The notes beneath the pieces are model-generated. The model searched no databases, was not told the DNA's origin, and was given only the letters and a program-made list of their open reading frames with translations. A program made the position numbers and the translations under genes. From positions 1,600,001-1,664,000 of the forward strand of contig CAXXSR010000001.1 of the NCBI GenBank assembly GCA_963662615.2: a DNA stretch of 64,000 nt, given 5' to 3'. Every line of letters begins with the position of its first letter. Within the stretch, counting starts at the first letter, position 1. This DNA is from Dehalococcoidia bacterium (GTDB taxonomy: Bacteria; Chloroflexota; Dehalococcoidia; Bin125). Positions 1-64,000 of this stretch are shown here, piece after piece.

Positions 1-71
1 TGAATCCGGGGAGGCAGCAGCCACCCGGTAGGCGACCCGAGCGCCGAACCCGTCAGCTAACCCCGTAGGCG
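1..71 (+). promoter_or_regulatory. c-di-AMP (ydaO/yuaA) riboswitch, 3' half; 5' part lies outside the window
   Basis: TGAATC...GTAGG...CCGAACCCGTCAGCTAACCCCGTAGGC matches the conserved 3' signature of this class; it sits in the leader of the next gene. Confidence 0.85.
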
Positions 72-191
72 CACTCTGGGGCGGCCCATCCTGGCCGGAC
101 ACAGTTCCCCCTGATGGTCTGTACCCATCTTGTTCTCTGGACCGCGGCGGCGCGTCTCGTCGTCTCGCGCGTCCGGAGGGAGGAGGAAGAC

Positions 192-1784
192 GTGCTGAGA
201 ATCGAACCACGGGCAGCAGAACCTAGGACCAACGTGCCGTCATTCCCCTTGCGACGGGGTACTCCGGCCGGTGCAGAGCCTGCCCCGGACCAGTATTTCG
301 CGATCACACTGCACAACTTTGAGTCCGTACCGCAGGTGCAGGCGTTGCCGCCAGCGCTGCGCCGGGACATCCGCGTCGTGGGGCAGGTGCTGCCATTCAA
401 ATCCAACCGCTATGTGGTGGACCAGCTGATCGACTGGCGCCGGGTGCCGGATGACCCGATCTTCCGCCTCACGTTCCCGCATCGGGAGATGCTGGAGCCA
501 TCGGCGTATGACCGCATGGACGCGCTGCTGCGATCGGGGGCTCCCACGGCGGAGCGCAAGCAAGCCGCGGACGAGATCCGTCGCTCGCTCAACCCCCATC
601 CCGCCGGGCAGATGGACCACAACGTGCCGAGCTTGCACGGACGTCCCCTCCCGGGCATGCAGCACAAGTACCGAGAGACGGTGCTGTTCTTTCCCAGTCA
701 GGGGCAGACCTGTCATGCCTACTGCACGTTCTGCTTTCGCTGGCCCCAATTCGTGGGGCTGGCGGGCCAGAAATTTTCAATGAGCGAAGCGGAGCTTCTG
801 CGCGACTACGTGGAAGCGCATCCGGAGGTCAGCGACGTCATTTTTACCGGCGGGGACCCCCTGGTGATGAAGACGAGGATCCTGCAAGAGTATCTGGAGC
901 CCCTCTTAGAGCCGGGCGCGGCGCCGAACCTCCGCACGATCCGAATTGGTTCCAAAGCACCGGCCTACTGGCCCCAACGCTTCATTGCGGACGATGACGC
1001 CAGCCAACTGCTGCAGCTCTTCCAACGCGTCACGGCATCGGGCCGACAGCTCGCCCTGATGGTGCATTACAACCATCCGGTGGAGCTGGAGACGGCGATG
1101 GCGAGGGAGGCGATTGCGCGGTTGCGCCGTGCGGGCGTGCAGATCCGGACGCAAACACCGCTGTTGCGCCACATCAACGACGACCCCGACACCCTGGCCC
1201 AGATGTGGCGCGCGCAGGCGCAATTGGGCTGCATCCCGTACTACCTCTTCGTGGAACGTGACACCGGCGCCCGCCGCTACTTCGAGCTGCCTCTGGCGGA
1301 GTGCTGGCGGATCTTCCGGGAGGCGTACAGCCGGGTGAGCGGCGTCGCCCGGACGGTCCATGGCCCCAGCATGTCGGCGACTCCCGGCAAGGTTCAGGTG
1401 ATGGGCGTGGCTCGCGTCCACGGCCAGAAGGTGTTCGTCCTGCGCTTCTTGCAGGCGCGGAACCCGGACTGGGTGGCGCGACCGTTCTTCGCCAAGTACA
1501 ACGCTACCGCCTGCTGGCTGGACGAGCTGGAGCCCGCCTTCGGGGAGCCGGAGTTCTTCTACGAGGCAGAGCTGAAGAGGCTGCTGGCGAAGCCCGGAAG
1601 CTCCTGGGCCCGCGCGGGCGACGAGGTGTCCGGCGCTGGCGACTCCGGCGCTGGCAGACTCCGGCACTACAGACTCCGGCACTACAGACTCCGGCGCTAT
1701 AGACTCCGGCGCGATCCCCGTCCTAGGCGAGCCGGGAGCATCTCGGAAAGTAAGGGGCGTTTCGAGCCTTCGACTCGCGGCTGA
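192..1784 (+). CDS. KamA-family radical SAM aminomutase (lysine 2,3-aminomutase-like)
   Basis: CHAYCTFC (CxxxCxxC), FTGGDPL, HYNHP, PYYLFVERDTG, GPSMSATPGK. GTG at 192 follows AGGAGG. The C-terminal tail passes through a tandem repeat and may be frameshifted. Confidence 0.9.
   Translation: MLRIEPRAAEPRTNVPSFPLRRGTPAGAEPAPDQYFAITLHNFESVPQVQALPPALRRDIRVVGQVLPFKSNRYVVDQLIDWRRVPDDPIFRLTFPHREMLEPSAYDRMDALLRSGAPTAERKQAADEIRRSLNPHPAGQMDHNVPSLHGRPLPGMQHKYRETVLFFPSQGQTCHAYCTFCFRWPQFVGLAGQKFSMSEAELLRDYVEAHPEVSDVIFTGGDPLVMKTRILQEYLEPLLEPGAAPNLRTIRIGSKAPAYWPQRFIADDDASQLLQLFQRVTASGRQLALMVHYNHPVELETAMAREAIARLRRAGVQIRTQTPLLRHINDDPDTLAQMWRAQAQLGCIPYYLFVERDTGARRYFELPLAECWRIFREAYSRVSGVARTVHGPSMSATPGKVQVMGVARVHGQKVFVLRFLQARNPDWVARPFFAKYNATACWLDELEPAFGEPEFFYEAELKRLLAKPGSSWARAGDEVSGAGDSGAGRLRHYRLRHYRLRRYRLRRDPRPRRAGSISESKGRFEPSTRG
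1629..1714 (+). repeat. 15-bp tandem repeat TCCGGC(G/A)CT-NNN-GAC, about 5.5 copies
   Basis: Units start at 1629, 1644 (16 nt), 1660, 1675, 1690 and 1705. Confidence 0.9.
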
Positions 1785-1960
1785 GCCCTCTCCCCGCAGA
1801 ACCTGGGATGATCGGGCCAGGCGGAGAGCATAGGGAACCCGCTCCTGGCGCACTCGGCCGAATTGGTCGAGGACGCCGCACCGTGCCGACCCAGAGCGGT
1901 CGCGGCGGCGGCCGCTCCTGTGAGCAGCGGCCCGGTCTCGCCGGTTCGAGGAGGGCTAGG

Positions 1961-2734
1961 GTGGGCGAGCGCTGGTTCATAGGCCTGGACTTGGCCTGGA
2001 GTGACCGGCATGAGAGCGGGCTGGCCCTGCTGCGATGCCGACACGGCGCACTGGAGTTCGTCGACACGGATGTGGCGCGCGACCTGGAGGAGATCGCGGC
2101 GCGCATCCGGGCGCTGAGCGGCGCCTGGTGGATCGGCATCGACGCGCCCTTGGTGGTGGCGAACAGGACGGGACGGCGCCCCGTCGACGGGCTGCTCTCG
2201 GCCATCTACGGCCGTTTCCATGCGGGCGCCCATCCAGCCAACCAGCGGCTGCTGCAGGGGAAGGTGCGAGGTGGCGACCTCGTGCGGCTGCTGGCGGACG
2301 ATGGCGTTGAGATGGCCAGCGGCGCGGATGGTGCCGGACCAGGTGCAGGTCGGTGGGCGTTCGAGACGTATCCGCACGCGGCCATGGTGGAACTCTTCTC
2401 GCTGTGGCGGATTTTCAAATACAAGCGCGGGCGCGTGGCGGCGCGGCGCCTGCAGATGCAGGAGTTGGCGGCCTGCTTGCACCGACGTCTGCCGACGCTC
2501 GATCCGCCATTGCTCATCTCCTCCGGTCTGGCGACGCTGCTGGGAGTGAGCACGCAGAGCCTGCGCGGCCGCTCGCTCAAGCGGCACGAGGACATGCTGG
2601 ACGCGCTGGTGTGCGCGTACGTCGCGGCTCATCTGTCGTGGTGGGGCGAGCGCCGGAACTGGTCGTTGGGCGACGACGCTTCCGGCGCCGTGATCCTGCC
2701 CGCGCTGCGGGCCGACCTGATCCTGGGCCGATGA
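1961..2734 (+). CDS. DUF429-family protein (predicted RNase H-like nuclease)
   Basis: FIGLDLAW, IGIDAPL, ETYPH, YKRG and DMLDALVCA motifs; GTG start chosen at the conserved N-terminus. Confidence 0.85.
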   Translation: MGERWFIGLDLAWSDRHESGLALLRCRHGALEFVDTDVARDLEEIAARIRALSGAWWIGIDAPLVVANRTGRRPVDGLLSAIYGRFHAGAHPANQRLLQGKVRGGDLVRLLADDGVEMASGADGAGPGAGRWAFETYPHAAMVELFSLWRIFKYKRGRVAARRLQMQELAACLHRRLPTLDPPLLISSGLATLLGVSTQSLRGRSLKRHEDMLDALVCAYVAAHLSWWGERRNWSLGDDASGAVILPALRADLILGR

Positions 2735-3146
2735 TCTGTGATTGTGAGCACAATCGCATGGGCGAGCGAATGGCACCGCTGGGGAAGTTTCGCCGAGCAC
2801 TTTGCAGGGCTGGCCCGTGGGCCCGGCAGCGACTTTCGCTTGGGACTCTCCATGGCCGGGAACGCGCCACGGTGAGATCGCCAAGCTGGCCCGAAAGCGG
2901 CATGATCGATCGAGAGCGTGGTGAATAGGACACCGGGCGCTCGAGCAAGCGAGGTGCGTATGCGATCCAAGCTCCACGCGCTGTACGGAGTATTCATCGT
3001 GCAGGACCTAGCGTTGCCCAACGCGTCCTCCGTGAGCCACGGATCGTGAGCTAGACGACCTAAAAACAGGTAGCGTGGCTCGTTGCGGATACCCGCAGAG
3101 ACCGTGAGGCGGAGGGACGCGGTAGTCCCAACAGTGTGCTGGAATT

Positions 3147-3174
3147 CGAGAGGCCGACGTGGGTCGGCCTCTCG
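3147..3174. terminator. Perfect 12-bp hairpin, terminator-like but with no clear U-tract
   Basis: CGAGAGGCCGAC-gtgg-GTCGGCCTCTCG. Confidence 0.5.
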
Positions 3175-3309
3175 TGCTGTCCGGCGCCTGCGCTGATCGT
3201 CGCCGCACGCTGACGGGAGCGGCGCCGGGAGAGCAAAGCCGTCGAGCGGCCGCGTCCACGAGCAGCCCTATACTGGAATTAAATTCCCCTGCTGCCCAGG
3301 AGACCGGCC

Positions 3310-4986
3310 ATGTTCGACGCGGAAAAGATCGCGGCCTTGAAGGCACGACGCTCCGCCTGGGAGGCCGCTGCGGAGGCGGCCGGGCAGGAGCGCGCGGGCC
3401 CGTTCATGACCGTGTCGTCGCGGCCCATCCGGCGGCTGTACGACCCGACCGATCTGGCCGCGGACGGCTTCGACTACGAGGGCGATCTCGGCAACCCCGG
3501 CGAATATCCCTACACGAGGGGCATCCACGCGACCGGCTATCGGGGGAGGCCCTGGACCATTCGCATGTTCGCCGGTTTCGGCAGCGTGGAGGAGAGCAAC
3601 GCGCGCTACAAAGAGCTGCTGCGCCAGGGGCAAACGGGGCTCAGCATCGCCTTCGACATGCCGACGCTGATGGGCTACGACCACGACGACTCGTGGAGCG
3701 AGGGGGAATTCGGGAAATGTGGGGTGGCCGTCTCCTCACTGGCCGATATGGAGATCCTGCTGGCGGGCCTGCCCCTGGACCAGATCACGACGTCCATGAC
3801 GATCAACTCGCCCGCCGCGGTGATCTGGGCCATGTACATCGCCGCGGCCGAGAAGCGCGGGATCGATCGGGCAGCGCTGGGGGGGACGCTCCAGAACGAC
3901 ATCCTGAAGGAGTTCATTGCCCAGAACGAGTTCGTGTTTCCACCGCGTCCTTCAATGCGGCTGGTGACGGACACGATTGAGTTCGCAACGCAGGAATTGC
4001 CCAAGTGGAACAGTGTCAGTGTCAGCGGGTACCACATCCGCGAGGCCGGAGCCACGGCGGCGCAGGAGCTGGCCTTCACCCTGGCTGACGGATTCGAGTA
4101 CGTGCGCTGGGGGCGTGATCGCGGACTCGACGTGGACGCCTTCGCGCCGCGCTTGTCTTTCTTCTTCAACAGTCACAATGACTTTTTTGAGGAGATCGCG
4201 AAGTTCCGGGCGGCGCGTCGAATCTGGGCGCGCGAGATGCGGGAGACGTTCGGGGCCAAGGAGCCAGGCTCATGGCGGCTGCGCTTCCACACGCAGACGG
4301 CAGGAGTTGCCCTCACGGACGTGCAACCGGAGGTCAACATGATCCGGGTGACGATTCAAGCGCTGGCGGGTGCGCTGGGCGGAACCCAGTCGATGCACAC
4401 CGACGCAATGGACGAGGCGCTGGCGCTGCCGAGCGAGAAGGCGGCCCGCCTGGCCGTGCGAACGCAGCAGGTGATCATGCACGAGTCCGGCGTGATCAAC
4501 ACGGCCGACCCTCTGGCCGGCTCCTACTTCATGGAGGCCCTCACCAATGAGCTGGAACGGGACGCCCGCGTCTACTTCGCCAAGATCGACGCGCTGGGTG
4601 GCGTCATCCCGGCCCTGGAGGCGGGCTTCTTTCAGCGCGAGATCGCCGACGCGTCCTACCGCTTTCAGCGGGAAGTGACGGAGGGGCAGCGAACGATCGT
4701 CGGCGTGAACGCCTTCCAGCACGACGAGCCGCTCGTGATTCCCATCCTGGCTATGGACGCTGAGGGCGAAGGGCGGCATCTGCAACGCCTGCGGCACACC
4801 CGGGCAGAGCGCGACGCTGACGGGGCCCAAGCGGCGCTGCAGCGGCTGGAGAACGTCTGCCGCGACCCCAAGGCGAACACCATGCCCTTCATCCTGGATG
4901 CCGTGAACGCCTACTGCACCTTGGGCGAAACGATGGGGGCCATGCGGCGCGCATTTGGCGAACACAAGGAGAACGTGATCATCTAG
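3310..4986 (+). CDS. B12-dependent acyl-CoA mutase large (substrate-binding) subunit, isobutyryl-CoA mutase type
   Basis: [49 protein letters not shown]; no fused B12-binding domain. Confidence 0.92.
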
Positions 4987-5022
4987 GGGAGCGCGGCACG
5001 ATTCGGGTGAGCGGGGGGCCGC

Positions 5023-5325
5023 TCAGGCGGGGTCGTCCGATCGCGGGTGGAGCTTCTCAATGATCCGGGTCGCTTGCAGGACTTGCTCGCGAATCGTTGC
5101 GGCCGCGTCGGCTGGTTCCACGGCCTGGCGTTCCAAGAGGTCGGCGCAGAGCTGCACCACGCTGATCACGTTATTGAGGTCGTGCAGGGCGCGAGCAACG
5201 CTCTCGCGGAACGCGGAGTCAAGCGGGGACTGCGCCCCGGGGGGGCCGTCGGGTTGCCCGGGCGGGCCTTCGTCTGGGTGCACCCCGGTGGCCTTCCATG
5301 TGGCCGGTTCGGCGTCTGCCCGCAT
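5023..5325 (-). CDS. Small protein with a stand-alone HisKA/DHp-like helix pair
   Basis: ARALHDLNNVISVVQLCADLL resembles an H-box; co-oriented downstream of arginase; start uncertain. Confidence 0.55.
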   Translation of the reverse strand: MRADAEPATWKATGVHPDEGPPGQPDGPPGAQSPLDSAFRESVARALHDLNNVISVVQLCADLLERQAVEPADAAATIREQVLQATRIIEKLHPRSDDPA

Positions 5326-5375
5326 CGTAGCGTCGGCGGCGGTCCCGGCCCAGCCGGAGCAGCGCAGGCGCGCGC

Positions 5376-6284
5376 CTACAAGATGCGACGCCCCAAGGCG
5401 GAGAGCGCCAGCTGCGTGCCCAACTCCGCCGTCGCGTTGAGTCGGTCCAGGCTCGGATTGATCTCCACCACGTCCATGCCAATGAGGCGGCCGGCTTCCG
5501 CGACCAGTTCCATGAGCAGGTGCGATTCGCGATAGCTGAGGCCGCCGCGAACCGGGGTCCCAACCCCGGGGGCTGCCTCCGGGTCCACCGCGTCCATGTC
5601 GAAGCTGACATAGATGCCGGCGCCGCCGGCGCCCGCCACGGCGACGGCCTGCTCAGCCATGGGCCCGATGCCGGCGCGATCGACGTCGGTCATGGTGATG
5701 GCCGTGACGCCGGACTCTCGAACGATTGCCTTCTCGCGCTCGTCGAGGTCGCGAATGCCGATGAGCACGGTCTGCTCTGGGCGTACGGCGGGGTTGATCC
5801 CGCCGATGCCGCTGAGCAGATCCGGGCCTTTCCCGAGCAGCGAGGCCAAGGGCATACCGTGGACGTTGCCCGATGGCGAGCTTTGCGGGGTGTTCATATC
5901 GGCGTGCGCATCCACCCAGATGACGCCCGCTGCCTGGCCTTCGCGCCGGCGCGCCTGGGCGACGCCGCTGATCGACCCCATGGCGAGGCTGTGGTCACCA
6001 CCCAGCACCAGCGGGATCGCCCCCGCCGCCGCGCTCCGCTGCGTCCGCTCGGCCAGCCGTTCGCAGACATCCGCGATGGGGCCGGCGAAGCGCTGGCTGG
6101 GATCCCCCTCGTCGCTCATTTCGGGAATGGCGGCGTCAACGTTGCCCAAGTCCGAGACGGCGTGGCCCAGCGCCTCGACGCGCTTACGGAGGCCGGTCAA
6201 GCGCATTGCGCTGGGCCCCATGTCCGTGCCACGGCGTCCTGCGCCAAGGTCGATGGGGACGCCAATGATGTGGACGGTGGCCAT
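5376..6284 (-). CDS. rocF: Arginase
   Basis: GGDHS, DAHAD, SGNVHGMP, SFDMDAVDP, PGVGTPV, VEINP. Confidence 0.95.
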   Translation of the reverse strand: MATVHIIGVPIDLGAGRRGTDMGPSAMRLTGLRKRVEALGHAVSDLGNVDAAIPEMSDEGDPSQRFAGPIADVCERLAERTQRSAAAGAIPLVLGGDHSLAMGSISGVAQARRREGQAAGVIWVDAHADMNTPQSSPSGNVHGMPLASLLGKGPDLLSGIGGINPAVRPEQTVLIGIRDLDEREKAIVRESGVTAITMTDVDRAGIGPMAEQAVAVAGAGGAGIYVSFDMDAVDPEAAPGVGTPVRGGLSYRESHLLMELVAEAGRLIGMDVVEINPSLDRLNATAELGTQLALSALGRRIL

Positions 6285-6354
6285 GGCGTCAGGCTATCGC
6301 ATTACGGGCGCATCGCTGGCGCATCACCGGCGGGGGGCGGCCGACAAGATCGCG

Positions 6355-6771
6355 TCAGGCGAGCCCCCAGCTCGCGACATGTTGGGCCGCTAGGCGGATC
6401 ACGGGACGGCCGTCCAAGTGCATCTCGCGATACTGCGGGTACTTCTCGCGCAACGCGGCGATCGCGCGCCCTGCTTCCTCGTCGCCGGCCAGGACCGTGG
6501 CGCTGCCACGCAGCATCACCCAGGCCAAGCGCGACCAGTCCCGGTCATACGAATCCACCACCAGCGCCGCCCGCGGATTCTCCTGGATGTTGCGGATCCG
6601 CTTGAGGCGAGTGGTGCTCTTGGGCTTGCGGTCAATGACGATGTAGACGGCGTCATCCACGAGGGCGAAGCAGACCGGCACGACATGCGGCGCACCGTCG
6701 GCGTCAGCGGTGGCCAGCCGGCCAACTTGCTGCTGCTCCAAGAAGGCGCGGGCGTTGTGTGGCAACGGCAT
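6355..6771 (-). CDS. PPOX-class (pyridoxamine 5'-phosphate oxidase-like) F420-dependent oxidoreductase
   Basis: GRLATADADGAPHVVPVCF, DRKPK, RIRNIQENP, DWSRLAWV, LREKYPQY. Confidence 0.88.
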   Translation of the reverse strand: MPLPHNARAFLEQQQVGRLATADADGAPHVVPVCFALVDDAVYIVIDRKPKSTTRLKRIRNIQENPRAALVVDSYDRDWSRLAWVMLRGSATVLAGDEEAGRAIAALREKYPQYREMHLDGRPVIRLAAQHVASWGLA

Positions 6772-6988
6772 ACGGCGCGGTCCCGGGTGTCTCATGCGCG
6801 GGCGCAGGCGGGCGCCGACGTATGATACCGCCGGCGCGGGACGGGGCGCGCAACCCTGCGCCTGATGCGCCGCCACTGCGCCGCCACAGCGCCGAGAGCA
6901 CCAGGTGGGGCGGAAAGCGGGGGGACGCTCCGCCTCGCTATACTGCGCTCGCTGGGAGCGGAGAGATGTTCCCATAGTGGAGGTCAGC

Positions 6989-7279
6989 ATGGCGGAACGC
7001 CGTCGCCTGAACGATGCCGAGATTACGGACCGGCTTGCCGGGCTCAGCGGCTGGGAGCTGCGGGACGGCAAGCTGCACAAAGAGGTGAAATTCAACGACT
7101 TCACGGAGGCGTTCAGCTTCATGACCGCGGTGGCGCTGGTCGCCGAGAAGATGGATCACCATCCGAACTGGTCCAACGTCTACAACCGCGTCGTGGTGGA
7201 TCTCAGTACGCACGACCTGGGCGGGATCAGCACGTACGACTTCGAACTGGCGACGGCGATCGACCGGTTCACGGTCTAA
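6989..7279 (+). CDS. Pterin-4-alpha-carbinolamine dehydratase
   Basis: [29 protein letters not shown]; GGAGG precedes the ATG. Confidence 0.93.
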
Positions 7280-7421
7280 GCGTCCAACAGCGGCGACCTA
7301 TCAATACAGCGGTCCGGGCGTCCGCGGGAGATCGGACGTTTCCGGTCGCGGGCGGCGCATCCCGCATTGCCTGTGCAGACGTGCGAAATCGCGCGATAGC
7401 GGGACCGTGGGCGGAGCCGGG

Positions 7422-8396
7422 CTACAGGAGGGCGCGAAGCTGTTCCCGTGTCACGTTGGCGCCGGACACAACGAGAACCACGTTTTTGTCCTGGAGCCGG
7501 TCCCCTTCTTTGAGGGCCGCCGCCAGCGCGCTGGCGGCGGACGGCTCCGCGAGGACGTGCGCCAGGTCGATTAGCGTGCGCACGGCGTCCGCGATCTGCG
7601 CGTCGTCCACGAGGATGAAGTCGTTGAGGCCGCGCTGCAGGACCGCAAACGGCAGCTCATAGGCGACGCCGGTGGCCAGCCCTTCGGCAAAGGTGGCGTT
7701 GGGCCGCTCCAGCAACTGCCCGCTGCGCCAGGCATCGTGTGCGGCAGGCGCCTGCGCCGACTGCGCGGCCCAGATAGCCGCGGAGCTGTCCAAACCGTCG
7801 CGGGCCGTGATCCAGCCGCAAGCGCCCGAGCCACCGCCCAGCGGCACGATGACGACATCCGTCTCCGGCTGCTGCGTCTCCAGCACTTCCAGGGCGGCCG
7901 TCCCCACGCCGGCAATGAGCGCCGGCTCGTTGGCGGCGTGGACGAAACGGGCGCCGGCGGCGCCGGCGTCCTTCTCGGCCTGGAGGCGAGCATCGTCAAA
8001 GCGGTCACCGATCAGGACCACCTCCGCGCCGAGCCGTTTGATGGCGGTCAGTTTGTCTCGATTGGCGTTGACGGGCATGTAGATCTGCGCCCGCACGTCG
8101 AAGAGGGCGGCCGCGTAGGCGATCGATTGTCCGTGGTTGCCCGTAGAGGCCGTGATCACGCCGGCGCGACGCTCGGCGGGGGTCAGGCCGGCGAGCAGGT
8201 GGATGCCGCCCCGCACCTTAAAGGCGCCAATGGGCGTGGCCGTCTCCATCTTCAGAGAGACGTTGGCGTGCAGCTTCTCGGAGAGGCCGGGGCTGCCGAC
8301 CAGCGGCGTGGGCAGCGAAATGCGGCCGGCAAGGTTGCGCGCGGCGCGACGAATGTCGTCAAGCGTGGGCGCCTCTGTCGGGGCAGGACGCGTCAT
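7422..8396 (-). CDS. Threonine/serine dehydratase family PLP enzyme
   Basis: GAFKVRG, ASTGNHG, VPLGGGSG, VSGAN. Confidence 0.92.
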   Translation of the reverse strand: MTRPAPTEAPTLDDIRRAARNLAGRISLPTPLVGSPGLSEKLHANVSLKMETATPIGAFKVRGGIHLLAGLTPAERRAGVITASTGNHGQSIAYAAALFDVRAQIYMPVNANRDKLTAIKRLGAEVVLIGDRFDDARLQAEKDAGAAGARFVHAANEPALIAGVGTAALEVLETQQPETDVVIVPLGGGSGACGWITARDGLDSSAAIWAAQSAQAPAAHDAWRSGQLLERPNATFAEGLATGVAYELPFAVLQRGLNDFILVDDAQIADAVRTLIDLAHVLAEPSAASALAAALKEGDRLQDKNVVLVVSGANVTREQLRALL

Positions 8397-8444
8397 GGCT
8401 CGGCTGAGTGTATTGGATGGGCCGGGCGGAGCGAGGCGGTGCGA

Positions 8445-9383
8445 TCACTGCTGGGGCGCCGACCGCGGCCCAACGAGCCGGCGCTGCAAGAGGGCATCGA
8501 CCTCGGCGCGGCTGGGCATCGCCTCCTGCGCGCCCTCCTTGGTGACACAGAGCGCCCCGGCCGCCGCCGCGCAGGGGACGGCGTCCGCCAGGCCCAAGCC
8601 ATTGGCGATGCATGCGGCGAGGGCGCCGTTGAAGGCGTCGCCGGCGGCCAGGCTGGAAACGGCGTCGACGCTGTAGGCGGGATAATGCCCGCCGCCATCA
8701 TCGGCATCGACGTAGACGCCATCGGCTCCCATGGTGACGAGCACGGCTTTGGGGCCAAGTTGGCGGATGCGAGCGGCGGCCGCTGCCGCGGAGTCCGCGT
8801 CATGCACCGTGATCCCACTCCAGCGCCCTGCTTCGCCCTGATTCGGCGTGAGGATATCCACCCCGGCGAAGGCGCCGTCGGGCAGGTCAATGACCGGCGC
8901 CGGGTCCAGGATGACGGTCACGCCGCGTTCGTTGGCGGCGCGGATGCAAGCCGAGGTCACCTCCCAGGGGATCTCAAGTTGCGCCAAGAGGACCCGCGTC
9001 CCGTCTAGCAGGGCAGTGACGTCATGGAGCCGGCCGGGATCGACGAGGCGGTTGGCGCCGTAGATGGCGGCGACACCGGTGCCGGCCCCACCCTCGCAGC
9101 GGACTGCGCGGCGGTCGATGCCAGCCTCGTCGAGCCCGGCGATCATCTCGCGACCCATCCAGTCGTCGCCCACGCAGCCCACCATCGCCACGCGGTCCCT
9201 CGCTGCCAGCAGGCGCGCGGCGGCGACGGCCTGATTGCCCGCCTTGCCTCCTCGGGTGGTCCAGAAGCGCCGACCGACGACCGTCTCGCCAGCCTGCGGC
9301 AGCCGTGGGGCCTCGAAGACGAAGTTGTAGTTGAGCCCTCCGACCACCACGACCCGATTGGACGCACGGCCTGGGTTCGGCAT
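8445..9383 (-). CDS. PfkB/ribokinase-family carbohydrate kinase (divergent)
   Basis: GGKAGNQAVAAAR, VGDD, QLEIP, DPAP, TPNQGE, AAGDAFNG. Confidence 0.9.
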   Translation of the reverse strand: MPNPGRASNRVVVVGGLNYNFVFEAPRLPQAGETVVGRRFWTTRGGKAGNQAVAAARLLAARDRVAMVGCVGDDWMGREMIAGLDEAGIDRRAVRCEGGAGTGVAAIYGANRLVDPGRLHDVTALLDGTRVLLAQLEIPWEVTSACIRAANERGVTVILDPAPVIDLPDGAFAGVDILTPNQGEAGRWSGITVHDADSAAAAAARIRQLGPKAVLVTMGADGVYVDADDGGGHYPAYSVDAVSSLAAGDAFNGALAACIANGLGLADAVPCAAAAGALCVTKEGAQEAMPSRAEVDALLQRRLVGPRSAPQQ

Positions 9384-9387
9384 GGTG

Positions 9388-10434
9388 CTAGACCGTCACG
9401 CCCACTCCGTCCGCGACGTCCTGAATCTGCCGCCAGGTCTCGTCGTCCAAGGAGATGCCGTCCATGCGCTGGAGCGCGGAGCGGTATTCGGGCTCGCCGG
9501 GGACAAGGATTTCGTCGAAGCCGGGTGCGTAGGGGGGACTCTTCACGTAGTCGGTGAGGCCGCCGACTTTTTGCTGAAATTCATCCATGGGAGTGAACGC
9601 CTCAATGTTCACCGCCATCATCCAGAGGCCATTCCCGCTGGTGAGGGGAGCTTCCGGATTCGAGCATTGGGCGCGGGACAGCGCTCCGCCCAACACCTCC
9701 ACCATGAGCGCAAGCGCGAAGCCCTTGTGTGCCACCGAGCCGCCGGTGGGCAGAATGGCGCCGCGTGGCGGACCGTAGAATTCGTCGGCGGTATGCGCGG
9801 GCTTGCCGGTAGCGGTGGTGGCCCAGCCGTCGGGGACGGGCTCGCCGCGATTGCGCTTGAGCAGCAACTTGCCCTCGGCCACGACGCTCGCCGTCATGTC
9901 AACCAGGAAAGGCCGGTCGGGGCGGCCCGTAGGCACCGCCATGCTGATCGGGTTCGGCGAGGTGCGCGGCTCCACACCGCCGAACGCAGACATGAGCCGG
10001 CCGCCGCCGTTGTTGTTGACCACCGCCATCCCCAAATAGCCCGCCGCGGCGATGATCTCTGGATATGCGCCCAGCCGGCCTACGTGGTTGCACTCGTAGG
10101 CGGTGATCATGCCGATCTTGGCTTGCCTCGCCTTGGCGAGGGCCAATTCCGCGACTTTGCGCGCCGTGACCTGCCCAAAGTCGTGGTGGCCGTTCACGAC
10201 CGCGGTGTTGACCGTCTCGCGCTCCACCGTGATCTCACGACCCGGCAGAATCATCCCGTCTCTGATCTGCTGGGCGTATCGGGGGATGCGGATCACGCCG
10301 TGCGAGTCGTGGCCGGCGAGATTCGATGCCACCAGGTGCTTGGCCACCTCTTCAGCGTCTGCCTCCGGCGCGTCCATGGCCGTGAAGATCCGGGTCGTCA
10401 ACTGCTGGAGCTCCGCCGGGGTGATGGTCGGCAT
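9388..10434 (-). CDS. Ldh_2-family (type 2 malate/L-lactate dehydrogenase-like) oxidoreductase
   Basis: GHDSHG, HVGRLG, NPISMAVP, DMTAS, HKGFAL, ILVPGEPE. Confidence 0.93.
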   Translation of the reverse strand: MPTITPAELQQLTTRIFTAMDAPEADAEEVAKHLVASNLAGHDSHGVIRIPRYAQQIRDGMILPGREITVERETVNTAVVNGHHDFGQVTARKVAELALAKARQAKIGMITAYECNHVGRLGAYPEIIAAAGYLGMAVVNNNGGGRLMSAFGGVEPRTSPNPISMAVPTGRPDRPFLVDMTASVVAEGKLLLKRNRGEPVPDGWATTATGKPAHTADEFYGPPRGAILPTGGSVAHKGFALALMVEVLGGALSRAQCSNPEAPLTSGNGLWMMAVNIEAFTPMDEFQQKVGGLTDYVKSPPYAPGFDEILVPGEPEYRSALQRMDGISLDDETWRQIQDVADGVGVTV

Positions 10435-10637
10435 GGGGCACCTCCGAGCCGCAGGATATCAGCCGTGGGCCTGGGAGCACGGCGGACCCGCCGAGGGGTG
10501 GGGGCGACGGGCCGCGCCGGCCCTGGCACGCGGGCGGGCGAGCGCGATGTCGCACCCGGCGCATTCCCCGGCCGCCCGCAGCGGTACACTTTGCAGCACC
10601 GTCTGAACGGTGACGGGCGTGAGGAGAGCCCTTCTGG

Positions 10638-11936
10638 ATGAGTAGCGATGTAGAACCGCTCCTTGTGGACCTGCAGGAGGCCGCGGCGCGCGCGTCCGAG
10701 CGCTGGCGCGATCAGGATCCCAAGGCGTACACGAGCGAGCGCCTTCGCGGTCTCGGCAGCGGCACGCCCACGGACTGGGGGCTCTCCAAAACGAGCGCGG
10801 AACCCAAGGCGGCGCCGATCTCGCTGGCGGGGGGCATTCCGGACGCGGCGACACAGCCGCGCAAAGAGCTTCTGGGGGCGATGCGGCGCGCCCTGGAGAC
10901 CGAGGACGACAGCCCGCTGGTCTACGGCGGCGCGCTGGGCTACGAACCACTGCGCCACGAGATCGGTCGCTATTTCGGGAGGGACCACCGTGAGCCGCCG
11001 TCGGCGGAGCACTACCTCCTCACGAACGGCGCCGCGGGCGCCATTGACCTGGTCTGCTCGGCACTCCTGGATCCGGGCGACGTGGTGATCAGCGAGGCGC
11101 CGACGTTCCCGGGGTCGTTGCGGACGATTCGGGGGCGCGAGGCCGAGGTGGTGGGCGTGCGCATGGACGACGAGGGCATCCGCCTGGATGAGCTGGAGGC
11201 GGCGATCGGCCGGGTGGAGCGCGAAGGACGCCGCGTGAAGCTGATCTACACCATCGCGACGTTCCAGAATCCCACCGGCCAGGCGATGTCCCTGCGGCGC
11301 CGGGCGGACCTGGTCCGGCTGGCGGCGGAGCACGGCGTCTTCATCCTGGAGGACACGGCCTACGCCGATCTCTATTTCGGTGAGGAGCAGCGGCCATCGC
11401 TTTCGGCCGTGGCCGGCGGACACGGTGTGATCGCCGTGGGAACGTTCTCCAAGGTCATCGCCACGGGTCTCCGGGTCGGCTGGGTGCAGGCCCAGCCCGC
11501 GCTGATCGAAGCGATGGTCCCGGCGCGCTTCGACATGGGGAACAGCCCCCTGCTGCACCGCATGCTGTACGAATACGTGGCGCACGGCGACTTCAAGGCG
11601 CACGTCGAGCGGATGCGCGCGCTCTACAGGCGGAAAGTGCGGACGCTCACGGGCGCGCTGCGCGAGGGCGGCGAGCCTTACTTCGACTTCATCGTGCCGG
11701 AGGGCGGCTTCTTTCTCTGGCTGCACCTGCGGCCCGGGCTGTCAGCGCAAGCGGTGCAGGCGGCTGCCCTGCACGAGGGCGTGATCTTTCCCGTGGGGCA
11801 GGTGTTCTATCCCGACCGCGATCCTGGCGAGGACGGTGAATGCATCCGGCTGGCTCACTCCTGGACGTCCGCTGACGATCTGGAGGAGGCGACAGCCCGC
11901 GTCATCCGGGCCTGTGCGGCGGTGGGCGGGGGCTAG
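10638..11936 (+). CDS. PLP-dependent class I/II aminotransferase (LysN/MocR-like)
   Basis: ISLAGGIPD, FQNPTG, LEDTAY, GTFSKVIATGLRVGW, PEGGFFLW. Confidence 0.92.
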   Translation: MSSDVEPLLVDLQEAAARASERWRDQDPKAYTSERLRGLGSGTPTDWGLSKTSAEPKAAPISLAGGIPDAATQPRKELLGAMRRALETEDDSPLVYGGALGYEPLRHEIGRYFGRDHREPPSAEHYLLTNGAAGAIDLVCSALLDPGDVVISEAPTFPGSLRTIRGREAEVVGVRMDDEGIRLDELEAAIGRVEREGRRVKLIYTIATFQNPTGQAMSLRRRADLVRLAAEHGVFILEDTAYADLYFGEEQRPSLSAVAGGHGVIAVGTFSKVIATGLRVGWVQAQPALIEAMVPARFDMGNSPLLHRMLYEYVAHGDFKAHVERMRALYRRKVRTLTGALREGGEPYFDFIVPEGGFFLWLHLRPGLSAQAVQAAALHEGVIFPVGQVFYPDRDPGEDGECIRLAHSWTSADDLEEATARVIRACAAVGGG

Positions 11937-11948
11937 ACCTCACCAAGC

Positions 11949-11979
11949 GAGGGGCCGCTCGCGGCGGGAGCGGCCCCTC
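11949..11979. terminator. 12-bp hairpin between convergent genes
   Basis: GAGGGGCCGCTC-gcggcgg-GAGCGGCCCCTC, starting 13 nt after the aminotransferase stop. Confidence 0.65.
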
Positions 11980-11985
11980 TGAATT

Positions 11986-12021
11986 ACCAGTGTCGAACTG
12001 ACTCACCAGTGTCGAACTGAC
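11986..12021. repeat. 17-bp direct repeat x2 (ACCAGTGTCGAACTGAC)
   Basis: Copies at 11986-12002 and 12005-12021; each contains the dyad CAGT-N5-ACTG. Confidence 0.9.
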
Positions 12022-12065
12022 ATGCCGGCCGGCTCATCGCCCCCGGCGGATTCGGTCGCAGCGTC

Positions 12066-13232
12066 CTAGGCGGGCTGCTGCTTGAAGGCGTCTGGCACGG
12101 GCTGGCCGGCGGCCTCATAGGCCTTGCGCATGACGTCCGGCGCGGTTCCGAAGACGTCGGTGGCCCGGTCTTGAGACCACTGGTTCGCTTCTTGGATGGC
12201 GTCCTCCTGGCCCTGGAAATGTGGCAGGACGTAGCGCGCAAAGAGTTCATGACTGTGGAGAATCTTTTCGCGCGGGGCCCATTCGTGATGGCCGTGGAGG
12301 AAGCCGCCGAAGCCTCCTGACCTCTCCTGGAGCTTCTCAATGTGGGCGATGGCGTCGTCAGGCGTTCCGACAATCGCACTCCCGCGTTCGATCGCCTGGT
12401 CCAGCAGGTCCCCCTCGGTGCGGGGCACGGCCAGGGTGTCGTGGAAGTACTCCTGATAGAAGATGTTTGCGCCCTCGCGGACGTCCTCGAAGGCCTTTTC
12501 GCGAGTTTCAGCGATGTAGAGGGGACCGCCGAGCCACCAGTTGTTGCGGTCCATGGCATTACCGTGCTCGGCCGCTACTCCCTCTGCCACGGCCCACCAT
12601 TCGCGGAGCTCCTGGGGGGGGCTGGGGACGAACTGCGGCAGGCTGACAACTCCGGTGCCGTGCCTTCCGGCCAGCGCCATGCCGGACGGGGACATCAGCG
12701 CCGCTACGACCACGGGCACATGGGGGTCGCTATAGGGCGCGAGCTGGAGCCGCGCCTCGTGCATCACGAACCAGTCCGATACGTGCGTCACGGTCTCGCC
12801 GCGGAAGAGGCGCAGGATGACGTCGAGGGATTCATACATGCGGTCGCGCTGGACGATGGGGTCAATGCCCATCATGTAAGCGTCGGTGGTGAGGGCGCCG
12901 GGGCCCACGCCAAAGATGACGCGGCCGCGGGTCATGTGGTCGAGCTGATTGATGCGGTCGGCGACCATGAGCGGGTGATGGTAGGGCAGGCTGATGACGC
13001 CGGTGCCCAGCTTGATATTGCGGGTGCGCTGGGCGGCGGCGGCGATGAATATCTCCGGGGAGGCAATGATCTCCCAGCCAGAGCTGTGATGCTCCCCCAC
13101 GAAGACGGCGTCATAGCCCAATTCGTCCATCCACTCAATGAGCTCCATGTCGCGCTCCATCGCCAGGGTTGGGTTCTGCCCCACCCGATGGAACGGCGCC
13201 ATGAACATGCCGGCCTTCATTCGTCCTACCAT
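12066..13232 (-). CDS. LLM-class flavin-dependent monooxygenase (limonene 1,2-monooxygenase-like)
   Basis: FMAPFH, GEHHSSGWEII, LGTGVISLPYHHP, GVGPGAL, VGTPDD. Confidence 0.92.
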   Translation of the reverse strand: MVGRMKAGMFMAPFHRVGQNPTLAMERDMELIEWMDELGYDAVFVGEHHSSGWEIIASPEIFIAAAAQRTRNIKLGTGVISLPYHHPLMVADRINQLDHMTRGRVIFGVGPGALTTDAYMMGIDPIVQRDRMYESLDVILRLFRGETVTHVSDWFVMHEARLQLAPYSDPHVPVVVAALMSPSGMALAGRHGTGVVSLPQFVPSPPQELREWWAVAEGVAAEHGNAMDRNNWWLGGPLYIAETREKAFEDVREGANIFYQEYFHDTLAVPRTEGDLLDQAIERGSAIVGTPDDAIAHIEKLQERSGGFGGFLHGHHEWAPREKILHSHELFARYVLPHFQGQEDAIQEANQWSQDRATDVFGTAPDVMRKAYEAAGQPVPDAFKQQPA

Positions 13233-13377
13233 CGCCGCCCTCTTTTCTGTTAGGGTTTCGCCGTTCTAAGCGCCTGTCGGGCGCGAATGCGGGTGTTATG
13301 TTACCCCCCCGATCCGGCGCGAGGCAAGTGAGGCGGCGTCGCGGTTCTGCCGGGCGCGCAAGGAGGTGTCTAGGCCA

Positions 13378-14798
13378 ATGTCCTCTCCACCAGTCAGCTC
13401 CGAAACCAAGCCCCGACCGTCCAAAGCGTTGAGTACGAAGAGCGTGGTCTTCTCCGCCGACTCGCACGTCCTTGAGCCCGGCGATCTCTGGACCAGCCAT
13501 ATCGATCCCGCCTTTCGTGAGCGCGCTCCCCACATTGAGCACTCCCATACGGATGCCGACGGACGGGTGAGCAAGGGCGAATTCATGGTCTGTGAGGGCA
13601 TTGACCCGACGCCGGTTGCGCTCTTTGCGGCTGCGGACGTGGAAGAGCCCAAATTACGGGCGGAGATGGGGAAGCGGGGATACGATCAGCTGCTGTCGGG
13701 CGGCTGGGACCCGGAGGTGCGGCTGAAGGATCAGGAACTGGACGGCGTCGGCGCCGAGATCATCTATCCCAGTATCGGGATGCCCATGTACGGATGCCGA
13801 CGGACGGGTGAGCAAGGGCGAATTCATGGTCTGTGAGGGCATTGACCCGACGCCGGTTGCGCTCTTTGCGGCTGCGGACGTGGAAGAGCCCAAATTACGG
13901 GCGGAGATGGGGAAGCGGGGATACGATCAGCTGCTGTCGGGCGGCTGGGACCCGGAGGTGCGGCTGAAGGATCAGGAACGACGGCGTCGGCGCCGAGATC
14001 ATCTATCCCAGTATCGGGATGCCCATGTTCGGGATCCCCGAGACCGAGTTCCAGCAGGCTGTATTCCGCGCCTACAACAACTGGCTGGCGGAATATTGCG
14101 CCTACGCCCCGGAGCGGTTGCTGGGCCTCGCCATGATCACGCTAGACGACGTGGACTGGGGCGTCGCCGAGCTCCAGCGCGCCCGCAAACTTGGCCTGCG
14201 TGGCGCCCTGATCTGGAATGACCCAGGGCCCGAAAGCTACGCCGACCGCAAATTCGATCCGTTTTGGGTCGCCGCGACGGACCTCGAGATGCCGCTGAGC
14301 CTCCATATCCTGACCGGTAAATCCGGGAGCGGTCTCGACCTCTCGGGGAAGTCGAACCTTTTCGTGGATGCACTACCGCTACACCTTCCTGTCCAGAAAA
14401 CACTGACATCTATGCTCACCTCCGGTGTGTTCGAACGCCACCCCGCGCTGAAATTGCTGTCAGTGGAAAACGACATTGGCTGGCTGGCCCACTTCCTCTT
14501 TCGCCTGGACCATTTCTTCGACGCGCTGCGCTACGCGGCGAATTACACGGATCCGCTCACGCCAACGGAATACTTCCGGCGCAACGTCTGGGCGACCTTC
14601 CAGGACGATCCTGTCGGCGTCGCTACGCGCGAGTTCATCGGCTCGGACCGGCTGCTGTGGGGGTCGGACTACCCACATGGCGACTCGACCTGGCCGCATT
14701 CGCGGGAGGCGATCGAGCGCAACTTCCAGAACGTAGACGCGGCGGAAGTGCAGGCGATCACGCACGACAACGTGCAGGCGCTTTACGGTATCGCCTGA
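13378..14798 (+). pseudogene. Amidohydro_2-family metallohydrolase disrupted by an internal tandem duplication (possibly an assembly artefact)
   Basis: SADSHVLEP, DGVGAEIIYPS, AYNNWLAEYC, WGSDYPH; split into three ORFs by the duplication. Confidence 0.85.
13548..14027 (+). repeat. Tandem duplication of 241 bp + 239 bp
   Basis: 13548-13788 is repeated at 13789-14027; the second copy lacks 2 nt (GAACTGGAC vs GAACGAC). Confidence 0.95.
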
Positions 14799-14852
14799 CC
14801 GGGACCGGATGCGGCTTCCGGGTCGCGGCGCCCTGCCAGGCGGCGCGGGACG

Positions 14853-15761
14853 CTAGCCCGCCGCCGGCACACGCTCGCGGAGAAACGCGCCGATGCGCTC
14901 CAACCCCTCCCGCCCCTCCGGCAGGATCGGGAAATAGAGCGGCCAGATGTGAAACATCTCGGGCCAGACTTCGGCGGTCACGTCAACGCCGGCCGCCCGC
15001 GCCTTCTCGGCAAAGCTGGTGGTGTCGCTCAACAAGACCTCGGCATCGCCCACCAGCATGAACAGCGGTGGCAGCCCGCTTGGGTCCGCGTAGAGGGGTG
15101 AAGCGAGCGGAGTCTTGGCATCGGCGCCGTGGAGGTACATCGCCGCCAGCTTGCGGACAAAGTTCACGTCCGTCGTCATGGGGTCCGCGTCGGCACGGGT
15201 CGTCATCGACTCGCCGCTGCAGGTGAGGTCCGTCCAGGCGGAGAGCGTGACGGCGGCATCGGGCAGCAGGTCACCGGCATCGCGCAAAGCGACCAGAGCC
15301 GCCAGAGCGAGGCCGCCTCCGGCGGAGTCGCCGGCGATGAAGGTCGTCGCCGCGGCGCCGGGACCGCTGGGGCCATTGTCACGCATCCAGCGGTAAGCCG
15401 CGCAGGTATCTTCGACGGCGGCTGGGAACGGTGCTTCGGGCGCGAGGCGGTAATCGAGCAGGAGCACGGCGCAGCGCGTGGCCTGCGAGAGCCCCGCGGC
15501 GAAGTGGCGGTGGGTGTTGAGGGAGCCGTAGACGTAGCCGCCGGCGTGGAGGTAGAGGATCCGGGACCCTGGATCGGCGCCGGTGGCGACGACCCATTCG
15601 GCGGGAACGCCGGCCGCGTCCGTGGCGGTGACGGCCGTGGCTTCCGGCAGCGGTAAGGCGAATCCCTCGAACGCGGCCCGCCACGCCTCGACGCTTGCGT
15701 CGATGTCAAAGGGATTGGCACGGAATTGCTCGGCTAGCTCCTGCAGCTGCGTTGATGCCAT
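14853..15761 (-). CDS. HSL-family alpha/beta hydrolase (esterase/lactone hydrolase-like)
   Basis: LYLHAGGY, DYRLAPE, GDSAGG, ASPL, MFHIW. Confidence 0.92.
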   Translation of the reverse strand: MASTQLQELAEQFRANPFDIDASVEAWRAAFEGFALPLPEATAVTATDAAGVPAEWVVATGADPGSRILYLHAGGYVYGSLNTHRHFAAGLSQATRCAVLLLDYRLAPEAPFPAAVEDTCAAYRWMRDNGPSGPGAAATTFIAGDSAGGGLALAALVALRDAGDLLPDAAVTLSAWTDLTCSGESMTTRADADPMTTDVNFVRKLAAMYLHGADAKTPLASPLYADPSGLPPLFMLVGDAEVLLSDTTSFAEKARAAGVDVTAEVWPEMFHIWPLYFPILPEGREGLERIGAFLRERVPAAG

Positions 15762-15856
15762 GGCGATAACCCCTGTTCACTGAACTCGTTATCCCAGCTT
15801 TGGAAGGTCCGGCGGTCCCGGCAGCCGGCATCCGCGAGCTACCGGCAGGGGGCCGG

Positions 15857-17170
15857 TCATGTGCACATTCGCCGCACGATCTCGTACATAAGTTCACAGC
15901 CCATGTTGAAGTTGTCGATGGTCAGGTATTCGTCGTGGCCGTGGAACCCCGCCACTTCCTCGGGGCTGAGCAGGTAGGGGATGAAGCCGTAGGCGGGGAT
16001 GCCGCGCTGCCTCAAGAAGCGGTTGTCGGTCGCGCCAACGGTGGTGGTGGGCACGACCACGGCATCCTCCACGGCCTCGACAATGACGGCGTTGATGGTG
16101 CGAAAGAGTTCCGTATCCCAAGGTGCGGCGGCGGGCGGTTCCTGCTGCCAGTCGCTGAAGAAATCGACGTCGACGCGCGGGTCGTCGATCACGGCCATCA
16201 CTTCCTGACGCCAGTCCTCCCGCTCTTGCCCGGGGAGGAGGCGGCAATCAATGACGGCCTCGGCGGTGGCGGGAATAACGTTGGCTTTGACGCCGGCCTG
16301 GAGCATGGTGACGTTGAGGGTGTTGACGAACATGGCGTGCATCAGGGGGTCGCTCGTCAGGATTCCATCCAGTTCAGCCCCTTCGGCTGTCGGGGGGAGC
16401 AGCCCTTCTCGCTTGAGGCGATCCAGATACAGGCGTGATTCCGGGGTGAAGCTGAGAGGCCGCTCCCAGTCGGCGAGCTTTGCCAGCGCTCGGACGAGGT
16501 GCACGGCCGCGTTGTCCTTGTGCGGGCGGCTGCCGTGGCCGGCGGCGCCGGTGGCGGTCAACCGCAGCCAGCAGATGTCCTTCTCGTTGGTAGCGACGGC
16601 GAAGAGCTTTACGTCCCGGCCCGCGAGCCGCGAAAGTCCGGACCCACCCTCGCTAAGTTCAAACTCGACATCGACCACGTCAGGCCGGTGCTTGCAGAGC
16701 CAGTCCATTCCCCAGACGCTGCCCGCCTCTTCGTCTGGCACGGCGCAGAAGATGATATCGCGCTTGAGGGGCAGGGCCCGTCGCTGGAAAAGGAGAAGGG
16801 TCATGAGCTGCATCACGCCGGCGCCCTTCATATCGACGGCGCCGCGGCCATACACCTTGCCGTCTTCGATCAGCCCTGCAAAGGCCGGCTTGGTCCAGTA
16901 TTTGCCTTCCACCGGCACAACGTCCGTGTGGTTGCAAAGCATGAGCGGGCGCCGGCTGCCGTCGCCTCGGAGACGGGCGACCAGCACCTCGCGGTTGGGC
17001 TGCGTTTCGATCAGCTCGCAAGGGATCCCTTCCTGGGTGATGATCTCGGCGAGGAAGCGAGCGGCCGGCTTCTCGTTTCCCGGTGGGTTGCTGGTGTCGA
17101 TTCGCAAGTAGCGGACGAAGAGGTCGAGCGCCTCCTGGAACACGGGGGCCCAATCGATGCCGGAGGCCAT
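15857..17170 (-). CDS. M20/M25/M40-family metallohydrolase
   Basis: NHTDVVP, GRGAVDMKG, DEEAG, GHGS, GATD, HGHDE. Confidence 0.92.
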   Translation of the reverse strand: MASGIDWAPVFQEALDLFVRYLRIDTSNPPGNEKPAARFLAEIITQEGIPCELIETQPNREVLVARLRGDGSRRPLMLCNHTDVVPVEGKYWTKPAFAGLIEDGKVYGRGAVDMKGAGVMQLMTLLLFQRRALPLKRDIIFCAVPDEEAGSVWGMDWLCKHRPDVVDVEFELSEGGSGLSRLAGRDVKLFAVATNEKDICWLRLTATGAAGHGSRPHKDNAAVHLVRALAKLADWERPLSFTPESRLYLDRLKREGLLPPTAEGAELDGILTSDPLMHAMFVNTLNVTMLQAGVKANVIPATAEAVIDCRLLPGQEREDWRQEVMAVIDDPRVDVDFFSDWQQEPPAAAPWDTELFRTINAVIVEAVEDAVVVPTTTVGATDNRFLRQRGIPAYGFIPYLLSPEEVAGFHGHDEYLTIDNFNMGCELMYEIVRRMCT

Positions 17171-17428
17171 ACGGCGCTTCTTTCGTCCCTGGGCCCCGCC
17201 CAACTCCCGCGTGGCGGCCGGGGGCGGAGTCGGCGTAGACGCTAGCACGCGGGGCACGGGAAGCAGCGCTGCCAGCGCCAACCACGGACGTGCGCTCCTG
17301 GGACAGCCCTGCGGACGGGTGGGCGGCTAGGATCAGATCCGCGGCGCCGCGACCGGGCTCGATCGGTGCACGGACCCGGGCGCCGCAGTTCGCCCATGCT
17401 AGACTGAGGCTCGGCGGAAATCGAACAT

Positions 17429-21841
<4,413 letters not shown>

Positions 21842-21905
21842 GCGACCGGCTTTCATGCGATCTGACGAGAGCCGCAGCGCCAAAGCAGCCAACGCCGGCG
21901 ACCGT

Positions 21906-21933
21906 CTCTAGAACCGGCCCTCTAGAACCGGCC
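21906..21933. repeat. 14-bp tandem duplication (CTCTAGAACCGGCC x2) spanning the DUF169 stop codon
   Basis: Read directly from the sequence. Confidence 0.9.
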
Positions 21934-22743
21934 GCTGTACGTCCTCTCCAGGATCTCCGCCGGGCTCGCCTGAATCCCCAGTGAGGGAATGGGATAGCGC
22001 AGGCCGTGGTCGCTCAGTTTGCCCATCCCCTCAATGGCGCCCGGCAGGTAGCGGGGCGGGATGGCCATGAGCAGCTCGTCATCCTGGACGCCGCCGAAGC
22101 GGCGCTCGGCGAAGCAAGGAATCGTGAGTGATGGCTCCCCGGTTCGGAGGGCTCGACCCCAAGAATCGGCGCAGGCTGACTCGCCCACGCAGCTGAACTC
22201 GAACTTCCGATAGCCGCGGAACTGCAAGCCGTTGATGAAGATGATCATCTGTCCAGGAGTGCCGTAGATCAGCACGATGTCGGGCGGATCGAGGCGCCCT
22301 GTCGCCAGTGGAGAGACGGCGAGCGCCGTGTAGCGGCCATAAGGGAGGCAATCCAGCGCTTGTTGATGGGCGATCGCATCCTCCTCGGTGGCGAACCAGA
22401 CGCCGGACATGGCGGTGCTGTTGCGCCACTTTCGATCCTGCGGGCTAAGGCCGACCGGCGCGCCGCACTGCTTGCCCACCAGATCGTCCATCGTGATCCC
22501 AACGGTCCAGTTGAGCCATCGCGCCTGCGCCACGATCTGGTCGAGGGCATACTTGCTGGCCGGGCGACGGACGCGCTCGATCGCTTCCATCTCCTCCACG
22601 CGCTCGAACATCTTCATGCCGACGGGCGTTGCGCGAAGGCGCAAGTAGCGGTTGAGGCCGTCGACGATCACCGGCCAATCGTACGAGTCGGGCTCAGGGG
22701 GTGCCGCCGGCGCGACTCCCACCTTGGCCGATTCGGTTACCAT
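21922..22743 (-). CDS. DUF169-family protein
   Basis: PVGMK, PDIVLIYGTPGQ, GESACAD, PCFAERRFG, DDELLMAIP. Confidence 0.85.
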   Translation of the reverse strand: MVTESAKVGVAPAAPPEPDSYDWPVIVDGLNRYLRLRATPVGMKMFERVEEMEAIERVRRPASKYALDQIVAQARWLNWTVGITMDDLVGKQCGAPVGLSPQDRKWRNSTAMSGVWFATEEDAIAHQQALDCLPYGRYTALAVSPLATGRLDPPDIVLIYGTPGQMIIFINGLQFRGYRKFEFSCVGESACADSWGRALRTGEPSLTIPCFAERRFGGVQDDELLMAIPPRYLPGAIEGMGKLSDHGLRYPIPSLGIQASPAEILERTYSGRF

Positions 22744-22930
22744 GACGCTCCCTTCGCTCACTTCTCCGGCGCAGCGACGGTCGCGCCGCTGGGCCTCTTC
22801 AATCTTCACCCTGGTCATCCCCGTGGCGCGCGTCGGCGGGACGGCGGCCGGTTCGCGGACCAACTTGGGACTACGGCGCACGCTAGCATGAGGCCGAGGC
22901 GCCAGCGGAGCAGGGCAGGTGGGTGGGACG

Positions 22931-24121
22931 ATGCCGGCTTTGGATGGGATGCGGGTGCTGGATCTGACGCAGTGGGAAGCGGGCCCCGCCGGCACGCAGA
23001 TGCTGGCCTGGTTGGGCGCCGATGTGGTCAAGGTGGAACGGCCCCACGGCGGCGACCCCGCCCGCACGGTGGCCGGCGCGGCCGACAACTCGCCCTATTT
23101 CCTGAACTGGAACGCGAACAAGCGCGGGATCTGCATTGACGTCGGGGCCACGGCCGGGCGCGCGCTGCTGCTGCGGCTGGCGGCGCACTACGACGTGCTG
23201 GCGGAGAACTACGGGCCCGGCGTGATCGAGAAGCTCGACATTGGCTACGACGTGGTGCGCGCGATCAACCCGGGCATCATCTACGCCCGGATCAAGGGCT
23301 TCGGGCTGTCGGGGCCCTACAGCGGCTACAAGTCCTTCGATATGGTGGCGCAGGCCGCCGGGGGGGCGTTCTCCGTGACCGGGGAGGCTGGGGGTCCGCC
23401 CGTCCGTCCCGGTCCCAGTATCGGAGACTCCGGCGCCGGGCTCCAGCTGGCGCTGGCGATCACCGCCGCCTACGTGCAGCAGCAGCGCACGGGCCAGGGG
23501 CAGTGCATTGAGCTGTCCATGCAGGAAGCGGTGACGTACTTCATGCGCACCTGGGTGGCGTTGAACTCGGACTGGGGCGCGAAGGCGGCCCCGCGGACGA
23601 ACAGCTGGTCGGGCGCCCCCAGCGACCTCTACCCGACGAAGCCGCTGGGCCCGAACGACTACGTCTACATCATGGCGGTGACGACGGCGATGTGGGACAC
23701 GCTCTGCGCCATCATCGATCGGCCGGATCTGGTCACCGACCCCCGCTTCGCCACGGACGCAGGCCGCCTGGAGAATCGGGAGGCGTTGCATGCCGAGATC
23801 TCCCAATGGACGCGCCGGCGCACGAAATACGAGGCCATGCGGCACCTCGCCGAGGTCGGCGTTCCCTGCAGCGCCGTGCTCGACACCCATGACCTCTGGA
23901 CCGATCCGCACCTGCAAGCCCGCGACTTCATCCAGCCGGTGCAGCACCCCACCCTGGGCGAGTTGGAGTTCATGCGGAATCCGATCCGGATGCCGGGCGC
24001 CGAGGGGCCGCTGCAGGCCGCCCCGCTGCTGGGACAGCACACGGATGCGGTGTTGCAGGCAGACCTGAACCTCACCGAGGCCGAGCTGGCCTCACTGCGG
24101 GAGTCGGGGGCCATTGCCTAA
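22931..24121 (+). CDS. Class III CoA-transferase (CaiB/BaiF, formyl-CoA transferase-like)
   Basis: RVLDLT, AGP, LGADVVKVE, NANKR, ENYGPG, KGFG, APLLGQHT. Confidence 0.94.
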   Translation: MPALDGMRVLDLTQWEAGPAGTQMLAWLGADVVKVERPHGGDPARTVAGAADNSPYFLNWNANKRGICIDVGATAGRALLLRLAAHYDVLAENYGPGVIEKLDIGYDVVRAINPGIIYARIKGFGLSGPYSGYKSFDMVAQAAGGAFSVTGEAGGPPVRPGPSIGDSGAGLQLALAITAAYVQQQRTGQGQCIELSMQEAVTYFMRTWVALNSDWGAKAAPRTNSWSGAPSDLYPTKPLGPNDYVYIMAVTTAMWDTLCAIIDRPDLVTDPRFATDAGRLENREALHAEISQWTRRRTKYEAMRHLAEVGVPCSAVLDTHDLWTDPHLQARDFIQPVQHPTLGELEFMRNPIRMPGAEGPLQAAPLLGQHTDAVLQADLNLTEAELASLRESGAIA

Positions 24122-24632
24122 GCGCGGCCTTGATCCCATGCTGCCGGCCGCGTTGCGCGTCCTCATCGTCGGATCGTTCCCCAGCGAGGCGTCGCTGGCG
24201 CAGGGCGCCTACTACGCCCACCCTCGCAACCACTTCTGGCCGCTGCTGGCCGCCTGCGGTGTCATTGCCGACGTACATTCTCCGTACGCGGAGCGCATTG
24301 TCGCAGTGGCGGAGCGCGGCATCGGCTTGTGGGACCTGTATCGGAGCGTCGAGCGGCGGGGGAGCGGCGATGCCGCCATCCGCGAGGCGATCCCCAACGA
24401 TCTTCCGAGCCTCTGGCGGCGACGGCAACCGTTCACAGTGCTCCTCAACGGCAAGCGCCGCCGCGAATGGCGCCGGCATTTTGGGGCGCTGCCGGTGGAG
24501 CCCGTCGCATTGCCGAGCACGAGTCCCCGCGCGTTCCATTGGAATACCCCAGCGGCGGCAGCGGCGACGATGGCAGAGTGGCGGCAGGCGCTGGCGGCCG
24601 GCGGCGTCGCGGTGTCAGCCGCAAGACTTTGA
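24114..24632 (+). CDS. Hypoxanthine/deoxyinosine-DNA glycosylase (UDG superfamily)
   Basis: VGSFPSEASL, YYAHPRNHFW, GLWD, LPSTSP; TTG start overlaps the upstream stop. Confidence 0.88.
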   Translation: MPKRGLDPMLPAALRVLIVGSFPSEASLAQGAYYAHPRNHFWPLLAACGVIADVHSPYAERIVAVAERGIGLWDLYRSVERRGSGDAAIREAIPNDLPSLWRRRQPFTVLLNGKRRREWRRHFGALPVEPVALPSTSPRAFHWNTPAAAAATMAEWRQALAAGGVAVSAARL

Positions 24633-24682
24633 TCGGCGGTCGCGGCGAGCGGCACCGTCGCCACCGAGCAGGCGGCCACTCC

Positions 24683-25543
24683 TCAACTCGGCGTCTGCTC
24701 CAGGAGGAACGTTCGAATCGCCTCGATCGTGCCAGCGAGCTTTGTGTCGCTCCGGCAATCCACGTCCAAGCAGTGGGCCCGGGGCGCATCCGCACAGATC
24801 TTCTCTGCAATGCCGGTAGGGTGGAATTCATCGCTGCCGGGCAGGATCAGGAGCGGGCTGGGACAGGTCCGGACCCAGTCTTCGCTCACGGTCATGTAGG
24901 GAGGGCTGTCCGGCCAGATGCTGTTGGAAAAGGATTGAACGAGGGCGACGTACTCGTCGGCGCTCATGGCTTCAATCATCGTGCGAAACTCATCGTCCAC
25001 AGTGATCCGCCGTGCGAATGGCCCGCCCGGGTTGTTCACGACGAAGAGCGGGTCGTCATGCGCGGAGAGGACGACGGCAATCGTCCCCTTCTCGCGGGCC
25101 AAGTTGATCGTTGGCTCGAACATGGCCGTGAAGACGTCAACGGAGTTGGTCTCGTCAAGGCCCACCGGATCCTGACCCACCGCCGCGCTGATCCGGTCCG
25201 GCGCTTCCCGGATGAGGCGCAGGAAGTAGCAGACCCCGATACACCCTCCCCAGACGTGCGCGGACTCCAGGCCGAGGTCGTCGAGGACGGCCAGTTGATC
25301 AGCAACGGTGAGGTCATAGGAGAAGGTCGTTGGAGCGCTCCAGCTCCCGCCGGCGTGCCGTTGGTCCATGCCAATGACCATGAAATCACGGGCGAATTCA
25401 GCAATGGGGTTGATGACGCTGAATTGCTCCCACGAGGCGATCTCGCTGTTCACGCCCCCGGGCGCGAAGAGCAGCAGCGGATAGCCCCGGCCGAAGGTCT
25501 CGTAGTGGATGAGGGCGCCGTCCGGACGTGTCACATCGGGCAT
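24683..25543 (-). CDS. Alpha/beta hydrolase with Cys at the nucleophile elbow
   Basis: GYPLLLFAPGG, MDQRHAG, WGGCIG, PGSDEFHP. Confidence 0.85.
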   Translation of the reverse strand: MPDVTRPDGALIHYETFGRGYPLLLFAPGGVNSEIASWEQFSVINPIAEFARDFMVIGMDQRHAGGSWSAPTTFSYDLTVADQLAVLDDLGLESAHVWGGCIGVCYFLRLIREAPDRISAAVGQDPVGLDETNSVDVFTAMFEPTINLAREKGTIAVVLSAHDDPLFVVNNPGGPFARRITVDDEFRTMIEAMSADEYVALVQSFSNSIWPDSPPYMTVSEDWVRTCPSPLLILPGSDEFHPTGIAEKICADAPRAHCLDVDCRSDTKLAGTIEAIRTFLLEQTPS

Positions 25544-25585
25544 GGTCCTCCTCTTTCCTCGACTTGAACTCTCACCGCGGCGCGA

Positions 25586-27175
25586 CTAGTGCACGCGCCG
25601 CTCGCGGCCCTCCCAGAACTTCTCGCGCAGTTCGAACTTCTTTAGCTTCCCCGTCGCGGTGCGTGGCAGCGACTGCACAAAGCTCACTTGGGTAGGGCAC
25701 TTAAAGTGCGCGAGGTTCGCGCGGCAGTGAGCGATGATCTCTGCCTCACCGACCGTGGCACCGTCTCGCAGAACAACGAGCGCCAATGGAGTCTCGCCCC
25801 ACTGCTCGGAGGGCACGCCGATCACGGCCGCCTCTCGCACCGCCGGGTGCGTGTACAGGGCATCTTCGACCTCGATAGAGGAGACGTTCTCCCCGCCGGA
25901 GATGATCACGTCCTTGGCGCGATCCACGATGTGGATGTAACCGTCGGCGTTGACGGCAGCCAGGTCACCGGTATGGAACCAGCCGTCCCGTATGGCCTTG
26001 GCGGTCTCCTCAGGCTGGTCCCAGTAACCGCGAAAGACGACGTTGGAGCGCGTGACGATCTCGCCGACGCTGGCGGCGTCCCAGGGCACATCGGCGCCGG
26101 TGGAATCGACGACGCGGACCTCCGTGCCCACTACCTCATGGCCGGCGGCCGCCTTGGTCTGGAAGTAGCGCTCGCCCTCCAAACCCAGGTGCGGTTTGAC
26201 CTCGGCCACCGTGAGGAAGGGGGCGGTCTCGGTGAGCCCGTAGGCCTGCATGAACTCCCAGCCGAGTTCGGTTTCCAGCCGCTCAATGAACTGCTGCGGG
26301 GGCGGCGCGCCCGCGATCACGAAGCGGGGCCGGGTGGTGATGGTGTGCCTGTCCTTGTCCGGGTACTCCAGGATCGCGGCCAGGACCGCCGGGGCCATGC
26401 AGGCGAAGGTGATCTTTTCCTGCTCGATCAAGCGGTAGATCTCGGCCGCGTCCACCTTGCGCAGGACGACGTGCGTGGCGCCCATCGCGGTGAGCGCGTA
26501 GACGCCGCCCCAGCCGTTGGCGTGGAACATGGGGAGCGTCCAGAGTTCGCGGTCGTCCTGGGTCACTCGGAGATGGGCGATGAAGTTGTAGGCGTTGATG
26601 TAGGCGTTGCGGTGCGTGATCATCACGCCCTTGGGGCGCGCCGTAGTGCCGGAGGTGTAGTTGATGCTGAGGAGGTCGCTCTCCGCGAGCCCCGGATCGG
26701 CCGGGACCGTATTGGGCTGCCCCGCCAAGAGGTCCTCAAAATCCCGCCACTGAGATGGAATCGGGGTGTCGCCAGCGCGCGAGACGACGAAGTGTTCCAC
26801 CCGGGGGAGCCGAGCGCGGATGCCGTCGATGACTTCCGTATATTCACCGTCGACGATGAAGAGCCGGGAACCGGAATGGTTCACGATGTAATCGAAGTCG
26901 CCCGCGACCAGGCGGTAGTTGATGGGGACGATCACGGAGCCGAGCAGGGCCGTGCCGTAGAACGTCTCTAAGAAGTGGTGGCTGTTGGGACTGAGAATGG
27001 CGACGCGATCGCCCTTGCCCACCCCGAGGCTCTGGAGCCCGTGAGCGAGCCGGTTGACCCGCCGGCCGAATTCGGCGTAGGTGATGCGCTTGTCCCCGTC
27101 AACCACGGCCTCTTGGCCCGGATACAACTTGACGGCGCGCCGGAGAAAGTCGGAGACGAGTAGAGGGACCTCCAT
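25586..27175 (-). CDS. Acyl-CoA synthetase / long-chain fatty acid-CoA ligase
   Basis: YTSGTTARPKG, YGLTET, WFHTGD, DRAKDVIISGGEN, LPRTATGK. Confidence 0.95.
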   Translation of the reverse strand: MEVPLLVSDFLRRAVKLYPGQEAVVDGDKRITYAEFGRRVNRLAHGLQSLGVGKGDRVAILSPNSHHFLETFYGTALLGSVIVPINYRLVAGDFDYIVNHSGSRLFIVDGEYTEVIDGIRARLPRVEHFVVSRAGDTPIPSQWRDFEDLLAGQPNTVPADPGLAESDLLSINYTSGTTARPKGVMITHRNAYINAYNFIAHLRVTQDDRELWTLPMFHANGWGGVYALTAMGATHVVLRKVDAAEIYRLIEQEKITFACMAPAVLAAILEYPDKDRHTITTRPRFVIAGAPPPQQFIERLETELGWEFMQAYGLTETAPFLTVAEVKPHLGLEGERYFQTKAAAGHEVVGTEVRVVDSTGADVPWDAASVGEIVTRSNVVFRGYWDQPEETAKAIRDGWFHTGDLAAVNADGYIHIVDRAKDVIISGGENVSSIEVEDALYTHPAVREAAVIGVPSEQWGETPLALVVLRDGATVGEAEIIAHCRANLAHFKCPTQVSFVQSLPRTATGKLKKFELREKFWEGRERRVH

Positions 27176-27240
27176 CAGAGCCGCTCCTTCACAGCGGGAA
27201 TGGTTGGCGCATGATAGCGGAGCGGTTGAAGGGGTGGGGG

Positions 27241-27340
27241 CTCCGTTGCCGGGGGAGGGGCTCCGTTGCCGGGGGAGGGGCTCCGTTGCCGGGGGAGGGG
27301 CTCCGTTGCCGGGGGAGGGGCTACGTTGTCGGGGGAGGGG
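27241..27340. repeat. G-rich 20-bp tandem repeat (CTCCGTTGCCGGGGGAGGGG x4 plus one degenerate copy)
   Basis: Four perfect units at 27241-27320; the fifth (CTACGTTGTCGGGGGAGGGG) is the 3' end of the upstream gene. Confidence 0.97.
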
Positions 27341-27809
27341 ACGGGCCAACACCGCCCAAGCGCTCGGCCAGCTCCACTGCCTCCTGCGCGATGTCAACAC
27401 GGACAACGGGCTCCGCGCCCGTGAGGTCGCGGAGCGGCCACGTCCCGAGGCCGATCACGGGCTTGCCGAATTGCAGCGCGAAGGCGATCTCGCTGAGGGT
27501 GCCGTATGAGCCCGCGATGGCGATCATCGCCGAGCCGGCCAGTGCCACGATCACGTTGCGGGCGACGCCGAGGCCGGTGGGGATAGCGAACTCCACATAT
27601 GGATTGGCGTGGGAGGGATCGGTACCGGGGAGGACGCCGATGGTGTGGCCGCCTTCGGTGCGGGCGCCGCGGCAGGCCGCCTCCATGACGCCCGTGAGAC
27701 CGCCACAGACGACGGTGTGCCCGCGGCGGGCGATCTCGCCGCCGACGGCCTCGGCGCTGGCGAGCGTCTGCGGCGACGCTTCGCGCGTGCCCACTACGCT
27801 GATAAGCAT
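27321..27809 (-). CDS. TIGR00725-family SLOG/LOG-like protein
   Basis: VCGGLTGVMEAAC, IGVLPG, TGLGVARN, GSYGTLSEIA. Confidence 0.92.
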   Translation of the reverse strand: MLISVVGTREASPQTLASAEAVGGEIARRGHTVVCGGLTGVMEAACRGARTEGGHTIGVLPGTDPSHANPYVEFAIPTGLGVARNVIVALAGSAMIAIAGSYGTLSEIAFALQFGKPVIGLGTWPLRDLTGAEPVVRVDIAQEAVELAERLGGVGPSPPPTT

Positions 27810-27967
27810 CGCTCCATGCTAGCGCGCCACCTTGTCCGGTGACGCTGGGGGGTAGTGGGTCAGTTTGCGGCGCGGGCAGTCAGCAGCCGCCGTCACGATG
27901 GGGGATGCGCGTTTCAGAGGCGGAAGCGACGGCAGCTTGAGAGCGGCAAGCCGGCGCGACGTCGCTC

Positions 27968-28729
27968 CTACAGTCGCTGCTCTTCAATGCCGGGCATGAT
28001 CCAGAAAGAGAGGGGCGGATCTGTGAACTCCAGCCCCTGCTGATCCGGCGTCAAGTGCACGAGAGTGAGCTGGAACGGCGTCAAGTAGTTGACCTCGCCG
28101 TCTGCAAGGCGGAAGGGGCGATCATGGCCCGGATAGAAGAGATCGGCGGCCGCGACCACCTTGCGGAGGCTGTCACGGGCTTCCTGCTCGTTCCAGAAGA
28201 TGAGGCGGGGGCGCCCCTGGAGCACCGCCGCGCCCGAGTGCAAGGCGTCACCCCCAACCGCCGCCGTCCCCTCAGCGGTCTCCACCAGCAGTCCCATGCT
28301 TCCCGGCGAGTGGCCGGGCAGATCGATGACGCGGACGCCTTTGGCAATCTCGTCACCTTCGACCACCTCCTGGATGCGCGCCGTCTCAATGGCGGCGCCG
28401 GTCCACTGCGGCGTGCCGAAGTCGTTGCGGTGCGGCCGCTGCGCATACTTGCGCTCCTTGGGATGGAGCAGCATGGGCGCGTTGGGGAAGAGATCGAAGT
28501 TCTGGACGTGGTCGTAATGGGCGTGCGTCATGAAGACTAGATCGACGTCCTGAGGGGTCAGGTCGCGCTTCTGGAGCGCCTCCGCCAGCGCCACCCGTCG
28601 CCCGCCGTGCCCGGTGTCCACGAGAATGCGGCGGCCCTCCGACTCGACCAAGACGACGGAGCAGAAGGCGACCAGGCCGCTGTCGGTAGCGAACGAGTAT
28701 CCGGGCAGCAAGATATCGACGTTCGGCAC
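27968..28729 (-). CDS. MBL-fold metallohydrolase (AHL-lactonase-like)
   Basis: LVDTG, THAHYDH, PGHSPG, GGDA, YPGHD. Confidence 0.92.
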   Translation of the reverse strand: MPNVDILLPGYSFATDSGLVAFCSVVLVESEGRRILVDTGHGGRRVALAEALQKRDLTPQDVDLVFMTHAHYDHVQNFDLFPNAPMLLHPKERKYAQRPHRNDFGTPQWTGAAIETARIQEVVEGDEIAKGVRVIDLPGHSPGSMGLLVETAEGTAAVGGDALHSGAAVLQGRPRLIFWNEQEARDSLRKVVAAADLFYPGHDRPFRLADGEVNYLTPFQLTLVHLTPDQQGLEFTDPPLSFWIMPGIEEQRL

Positions 28730-28735
28730 GTTCCT

Positions 28736-28763
28736 CTCTCCTCAGACTGCTCTCCTCAGACTG
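28736..28763. repeat. 14-bp tandem duplication containing the RBS of the MBL gene
   Basis: CTCTCCTCAGACTG x2 (GAGGAGAG on the - strand). Confidence 0.9.
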
Positions 28764-28796
28764 CCGCCGCCCGCCCCGAATTGGAAAGGGCAGCGC

Positions 28797-29588
28797 TCAC
28801 GACTCCGCCATGAAGGCGGTGACGGCGGCGGCCAGCGCCTCGGCCTGTTCCATCTCTACGTAGTGGCCCGCCGCCTCGATGATCTGGAGCCGGGCATTCG
28901 GGAGCGCTTCCAGGTATTGCTGTGCGCAGCTGCCGGGGACCACGGCGTCGTCGCCTCCCCAGACCACGAGGGTTGGCACGCGGACCTCAGCCAACAAGGT
29001 GGGCAGAGAGCGGTTGTACATGTACGGCTTCCAGGCGATGCGCGCGGTCATCTCGCGGTTCACATCCCACTGCACCAGCTGATCGACTGACGCCTGCTCC
29101 CCATAGTGGGTGGCGAAATTCTGCTGGTCACGGAAGCCGGCGCGCACAAAGTCTTCATGGGCAAGCAGGAATTGATCCAGGATCTCGCCCTGAGCGGGCG
29201 GCAGCCCCGCGGCGCCAACGAGCACCATGTGGGAGAAGCGGCGCTGGTTCATCGTCGCCATCTCCGCGGCCAACCAGCCGCCGAAACCGAGTCCGACCAA
29301 TCCGATGCGCTGCTGGTCCAGCCGGTCCAGGAGGAAGTGCATCACGACGGCCATATCGCGCACGTTCATCATCCAGTCTGGCCGCGCCACGCCGTCGTAG
29401 CCTGGGAGCGTCGGGACGATCACGTGATGGCGCTGCGCGAGCGTCTCATGGAAAGGAAGCCAGCCGGGATTACCGATGTCATGTGGCAGCACAAGTAGAG
29501 GCGCGCCGTTCCCGCCTTGGAGGACGGGGACCGGGACGCCCGTGACGTGTACCTCCAACTCGCTCCATGTGCGCGGCGTCGTCGTCAC
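28797..29588 (-). CDS. Alpha/beta hydrolase-fold protein lacking the canonical Ser
   Basis: PTLPGY, LVGLGFGGWLAAE, PTLVVWGGDD, AGHYVEME. Confidence 0.88.
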   Translation of the reverse strand: MTTTPRTWSELEVHVTGVPVPVLQGGNGAPLLVLPHDIGNPGWLPFHETLAQRHHVIVPTLPGYDGVARPDWMMNVRDMAVVMHFLLDRLDQQRIGLVGLGFGGWLAAEMATMNQRRFSHMVLVGAAGLPPAQGEILDQFLLAHEDFVRAGFRDQQNFATHYGEQASVDQLVQWDVNREMTARIAWKPYMYNRSLPTLLAEVRVPTLVVWGGDDAVVPGSCAQQYLEALPNARLQIIEAAGHYVEMEQAEALAAAVTAFMAES

Positions 29589-29824
29589 GGCCGTGCCACT
29601 CCTTTTCCATTCTCACTGGGGCCGGGCCCGGCGCATGGTAGCACGGCGATCTCGCCGCGCGCCCTGATCGTGTCGCACGCTAGGGACGGTGACCGTTGCG
29701 CCGCCCGTGGTGCGTGGAAGAATCGCCTGGCGACACGGTTGCCGCTGCTCTATCATCGTCCCCCGGCAGCGACACGACGGGGGAACCATCGCCTGGAAGC
29801 GGGTGAGCGGGAGGGAAAAATCAC

Positions 29825-30295
29825 ATGGCCACGCCGGACGAATTACGCGCCGCGATCGCGGATGCGCGGCAAGAGCTGAAGCAAGCCTTTGTGGCTGCGT
29901 CGGACGGCTGGGAGCGGCAGTCGGCGCAGAGTGAGGATGAGGAGCCCTGGACGGTCCGTCAGACCGCCGAACATGCCGTGGAATCCGAACTCGTCTTCGC
30001 CAACGAGGTCTGCACGTCGTGCGGCTATCCCGGCCCTGAGAACCCCTTCACCCAGTCTCCGCTGACGTTTATCCGCGGCCATCTCCCGGAAGAGATCCAA
30101 CTCGCCAACGCCAGGGGGGCAGAGGACGCGCTTGAGAAGGCCGTCGCCGCCGCCGACGCCAAGATGAAGTACGTCACAGAGACCGATCTTGCAATGAAGA
30201 ATGAGCACTTTGGCACGGTGGGGGAGTTGATGGAGCGGTGGACGCGGCATTTGCAGCGCCACGCAGCGCAGATCCGGTCCGCTGCCCAGGGTTAG
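29825..30295 (+). CDS. DinB-like four-helix-bundle protein
   Basis: WTVRQTAEH ... RHLQRHAAQI pattern; GGAGGG RBS. Confidence 0.7.
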   Translation: MATPDELRAAIADARQELKQAFVAASDGWERQSAQSEDEEPWTVRQTAEHAVESELVFANEVCTSCGYPGPENPFTQSPLTFIRGHLPEEIQLANARGAEDALEKAVAAADAKMKYVTETDLAMKNEHFGTVGELMERWTRHLQRHAAQIRSAAQG

Positions 30296-30306
30296 CGGAC
30301 GCGCCG

Positions 30307-30681
30307 ATGATGACCGCCAAGAGTGTGCCGACAATCGGTGGGAACTCGATCGTGGACGTTGACTTCTCGTCGCGCGCCCTCAGGGGCGCCCTGACGGCGC
30401 TGCTTCTGGCTGGCCTTTTGCTGATGGGGCTCGTGAGCACCGCCGAGGCAGCGGACAGTGCCCCGCCGGCGCACACGGACAAGGTGGTCTTGGAGGAGGG
30501 ACAGTCGATTGCCTCCAACTTCCCCGTCCATCAGGAGGGGCCTGACGACACGGCGCGGGGAGAAGAGGGCGCCAGCCTTCCTGCCGGCGCCTGGGTGGGC
30601 CTTGTCATCGCCTTCGCCATCGCGGGCCTGCTGCTGGTCGTTTCGATGAGCTACGTGTTGCCCGGGCGGCTCAAGCGATAG
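30307..30681 (+). CDS. Hypothetical small membrane/exported protein
   Basis: Hydrophobic N-terminal segment ending in AEA, plus a C-terminal TM helix; start uncertain. Confidence 0.55.
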   Translation: MMTAKSVPTIGGNSIVDVDFSSRALRGALTALLLAGLLLMGLVSTAEAADSAPPAHTDKVVLEEGQSIASNFPVHQEGPDDTARGEEGASLPAGAWVGLVIAFAIAGLLLVVSMSYVLPGRLKR

Positions 30682-30739
30682 CCGAGCTGCCCGGCCCGCA
30701 GTCGCCGAAGTTCAGGCGGCAGCGGCTACACTTCGTGGC

Positions 30740-31249
30740 ATGCCTGCGCGGGGTCAGTCCGTCCGTTACGCCTCACTCGACACTCCGGTTGGGCGCGTTC
30801 TCATCGCCTATCGGGGCGCGACGGTGGTGCGAGTCAGCCGCGCCGATTCGGAGCGAGCGTTCGTGGACGGGCTGGCGACGCGCTACGGCGAGCCTCCCGA
30901 GGCCGATAGGGAAGTGCCCGCGCGCCTGCGCGAGTCGGTGCTGGCCCACATTGAGGGGAAACGCACCTACACCAACATTGACCTCTCCGAGCTGACGCCA
31001 TTTCAGCGCCGGGTGCTGCGCGCCACCGCCGCGGTTCCCTACGGCCAGGTGCGGACGTATGGGGAGATCGCGGAGGCCGTGGGCGCGCCCGCGGCGGCGC
31101 GCGCCGTGGGGTCGGCCCTGGCGCGAAATCCTGCGCCGCTGCTGATCCCCTGCCACCGCGTGGTGCGGGCGGGCGGCGAGCTGGGCAACTACGGGGGCGG
31201 CGGCCCGGAAGAGAAGCGGCGTCTGCTCCGACGCGAAGGCGCTTTGTAG
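30740..31249 (+). CDS. ogt: Methylated-DNA--protein-cysteine methyltransferase
   Basis: TPFQRRV, TYGEIA, AARAVG, NPAPLLIPCHRVV. Confidence 0.95.
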   Translation: MPARGQSVRYASLDTPVGRVLIAYRGATVVRVSRADSERAFVDGLATRYGEPPEADREVPARLRESVLAHIEGKRTYTNIDLSELTPFQRRVLRATAAVPYGQVRTYGEIAEAVGAPAAARAVGSALARNPAPLLIPCHRVVRAGGELGNYGGGGPEEKRRLLRREGAL

Positions 31250-31335
31250 AGGGTGACTGCGCCGGTCACCCCGCGCGCCGTTCCTGATGCGCGATCCCCG
31301 CTGAGGACGGCGCCTGCAGGCCGAGTTGCTCCGCG

Positions 31336-32274
31336 CTAACGAAAGTGCGGCATCACGGTTTCCGCGAAAAGCCGTGCCGGCTCGACGGTGTCGCGCCCGA
31401 AGAACTCGATCATCAGCATCGTGCAGCCCAGGTCGAGGTGGCGGCGAATTCGGTCGCGCACCTGCTCCGGGGTCCCGGTAATCGCGAGCGGCCCGGCGGG
31501 ATCGCCCAGATGGCCGGCGAAGAGGCGTTGGGCTTTATCGACCATGGGGCCCAGCGAGTCGGCGTCGGGCGCGATCGTCACGAGGCACTGCTGAGAGATC
31601 GTGATGGCGGCGGGATCGCGACCGAGGGCGTCGCAATGCTGACGGAGGACGTGAATCTTGTGCTCCAGCGCGGTCTGGTGAACAGCAGGATTGTTCCAGA
31701 TGTCGGCGTATTCCGCGGCGATCCGGAGCGTGCGCCGCTCGCCGGCGCCGCCGATGAGCAGGGGCAGACGGCGTTGGGGCTTGGGCTGGCAGACCAACTC
31801 ATCCACCTGGAAGTAGGTGCCCTGGAACGTGACTGCTTCCAGCTCCGGGTCCCACATCTGCGTGAGCAGTTGGACGCCTTCCCGCAGCTGCCCCAGGCGC
31901 TCAACGGCGCTGAGAAACGGCACCCCAAAATCGGAGAACTCGCGCGCCATCCAGCCCGCGCCGAGGCCGGGAATGATGCGACGGCCGCTGATGTTGTCGA
32001 CGGTCGCGACGACCTTGCCCAAGTGCGCCGGATTGCGCATGCCGATGGGCGTCACCAGGGTGCCGATCTGTACCCGCTCCGTGACGGCCGCCAGCGCCGA
32101 CACCAATGACCACGCCTCCAGGATGGGAACAGCGGGCGACTGCGGTCCGTAGAGGTGGTCGCTGACCCAAAGTGAATCGAAGCCCATGGACTCGAAGGCG
32201 GTGGCGGCGCGCTTGGTCTCCTCCCACGATCGGCGGATCTGGGGGACGGTGACGCCAAAGTGGACAGCGGGCAT
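31336..32274 (-). CDS. LLM-class (probably F420-dependent) oxidoreductase
   Basis: GFDSLWVSDH, LEAWSLVSALA, RNPAHL, GLGAGW, IGGAGERRTL. Confidence 0.92.
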   Translation of the reverse strand: MPAVHFGVTVPQIRRSWEETKRAATAFESMGFDSLWVSDHLYGPQSPAVPILEAWSLVSALAAVTERVQIGTLVTPIGMRNPAHLGKVVATVDNISGRRIIPGLGAGWMAREFSDFGVPFLSAVERLGQLREGVQLLTQMWDPELEAVTFQGTYFQVDELVCQPKPQRRLPLLIGGAGERRTLRIAAEYADIWNNPAVHQTALEHKIHVLRQHCDALGRDPAAITISQQCLVTIAPDADSLGPMVDKAQRLFAGHLGDPAGPLAITGTPEQVRDRIRRHLDLGCTMLMIEFFGRDTVEPARLFAETVMPHFR

Positions 32275-32449
32275 TCCGCGACCTCCAACCGCCTGTCTCC
32301 GCAGGCGCGCAGGCTAACCGGAGGGCGGGGGCGCCCGCCAGCCGCGGCCCACCGCGGGGCCCAGACCGGGGCCCGCGGCTTCCCGGGGGCGGCGGGGGCT
32401 CGGGTGACCCCAGCGTGAGCCTCCTAGCGAGCGGGAGGCCGCGGCCGAT

Positions 32450-32497
32450 CCGCTCAGCGCGTCACGCCAGAGGCCGCTCAGCGCGTCACGCCAGAGG
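32450..32497. repeat. 24-bp tandem duplication (CCGCTCAGCGCGTCACGCCAGAGG x2) in a divergent intergenic region
   Basis: Copies at 32450-32473 and 32474-32497. Confidence 0.92.
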
Positions 32498-32625
32498 GGA
32501 GGGCTGAGTCTATGGCGTGGACGGTCCTCTCACCGCGAGAGAGGTCCCAGCGGCAAAGAGGAGAAAGCGCCCGCCCCCGGAGATTTGCACTCTGGGGTCA
32601 CGGCGGCGCCGAACGGAGAGGCACC

Positions 32626-32853
32626 ATGCTCCGTGAACTTGTCCGAATCAGTTGCATCGCCTGTGGGAGAAGCCTCGGTCATCTGGAGCGGTTGCAGTCA
32701 GCGTTGCGCTTTGTGCCCGCAGCCAAGCTTCCCACCACCGCGCAGCTGGTCCCGGGAGGTGCAACCTCGCCCCACTGCGGTCGCTGCGGCGGCCGGGCGG
32801 TGATTGACCGCGTCGACCGGCTGGTCAGCTACGAGGCCATGCCGATCGGCTGA
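32626..32853 (+). CDS. Small putative zinc-ribbon protein (75 aa)
   Basis: CIAC ... CGRC; GGAGAGG precedes the ATG. Confidence 0.65.
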   Translation: MLRELVRISCIACGRSLGHLERLQSALRFVPAAKLPTTAQLVPGGATSPHCGRCGGRAVIDRVDRLVSYEAMPIG

Positions 32854-32881
32854 CGCCGGGTATCAGACCAGGGGGGGTGCC

Positions 32882-33061
32882 ATGAGCGACATGGAGAAGC
32901 GCCAGGGCGGCAGCGCGCGACCGCACAGCAAGGCGGGCTTCTGCCACTTGTGCGAGCAACCGCTCGACGATCACGAATTTCGCGATTTGAAGACGTTTCA
33001 GTGGCTTGAAGAGCCCCAGTGCGCGCCCAAGACCGCGTACGGCGGGCGCCGGAGCCGCTAG
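32882..33061 (+). CDS. Small putative metal-binding protein (59 aa)
   Basis: CHLC-x6-H...C; purine-rich RBS; directly follows the previous ORF. Confidence 0.6.
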   Translation: MSDMEKRQGGSARPHSKAGFCHLCEQPLDDHEFRDLKTFQWLEEPQCAPKTAYGGRRSR

Positions 33062-33178
33062 CCTTCTCACGAGCTACCTGGCGGGCCTCATCGCGACCCC
33101 CGGCTGATAGCAGCGGATTGCTGCAGCGCTTCCGTCATCTCGATATCGAGGGGCGACAAGAGCAGCGGCGCGGCGCAG

Positions 33179-34588
33179 TTAGGATTTCGAAGCCGCCGCC
33201 CCGGACTGCTCCATCGTGGCTTGCCAGGCGGCGAAGCCGCCGGCGAGGTCGGTGACGTCGTCGAAGCCGTGGCGACGCAGGAGGCTGACCGCGATGGCGG
33301 AGCGGTAACCGCCCGCGCAGTGGATGGCGACGCGGCGGTCGCGGGGCAGCTCGTCCATGCGCGCTCCCAACTCCGTGAGGACGATGTGCACGCTCCCCGG
33401 AATCGTGCCCTGCTCAAGTTCCGCGGCGTTGCGCACGTCGAGCACCAAAGGTGGATTCGGAGTGCGCAGCTCCTCGTCGAGGGTGGCGGGGGCGAGGCGG
33501 TCGAACTGGCCGACGAGGTCGGGGCGCGTCTCGAGCGCGGCCATCCCGTCCTCCAGGTAGCCCGCGACGTTGTCGAAGCCGATGCGGCCCAAGCGCAGGG
33601 CCGCTTCGTCCTCTTGCCCCGGCTCCGTCACGACGATGATGGGACGTTCAGGCGAGAGCAGGATGCCGGCCCAACTTGCGTACTGTCCACCGAGCCCGAT
33701 GTTGGTTGAACCGACGAGGTGCGCGGCGGCGAAGGGACCGGGCTCGCGCACGTCCAGCAGTTGGGCGCCGGCGTTGGACAGTCGCAGCGCCTCATCGAGG
33801 GGGAGCGGCTGCAGCTCGCGCTCGAGCGTTGCATCGAGAGTGGGGCGCTCGCGGCGATTGAGGGTGGCGTCGTAGGAGAAGTAGTCGGGCGTGTCGAGTT
33901 GGTCGGCGGTGACGAGACGGATGAACTCTTCCTTGTTCATGGGCTGCAATGCGTAGTTGTAGCGGCGCTGGACGCCCATGGTGGAGGAGGTGTCGGCGCT
34001 GAGATTCTTGCCGCAGAGGGAGCCAGCTCCGTGGGCCGGGTAGATCAGCGTGTCGTCCGGGAGCGGGAGGAGCTTTGTGTGCAGCGAGTCGTACAACATC
34101 GCGGCCAGCTCTTCAGCGCTCACCCCCACGGAGGCCATGAGGTCAGGCCGGCCAACGTCGCCAATGAACAAGGTATCGCCGGTCAGCACGGCGTGAGGGC
34201 GGCGCGCGGATTTGGCCAGATCAAAGACCAGGAGGGAGATCGCTTCGGGAGTGTGGCCCGGGGTCTCAAGGATCTGGAGGCGGGTCTGGCCGAACTCGAT
34301 GACCTCGCCGTCGTGGAGAGGCGTGAATCGATAGTCCGCTTCCGCCGCCGCGCCCAGACAGATCTCGGCGCCAGCGCGATCCCTGAGCTCAATGTGCCCG
34401 GCCACGAAGTCGGCGTGGAAATGGGTCAGGATCACCCGATCGATCTTGAGGCCGCGTTCCTGGGCGTCGTCAAGGTACTGGTCGACGTCGCGCTGCGGAT
34501 CAACAATGAGCGCCGTCCCACTCTGTTTGTCGCCGATGAGGTAGGAGGCATGGGCCAGGCAATCGAGGTAATACTGCTTGAGCAGCAT
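33179..34588 (-). CDS. MBL-fold persulfide dioxygenase fused to two rhodanese domains (Blh/CstB-like)
   Basis: THFHADF, TPGHTPE, GDVGRPDL, PAHGAGSLC, LDVR, HCAGGYRS. Confidence 0.93.
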   Translation of the reverse strand: MLLKQYYLDCLAHASYLIGDKQSGTALIVDPQRDVDQYLDDAQERGLKIDRVILTHFHADFVAGHIELRDRAGAEICLGAAAEADYRFTPLHDGEVIEFGQTRLQILETPGHTPEAISLLVFDLAKSARRPHAVLTGDTLFIGDVGRPDLMASVGVSAEELAAMLYDSLHTKLLPLPDDTLIYPAHGAGSLCGKNLSADTSSTMGVQRRYNYALQPMNKEEFIRLVTADQLDTPDYFSYDATLNRRERPTLDATLERELQPLPLDEALRLSNAGAQLLDVREPGPFAAAHLVGSTNIGLGGQYASWAGILLSPERPIIVVTEPGQEDEAALRLGRIGFDNVAGYLEDGMAALETRPDLVGQFDRLAPATLDEELRTPNPPLVLDVRNAAELEQGTIPGSVHIVLTELGARMDELPRDRRVAIHCAGGYRSAIAVSLLRRHGFDDVTDLAGGFAAWQATMEQSGAAASKS

Positions 34589-34685
34589 GCACGGTCCCTT
34601 CGCGGTGTCTTCGCCGTCATGATAGCGGAGGCACCGCGCCCTCCGCGGGCGCGTGCATCGGGGACGCAGCGCGAAGTCGTGCCGG

Positions 34686-35531
34686 TCAGATCAGCCCCAC
34701 GTCGCTGAGTTCCGGCCAGCCGCCATGATAGGCTCCCCAGCCGACGAGGACGCCGATTGCCACGGCAACCGCCGTCAGGCAAAACGTGAACAGCGCGGCG
34801 CGTCGCAATGGCGGCGCCGAACGGTAGAGAAACGCCGCGAAAACGAGGGTCAATACGAAGAAGGAGAACGTGAGAGGGACGACCGCCGCTTCGATAGAGG
34901 AGAGGCCAAGCGTGACGCCGTAGAGCACCGCGGCCAGCAAGACGGCCGGGCCGGCGCGGGCGTCCGACACTGGCCGCCTTCGCCACAGCACCACAAGGAA
35001 AAAGAGCGGCAGCAGGCCGGCGCCCAGGTACCAGATGTAGTGACTGAGCTGCTCGTCGTAGAAGTGGATGAGATCCGGCAAGGCGCCACTGGCGTTCTCA
35101 GGCACTTGATGTTGGATGGAGTTGGCCGCCAGGTGCATGCCCTGCCCTTGCGTCCAGACGAGGGCGAGCAAGAGAAACGCGAAGCCCAAGCGACCGCCGA
35201 GGCTGCCAACGCTCGCGCGCATCAGCGCCCACGCCGTCGCGAAGACCAGGAGCGGCGTGGCAATGTCCAGGACGTCGCCCCACTCGATGTCCCGCCGCAG
35301 GGGAAATTCCTGATGAAAGAGGGCGGGTGCGCTGATGAAGAAGGCGTAGATGACGGAAAAGAGGACGAACAGGATCCAGCTGCGGCGGGGCGCCGTGGCA
35401 GCGCCGCCCGGTCCGGCATGGCCGCCGTCGCTGGGTGCGCGACGCGACCGTCGCGGTGTCGCCCAGGCCGCCAATCGGGCCGTCGCGGGGATCACGGCCC
35501 GAGGCCGGCGGATACGCAATCCTGGGGCCAT
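34686..35531 (-). CDS. Polytopic membrane protein with CLN6-like motifs
   Basis: About 7 hydrophobic segments; GQGMHLAANSIQH and HFYDEQLSHYIWY; start uncertain. Confidence 0.75.
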   Translation of the reverse strand: MAPGLRIRRPRAVIPATARLAAWATPRRSRRAPSDGGHAGPGGAATAPRRSWILFVLFSVIYAFFISAPALFHQEFPLRRDIEWGDVLDIATPLLVFATAWALMRASVGSLGGRLGFAFLLLALVWTQGQGMHLAANSIQHQVPENASGALPDLIHFYDEQLSHYIWYLGAGLLPLFFLVVLWRRRPVSDARAGPAVLLAAVLYGVTLGLSSIEAAVVPLTFSFFVLTLVFAAFLYRSAPPLRRAALFTFCLTAVAVAIGVLVGWGAYHGGWPELSDVGLI

Positions 35532-35915
35532 GCAGCCTCCTTGTCGGTGCGCCGGCGTCCTCGGCAGCGGCCACATCACGCTGCAACCGGTCGCACGGGC
35601 GCCAACGGCCCACTATACGCGCGCGCGCCTCTCATGCGGATCGCAGCCGCGCGTGTGACCACCGGACCGCTCCGCCCCCGAGCATCCGAAACCATCGTCG
35701 TCGGCGGGGCGCCAGTCCGACAGGGACAGATGACCCATTGAGGACGGGGGCCTCAGCTGATTTGCATGCCAGCGGCGGCCCGGCCCGCACCACCGTCTCC
35801 GTGGTGCGCGTTGTCGCCGGGGTGCGACCGCCGGGCAGTTGTCCTAACCTGGGATGCGCGCTCTCGGCGGTTCGCCTGCGAGGCCCAGGAGCCGGGTCGC
35901 GGTCAAGAGGATGCC

Positions 35916-37166
35916 ATGCGCTCGCGCGCGGTCAGGCGGCAGGTGGGGGTGGGTTCGCTTGTGGCGGCGGCCGTCCTTCTGGTCGCTTGCAGTGGGGGCG
36001 ATGGCGCAGAGCAGGGCGCAGAGCTGCGCCACGAGCAGCGGCTCGCCGTTCAGACCTCGACCGGTGAGATCGACGTGTTCACACGAGACGGCGGCTTGCA
36101 GCGTGTCTCGCCGCCCACGTCTAACGGTGAAGCAACGGCCTATTCCTGGCCGACCTGGTCCCCGGACGGGACCCGGCTCGCTCTGATCACCACCGCGCTC
36201 CGGTCGAACGAGCAGTGGGTAACTATCGTCGCCGCAGACGGCGTCTCAACGGAGCCACGGGCCAGCGAGGAAGAGGGGGACCTGATCTACCTCTCGTGGG
36301 CGCCGGACAGTGCGACGCTTGGCGCCCTCAGCGCAGGCGAACGGAGCGGCGTCGAGCTGCGCTTCCTGGATGGCTCGACGGCGGAACCGCGACCCGCTCG
36401 CGCGCTCCGCGGCTCTACGTTCTACTTTGCCTGGTCTGCGGACAGCGAGCGTTTGCTGTATCGCTCCGGCACCGGCCAGACCGGCGAGGTGGGCATCTTC
36501 TCCTTGGTTGACGGAAGCTTTAGCCATCAGCGTCCGGACGGCGCCGCCGCCTTTCGCGCGCCGTCATGGTCCAGCCTGGACGGTCTCCCACTCGTGGGCC
36601 TGCGCGACGGCGATGGCATGCAGCGCCTGTCCTATCTCCTCGAAGAGGGAGAGGAGCTGGTCGCGGCGCTGGAGGGGGCGCCCGTGTTCGCGCACGCCCA
36701 CAACGGCTCCGCCATTGCCTATGTGCAGCTCACGCCCGGTGGCGGCCTCTTCCGCAACCTCATGCTGGCGGAGCGGGAGACGGGCGAAACACGCCTCCTG
36801 GTGGAGGGTCCGGTCGTGGCGTTCTTCTGGTCGCCGGACGACAGCCGCATCGCCTTCGTGACGCTGTCCGAGGAACGCACGACGTTTCAGTGGAAGGTTG
36901 TGGATGTGCGAACGGGACGGGTGCGGCCGTTGGACGCGTTCAGGCCCAGCAGCTTCGAGTCCTTCTTCCTCTCCTTCTTCGATCAGTACATCCAGTCGAC
37001 CGAGATTTGGTCTGCGGATAGCTCCACAATCGTGATGGCCGGTACCGTCTTCTTCGGGGGCCAGCCCGTGGATGAGCCCGGCATCTACCTCATCGATGCG
37101 GGCGGCGGGCAGGCCGAGCGCTTGGCCGACGGTGTGCTGGCCTTCTGGGAGCCCGTCCGGCCCTAA
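35916..37166 (+). CDS. TolB-like (PD40 beta-propeller) lipoprotein
   Basis: Lipobox LVAC; repeated WSPDG/WAPDS/WSADS/WSPDD blades. Confidence 0.85.
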   Translation: MRSRAVRRQVGVGSLVAAAVLLVACSGGDGAEQGAELRHEQRLAVQTSTGEIDVFTRDGGLQRVSPPTSNGEATAYSWPTWSPDGTRLALITTALRSNEQWVTIVAADGVSTEPRASEEEGDLIYLSWAPDSATLGALSAGERSGVELRFLDGSTAEPRPARALRGSTFYFAWSADSERLLYRSGTGQTGEVGIFSLVDGSFSHQRPDGAAAFRAPSWSSLDGLPLVGLRDGDGMQRLSYLLEEGEELVAALEGAPVFAHAHNGSAIAYVQLTPGGGLFRNLMLAERETGETRLLVEGPVVAFFWSPDDSRIAFVTLSEERTTFQWKVVDVRTGRVRPLDAFRPSSFESFFLSFFDQYIQSTEIWSADSSTIVMAGTVFFGGQPVDEPGIYLIDAGGGQAERLADGVLAFWEPVRP

Positions 37167-37399
37167 GCCCGCGCCACACGTCTTCCAGCTTCCGTCGCTC
37201 GGGCTCGGCCTGACTCCGCAGCCCCCAGCGCGAGCGCCGACTGGCAAGGGTCCCAGGGGGCCTGCGGACGTCATCCCGAACGTCGTCCAACGGTGACGGC
37301 TGCAGGTCGCAGACGACTCAATCGATGAGGCCGGATCACCTATCGGGGAGCGGACCCTACGTCGATTCTCAGAGTGTGTCAGACAAGGGAAGGTGAGCC

Positions 37400-38428
37400 A
37401 TGCCCGCGGACGGTTCGTCTGGTGCTCCTGGACCAGCCCCCACAGAGGTGGCGCCCGACCGTCGCTACCAGCCGGTGCCCAAGGAGATGTTGGCCAGCGG
37501 CTCCCCCGCCGACTTGTACGTGAAGCGGGGTCAGGACTTCCAGCTCTACTACTCCCAGCATGCGGGAGACTGGGACGCGACGTTGGAGCGCATGGACCGG
37601 GCGCTGATCGGAACGCTCTGGGTCGCCGACGAAGACTTCTCGCTCGTCCTGGCGCACGTGTCTGAGGGCGTCACGAGAGTCGCGGCCGACATCAGCCGTG
37701 ATCCCGTTGAGCGCGGCCAACTCGTCTCGCAGCACTGCTATCAGGCCCTTGAGGAGGCGTACAAACACCCGTCCAACTTGGCCGCCTTCGGAGTTGCAAA
37801 GGCGACGAGCGAGTCGGCCGTGCAAGCGCTCGTGGATCATCCGGAGATTCTGCCCGGCATGGCTCTGCTCCTAGGCCACGACTACGACACGTTCTCCCAC
37901 TCCGTTTGCGTGGCAGCATTCACCGTTAGTCTCGGATTGCGCGTCGGCATTTCGGCGCCTCAGGAGATATTGGCCGTCGGTCTCGGTGCGATGTTTCACG
38001 ACTTCGGCAAGGTTCGCGTGCCTCTTGCGATCCTGACCAAGCCCGGTCCGCTCACGGGCTGGGAGATGGAAGTCGTTCGCCACCATCCCGAGTGGGGCCA
38101 AGCGCTGCTGGAGGACTTGCAGGCCACCGACGTCGCCATGGAGCCGGTGCTCTATCATCACGAACGCTTCAACGGCACCGGCTACCCAGCGGGGCTGAGG
38201 CGAGAGGAGATTCCCTTCTCCGCCCGCGTGGCAGCCGTCGCCGATGTGTTTCACGCCATTACCTCCCGTCGGCCCTATCGCGGTCCGCTCGACATGTACG
38301 CTGCGGCGGAGCTGATGGTCCGCCGCATGCCCGGACACTTCGACCCTGACGTGTTGCGCGAGTTCATCCTCCTGCTTGGTGGCGGTAAGCGGTCCGCTCC
38401 CGGTCCCTCAGTGGGTGCGAGCGGCTAG
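37400..38428 (+). CDS. HD-GYP domain phosphodiesterase
   Basis: HSVCV, HDFGK, HHPEWG, HHERFNGTGYP, ADVFHA, RPYR. Confidence 0.93.
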   Translation: MPADGSSGAPGPAPTEVAPDRRYQPVPKEMLASGSPADLYVKRGQDFQLYYSQHAGDWDATLERMDRALIGTLWVADEDFSLVLAHVSEGVTRVAADISRDPVERGQLVSQHCYQALEEAYKHPSNLAAFGVAKATSESAVQALVDHPEILPGMALLLGHDYDTFSHSVCVAAFTVSLGLRVGISAPQEILAVGLGAMFHDFGKVRVPLAILTKPGPLTGWEMEVVRHHPEWGQALLEDLQATDVAMEPVLYHHERFNGTGYPAGLRREEIPFSARVAAVADVFHAITSRRPYRGPLDMYAAAELMVRRMPGHFDPDVLREFILLLGGGKRSAPGPSVGASG

Positions 38429-38544
38429 ACGGCTGCGCCCTCAGTGCGTGTCCGGGTAAGGCCGCGGGCGCCAGCTCTCCCACGCCAATGCAGCCGTATG
38501 ATGGACGTTCAGGCTTGGGGCCGGGCGCGGGAAGGCGGCACCCG

Positions 38545-39072
38545 ATGCGACCACCTGCGTGGCTCCGCGAAGGCGGCCGTCGCCTGCGGCGGCCCATGGA
38601 TATCTTCACGGCGACCCGGCCGATGGCAGGGATGACGAGTCGGTACCTGCACTATCTGGACCGGCCCTTGCTGCGGCTGACGCGAGGCCGGGTGGCGACG
38701 ACGTTCGGGTTGCCGACGCTGCTGCTGACGACGACGGGGGCGAAGACGGGCCGGCCGCGATCGGTGCCAGTCTTGTACCTGACGCATGGGGACGCGCTGG
38801 CCGTCATTGGTTCGAACTCCGGGCGCCGGCGGCAACCGGGGTGGTGTTACAACTTGCGCGCGCACCCTGAGGCGGAGGTGTTGTTTGGGGGCGAATCGTT
38901 CCGCTGCCGAGCGCGTGAGGCGTCCGGGGAGGAACGGGAAGCGATCTGGGAGCGGGCGACGAAGATGTACGCGGGGTACGCGCGGTACGCGTCGCGACTG
39001 CGCACACGCGAGATCCCGGTGCTGATCCTGGAGCGGGCGGAACCAGGGGGCGGGGTTGGAGAAGTGCGATAG
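38545..39072 (+). CDS. Deazaflavin (F420)-dependent nitroreductase family protein
   Basis: LLLTTTGAKTGRPR, GSNSG, PGWCYNLRAHP, REIPVLILE; start uncertain. Confidence 0.9.
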   Translation: MRPPAWLREGGRRLRRPMDIFTATRPMAGMTSRYLHYLDRPLLRLTRGRVATTFGLPTLLLTTTGAKTGRPRSVPVLYLTHGDALAVIGSNSGRRRQPGWCYNLRAHPEAEVLFGGESFRCRAREASGEEREAIWERATKMYAGYARYASRLRTREIPVLILERAEPGGGVGEVR

Positions 39073-39212
39073 GCGGCGGCGCGAGCTGCTGCTCTGTTGC
39101 CAACTACGTTCCGTCCCGGCCGATCGCGGTCCTCGTGTTCTGGCCCGGTTCTGTGGAGGCCAGGTTCTATGGAGGCCGTGTTCTATTGAGGCAGTCGCTC
39201 CGGTCGAGCGGA

Positions 39213-40319
39213 TCAGCGGAGGACCCGGCTGGTCCGGCGTTTCACCAGGTCCCAGTCGATCTCGTAGCCCAGCCCCGGCGCCTCCGGCGCGTGGACGAAG
39301 CCGTGATCGTCCACTTCGATATCGCGCACCAGTCCGTACTTGTGCGCCTCCGGCGGTAGCAACACTTCGAAGTAGTCGCAGTTGTTGATCGCCATCGTGA
39401 CGTGGAGATTGGCCACGTTATTCAACGAGTTGCCGCCGTGATGGATCTCGCATTTCATGCGGAAGGCCTCGGCGGTATGGGCAATCATCATCATGGGGGT
39501 GATGCCGCCTTTGACTGCGACGTCGCCGCGGAGCATGTCCGTGGCCCCTTGCAGAATGAACTGCTGCATCCCGTACAGGCCGGCCGGAGCGTATTCCGTC
39601 GCCAGGATGGGAATGTCCAGCTTGCTGCGCAGCTTGACGCAGCCGTAGACGTCCTCTTCCGCCAACGGATCTTCGTACCAGAAATAGTCAAGCGCCTCGA
39701 TCGCGCGACCGACGCGCAGCGCATCTTCATAGCTGTATGCCCAGATCGCGTCCAGCATCAGCACCATCTCGTCACCCACGGCTTCACGGACGGCCCGGCA
39801 GATCCTGATGTCTTCCTTGGGATCGCCGCGCGGGTGGATCTTGTAGGCAGTCCACCCGCGTGCCTGAAAGGACACCGCTTCGTTCGCGTAGTCCTCAGCG
39901 GCGGGGTACGATGCCGAACTCGCGTAGGCGGGGACTTGTTCGCGGCAGGAACCCAAGAGGCGGTGGATGGGCTGTCCGCACACCTTGCCGGCGATATCCC
40001 AGAGCGCCACGTCGACGGCGCCAATGGTCCTGGGCGGCGCTCCGCGGTGGCGGCGCCACATCTCATGCCAGAGGCGGCCGATGTCGAGCGGATTCTGTCC
40101 CATCACGAGCGGCTTCAGGTAGGTCAAGAGGGGACCCATGTCATCGTTCGCATCGCGGATGGATGAGCCCAGAAAGGAGTGGCCCGTGACGCCCTCATCC
40201 GTCTCGATGGTGACGACGGCAAGCTCCTTCGTGCCACCAAAACCTCCGGCGGCGTGGCCGTAGCTCCCTTGCGGCACATCCCATTGAAAGACAGTGAGCG
40301 TCAAATCGGTGATCTTCAT
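39213..40319 (-). CDS. Mandelate racemase/muconate lactonizing enzyme family
   Basis: AVDVALWDIAGK, YKIH, LMLDA, WYEDP, ATE, EIH, PGLG. Confidence 0.93.
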   Translation of the reverse strand: MKITDLTLTVFQWDVPQGSYGHAAGGFGGTKELAVVTIETDEGVTGHSFLGSSIRDANDDMGPLLTYLKPLVMGQNPLDIGRLWHEMWRRHRGAPPRTIGAVDVALWDIAGKVCGQPIHRLLGSCREQVPAYASSASYPAAEDYANEAVSFQARGWTAYKIHPRGDPKEDIRICRAVREAVGDEMVLMLDAIWAYSYEDALRVGRAIEALDYFWYEDPLAEEDVYGCVKLRSKLDIPILATEYAPAGLYGMQQFILQGATDMLRGDVAVKGGITPMMMIAHTAEAFRMKCEIHHGGNSLNNVANLHVTMAINNCDYFEVLLPPEAHKYGLVRDIEVDDHGFVHAPEAPGLGYEIDWDLVKRRTSRVLR

Positions 40320-40727
40320 GGGTTCCCTCTCGTGGACTCGTTGAGGGGTGACGCGCCCTTGCCGGGGCGGCTGCAGCGATGGGCCGCCTCGCCCGCACGC
40401 GGGCATTCAGGCGGGCGGATTCTAGGGGGCAACATCAGTGGAGACAAACGGCAACGGGCCAGGCGGAGATCGGCGCGTGGATCCAGAAGTGGCGGGGCGC
40501 CTCCCAGTCCGGCGTCGGCGCGCCTGGGGAGGTCCGCAAGCGACGCATTTCCGCACGCGCGCGACCGCCGCCGACGAGCGCCAGCCGTCCGGGAATGCGG
40601 CATCGCGGATTGTCCTCGTGATGCGCGGCCCCTATCATCCGCCTTACCCAGATAGAGATCGCGTTGGGTGCTCGTCGACGGAGGTGGAGTTCCGAACGCG
40701 AGGCTCTCTTGCAAGGAGGCTGAGATC

Positions 40728-41894
40728 ATGAAGATCACCGCCGTTCGACCTGTGCCGCTCTCGGATCCTATTCCAACGGAGCGGCGGCATCGCACTGATC
40801 TGGGCACAAAGATGAAAACCGACGCCGTGTTGCTGTTCGTGGATACAGACGAGGGGCTCACGGGCATGGGCACGGCGCTTGGCAATCCGCGGGCGGTCGT
40901 GTCCATTGTGGAAGCCGACCTCGCGCCTTACCTGGTCGGGGAGGACCCGCTGTATTCGGAGCGTCTCTACGAGAAGATGTATAACGCCTCCCGCTGGAAG
41001 CCGGCGCTGGAGCGAGGGCATGCGCAACCGGGTGAAGGGCGGAGCGGCGTGACGATGGAGGCGATCGCGGCGCTGGACATTGCCATCTGGGACGTCAAAG
41101 CGCAAGCGCTGGGCGTGCCGATCTATAAGGCGCTGGGCGCCGTCCGCGATTCCGTGCGCGGGTACGGTTCAGGCGGCTGGGCGCCCGGCGACGAGGCAGA
41201 GGCGGAGATGGCGGGCTATGTAGCCAAGGGATTTGGCGCCGTGAAGATGCGCGCGGTGGGGCGGGACGGATTCTCCATTCCCAACGCGGTCCGCCGGGTG
41301 AAGGCCGCGCGCCGCGGCATTGGCCCGGATGTGGAACTGATGCTGGATGCGCACGGCAGCCTGGACATCTCCACGGCGATCCGGCTGGCGCGGGCCCTGG
41401 AGGCGTACGACCTCGCTTGGTTCGAGGAGCCGATAACGCAGGACGACCACCCCGGTCTCGCTGAGGTCCGCCGGTCCACCGTAATCCCCATCGCGACGGG
41501 TGAGCGCGAGTACACTCGCTTTGACTTCGAGGATCTGTTCGAGCACCGCGCTCTGGACATCGCGCAGCCGGACGTCGCGCGCGCGGGCGGCTTCACGGAG
41601 ATCAGACGCATCGCCGCGATGGCGTCGGCGCGTGGGATCAGATTGGCGCCGCACGCCTGGGGAACGGGCGTGCTCTTCGCCGCCAGCATTCACATCGCGA
41701 TGGCGACCCCCAACTGCCACATCTTGGAGGTCAGCATGGGATACATGCCCATGATGTACGAGCTCTTCGAGGAGCCCTTCGACATTCGCGAGGGGACGGT
41801 CCACGCGCCGCAGGGGCCCGGTCTGGGCTTCACGTTGCGCAAGGAGGCGCTGGAGCGGTTCAAGTACGTTGAGGGCCCCGAGTACGTGTTCTAG
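40728..41894 (+). CDS. Mandelate racemase/muconate lactonizing enzyme family
   Basis: DIAIWDVK, KMR, MLDAH, WFEEP, ATGE, QPD, APH, GPGLG. Confidence 0.93.
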   Translation: MKITAVRPVPLSDPIPTERRHRTDLGTKMKTDAVLLFVDTDEGLTGMGTALGNPRAVVSIVEADLAPYLVGEDPLYSERLYEKMYNASRWKPALERGHAQPGEGRSGVTMEAIAALDIAIWDVKAQALGVPIYKALGAVRDSVRGYGSGGWAPGDEAEAEMAGYVAKGFGAVKMRAVGRDGFSIPNAVRRVKAARRGIGPDVELMLDAHGSLDISTAIRLARALEAYDLAWFEEPITQDDHPGLAEVRRSTVIPIATGEREYTRFDFEDLFEHRALDIAQPDVARAGGFTEIRRIAAMASARGIRLAPHAWGTGVLFAASIHIAMATPNCHILEVSMGYMPMMYELFEEPFDIREGTVHAPQGPGLGFTLRKEALERFKYVEGPEYVF

Positions 41895-42038
41895 AGCGGT
41901 ACGGGCGGTGTGCGCGTTCCCTCGCCGCGGCGCTGCCGGCGCGGGGTTCGAGAATCCGGGCCATTGACACCGTAGCGGCAGGCGAGGGGAGGCTCCGCAG
42001 GTCCACTCCCGGCTCCGCTCGAGCCAATCCTTGGCCGC

Positions 42039-43586
42039 TCAGGGGAGAGTGCGAGCGGGTGCGGCCGCGGTCACCATTGAACGAACATGGGCATGAACAT
42101 CCGTCGGTGCGGAAGATGGAATCACGCCACGGAGTTCGCTTCCGTCGCGTGAGGCATCGACACGAATCTGGAGCGCGTCGAGCAGCAGATTCATATCGTC
42201 GCCCTCGGCGCTGTTGACCCACTCGCGGATTGCATCACACATCGCTCGGAGCCCCTTTGAGTCAGGCAGTTCAGGAACTGTGGCCATGACCGGCTTTGCT
42301 TGTTCGGCGAGGCGTTCTTGCTCCGCCCGGATCAACACCGTCTCACGTCGCAGATGCGGCTCGTCGATCTCACCCAGCTGGAATAGCCGCAGCAGCCGGC
42401 CGCGCTACGCCTCGAGTTCGCGTAGGCGCTGCTTGGTCCGAGCTGCCTCGTTCCTCGGGGAACCAGCGGCCGCGCTTTGCCTCCGGATCTCCGCCATGAC
42501 GATCTCCGGGCGCGAGAGCACTGCGGTGACCGCGGCGCGCACGGCATCTTCAAGGCGGTCTGCTCGCACGTACCTGGAGTCACATCGATCATGCTTCGGT
42601 CCGGCGAACGCAGCCCGGCACCGATAGTAGCGGTACTTCTGGTGCTGGGTCTGGCCAACCATTGCCCGGCCACACTCGCGGCAGCGCACACGCCCTGACA
42701 GCAGGTAGTCCCGCTTGCGGCGACCACTCCGTAGGCGCTCGGGGTCTCGGAGGCGCAACTGCACTGCGTCGAACATCTCTCTGGGCACTACCTCGGGTGT
42801 CGCTCCGGGCACCTCGATCCAATCAGCCTCGTCTCGAGGCTCTACTCGCCGAGGCCGTAAGCCCTTGCGCGGCGTCACCTTCGTCTTCCGGTACAGCGTG
42901 CGTCCGGTGTACGCCTCGTGCTGCAACAAGTGGAAGACCGTCGCTGGCGACCACTGTCCGCCAGCGAATGTCGGGGTCCCCTCGTCGTTCAGCGCGTTGC
43001 ATAGTCCGATGATCGAGCAGCCGGTCGCGAACTCGGTGAAGAGGCGCAGTACAACCTTCGCCTGTTCTGCCACGACCGTTCGTTTGCCGGTACTCGGGTC
43101 GTAGACATAGCCGTACATCCCGCGCCCGGTTCCCTGTGGCAGACGACCGGAGCGGGCCCGCTCAACTTTGCCACGCATCGTGCGCTCAGCGATCTTCTCG
43201 CGCTCGAACTCCGCTGCGAACGCCTTGACCGATCGCAGCAGCTGCCCCGTGGCTGTGTCCTCGAAGTCCTCGGTGACGAAGTGGAGCGCGACACCATGCT
43301 GCTCCATCTCCTCAACAAGGATCGCGACGTGGGTCTGCTTCCGACTCATGCGGTCGAGGGCGTGGGCCAAGACGACATCGACCTGTCCTGAGGCTGCGAG
43401 TTCCCGCATTCGCTCCATTCCGGGTCGCTCGAGAGTGAACCCACTGGCTGTGTCACGCAGAGCCTCCGCGACGATCCAGCCATCCTTCTGCGCATACTCC
43501 GCGCACGCAGCCTCCTGCGTGTCGAGCGAGGTCCCCTCACGCTCCTGGGCGTCGGTCGAGACCCGCGAGTAGATCACGCAGCGCAT
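42039..43586 (-). pseudogene. Large serine recombinase (integrase) with an in-frame TAG at 42405-42407
   Basis: YSRVST, DRMSR, recombinase domain, Zn ribbon CRECG...YYRC. The frame continues ELEA*RGRLLRLFQLGEID to 42039 (515 codons in total). Confidence 0.9.
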
Positions 43587-43768
43587 CAGGTTGCCTCCGT
43601 CTCCGACTTTGGGGACCGGCCAGGCGGCCCAATCTCGTCTCCGCTGGTGCGGTACTTCTCGTCGATGGCGTCACGCACGAGCCTCGCCATCGCCGTGTGT
43701 TGCTCGAACGCGAGGCGGCGGAGGGTCTCGTACTCATCATCGCTGATGGTCAGCACTATTCGTCTCAT
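43586..43768 (-). CDS. Ribbon-helix-helix (CopG-like) DNA-binding protein
   Basis: RIVLTISDDEYETLRRLA...MARLVRDAID; TGATG overlap with the recombinase start. Confidence 0.85.
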   Translation of the reverse strand: MRRIVLTISDDEYETLRRLAFEQHTAMARLVRDAIDEKYRTSGDEIGPPGRSPKSETEAT

Positions 43769-43805
43769 GACAATATAATTATATCACTATATTCCGCTTG
43801 AAAGG
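43769..43805 (-). promoter_or_regulatory. Extended -10 promoter with a palindromic operator for the RHH-recombinase operon
   Basis: The - strand reads TGaTATAAT 9 nt before the ATG; perfect palindrome ATATAATTATAT at 43773-43784; strongly AT-rich in a GC-rich context. Confidence 0.7.
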
Positions 43806-43823
43806 ACCGCCTCCAATCCGGCA

Positions 43824-44870
43824 TCACTGCACGGCCAGGCGCGAATGGGCTGTGTCCAGATCAACCGGTAGGGGCCGGGGCGCACGGCGTTGCGCCTGGA
43901 GTCGCTGGTGCGGCCGCAGGAGGCGGTTGAGCGTCCGCATGTCGGCGATGCCGAGCGCGACCGCGACCTCGTGGTCCCGGAGGCCCGCGTCGCTCAGGTA
44001 AGCGGCAGAGGCGCTCCGCAGGGTGCTTCGCGCCGCGTGGGGAAAGCCTGAGGCGGAACATGCGCCGCGCACGATGCGCCGTGCCTGACGATCGGTCAGC
44101 GGCTCGCCGCGCGCGTTCGCGAACACGAACTCGTCAGACGGCTCCACCTTTAGACGATGGCGCGTCATGAGGGCCGCCGCAGGGCCGAAGATCGCGAGGC
44201 GTGTTCGCTGACCACCTCGCGTCGCCGCGACGCTCCACGCCTCGCCTGCGGGCTCCCATCGCAGGGCGCTCCAGCGCAGGCAGCGGATCTCGCCAGCATC
44301 GAGTCCACTGTAGCAATGGACCGTGACGAGCAGCCGATCCCGAAGCGCGCGCGGGCCTCGCTTGCCGGCTCTTGCGGCCTCCACGATGCGCAGCAGGTCG
44401 GACGGCTCGATGGTGGGGCATTGCGCGCGCCTCCGAGACCGATCTCCCGCCAAGATCACGCCGCTCTGGTACCAGTCCGTCCCATCGCGTCTCGGGAGCA
44501 TCTGGTCGAGGTCGTCGATTCGCCGTCGCCCGTCATCGTCACCGAACATCAGCAGGAGCGCCGCATGGATCGCGCCGAGTCGGATCAGCGCGGTCGTCGC
44601 TGAGGGTCGCTTGGCCGGGGAGGTCAGCACCTCAGCCAACGCCGCGGGACGAGCGAGGATCTCGGAGAGCGTGCTGCCCCGTCCCCGCCGTCCGGCCTCG
44701 CGGACAACGGACCGCAACTGCGAGACCTCGCCCCTGACCGCCCCACCCGACCGGTCTCGGCCGTGCTGCTCGCGGTAGCGGACGAGGAACGCCTCGGACT
44801 CGGCATCGAGCCGTCTGGCCATCGGTCGCTCCAGCGGATCGAGGTCAAAGAGCGTGCGCTGGAACATCAT
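43824..44870 (-). CDS. Tyrosine recombinase-like protein with degenerate catalytic residues
   Basis: RDRLLV..SGLDAGEIRCLRW, VFANARGEPLT, STLRSA, VAVALGIAD; the first Arg, both His/Trp positions and the Tyr are absent. Confidence 0.8.
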   Translation of the reverse strand: MMFQRTLFDLDPLERPMARRLDAESEAFLVRYREQHGRDRSGGAVRGEVSQLRSVVREAGRRGRGSTLSEILARPAALAEVLTSPAKRPSATTALIRLGAIHAALLLMFGDDDGRRRIDDLDQMLPRRDGTDWYQSGVILAGDRSRRRAQCPTIEPSDLLRIVEAARAGKRGPRALRDRLLVTVHCYSGLDAGEIRCLRWSALRWEPAGEAWSVAATRGGQRTRLAIFGPAAALMTRHRLKVEPSDEFVFANARGEPLTDRQARRIVRGACSASGFPHAARSTLRSASAAYLSDAGLRDHEVAVALGIADMRTLNRLLRPHQRLQAQRRAPRPLPVDLDTAHSRLAVQ

Positions 44871-46068
44871 CCGCTCGCACGGGCTCCGCTCGCGGCTGGG
44901 CGCCGTCCACGCCGAGGCCGCTGAGTTTCGTCCAGACCGCCGCGCGGCTGGGCGTCACATAGGAGGCGTCGAACCGCTCCGTCCCCCGCCAGCCGCCACC
45001 GAGCACGGCCTCCCAGCGGGGCAGCACCGCGGCCGCCCCTGTCGCCCACGCCCGGCGGAAAGCATGGGGCGTGTAGTCGGGTGTCCCTGCGAGGCGGCAC
45101 GCGTGCCGGAGCGCCGCCCGCATCGTCTTGTCCGGCAACTGCGCGCCACGCTCCGTCCGCCAGACTGGCCCAGGTTGCCCGAGGGCGATGCGATCGGGGC
45201 GTCCCGCGGTCCGCATCGTCTCGTTGAACCCGAACACGTACAGCCGCAGCGCCTGGCACGACTCGCGATCCAGTTCCACCTCGTGGCGCTCGCGCCCGTT
45301 CTTCTGGTGCAGGAGGACGCGGACGCGGTCGTCCGGCAGGACGTGGCAGTCCGTCCCATCGAGCGTCCGGAGCGCGTGTCCGCGCGAGGCCGTCCTGGCG
45401 AGCAGTGTCGCGAAGGCGCGATCGCGAAGGCCGAGCCAGCCCTCGGCGCGCCCCATCGCCGTGATGATGGCGCGTAGTTCCTCTGGGCGCGGCGTCGGGC
45501 CCCCGCGTCTTCGCGGCGTCCCTGCGGTGATGCGGTATCCTCCACCTCGCCGTTCGGCAACGCGCCGCAAGGCGTCACGGATGATCTCGTGCGGGTCGCG
45601 CCCGAGGGCCGTCTGGAGTTCGGGGCGCAATATGGTCGCAACCGAGCGGATGGCGGTCCGGCGATGCGCGATCGTGGATTTGGAACAGACACGACCGCTC
45701 GCGCACCGGTCCGAGACCAGCATCCGGCCGAGCAGTTCAGGATTGGCGAACAGGTCCGGAATGCCGACGCGGCGCCCGGTTTCGGCAGAGGCGCAGGCAA
45801 GCATCTCGTTCCTCAGCCAGCGGTACGTCTGCATGCTCCGGGTGCGCAGTCGTCCTTCGGCCCGCTCTTCGTACAGCCGGTCGAGGTCGTCACGCTGCGG
45901 TGGGGCGATGGGCTGGCAGCGGTAGGTGCGGCGGCGAACCTTGGGCGGCCTGAGTCCCTCAAAGTCGGGGAGCGCGAACCGGCGCTGATCCGACCCTGAA
46001 ACCCGTACCGACAGGGGCGGGAGTACATCGCAAAACCGGCCGGACTTTCGGGCGGGGCGGGGAAACAT
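44845..46068 (-). CDS. Tyrosine recombinase/integrase
   Basis: RDRAF..TASR, QKNG, TPHAFRRAWAT, GGW, ASY give a full R-K-HxxR-W-Y set; start uncertain. Confidence 0.85.
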   Translation of the reverse strand: MFPRPARKSGRFCDVLPPLSVRVSGSDQRRFALPDFEGLRPPKVRRRTYRCQPIAPPQRDDLDRLYEERAEGRLRTRSMQTYRWLRNEMLACASAETGRRVGIPDLFANPELLGRMLVSDRCASGRVCSKSTIAHRRTAIRSVATILRPELQTALGRDPHEIIRDALRRVAERRGGGYRITAGTPRRRGGPTPRPEELRAIITAMGRAEGWLGLRDRAFATLLARTASRGHALRTLDGTDCHVLPDDRVRVLLHQKNGRERHEVELDRESCQALRLYVFGFNETMRTAGRPDRIALGQPGPVWRTERGAQLPDKTMRAALRHACRLAGTPDYTPHAFRRAWATGAAAVLPRWEAVLGGGWRGTERFDASYVTPSRAAVWTKLSGLGVDGAQPRAEPVRADDVPAHAL

Positions 46069-46247
46069 GGTGACACCGGGTTCCGAGGTCGATGGGGTGG
46101 GACTCTCGATCCCCCCTCCCCCATCAGCGGAACCAGTGTCAGAGGAAAATGTCTGATCGCTGCTTAGTAGTAGTCGTATTCGTCGTCGGCGTCGCAGTTC
46201 GTGACCCGGAGTGGTGTGCATCGATCGGAGCCCGCGCGGCAACGGCA

Positions 46248-46403
46248 CTACTGGCCCTCCTCGCCGCACGAGTCGCCGAGCCGTTCGCGAGCCACCGCGA
46301 GCAGGCGACGCCACAACGCCTCCCACGCGAGCGAGCGGTACCGTGCTTTCCCCACGTAGCACTGCACTTCGTTCACGGGGCGTTCGAGTCGGTCGGCAGC
46401 CAT
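46248..46403 (-). CDS. Small hypothetical protein (51 aa; below the ORF-track cutoff)
   Basis: MAADRLERPVNEVQCYVGKARYRSLAWEALWRRLLAVARERLGDSCGEEGQ; co-oriented with neighbours; its TAG overlaps a GTG in the recombinase frame. Confidence 0.5.
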   Translation of the reverse strand: MAADRLERPVNEVQCYVGKARYRSLAWEALWRRLLAVARERLGDSCGEEGQ

Positions 46404-46465
46404 GCCCCGATCGAAGCAGAGCTAGGCGAGGCGTTCGTGGGATCACCGTGGAGCTTGGACGTAAT

Positions 46466-48172
46466 TTAGGCGTGTTTTGGGGGGAAGTTCAGCCGGTAGT
46501 GCCGACCCTTCTCGGGAACGACGAGGTTCTTCCAAGCAGCTGAGTCCCTGAACACCTCACTCACGCGCGTGGTGTTCGTGGCAATCCCCTTGAGGGCGTC
46601 GTGGGTGCGCAACGCACGGATGCCCGCCTCGTGTGCGCGGTGCAGATTCTTGACGACCTGCGCTTGTGGCGGCGTCAGCGTGAACTCAGCGTCGCCGAGA
46701 CGCACCGACTCGTAGCTCTCGGTGTGGGTGAACGGGGGAACCGCTGGAGCGTCATCCACCTTGGCAGCCGCCATCACGAGGAGCGAGTGCTGCGGCAGCT
46801 CCCCTCGTGCTAGTGACCCAGCGGCGCGCTCGACCATGCTGGACAGGACCGCCAGTACCGTCTCTGAGTGGCGGACCAGCATATCGAGGTACGCTTCCAG
46901 GTCCTGGGTCTCGCGCCCCTTTCGCAAAGCCGTGATCACGTCCGGATACGCCTCAACGGCTCCCTGATCCGAAAGCGTGCCCAGATCGCGTGCGAAGCGC
47001 ACGTACGAGACCGCGGTCGTTCGCGGATCACCCTCAGGAAGCTCGTCCAGGAACACATCCACGCCGTAACGCTCCGGCGGGTCGTACTCTTCCAATTCGG
47101 TCCCCACAGTAGCGAACCGGCGGTCGATACACTGCGAGCAGTAGCCGCAGTGGGGCCGCGTCCTAGAGCGCCGCTGCGAGTTCACGCATGAGAGCGTCGC
47201 GCCGATCAAGTCCGGCTGCCCAGCGGCAGCGATCTGCTCCACGACCTGGCGCCGCGTGCGGTCCCATAGTGGATTCCTGACCTCCGGCGCCTGACCGAGC
47301 ACCGCGGTGGCCAGCGTATTCAACAGAGCGATGAACCGGGGGTGCGTCGAGCGGGAGGCCCGGCTACCGACGAGCTGTCGGTTTATCGGCAGGTTCAAGC
47401 TAACGACACCGTTGTCCGACAAGAAAACCACGGCGGCGTCCATCCGGTGCGCCGCGGCCAGGGCGAGGGACCCATAGAGGAAGGCCCGTGACCGTCGCGT
47501 GCGTTCGCGCGCCTCGTCTCCGGTGCGATGCACTGCCGCCTCGAGCATCGAGAAGCTATCGCTGCCGAACCGTTGCCGAAGTTCCTCGGCGATCCTGCGG
47601 CGCTCGCCTTCGACCAACCCCCAGCTCCGATGCGAGACGAGCAGAGGCCGCCGCTTCTCAGTGAGTTCAGCGAGAACCGTCGCCAGCGAGTCCATCCCGC
47701 CGGAGAAGAGCACCACGACATCCGTCGAGAGGCCCCTCCTCGGCCCCGCTTCGGGCAGCAGCAATTGCCGATCCTCATCAGCGCCAGCCGGCTCAAAGGC
47801 GAACCGCCACTGATCCTGCGTGAGGAAGCCGACGCACTCCTGGAGCGCTCGGGTGACCGGAGGCGAGGACCAGACGTCCGGCGCATTGACGGGAATGGCC
47901 AGCCGCAGGTCTCGCTCCCAGTGCTCGAGTTTCCAATCCGCGCGGCCGCCGCGAGAGACCGTTTGGTCCGCGGCGTAGACGTAGCTCGCGATGCGGACGA
48001 GGTCGTAGGCGCGCCCATCCAGACGCCCGGCGAACGCGTGCTCGAGGTCCTCGATCCGGAGATTCATGGTCCTGCGTGGGCCACGCGTGTGCAGGGCCAC
48101 AGTCTCGACATCGCCGCCCCGCCACTCGCGCGGGATGGTGGCACCGTCGCAGGGGAAGACGACGGCGCTCAC
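46466..48172 (-). CDS. QatC/QueC-like PP-loop enzyme with a C-terminal winged-helix-like domain
   Basis: LFSGGMDS, RSRAFLY, DNGVVSLNLP, SRSTHP, SC...HCGYCSQCIDRR; GTGA overlap with the upstream stop. Confidence 0.88.
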   Translation of the reverse strand: MSAVVFPCDGATIPREWRGGDVETVALHTRGPRRTMNLRIEDLEHAFAGRLDGRAYDLVRIASYVYAADQTVSRGGRADWKLEHWERDLRLAIPVNAPDVWSSPPVTRALQECVGFLTQDQWRFAFEPAGADEDRQLLLPEAGPRRGLSTDVVVLFSGGMDSLATVLAELTEKRRPLLVSHRSWGLVEGERRRIAEELRQRFGSDSFSMLEAAVHRTGDEARERTRRSRAFLYGSLALAAAHRMDAAVVFLSDNGVVSLNLPINRQLVGSRASRSTHPRFIALLNTLATAVLGQAPEVRNPLWDRTRRQVVEQIAAAGQPDLIGATLSCVNSQRRSRTRPHCGYCSQCIDRRFATVGTELEEYDPPERYGVDVFLDELPEGDPRTTAVSYVRFARDLGTLSDQGAVEAYPDVITALRKGRETQDLEAYLDMLVRHSETVLAVLSSMVERAAGSLARGELPQHSLLVMAAAKVDDAPAVPPFTHTESYESVRLGDAEFTLTPPQAQVVKNLHRAHEAGIRALRTHDALKGIATNTTRVSEVFRDSAAWKNLVVPEKGRHYRLNFPPKHA

Positions 48173-48936
48173 GAGCTTTGCGCCTCCCGCTTCAGCTCGC
48201 TGCGTATCTTCCGGAGCGCGACGGCCGTGAAGCGCTCGGCGTCGGCTTGCGGAATGTCCTGGCCGGTCTCCCAGCCCCGCTTCGAGAGCCATTCGCCAGC
48301 GAAGTCGCGAACGATTCCCGCAGACTGCCGCGCGTGCAGATCGACGGCCGCAAGGACCTCGGTCCCGGCCGCCACGCTGGAGAGAACATTGGGAATCTCC
48401 CGATCGAGCGCAGCCGTCAGCACCCGCGCGAGAAAGTCCCCAAAGAACTTCTGAGACACCTCGCCGAACTGGCGCTCCGTGGAGTGCGCGCGGAACGCAC
48501 GCTCCAGATCCTCAACCGTGCCGCCGAACAGGCTCGTCGCCTGCGTCGCCACCGTCTCCAGCAGGGCGCGGCGGAAGGCCTGGGTGGCGTACTCGCCGGC
48601 GACGGACGTCGAGCCCGCCTGCGCGATGTCGGCCCGCAGGCGGTCCGAGAGTTGCGTGATGAGTGCGACCGAAGAGGTGCCGTCGGCCGCCTCGACGCCG
48701 AGCTGCTCCAGCTCCGGGCCGAGCCGCCCGGCCCGCGAAGCGGACATGAGGCGGACCAGGAGCCAGTACGAGCGCGTAAGAGACGGATCGGTGGCCAGAC
48801 GGCGGAGGTAGTCTTCCGCCGCCACGACGGAGGCAGCGGCGACCGCGGCGGTATCGCCGTGGTCCGCAGTCAGGCGATCGACGACCTGCACCCAGCGATC
48901 CCGCTTTGGCAACCGGCCCAGGCGGTTGTGTCCCAT
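48169..48936 (-). CDS. Helical hypothetical protein starting MGHNRLG; putative QatB-like partner
   Basis: Translationally coupled to the QueC-like gene; Gly at position 2; predicted all-helical; no catalytic motif seen. Confidence 0.75.
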   Translation of the reverse strand: MGHNRLGRLPKRDRWVQVVDRLTADHGDTAAVAAASVVAAEDYLRRLATDPSLTRSYWLLVRLMSASRAGRLGPELEQLGVEAADGTSSVALITQLSDRLRADIAQAGSTSVAGEYATQAFRRALLETVATQATSLFGGTVEDLERAFRAHSTERQFGEVSQKFFGDFLARVLTAALDREIPNVLSSVAAGTEVLAAVDLHARQSAGIVRDFAGEWLSKRGWETGQDIPQADAERFTAVALRKIRSELKREAQSS

Positions 48937-49309
48937 CAGGCGCGCTTAGGCATCGTGAGCGTTCCGCTCCGCGTCACCGTCGCGGGTGGCGACCTGCACC
49001 GCGACGGTGACGCTCGTGGACGCCGGGTGACCTCGCGGACTCTCCGCCACATCGTAGGCGACCGCCTGCGACGCGAGGGCTTCCATCTGCTTGACCGGCG
49101 AGTACCTCCCACCAGTCACGGTGGATCGACTTCCCGGTGGGGCACCACGCAGCCGTGACCTCATCGATCTCATCGGCTATGTCAGACACCCCGCGGCAGG
49201 GCCCCACCACTCAAGAGGCAATGTATGGGTAGTGTCCTAGTTTGACGAACCACTCTGGGCGCGCGCCGCTCGCTTATGTTCGTGCCAAGATTTCCTAATC
49301 CTCGAGTGG

Positions 49310-49618
49310 CTAGCGGCAAGAGTCCGGCAACGGTTCGCCTACTCGTACCTCTGTAATGCACGCACGGGAGACCTCGGCTGGTGTTGAAGTACGGAACACG
49401 CATGTTTCCTCGACGGAGCCGAAGGCGCGATACCGAACGCATACCTGGGGCGGCGTAAGTTCAGCTTTGACCCCGACGACGATTTCATCTCCCAGTTCTG
49501 CCTGGGTTTCCAGAGCGGCGATCCGCTGTTCGAGATCGCTGGTGTCCGTTCTACAAGCGGCTGCGGAGATGAGGATAATGGCGATGACCGCGATCGTTCC
49601 GACTCCCCGCACGATCAA
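49310..49618 (-). CDS. Small putative lipoprotein
   Basis: Signal peptide ending AAAC, a short coiled coil and four further Cys; overlaps the upstream stop. Confidence 0.6.
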   Translation of the reverse strand: MIVRGVGTIAVIAIILISAAACRTDTSDLEQRIAALETQAELGDEIVVGVKAELTPPQVCVRYRAFGSVEETCVFRTSTPAEVSRACITEVRVGEPLPDSCR

Positions 49619-49914
49619 GAGCCTTTCTGGTAGTCGGCCACGATCGCGGCCTTGACGGCATTCACGGGCGAGTCGATCCCGCCCGAGTGCAGCACAGCGA
49701 CGTAGCGTCGCTTCCCTTCATCCGTCTCGTGGGACCAGGCGTAGGCGCGCTTGGCCTTGGGGTGGTCGATGAGGTCGAAGACCTGGACCACACCCTCCCA
49801 GACCGTCTCACCCTCGAACGTTTCCGTGACAGGTACGGCCTCCACCCAGCGGCTCTCGCAGCCGTGGAGGTCGCGGATGGCGTCTCGCAGAGCCTCTACA
49901 TTTGTCTCCGCCAA
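49615..49914 (-). CDS. Conserved-looking hypothetical protein (about 99 aa)
   Basis: AIRDLHGC...VWEGVVQVFDL..HPKAKRAYAW...AVKAAI; good codon usage; TTG start assumed. Confidence 0.7.
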   Translation of the reverse strand: MAETNVEALRDAIRDLHGCESRWVEAVPVTETFEGETVWEGVVQVFDLIDHPKAKRAYAWSHETDEGKRRYVAVLHSGGIDSPVNAVKAAIVADYQKGS

Positions 49915-49963
49915 AGGGCTACTCGCCAGACTTATCGTGGCTCTGGGCCGCCGGGGGCTCATC

Positions 49964-50783
49964 TGACCTGCCCCCGATCGTTGTACCAGTCGTTAAGTTA
50001 GTCCGATCGCCGGGACGAGCGTCAGGGGACGTTCCCGGGGTTGCTGCGTTTCCGGGGCGGGGGGGCGGTAGCCGAGGGCACGGTGGGGGCGGATCTGGTT
50101 GTACTCCCGCCGCCAGCCCTCGATGAGGATCTGGGCTTCCAGCAGGGTGTCGAAGCGCTCGCGATTGAGGCACTCGTCGCGCAGCTTGCCGTTGCACGAT
50201 TCCACATAGCCGTTCTCCCAAGGACTGCCCGGTTCGATGAAGAGGGTCGTGACCCCGACCCGGTGCAGCCAGTCCCGCACCGCGGTGGCGGTGAACTCCG
50301 GGCCGTTGTCGGACCGCAGCAACGTCGGCGGCCCGCGCTCGACGAACAGCTGGGCCAACCGCGCCAGGACGTCGTCGCTGCGCAGTCGGCGGGCGACGTC
50401 GAGACGCAGGCACTCGCGGGTGGTCCTCATCCACGATGGCGAGGATCCGCACCGGGCGCCCATCGGCGGTGCGGTCGAAGACGAAGTCGTAGGACCAGAC
50501 GTGGGACGGCCGCTCGGCCCGCCGCCGCACCAGCGAGCCGGCCGCGAGCCAGAGGCGGCCCCGTTGGGGGTGCTTCCCGGGGACCCGCAAGCCTTCCTGA
50601 CGCCAGCGCCGCTCGACCCGCTTGTGGTTCACCCGCCAGCCCTCCTGGCGCAGCAGGGCCGTGATGCGACGGGAGCCGTAGCGGCCGAAGCGGGTGGCCA
50701 GCGCGACGATGCGCGCGATCAGCGCCGGCGCATCCGGGGACGGCCGGGGCACGTAGCGCTGTGTCGCCCGCGCCTGGCCGGTG
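49964..50783 (-). mobile_element. Truncated IS3-family element (one terminal IR plus frameshifted orfB)
   Basis: TGACCTGCCCCC at 49964; WSYDF, RSDNGPEF, PWENGYVES; +1 frameshift near 50425; cut at 50783 by the second IS. Confidence 0.92.
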
Positions 50784-50812
50784 TGACCTGCCCCCGATTG
50801 TTGTACCAGGGC

Positions 50813-51655
50813 TTAAGTTAGTGCCAGAACCATCCGGTCTGCCAAAGGGGTGGGGTGGGGAGGTCCGACCTCCAGGGTCTCTGGGGCGGGGGGGCGGTAG
50901 CCGAGGGCGCTGTGAGGCCGGACTTGGTTGTACTCCCGGCGCCAGCGATCGACCAGGATCTGCGCTTCCGTGAGCGTGGTGAAGATCTCGGGGTTGAGGC
51001 ACTCGTCGCGCAGCTTGCCGTTGAAGGATTCCACATAGCCGTTCTCCCAGGGGCTGCCGGGCTCGATGAAGAGTGTCGTCACGCCGAGGCGACGCAGCCA
51101 GGAACGCACCGCCGTCGCCGTGAACTCGGGGCCGTTGTCGGAGCGGACGTAGGTGGGCGGGCCCCGCTGCACGAAGAGCGCCGTCAGCCGGGCGAGGACG
51201 TCGTCGGACCGCAGGCGCCGGGCCACGTCAATGCTGAGGCACTCCCGCGTGTACTCGTCGACGATGGTCAGCAGGCGCAGGGGCCGGCCGTCGTGGGTCC
51301 GCTCGCTGACGAAGTCGTAGGACCAGACGTGGTTCGGGCGCTCCGCCCGGCGCCGCGTGCAGGATCCATCGGCCGCCCAAAGCCGCCGCCGGCGCGGGGC
51401 TTTCCGGGGCACCCGCAGCCCTTCCTGCCGCCAGAGCCGCTCCACCCGCTTGTGGTTCACCCGCCAGCCCTCGGCCCGCAGCAGCGCCGTGATGCGCCGG
51501 GAGCCGTAGCGCCCGAAGCGGCGGGCAAGGGCGATGATCCGGGCGATCAGAGCCGGCTCGTCCGCGGGCACCTGCACGGGGTGCCGCTGCGTGCTGCGCG
51601 GCTGGGCGAGGGCCCGGCAGGCCCGACGCTCCGAGACGGCCAGCGCGGTTCGCAC
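50813..51655 (-). CDS. IS3 transposase OrfB (DDE)
   Basis: RYGSRRI, VNHKRV, WSYDF, DEYTRE, SDNGPEF, ESFNGKLRDE, YNQVRPHSAL. Confidence 0.95.
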   Translation of the reverse strand: MRTALAVSERRACRALAQPRSTQRHPVQVPADEPALIARIIALARRFGRYGSRRITALLRAEGWRVNHKRVERLWRQEGLRVPRKAPRRRRLWAADGSCTRRRAERPNHVWSYDFVSERTHDGRPLRLLTIVDEYTRECLSIDVARRLRSDDVLARLTALFVQRGPPTYVRSDNGPEFTATAVRSWLRRLGVTTLFIEPGSPWENGYVESFNGKLRDECLNPEIFTTLTEAQILVDRWRREYNQVRPHSALGYRPPAPETLEVGPPHPTPLADRMVLALT

Positions 51656-51679
51656 GTGCGCAACCGCCTGCCGCCGGGC

Positions 51680-51958
51680 TCAGAAGTTTCCCGACGCCAC
51701 CTCTTTGAGGATGGCGTGGTCCAGCGCCTGATCGGCCACCAGCCGCTTCAGCCGCGCGTTCTCCTGCTCCAGCTCCTTGAACCGCTTCGCCTGATCCAGC
51801 CGCAGGCCGCCGTACTCCCGCCGCCAGCGGTAGTAGGTCTGCTCGGCGACGCCGAGCCGTCGTGCCACTTTGGCCACACTCTCGCCCTGCGCCAGGGCCA
51901 CCTCCGCCTCCCGCAGTTTCCCGATGATCTGCTCTGCCGTGTACCGCTTCCGCGCCAT
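51680..51958 (-). CDS. IS3 transposase OrfA (HTH)
   Basis: YTAEQII..LRE, TYYRWRREYGG, KELEQENARLKRLVAD. Confidence 0.95.
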   Translation of the reverse strand: MARKRYTAEQIIGKLREAEVALAQGESVAKVARRLGVAEQTYYRWRREYGGLRLDQAKRFKELEQENARLKRLVADQALDHAILKEVASGNF

Positions 51959-52024
51959 GCCGACTCCCTCCTCCCAGCCCGGATCCTCGCATAGGATCTG
52001 GACCGGTTTTGGGGGGGCAGGTCA

Positions 52025-53572
52025 GTCTACCAGGGCGACTACGAGGGTCGACGCGACCTTGCGGTCGCGGAGGCCACGTTCGAGGCGATGGCGGGCGGCG
52101 AAGAGATCATCTACCAGGGCGTGCTCCGCGATGCCGAGACCCGCACGTGGGGCTCGCCGGACTTTCTGGTCCGATCGGACGTGTTGCAGCGACTGTTTCC
52201 GCGTTCGCTGTCCGAGGAGGGCGCTGCGATGGGCGCGCCTGATCTCGACGCCGGATGGCACTACCGCATCGTTGACTCCAAGTTCGCCACGCTGACCCTC
52301 CTCGCCGGCGGCGACCTCGGGAACACTGGGTCGGCGCCGGCGTACAAGGTCCAGGTCTTCATCTACAATCGCGCGCTCGGTCGCCTCCAAGGATACGAAC
52401 CGCCCGAGGCGTTCTTGCTCGGTCGCGGGTGGCAGCAGCGCATCCGTGGGGAAACGACGCGCGTGCTGAACTGCATGGATCGACTCGCCCCGGTTTCACA
52501 GGACTATGCGTCGCCCGCACGCGGTTCCCTGACAGTCCAAGCCGAACAGGCTGCGGCGTGGCTCCGGCTGATGCGCAAAGAGGGTGGGAAATGGGACGCC
52601 GCACCGGAACCGACCGTCGACGAGCTTCGAGTCAACGCGAAGGCAGACTCGGCGCCTTGGTCGGCAGCTGTGGGGGAGATTCTGCAGCAGACCGAAGACC
52701 TCACCGTGCTTTACCAGGTCGGCCCGAACAAACGGGCACACGCGATCGCCCTAGGCGTCAGCCGCTGGCGCGAGCATTCCTTGTCAAGCGAGACCGTGGG
52801 CGTCACGGGCGACACGCTCGGCCCCCGTCTGCAGGCACTGCTCGATGTGAATCGTGAAGCCGGGAGTCCACCCGTGCAGCCGGAGCGCGTCCAAGCTGCG
52901 CGCGATGTGTGGATCGACGAGCCAAGCCTCGAATTCTACGTTGACTTCGAAACCGTCAGCAGCCTCGATGACGATTTCAGTCGTCTGCCAGATCGGGGTG
53001 GGCAAGAGCTGATCTTCATGATCGGCTGTGGCCATCTCGAGGAAGGGGACTGGAGCTATACGTGCTTTGTCGCCGATCGACTGAACGAGTCAAACGAAGC
53101 GGACGCCATCAACCGCTGGTTCGCGCACATGCGGAAGGTCCGGGAGCGTCTCGGAGTCAGCTTCGATCCCCTGGTCGTCCACTGGTCGCCAGCTGAGCCG
53201 CGATGGCTCGAAAGGGATTGGTATGCCGCGTTCCAGCGGCACCGACAGCATGCCTGGCCGTCACCGAACTGGTTCGACTTCCTCGGTCGCGTCGTTCGTG
53301 AGGAACCCGTGGTTGTCCGTGGCGCGCATGGCTTCGGACTGAAGGAATTGGCGAACGCCATGCAGACGCTCGGCCTGATCGATGCACAGTGGCGCGACGG
53401 CCCGGCCGACGGACTTGGCGCGATGGTCGGCGCCTGGTGGTGCGAGACCCAGGCCGCCGAGCACGCGCAAGTCCTCCTTGAATTCGATTTGATGCGGGAA
53501 ATCCGCGCCTACAACGAGGTCGACTGCCGGGCGATGATGGAGATCGTGCGCTACCTGCGCGCGCACCACTAG
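52025..53572 (+). pseudogene. TM0106-type RecB-like nuclease with an RNase H-like domain, 5' end cut by IS3
   Basis: GSPDFLVR...IVDSK...QVFIY; FYVDFET, IFMIG, FGLKELA, YNEVDC. The frame is open from the first base after the IS; first ATG at 52088. Confidence 0.8.
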
Positions 53573-55680
53573 GACAGGCCCGAGCTCGGATGGGCCCCAG
53601 TCTGGAGTGCTTGCAGATCGTCTAGGAACTCCGACGTGGGCTGGACGCCGGTCACAAGCAACTGGTCTCGCGCGCGCGTACAAGCGACGTAGAGGAGATG
53701 GCGTTCGGTGTTGTACACGTCCTCAAGGTCCGCCTCGTCGGTGATGGCCTCGATACGAGGTTGCGATGGAATCACCTCGTCGTCACACGCAAGCACAGCA
53801 ACGTTCCGGAACTCGAGCCCCTTGGCGAGGTGCATCGTGCAGATGGATATCGATCCCGACTCGCCATCGTTGGCGCCATCGAGGACCGTTCCTTGAAGGT
53901 TCGCCTCTTCCGCCGCGGCTAACGCGCGGTCCATCTCGAGCTTGGAGCGCACGATGATGCCCATGCCGTCGGGAGGGACACCGTCGCTAAGGCGATCCCG
54001 CAGCCAAGCCCCGACGAATCGGGACTCTTCCGCATGTGACGCGAACGTGGTGATCATGGGGAAGGGTCCATTGAAGGCGGAAACCGTCCCGCGGCGCTGT
54101 TCGCTGTTGCCGTCGACATCGCTGAGCTCAGGCGGGAGGAGCAGATCGGCCTGTCGTCGGATTTGATGCGACGTGCGGTAGTTAAGCCGCAGGGTGTGCG
54201 ACCGCCCCCGCACATGGACGCCAAGCGAGCGCCAAGAGAACGGCGTCTGAAAGATGCGCTGACCAAGGTCACCGGCGAAGAAGAGTGAGTTCGGGCGATC
54301 GCCCGCCAGGGCGGCCAGGAACCGCAACTGCGGTCCTCCGATGTCCTGTGCCTCATCGACGACGGCGGCGTCGAACGGTCGCACGTCGCTCGCCAGGAGA
54401 TGTTCAGTCGCCCAGGCGAACACGCCCGGCAACGTAATCAGCTCACGATTCTTAAGGTCAGCTCGAACGCGCTCGAAGATCGACCAGAGCAGTTCGCGTT
54501 GCTTCTCACCGATTCGTGTCCTTCGACCCAGGCGTGCGACGTCTCGGTAGTCCTCCCAGGTCGAGAGCTGCCAGGCATCTACCACCTCGTGCCACTCCGC
54601 CTCGAGGAAATGGTCAGCGAAGCGGTGTTCCTTGGCGGCCTTAGACGCCGCCCCTATGAGCGACGCAATGTCGGCATCGGACGCCAGGACCGCTTGTCCG
54701 AGAGCTGACGCGTAGAGCTCGAGTGCCACGCGGTCGATGGCGCGCACGGTGATTTGACCCCGCACCTCCGGCTCGCCGCCGACGAGGAGATCGAGCTTCC
54801 GCTCAAGTAGGCTCGCGAGTGTGTCGCTAAACGTCGTGAGCAGCACGCGTGCGGGGGGATCGGAACGCGCCAGATGATCGGCGCGGTGGAGAGCCACCAC
54901 GGTCTTACCCGTCCCGGCCGAGCCCGACACCCGAGCGGGCCCACCATGCTCACGTTCGACGACGCTCCACTGCGCGGGATGGAGGAACACCAGCCACTTC
55001 TCCCACGGATACTCGAGGGCACGCTCCAGCTCCTCGACGTTCGTCGTGAGGCGGAAGCGTCGCTGTGCGTCCGGATGGGAGAAGGGGTCGGCATCGGCGG
55101 CCACGACGACCGGCACGCGGGGGGTTCCGCCCGTGGCCAGCTCGAGCAGGGCCTCCGCGGCCTCGGCGGGGAGGTGGTCCGCGATGTCGAAGAGCGTGTC
55201 CTCAGTATCGGCGCGGACATCGTTGAGCCACTCAGGCGGGACGCCGTAGCCGAGCAAGTCGTCTTCAGGGGTGTCGGAAAACAGGGGCGCTAGAGCAGGT
55301 TTGGCTTCGGGCTCCGCCGCGACGTAGGCGGGAATCTCGATTTCGCGCACGGTCTCGCGGATTTCGACGATCTGAGCGGCGCCCGTGGTCGGGTGGCGCT
55401 CCAGCTTTCGACGCTCCGCCCAGCGGTAGGCGGCGTCGTGGTGGCTCACGTAACAGAGAAGGACGCTCGCGTCGGTCCGGTGCACGATCAGCCGAACGTC
55501 GCGCCCGACGCGCGCCGACCAGAAATTCTTGTCCCGGGCGGCGCCGAGGCGATGGAGTTGGATACCCGGGCTCGCGGGATTGAGCTGGAGATCGAAGGCG
55601 GTCGTCTTGACGGCCTTCTGCTCGTCGGCGGTAAGCCGCGCCAAGCTGGCGGTGAACGTGTCGGCGATTCGGAACTCCAT
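53569..55680 (-). CDS. UvrD/SF1 helicase with an N-terminal RelE/ParE-like domain
   Basis: N-terminal FRIADTFTASL...FWSARV..DVRLIV..HHDAAY; GSAGTGKT, DEAQD, GDLGQRIF, NYRTS, KGLEF, LLYVACTRAR. Confidence 0.9.
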   Translation of the reverse strand: MEFRIADTFTASLARLTADEQKAVKTTAFDLQLNPASPGIQLHRLGAARDKNFWSARVGRDVRLIVHRTDASVLLCYVSHHDAAYRWAERRKLERHPTTGAAQIVEIRETVREIEIPAYVAAEPEAKPALAPLFSDTPEDDLLGYGVPPEWLNDVRADTEDTLFDIADHLPAEAAEALLELATGGTPRVPVVVAADADPFSHPDAQRRFRLTTNVEELERALEYPWEKWLVFLHPAQWSVVEREHGGPARVSGSAGTGKTVVALHRADHLARSDPPARVLLTTFSDTLASLLERKLDLLVGGEPEVRGQITVRAIDRVALELYASALGQAVLASDADIASLIGAASKAAKEHRFADHFLEAEWHEVVDAWQLSTWEDYRDVARLGRRTRIGEKQRELLWSIFERVRADLKNRELITLPGVFAWATEHLLASDVRPFDAAVVDEAQDIGGPQLRFLAALAGDRPNSLFFAGDLGQRIFQTPFSWRSLGVHVRGRSHTLRLNYRTSHQIRRQADLLLPPELSDVDGNSEQRRGTVSAFNGPFPMITTFASHAEESRFVGAWLRDRLSDGVPPDGMGIIVRSKLEMDRALAAAEEANLQGTVLDGANDGESGSISICTMHLAKGLEFRNVAVLACDDEVIPSQPRIEAITDEADLEDVYNTERHLLYVACTRARDQLLVTGVQPTSEFLDDLQALQTGAHPSSGLS

Positions 55681-55691
55681 ACGACGCCAGG

Positions 55692-58501
55692 CTAGTCGAC
55701 GCGAAAGACCTTCATCACCTCGTCGCCGAGGTGGTTAATGACCTTGACCGCGATGCGTCCCGAGGCCGGTTTGTCGAAGGGGCGGGAGAGATCGCTGTGC
55801 AGCGTCTCCCACGCCTCCTCGTTGATCTCCGCCTTGAGGGTGGTCTTGAGCGCCTTGTGGGGTCGTTGGCGCCAAGGAAGTAGGCGTGGCGGACGAAAAA
55901 GCTCTCCTCGTTGTAGTCGGTGTCGATGAACCAGCAGGCGATGCCGTCCGGGCCGTCGCTGCGGACCTCACCGGTGCTGGGGTGGAAGACGTCAACGCCG
56001 TTGACCTTGACCTGGATCTGATCCCCTTCGGCGTTCAGGATGTCGAGGTCCGGCTCGCCGAAGATGACGAAGAGGTTGCCCATGCCGGTGTTCTTGAGCT
56101 CGCCGGCCATGTGCAGGTCCGCGTTCATGCGCGCCTTCAGGACGGGGACGCGGCCGAGCTTATTGAACTCCGACGCCAGCGCCTCGTAGTTGAAGGCGCA
56201 GCTGATGAGCACGTCGAAGTCCGCTTCGGCAGCCTCCCGGGCAGCCTGCACGAGGTCCGGGCGCGAGACGGTGCCAAACTCCGGGCCGATCAAGATCGCG
56301 GCGCGCTTTTCCGTGCCGCCCTCGTAGTCGTTCTCGGGGTCGCCGCCTTCGACATAGCGGCCCTCCGCGCCGACCATTTCACCCGGCCACGGCGTGAGCG
56401 ACGAGAAAACGATCTTGTCCTCCTTGTGGGCCTGCTGTACCCCGGCTGTGCGTAGGTTCTCCAGGATCACGCTGGCGAAGTCCTGCGACTCGCCGTAGCC
56501 GAGCCGGGCCTCTGCGACGTTGTCGATCAACTCATCTTCCTCGTCGACGCCCAGCATGCGGTGCGGCGAGACGCTCTCGACCGTGAACGGCCCGGCGACG
56601 CGCACCTTGCGCTTGTCCTCGTAGGGCTTGTCGTAGAGGTACTCGTCGTCGGCCTTGGCGGCGATAGAGGCGTCGATTGCCTGCTGGCGGGCGATGCGCT
56701 GCTCCCACCACTGCGCGTGGAGTTGTTTCGCTGTCGCTTTCCAGGCGTCGTCCGCCTCGCGGGGGATCTCCCACTCCTCCCAGGACTCGTCGAGCGCCGC
56801 GTTGAGCTGCTCCCGCAGCGGTTCGAGGGTCTCCTGGTAGGTCTCCCAAATCACGTCGATCTCGGCGTTGTTGGCGATCGATTTGAGGGTGATATGGGGG
56901 ATGCGCGCGTAAACGAAGCCTTGGCGCACGTCGTTGGCGGTGGGAGCGTCGGAGGGGATGGTATGCGTCACCTCTGCCTCCTTCTGCTGGCCGTCTTCGG
57001 AGTCGGCGAGGAGGTAGTAGGGGTAGCGAGCGCCCATGACGCGGGCACGCGCCAGCGCCAGTGCAACCCGCGATGTGTCGATCGTGATCCAACGGCGACC
57101 CCATTGCTCAGCGACATATGCCGTAGTCCCGCTTCCGCAAGTCGGGTCGACCACGAGGTCACCAGGGTCAGTAGTCATCAGAATGCATCGCTCAGCAAGC
57201 CTTTGCGACGTCTGGACGATATATGTCTTCTGCTCTGTAAAACCTGTCGCGAGCACATCATCCCAGACATTCGCGATGGGGTAGACCGAAAAGTCAGACA
57301 GGTGCCGCCTATACATCAGAGAGTTCCCGATCGGCTTGAGCCGGAAGGCCCTGTCTAGCCGGCCCATGCCGCGGATGTTCGTCTTCCATCCACCCCGAGC
57401 GACACGGAACTCTCTCCCAGCGGCGGTGTATGAATATCTGGTTGACTCTCCTCCCGATTGGCTAGACAGATTGTCGGCTGCGAATGCTACGCCTAGCGGT
57501 TCACTGCCTCTGCCAATCCGCGACTCTTGCAGGTCTGCAGACAACTGCCAGACGTACTGTGTGGTCCCTGCCTCGCCAAGCTTCTTCGGCCTGTATAGCC
57601 GACGATACTTCAGCGCGCTTCTGTCTTTAGCGTATAGGAGTACATAGTCTGCCACCGCTGCTAGGTATTGCGATGTCTGGCTGCTCGTCTTCACGCAGAC
57701 GGCATCTGCTATGTGATTCTCGGCTCCGAAGACTTCATCCATCACGGCCCGCACTCGGTGGACGTTCTCGTCCCCAATCTGCACAAACACCGAGCCCGAG
57801 TCGGCGAGGAGGTCGCGGGCGATCTCAAGGCGGTCACGGAGGTACGACAGGTAGGAGTGGATACCGTCGCGCCACGTGTCGCGGAACGCCTTCACCTGCT
57901 CCGGCTCGCGGGTGATGTGGTCGGCCTTGCCGTCGCGCACGTCGCGGTTGGTGGTGGACCACTGGAAGTTGGAGTTGAACTTGATCCCGTAGGGCGGATC
58001 CAGGTAGATGCACTGGACCTTGCCGCGCAGCCCCTCGCGCTCGGCGAGCGAGGCCATGACCTGGAGGCTGTCGCCCAGGATCATGCGGTTGGTCCAGTTG
58101 GCATCGTGCTGGTAGAACTCCGTCTTGGCGTCGCTGTCCTCCAAGCCGTTGAAGTCCGCGAAGAGGTCGGTTTGAAATCCCTCAGCGAGCCTCTCCGCTT
58201 CGCTGGGCTCACTGCGTCGCATGAGGTCGTCGACTAAGATCTTGGGATGCACCTTCTCCTGGATGAACAGCGGCGGCGCTTGCACGACCAGGTCAAAGGC
58301 GTCCTGTTCGTCCTTGCCGCGCCAGACGAGCTGCGGATCGAGGTCGCGGTTGCGACGTTCGTAGGCAACCTGGATCGGGCTCTGCTGATCCTCATTCATG
58401 ACCGGCTCGAGCTCGGCCGTGGGGATGTTTGGCCGCTTCGCGTCGTCGTGCTTGAAGGTCGCGACCTGCTTGCGCTTCTTCGGCTGCGCGCGCCTAGCCA
58501 T
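55692..58501 (-). pseudogene. mod: Type III R-M DNA methyltransferase, frameshifted near the C-terminus
   Basis: DPQLVWRGK, NRMILGDSL, DPPYG, DPTCGSGTT. A 1-nt loss near 55858 (gac ccc [t]ac aag) shifts out the tail ...IAVKVINHLGDEVMKVFRVD*. Confidence 0.9.
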
Positions 58502-61500
58502 CGCCGCCTCCTGTTGCTGTTGCTTCTGCCGCCGCAGCGGGCGCCGCCGCCGCCCCCTCAATCATGGTGCCGAAGTTCGACTCGACCTTGGCTTCGAAGT
58601 CGGGTTCGATCTCATACGCGTCGGTGAACTCGGCAAAGGCCCAACGCCCGTAGATGCCGAGGTTGTTGACGCCCGGCACCCAGTAGGTGTCCATCGTGGC
58701 CTTCTTCTCCTTCGCGTCCTCGCGCCGGTAGCCCTTGATCTCGACGACGAGATGGAGGAGGTCATCCTCGCCGTGCCCGTCGTCGACGAGGACGATGAAG
58801 TCCGGGATGTAGGAGCGGGAGTCCGAGCCGAACCTGTAGGGCACCTCGAGCCCGAGATTGTGGTTCTTCACGTAAGCGCGCACGCGCGCGTGGTTCTCCG
58901 CCACGCGACAGAATTCGGCCTCCCAGCCGCTGTCGTAGACCACCCAGTTAACGTGGCAGCGACGGGCGTCGGTCGGCCAGCGGCTGTCCCGCGACGTGAC
59001 GAAGTTCACGTACCGCGTCGATCCGGTCGGGTTGTACGGATCGAGCACCGCCAGGATCGGCGTCGTGTCCATATGGCTACTGACGATGCCTCGCGTGATG
59101 CGCTCGCAGGCCATGTCGGCGAGCACCTGGTACATGAGCTGCGCCGGATACGTGCCGCCCTTGCAGACAAGGTGCTCATCGAGCCACTACTTCGTGATTC
59201 GCTTGAGCTGGCCGAAGAGGTGCAACTTGGGCTCTTCCCCGGGGTCGCGCCACTTGGTTTCGATGAGGCGCTTGGTGAGGCGGAAGATGAGGCTCGAGCG
59301 GCGGAAGTCCTCCAAATGGTCGAGGTCCAGTTCGACCGACTCGCCAATGATGCCCTGATTCTACGTGATCGAGGGTCCGACGATGTCCGGCGTCAGCTCG
59401 AGCGTCGCGTCCTCGTTGAACTCGGCGGTCAGGCGTTCGTCCGGGAGTTCAACGCGATAGCCCTCGACGCGCGGGAAACGAATCTCGAGGTGGTTGCGGT
59501 CCGGACTGATCGCCGTGACTTGCACCGTCGGGCGAGGCGGCACCACCTTGGCGACGACCGGCTTGGCCGTGAAGGCAAAGGGGATGCCCAGGATGTCCGC
59601 GTACTCGACGTGGAAGCGTTCCTCTTCGTCGACCTCGTAGGACTGCCGCCGCAGCGCGCGACCGATCACCTGCTCGCAGAGCAGCTGCGTCCCGAAGGCG
59701 CGCACGCCCAAAACGTGCGTGACCGTGTTCGCGTCCCATCCCTCGGTCAGCATCGAGACCGAGACCACACAGCGAATCGATTCGCCGAGCTGGCCCTTCT
59801 TGCCCACGGTGTTCATCACCTCGCGCAGCAAGTCCTCGTCGCTGAGGTTGTCGGCCTCGCGTTGATCGCCGGTCCGCTGGATGATCTCGCGGCGGAAACG
59901 CTCGATTTCGGTAGCGGCCATCTTGCGGAATCTGGAATCGAGGGCATCGCCCGATTCAAGTTGCTCGCTGTCAATGAGCAGCGTGTTGGGGCGACCGAGC
60001 TGGTTGCCGTGCTCATCGAAGTTGTCGAACAAGGTGAGCCGGCCGTTGACGGGCGCCGTCGTCCCATCGTCGTTCTCGCGGTAGAAGCCGGAGATGTAGT
60101 CGTAGACGAGCTTCGAGGTGGACGTGTTGTTGCAAACCACGATGAAGCAGGGCGGTATCTCGATGCCGTCCGCCTCCCAGCGTTCGTACGTCTCCACGTA
60201 GTGGCCGTAGAGGGCCTCGAGCGCGGTCGAGAGCTCGGCGGGAATGCTGAGAGGGTCGAGCGGTCCGCTTTTGCCACGTCCCTTCTTTGGCATCCGGGTG
60301 CCGATGTGCTCCCAGAGGTTGCGGAACATGGGCATGTCCTCGCCCGGAATGTTGTCGGCGACCGGTACGCGGGGGAGCTTCACGATGCCGCACTCGATCG
60401 CGTCCATGAGCGAGAAGTTGCACATGGTACAGGGGAACAAGGTGCCCTCCGCGTAGCCGGAGCCGCGCAGGAAGAACGGGGTGGCGGACAGGTCGAGGAC
60501 GCGCTGCACGCCGAGCTTCTGCGTCACCGCCTCGAGGCCCGAGATCCAGACGCGCGCGGCCTCGGTGTTCTTCGCGGCCTCCTTGCGATCGTCGCCCTTG
60601 AGCGTCCCCTCATCGTCATCTCCGAGCTTCTCGCGGTAGCAGTGGTGCGCCTCGTCATTAAGCACCAAGATGCCCTTCATGCCCATGAGCTCCGGCAGGA
60701 CCCGCTGGAGCATCTGCCCCTCAGTCTCACGCGTCTGCAGCTCAGGGCCGCGCCCTTTCAGGAGCCGGCGTCCGCCAGCCGAGAGCTCCGTCGTCTCGCG
60801 CAACATGAAGGCGTGGTAGTTCGTGATGACGATCTGGGCGCGCTCGACGTCGCGCTTCATCTCGGGTGGCACGAGTTCGCGGCTTGTGTAGTAGGCGTCC
60901 GGGTCGTTGGGTTGCAGGACGCGGAGCCGGTCCCGGATCGTAATCCCGGGCGCGACGACGAGGAAGCCGCGGGTGAACTTCTTGCTGTTGGGGCGGCGAA
61001 TGGCGTTGACCGTCTGCCAGGCGATGATCATCGCCATGACGGTGGTCTTGCCCGTGCCGGTCGCGAGCTTCAGGGCGAGCCGGGGCAGACCCGGATTCGA
61101 CAGCTCGTTCGCACCGTCCAGATGGTCCAAGAACGTACGGCCCACCTTGCCCAGTTTCGGCGCCACTTCGGTCAGCCAAATAACCGTCTCGACGGCCTCG
61201 ACTTGGCAAAAAAAAGGACGGATGCCGCTGAAGCGGTGATGGCGCCAGTGCTTGAGCAAACGTGCGGTCTCTGGTGTGACATGCCAGTTCGCCTCGGGAG
61301 ACTCGCGCCACCGATCCACCTGCGTGCGCAGGGCGTTGATGATGGGCGTGGGGTCGTACTGCTGCGCCTCCGTCGAGAGGCCCTTGCCTTCGTCCAAGAC
61401 GAGCGGGCGCTGTTCGGCCGCCTGACGTCCCCGCCGCGGCTTGGGAATCGGCGTGATGAACTCCGCACTGCGGCGGAGGTCGAGGATGCGGTTGGTGGGT

Positions 61501-61583
61501 TGCCCGTCGTCGAGCTCCCAATGGCGAGCGGGGTAGGCGTAGGGAGAGTTCAGGATCGGCTGCTCGAAGAAGTCAACGGCCAT
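58494..61583 (-). pseudogene. res: Type III restriction endonuclease with two in-frame TAG codons
   Basis: PILNSPY, FFCQVEAVET, ATGTGKT, NDEAHH, LTEGWD, QVIGRALRR, YIPDF..VVEIKG. TAG at 59361-59363 and 59187-59189; the frame continues after each. Confidence 0.92.
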
Positions 61584-61662
61584 GCTTGACACCCTATATC
61601 CGCGAGCCGCCCCGACCCATGCTACTCATGCACCAGCGCGTCGTCGCGGCCACTTGGCGAGT

Positions 61663-61878
61663 CTAAGCCATGCGCTTCATTCCGGTCGGGCGCCGCCCAG
61701 ATGCGGATAAGTTTCTGGTTCCTTCCGCCGCTGCCATCCCGATCATCTCCGGCACCCGCTGTTCCAGCTCCTCCGCGAGGATGTGGTCGATGTACCGCTG
61801 CGTCACCGTGATGCTGGAGTATCCCAGCAGCCGAGCCACCTCGTGGATCTCGAGCCCCGACCTCAACCAGCGCCACGC
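61663..61878 (-). pseudogene. C-terminal remnant of a tyrosine recombinase
   Basis: AWRWLRSGLEIHEVARLLGYSSITVTQRY (LLGH...T.RY box); the N-terminal part is absent. Confidence 0.8.
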
Positions 61879-62361
61879 TCATTCGGGAAGCGCCCGATGA
61901 TTCACGAGCCAAGTCACCCGATCCATCAGCCAATGCTTCCGTCGCCGGGGAACGCCAACCTCCACGTACGCCACATGGGTCTTGCTGATCCGCGCCATCC
62001 AGAGACCCATGGGCCCGTCGGGGGCCTTCCCGCCGTCGCTGGGCTGGATGTCGAGCGAGTCATCCAGCAGCATAGGGTTCTTGTGAATCCACTGGCCGAC
62101 GGGTGATCGCCAGAATGCTTTCAGGTGCGCCGCCTTACGCTGTTCCCGTTGTGCTTTTTTCCATCGGTCCGTCCGCCCAGCGATGAACTCGTCGCTGTGC
62201 CGTTTGCGCACTTCCATCCCAATGAGGCCGATGACGCAGGCCGCGATGATCAGCCCGCCGATCGTCCCGATCAGAATGTCCGCGCGCGAGGGTTCCATCA
62301 GGAACCCCCCCGCCAGGAAGGCAATGGCTGCCACGAGAACGGCGACCAGGACACCCTGCAT
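61879..62361 (-). CDS. Hypothetical protein with two N-terminal TM helices
   Basis: Two hydrophobic stretches followed by a basic region. Confidence 0.5.
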   Translation of the reverse strand: MQGVLVAVLVAAIAFLAGGFLMEPSRADILIGTIGGLIIAACVIGLIGMEVRKRHSDEFIAGRTDRWKKAQREQRKAAHLKAFWRSPVGQWIHKNPMLLDDSLDIQPSDGGKAPDGPMGLWMARISKTHVAYVEVGVPRRRKHWLMDRVTWLVNHRALPE

Positions 62362-62559
62362 CCCGTCAGGCTAGCCATCCTTGGGCTAAAAGTGGATATA
62401 ATTCCCCTATACAAGGCCCCACCGAACGGGCTGCTGGACGGCATCCACGGACGGGTGACTACAGCCCAAGCTCATTGCTGCCGCCGTGCGGAACACGCGC
62501 CGAGAGCTGCAAGCTCAAACGGTGCCCACGCCACGCGACTTCACGCGGATCGCACGCGA

Positions 62560-62744
62560 CGCCGGTCCAGTACTCTGGGACATCCTTGCTGGGCGTCCCC
62601 CCACTGACCGCTCTCGCGAGAAGTCCCATTCGGCGCTGGTCCCAATGCGCCGGGGTCTCCCCCAACCACTCGACGCCGGAGTTCTTTGTACTCGGAGTAG
62701 GGCTTCCAGCGGCTCGCAGCCGCCTCAGCGTCGCTATCGCTCAT
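62560..62744 (-). pseudogene. hsdS: Type I R-M specificity subunit N-terminal remnant
   Basis: WKPYSEYK[+1]SGVEWLGETPAHW...SGGTPSKDVPEYWTG, then similarity ends; ATGA overlap with the upstream gene. Confidence 0.85.
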
Positions 62745-64000
62745 CCTGCGTCGACCTCCAAGGGCTCGTCGACTTCCCACTCCACCGGCCCGTCGTCGTA
62801 CTCCTCGACAGGTGCACTACTGGTAAACAGACCGTCGTCCCGCACGACCGGCGTGCCCAGCGCATCCTCGATGAGCTTCAGCAGGTTCTCGGCTCGGGTG
62901 GCATAGAACCCCCAAAAATCATCTAGGCGCAGAAGCTGCGCCGGGATCTGATGCGAGGCGAGAATTTCGTCCATCCGCTCCGGTACGATGCTTGCGTCTC
63001 TCTCCAGTGTGCCCAGATAGACCGATGGCGCCCGACCACCCACCTTGCGGTTCGTGTAGGCGGAGACGGCTGCCTTGTTGATGATGCTGTCGTAGGTCTT
63101 GTCCGCAATGCCCTGCTTCTGGCACCAGGCCTTGGGGAAGATGTGGTGGATATCGATCTTGTCGTCGAAGAAGGTTTGCGCCTCGATCCGTTCGCCGGTG
63201 CGGAAGTCTCGTCCGCCCTGGCGCATCAGCAGCGCGTGAACGCCTTTGTAGGCCGCGCTGTTCCTGGTGCGGAGTGTGAGGAGCCGATTCGCCTGAAAGT
63301 TCGCTTCGCCGATCGCGCTCGGAACACCATCACCGCCGCGCACCATGGCGACCACCTCTGGCAGATCGCGCGCGAAGCGCGTCTCGATCGCTCCGCCGTA
63401 CAGCTCTCCCAGGATGCCGCTCCAAAACCACCGAGCAATCTGCTGGCGAGCCGTGTCCGTCTCCGCCTCTTTCCCGAGATCCACCATGATCGCTGCCAGC
63501 GGAACGAGTTGCGTTCGGTAGGGAAGGTCCTTGGCGTTGAAGATGTTTTGATGATGCAAGAAGCGGGCGGCCTGGATGAATCCCGTCTCTGCTCTGTCCG
63601 CCCAAGCCTCGTAGTCAGCAACTCCCAAGCGCAGGATGTCGCGTCGGCGGCAGCCGATGCCCGGGGCGCTCTCGACACCGGTTCCTTCGCCACTGGCGTT
63701 CCTGCGGCGGGCCATCGTCGTCAGGAGCGAGATGACCTGCAAGAAGTCGTCACTTTGGATCCCACGCAGGACCGGATGCTCGCCCTTCAGGCGCTCCTCT
63801 CGCGCCCGCCAATCGTCGCGCAGCTGGAAGTTCTCGGCGGCGAAAGACGCTGTCAGGAGTTCGAAGACGCTGAGTGTCACGCCCCCCGTGTTGACCTTCT
63901 CGAAGACCAGGCATACCGCTTCCTTCGGCGTCTCCTTGCCCAGCGTGATGACGGGAATTTGGTACCCCTCGAACCGCTTGATGACGAGGCGCTCGAACGT
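62741..64000 (-). CDS. GmrSD-like (DUF262 + HNH/DUF1524) protein; 5' part outside the window
   Basis: VCLVFEKVNTGG..LSVFELL, LRTRNSAAYKG, DIHHIFPK, IINK, TNRKVG. Confidence 0.88.
   Translation of the reverse strand, partial: TFERLVIKRFEGYQIPVITLGKETPKEAVCLVFEKVNTGGVTLSVFELLTASFAAENFQLRDDWRAREERLKGEHPVLRGIQSDDFLQVISLLTTMARRRNASGEGTGVESAPGIGCRRRDILRLGVADYEAWADRAETGFIQAARFLHHQNIFNAKDLPYRTQLVPLAAIMVDLGKEAETDTARQQIARWFWSGILGELYGGAIETRFARDLPEVVAMVRGGDGVPSAIGEANFQANRLLTLRTRNSAAYKGVHALLMRQGGRDFRTGERIEAQTFFDDKIDIHHIFPKAWCQKQGIADKTYDSIINKAAVSAYTNRKVGGRAPSVYLGTLERDASIVPERMDEILASHQIPAQLLRLDDFWGFYATRAENLLKLIEDALGTPVVRDDGLFTSSAPVEEYDDGPVEWEVDEPLEVDAG

Follow-up and report, generated by a model that had tools for sequence, protein, structure and literature searches.

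The 64,000-nucleotide stretch of Dehalococcoidia DNA analysed here (the window) carries two adjacent tyrosine recombinase genes, the first of which (YR1) encodes a catalytically complete enzyme and the second (YR2) a full-length but catalytically dead paralogue. Purifying selection has conserved YR2 as a pseudo-enzyme, which is no product of decay. We read the two as an old, co-diverging module in which YR1 cleaves the DNA and YR2 would be the dead subunit of a hetero-oligomer, an interpretation to which we give slightly better than even chances. The features of the region are compiled in Table 1.

Table 1. The YR1-YR2 pair and neighbouring features of the window
Feature	Position	Strand	Basis or remark
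Large serine recombinase, interrupted by in-frame TAG at 42405-42407	42039..43586	(-)	Resolvase, Recombinase, Zn_ribbon_recom
Ribbon-helix-helix (RHH)-like small gene	43586..43768	(-)	Weak RHH matches below cut-offs
AT-rich stretch with TATAAT between YR2 and RHH gene	43767..43794	(-)	GC 0.20 over 30 nt
YR2, full-length catalytically dead YR1 paralogue, 347 aa	43824..44867	(-)	PF00589 51.9 bits, above cut-off; AlphaFold model
YR1 tyrosine recombinase, catalytically complete	44845..46071	(-)	PF00589 36.3 bits (cut-off 27.1); conserved residues
Near-identical tract, ~310 bp	45860..46171	(-)	97-100% identical to second copy in genome (L011)
ACTAAG-N4-GATC cis motif upstream of YR1	46155..46168	(-)	Candidate operator, promoter or core site
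Small ORF, 51 aa, W-x-E-L-W-R-R motif	46248..46403	(-)	Motif recurrent upstream of YR1
QatC-like gene (46466-48292) and 255-aa ORF (48169-48936)	46466..48936	(-)	Neighbours of the pair, conserved in L046

The open reading frame of YR1 covers at most 44845-46446 (533 aa); the database gene call (P0028) begins at the ATG at 46071 and gives 407 aa. The PF00589 match places YR1 in the tyrosine recombinase superfamily, and in a profile alignment with XerD (1a0p, E 2.3e-5) its Arg-I, Lys and H-x-x-R fall on the XerD counterparts. The initial annotation had ascribed a complete R-K-HxxR-W-Y set to this ORF, and conservation bears this out: in an alignment of 24 sequences R230, K257, R339, W361 and Y371 do not vary at all, H336 hardly varies, and the catalytic residues are also present in every locus copy spanning those columns. 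The apparent N-terminal YR1 peptide LLSxDQTF was rejected, as it results from reading a DNA motif in frame. In other YR1 members the motif lies in a different frame, and the sequence preceding it is unrelated.

The YR2 frame (43824-44870) has 348 codons; its relatives begin at the second Met, at 44867. The catalytic columns were set by profile alignment to XerA (4a8e). In the window protein Arg-I is replaced by Asp (SGLDAGE, the GLD region that had already been annotated), His-II by Ser and His/Trp-III by Ile, and the Tyr column holds Leu, in agreement with the missing nucleophile in the annotation. The YR2 family as a whole is without Tyr, His-II and His/Trp-III. In an 89-row table of the family, the nucleophile column holds Leu or another residue in 81 rows, is gapped or misaligned in five and holds Tyr in three (P0134, P0210 and P0218); P0210 and P0218 are canonical enzymes, among the weakest matches listed in that table. 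The Tyr is absent from all 13 YR2 copies at the loci, and the close relatives of YR2 are all equally dead. The subclade of the window also lacks Arg-I and mostly Arg-II, both of which distant YR2 members retain. These two arginines contact the scissile phosphate, and because of their loss binding of the core-site DNA by YR2 of this subclade may be weakened.

The AlphaFold model of YR2 (pLDDT 92.8) has XerA, XerH, IntI4, Cre and lambda Int as its best Foldseek matches, all of them full-length, spanning 313-345 of the 347 columns with E down to 8e-8. The two-domain fold with its core-binding and catalytic domains is retained. The tail beyond the lost Tyr is conserved as well (T313, R316, L318, H321, L324, Q327, R328). 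Across 22 relatives of 54-92% identity, 64 columns are invariant, and the reading frame is open in every full-length copy. The dN/dS values of the two genes were close to each other, both when the window was compared with L011 and L004 (YR2 0.20-0.21, YR1 0.21) and in comparisons with L005 (YR2 0.32-0.38, YR1 0.38-0.39). Loss of the catalytic residues, proposed in the initial annotation as a candidate for conservation under purifying selection, is thus conserved in this way: the relatives are equally dead and dN/dS is 0.20. The loss of the chemistry is older than the diversification of the YR2 family.

YR1 and YR2 are homologous to each other over 284 columns (hhalign probability 99%, E 1.8e-18), in keeping with the similar core-binding regions that had been noticed. 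As annotated, the two ORFs are co-oriented, uninterrupted and overlapping; both lie on the minus strand and share 23-26 nt, and in the five loci measured the overlap is 4-26 nt. YR1 is found immediately 5' of YR2 in 12 of the 15 loci with a YR2-family gene. The loci without it (L013, L014 and L050) are all truncated remnants, and every pair locus has only two recombinase-like genes. The pairwise identities of YR1 and YR2 are tightly correlated (r = 0.96, 55 pairs). In a joint tree each of the two forms a single clade (support 100/100 and 100/98), divided into the same three subclades. Three diverged copies of the pair are present in the genome of the window and further copies in other genomes; thus a chance origin of the pair is excluded. 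Since YR2 is conserved as a dead protein and paired with YR1, the objections that it is simply decaying or that the pair is not conserved both fail. The family is rare nonetheless: the pair was found in 9 of 401 genomes sampled in the class and in 2 of 401 in another search, and no match to YR1 or YR2 was obtained among 72,556 plasmids (tblastn, E 1e-5). Loci L007-L010, L016, L018/L029 and L052, whose weak matches are ordinary recombinases or fragments, were left out of the family. Roughly 130 clusters fall into the YR2 family.

The sole conserved cis element found at the loci is ACTAAG-N4-GATC; each locus has a single copy, on the gene strand and 33-160 nt before the start of the YR1 alignment (7 loci). 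In the 2.66-Mb genome it occurs four times, three of these at the three YR1 genes. The DNA 5' of the motif is unrelated between family members. The near-identical tract of the window begins at the motif, whereas the rest of the pair is only 58-88% identical to L011 in 60-nt windows; in a metagenome contig of the other copy type, the match covers exactly 45845-46171. A box of ~95 nt upstream is common to L011, L004 and L005 (63 of 111 columns invariant), and its predicted folding is no better than that of shuffled sequences (z = -1.5, -1.0, +1.2). Further upstream, the annotated 51-aa ORF is indeed present; L046 and L049 have its motif at the corresponding position, and its sole family match is DUF7650 with 18 bits, below the cut-off of 27. 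The QatC-like gene next to it reaches 208 bits with NCBIfam QatC, below the cut-off of 280, and was called QatC by PADLOC. The order orf255, QatC-like gene, YR1, YR2, RHH-like gene and serine recombinase recurs in L046 with 30-61% identity.

The location of the motif in the promoter or leader raises the question whether YR2 evolved from a recombinase into a regulator, either an operon repressor or a directionality factor, which binds there and takes no part in strand exchange. The absence of even the phosphate-binding arginines from the YR2 of the window subclade would suit such a role, as would the failure to find a second motif site in any locus. However, a regulator would not need the full two-domain fold together with a C-terminal tail for intersubunit contacts. 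Moreover, the strict co-divergence and the gene overlap with YR1 suggest a one-to-one stoichiometry, and the dead partners in GInts and SE elements (see below) are required for recombination itself. Hence we regard a regulatory YR2 as unlikely, though it deserves to be kept in mind.

Loci L011 and L004 have 2573 bp in common with 98.1% identity, the content of which is the YR1-YR2 pair alone; in L011 this unit lies at 7686-10256. The best matches between the two genomes in the flanks of this unit are housekeeping sequences of 65-70% identity. Such a contrast between unit and surroundings indicates that the pair travels as a unit and, by this sequence comparison, that it moved between genomes as a segment of ~2.6 kb. 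Other machinery could be behind this movement; in both loci IS3 copies lie 1.8-2.2 kb 3' of the pair, and the intervening DNA is unrelated. Local alignment of the left-motif regions to the 460 nt around the YR2 stop was at chance level (p = 0.16-0.66, with random genome segments as the null). A repeat search of L011 found no terminal repeat, and in the loci the left motif has no repeat, direct or inverted, 3' of YR2 or elsewhere. For L011 no empty site could be reconstructed in the relatives, as the common flank is too small, and the left and right flanks of the window island are nowhere adjacent in relatives, so that there was no empty site for it either. Ten public runs contain the stretch. 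In four of them, examined as assembled contigs in which the island region is fragmented, neither a circle junction nor an empty site was seen; the joints listed from these contigs have sides of 21-39 nt, are unreliable and speak neither for nor against excision.

A serine integrase beside the pair had also been annotated. The gene exists and encodes all three domains, but an in-frame TAG cuts it: the ORF runs from 43586 to 42405, and only on read-through does the frame continue to 42039. The TAG follows residue 393 and removes the last 122 codons; at this position the L012 protein has Gln, and similarity to the copy of another genome stops near 42073. The serine recombinase is intact in L012, L046 and L049. 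The stop of the RHH-like gene overlaps its start (TGATG), and in L046 and L048 the space between YR2 and the serine recombinase holds RHH-like homologues with 57-61% identity. The AT-rich stretch, set in a genome of ~67% GC, is likely the promoter of this RHH-serine recombinase unit; similar TATAAT-bearing stretches are present in L046 and L048.

Where at least 1 kb of sequence follows YR2 (12 loci), a serine recombinase lies 3' of it on the same strand in eight. In the trio loci it lies at the island edge; in L012 core synteny returns 25 nt before its stop. Variable cargo, defence genes included, is found upstream of the ACTAAG-N4-GATC motif, and in one database protein (P0069) the N-terminus of a serine recombinase is joined to the C-terminus of YR1. 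Our literature search yielded no description of a tyrosine recombinase module coupled to large serine integrases at the edges of defence islands. Together, the eight loci, the returning synteny, the cargo and the P0069 fusion lend some weight to the possibility that the pair is an accessory of islands integrated by the serine recombinase and acts in multimer resolution after excision of the island or in an integron-like swap of cargo at the upstream motif. Yet the phylogeny of the serine recombinase is uncoupled from that of the pair: their identities do not correlate (r = 0.02, 10 pairs), and in L048 and L049 the serine recombinases are 90% identical whereas the pairs share just 44-49%. In addition, L011, L004 and L045 have the pair without a serine recombinase, the pair has moved alone, and the RHH-serine recombinase unit has a promoter-like region of its own. 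An accessory role thus seems improbable to us, somewhat more so than a regulatory one. The proposal of the initial annotation that the serine recombinase carries out the integration stands as far as its place at the island edge is concerned; the uncoupled phylogeny, the broken gene of the window and the separate movement of the pair do not agree with it.

That YR2 is a functionless pseudogene decaying after duplication is very improbable in spite of its missing catalytic residues and a few truncated copies (L013, L014, L050), given the open frames of the full-length copies, the dN/dS of 0.20, the 64 columns invariant in 22 relatives and a catalytic loss that predates the family's diversification.

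XerC and XerD are paralogues that assemble as a heterotetramer on an asymmetric site, and in some Xer reactions, including those of Xer-exploiting elements, one partner cleaves and the host resolves the junction. Both Xer proteins are catalytically competent and are encoded by unlinked host genes, with one system per chromosome. Although YR1 and YR2 are a putatively heteromeric pair of Xer-like folds with Xer proteins as best solved relatives, their being the host system that resolves chromosome dimers is next to inconceivable in view of three diverged copies in one genome, absence from most relatives searched, NCBIfam XerC/XerD scores of 15-26 bits, far from equivalog-level similarity (cut-offs 330-335), and other, far stronger PF00589 genes (174 and 156 bits) in the same genome.

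The initial annotation had found that none of RIT elements, Tn554 and XerCD fits. This overlooked two essential dead proteins with a recombinase fold, GinC of the GInts and Tfp of the SE elements (PMC5385486, PMC10214605, as described in the parts cited here). GInts insert at specific sites and bring adaptive cargo with them. Their excision and integration require all four gin genes, among them ginC, and GinC has a recombinase fold without the catalytic residues (Bardaji et al. 2017, PMC5385486). As in our loci, the recombinase operon marks one island end and one of its members is dead. However, the GInt operon at the 5' end of the island comprises three recombinase-like genes (two catalytic recombinases and GinC) and a small ginD, whereas here one catalytic and one dead protein occur, and the pair-only unit has no GinD-like gene. 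Where a gene follows YR2, it is an RHH-like or other small ORF that has a promoter-like region of its own and precedes the serine recombinase; the passages cited of the GInt description contain no serine recombinase, and the hosts they name for the ginC-ginD block are Gamma- and Betaproteobacteria (PMC5385486), whereas YR1-YR2 resides in Chloroflexota.

SE elements are strand-biased circularizing integrative elements with the core genes intA-tfp-intB-srap (PMC9345347, PMC10214605). Tfp, the 'tyrosine recombinase fold protein' without an RHRY motif (PMC10214605), comes from a gene within a translationally coupled recombinase operon that adjoins the left end, where the promoter lies, and only one strand is exchanged, as would be expected of a half-dead complex. 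The differences, again with respect to the passages cited, lie in the four core genes with two active enzymes as opposed to two genes, in the restriction to Gammaproteobacteria and in the imperfect inverted repeats of 13-19 bp at the ends, none of which were found in YR1-YR2 loci. Furthermore, Tfp homologues below 550 aa were discarded as truncated, and in Tfp the fold lies mid-protein; unlike Tfp, YR2 is a whole-length paralogue of its partner with ~335-347 aa. Likening YR2 to GinC and Tfp by description, we read YR1-YR2 as a new two-gene variant of the GInt/SE kind in another phylum.

In Tn554 the long protein is encoded by the second gene. This transposon also requires tnpC, a small third gene, and the 2.57-kb unit has no tnpC-like gene. 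Transposition of Tn554 depends on both of its adjacent tyrosine recombinase genes (cited in PMC3414803) and, according to the same accounts, both proteins carry catalytic motifs (PMC3414803, PMC10214605), whereas YR2 is non-catalytic. RIT elements resemble the pair as putative small mobile units of tandem tyrosine recombinase genes. They consist of three genes, however, and Table 1 of PMC3414803 gives an R-H...Y motif for each of the three families; no dead member defines them, in contrast to the two genes, one of them dead, found here. BIM modules, which combine a recombinase and an SMC-like protein and have no recombinase pair, were rejected as a match.

The interpretation of the module that we favour is the following. 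YR2 is a duplicate of YR1 whose loss of catalysis came before the diversification of the family and left both domains of the fold in place. The pair of genes, probably coupled translationally and preceded by the conserved motif, can travel alone in ~2.6 kb. More often it resides directly 5' of a small gene and a large serine recombinase, probably transcribed as a separate unit, at the border of islands with defence genes, both in Dehalococcoidia and elsewhere in the Chloroflexota. Like XerC/XerD, YR1 and YR2 would assemble as a hetero-oligomer on asymmetric sites, where YR2 may supply the DNA binding and the partner contacts that the recombinase tetramer needs. With cleavage by YR1 only, just one pair of strands would be exchanged, leaving a Holliday junction or a nicked circle for the host to complete; the roles proposed for Tfp (SE elements) and GinC (GInts) follow the same logic. 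The heteromer, the one-strand chemistry and the choice of the DNA to be recombined are what we infer. A bolder version, which we consider doubtful, is that the half-dead pair is self-sufficient: the dead subunit would fix the strand pair, movement would be one-stranded and copy-out-like, and the pair would dock upstream of serine-integrase modules and hitch-hike with them. Docking of this kind would have been repeated, independent of phylogeny, and directed at islands mobilised by an unrelated class of recombinase.

Dead recombinase-fold proteins are essential in GInts and SE elements, where they are embedded among four interdependent genes. The YR1-YR2 pair is the simplest form of this feature, with one enzyme, one dead paralogue and one motif in 2.6 kb, and offers a minimal natural setting in which to study the function of dead recombinase subunits. 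Should YR2 prove to be an obligate subunit that does not cleave, the pair would allow direct tests of how half-of-the-sites activity and strand choice are determined, and it could become a source of tools for one-strand recombination. If the half-dead reading holds true, the pair would provide the simplest natural example of the chemistry that has been proposed for SE elements and GInts. The pair also documents a recurrent physical coupling, at the borders of defence islands, of a tyrosine recombinase module with large serine integrases, and, read as a relative of GInts and SE elements, it would extend this kind of dead-partner element from Proteobacteria to Chloroflexota.

The two tyrosine recombinases encoded side by side in the window both exceed the Pfam threshold for PF00589; their catalytic residues set them apart. 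In YR1, the catalytically complete enzyme, R230, K257, R339, W361 and Y371 were invariant and H336 was nearly so in an alignment of 24 sequences (relatives at 35-81% identity), and the conserved residues of the YR1 profile fall on Arg-I, Lys and H-x-x-R of XerD. For YR2, its catalytically dead paralogue, the catalytic columns were fixed by profile alignment to archaeal XerA structures. Tyr, His-II and His/Trp-III were absent in all 22 close relatives (54-92% identity), the Tyr being replaced by Leu or Arg; Arg-I was present in only one of them, the database protein P0018. This confirms and strengthens the initial annotation, which had proposed one catalytic recombinase and one pseudo-enzyme.

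A YR2 profile search of 1.84 billion representatives yielded 486 proteins with E <= 1e-3, of which 130 reached 1e-10 and 64 reached 1e-30. The nucleophile column was tabulated for 89 rows, i.e. the window protein and 88 matches of 300-420 aa taken from the close relatives and the best 150 of the 486 profile matches. It held another residue in 81 rows, was gapped or misaligned in five, and contained Tyr in three (P0134, P0210 and P0218); P0210 and P0218 are ordinary enzymes and among the weakest matches listed. More distant YR2 members kept Arg-I and Arg-II, which were lost in the subclade of the window.

YR2 is not decaying. Comparison of the window with L011, a second copy in the same genome, or with L004, from another Dehalococcoidia genome, gave dN/dS values (NG86) of 0.20-0.21 for YR2 and 0.21 for YR1; comparisons with L005, a further locus of the family, gave 0.32-0.38 and 0.38-0.39, respectively. 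Purifying selection on YR2 together with a conserved loss of its residues, which the initial annotation had named as a point to check, was thus found. The AlphaFold model of YR2 (76 sequences) had a mean pLDDT of 92.8 and a pTM of 0.80, and its best solved matches, XerA, XerH, XerD, IntI4, Cre, lambda Int and the Tn1549 integrase, were full-length (313-345 of 347 columns). The profiles of YR1 and YR2 align over 284 columns (probability 99%, E 1.8e-18, 21% identity); the two proteins are therefore whole-length paralogues.

Fifteen loci with a YR2-family gene were examined (the window, L004, L005, L006, L011, L012, L013, L014 and L045-L051). YR1 lies directly upstream of YR2 on the same strand in 12 of them, so that the pair does recur in other genomes; the three exceptions (L013, L014 and L050) hold 5'-truncated YR2 remnants. 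The two genes overlap by 4-26 nt (five loci measured), and their pairwise identities across loci run in parallel (r = 0.96, 55 pairs). In a joint tree, from which fragmentary rows were omitted (L048 and L051 for YR1, L050 and L051 for YR2), YR1 formed one clade (support 100/100) and YR2 another (100/98), with the identical three subclades in each. Duplication and loss of chemistry are therefore older than the spread of the family. Three copies of the pair are present in the window's genome (window, L011 and L012). In a sample of 401 genomes of the class, the family turned up in nine, including that of the window; one match, G588, lies inside the contig range of L004, with which it was counted. 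Among 401 genomes sampled from the phylum only the window's genome and one other matched, and the second match turned out to be an ordinary Xer-like enzyme.

Genes of the recombinase region in the window
Feature	Coordinates	Strand	Remarks
QatC-like gene	46466-48292	minus	
51-aa ORF	46248-46403	minus	
YR1 ORF	44845-46446	minus	database gene call starts at 46071, giving 407 aa
YR2	43824-44867/44870	minus	
RHH-like (ribbon-helix-helix) ORF	43586-43768	minus	60 aa
Large serine recombinase	from 43586 downward	minus	Resolvase, Recombinase and Zn-ribbon domains

L011 and L004 have 2573 bp in common at 98.1% identity, containing only YR1 and YR2 with about 400 bp upstream and about 50 bp downstream. 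The flanking sequences are unrelated on both sides, and the best matches of the L004 housekeeping flanks in the window's genome are 65-70% identical. The recent exchange thus involved the unit as a discrete piece. Over 2.27 kb, the window copy, which lacks the first 200 bp of the upstream part, is 78% identical to this unit, except for about 310 bp (46171 to about 45860) where identity to L011 reaches 97-100%; this tract starts exactly where homology starts. Our reading is that the window copy and L011, which belong to one genome, underwent gene conversion here, the left limit being the end of homology. At L004, an ORF for a ComEC-type DUF4131-domain protein (7698-8627) runs into the left edge of the unit and may have been truncated by its insertion; the ORF just past the unit (11084-11593) begins with what we take, from a motif recognised by eye, to be the N-terminus of a Type I methyltransferase HsdM.

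A cis motif, ACTAAG-N4-GATC, is present as a single copy on the gene strand in each of seven loci (window, L004, L011, L012, L046, L047 and L049), 33-160 nt ahead of the point where the YR1 alignment begins. L005 has a variant, the exact pattern is absent from L006, L045 and L051, and L048 starts inside YR1. The whole 2.66-Mb genome contains four occurrences, of which the three YR1 genes account for three. In many gene calls this DNA motif appears as a seemingly conserved N-terminal peptide, 'LLSxDQTF'; other members read it in another frame, and what precedes it is unrelated from member to member. It is directly preceded by three CTA repeats in the window (46169-46177), two in L011 (7884-7892) and one in L004 (about 8694), although the three elements are otherwise 97-100% identical there. 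In two independent elements (L012, 7016-8060, and the database protein P0031), IS3-family elements are inserted within about 10-50 nt ahead of the motif, and the IS3 frame continues into YR1; the IS may prefer this target, or the site may be fragile. L011, L004 and L005 have in common a box of about 95 nt that lies still further upstream and showed no significant folding. No site matching the left motif region was found at the other end of the unit.

A large serine recombinase follows YR2 on the same strand in 8 of the 12 loci whose sequence extends 1 kb or more past YR2 (window, L012 and L046-L051); it is damaged in L047 (internal deletion), L050 (frameshift) and L051 (fragment). None follows in L011, L004, L045 or L014, and L005 and L006, which end too soon to judge, are outside this count. 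Judged from sequence comparison, the serine recombinase is a module separate from the pair. Its identities are uncorrelated with those of the pair (r = 0.02, 10 pairs). In L048 and L049, from one genus, it is 90% identical and the right flank is common, whereas the pairs are only 44-49% identical; DNA similarity begins at the serine recombinase start. An AT-rich, TATAAT-bearing stretch lies between YR2 and the RHH-serine recombinase unit. The two modules have also left a trace of rearrangement with each other: the chimeric database protein P0069 (492 aa) joins about 205 N-terminal residues of a serine recombinase to the C-terminal two thirds of an L012-type YR1. Loci differ in the small gene that separates YR2 from the serine recombinase: the window, L046 and L048 have an RHH-like gene, L047 (8960-9100) and L049 (9525-9620) encode a Cys-rich 'GYCWCGCG' peptide, and the gene of L050 (6545-6700) resembles, by eye, a Phd/YefM-type antitoxin.

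The breakpoints place the serine recombinase at the island edge. At L012, the sequence becomes homologous to three relatives again from genome position 1684112-1684115, which is 25 nt short of the serine recombinase stop, and in another family L046 occupies this same site of the chromosome; similarity between the window's enzyme and a fragment in a relative stops near 42073. In the window, an in-frame TAG (42405-42407; CAG, Gln, in a relative) takes off the last 122 codons of a frame continuing to 42039, which probably makes the island immobile.

Across window positions 42039-64000 and L012 (G000:C1:1672000-1691000), the modules of the window and of L012, each consisting of YR1, YR2, small gene and serine recombinase, are diverged and face outward. 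The roughly 34 kb between them contain a QatC-like gene, a GajB-like helicase, Type III restriction-modification, an HNH protein, DISARM drmABC and copies of IS3. Since its left and right flanks do not adjoin in related genomes, the arrangement may be an inversion or may consist of two adjacent islands. In L046 the six genes of the window (orf255, QatC-like, YR1, YR2, RHH, serine recombinase) recur in the same order, with identities of 30-61%. The QatC-like protein (608 aa) scores 208 bits against an NCBIfam cut-off of 280, and the 255-aa ORF beside it (together 46466-48936) has no family match above threshold (weak DUF3877, E 0.022). QatA, QatB and QatD are absent beside them. Both also precede the pair in L046 (38-45% identity). 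They may represent a form of the Qat defence system with two genes.

RIT, Tn554 and BIM do not fit as the identity of the pair. GInt and SE come closer. In the available parts of the published descriptions, a recombinase operon marks one island end in both, and GinC (GInt) and Tfp (SE) have a recombinase fold without the catalytic motif (PMC5385486, PMC9345347, PMC10214605); excision and integration of GInt need all four genes (PMC5385486). As described there, these elements have two active enzymes and a fourth small protein, whereas our pair combines a single active enzyme with a dead partner; the synteny-block hosts named are Gamma- and Betaproteobacteria, whereas the pair's host belongs to the Chloroflexota. 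The pair is also often coupled to a serine integrase. No BLAST-level similarity was found in 72,556 plasmids, and the literature searched yielded no further case of a tyrosine recombinase whose partner is a dead paralogue and none of such a coupling to a serine recombinase.

The suggestion of an undescribed element class therefore stands in part: the two-gene form is new and RIT and Tn554 do not fit, but GinC and Tfp, as far as those descriptions go, are precedents for a dead member with a recombinase fold. Compared by description, the pair adds a new, two-gene form to the GInt/SE kind and does not make up an entirely new class. As to its mechanism, we infer that YR1 and YR2 would act as a heteromer in which only one subunit cleaves, which is the best supported reading.
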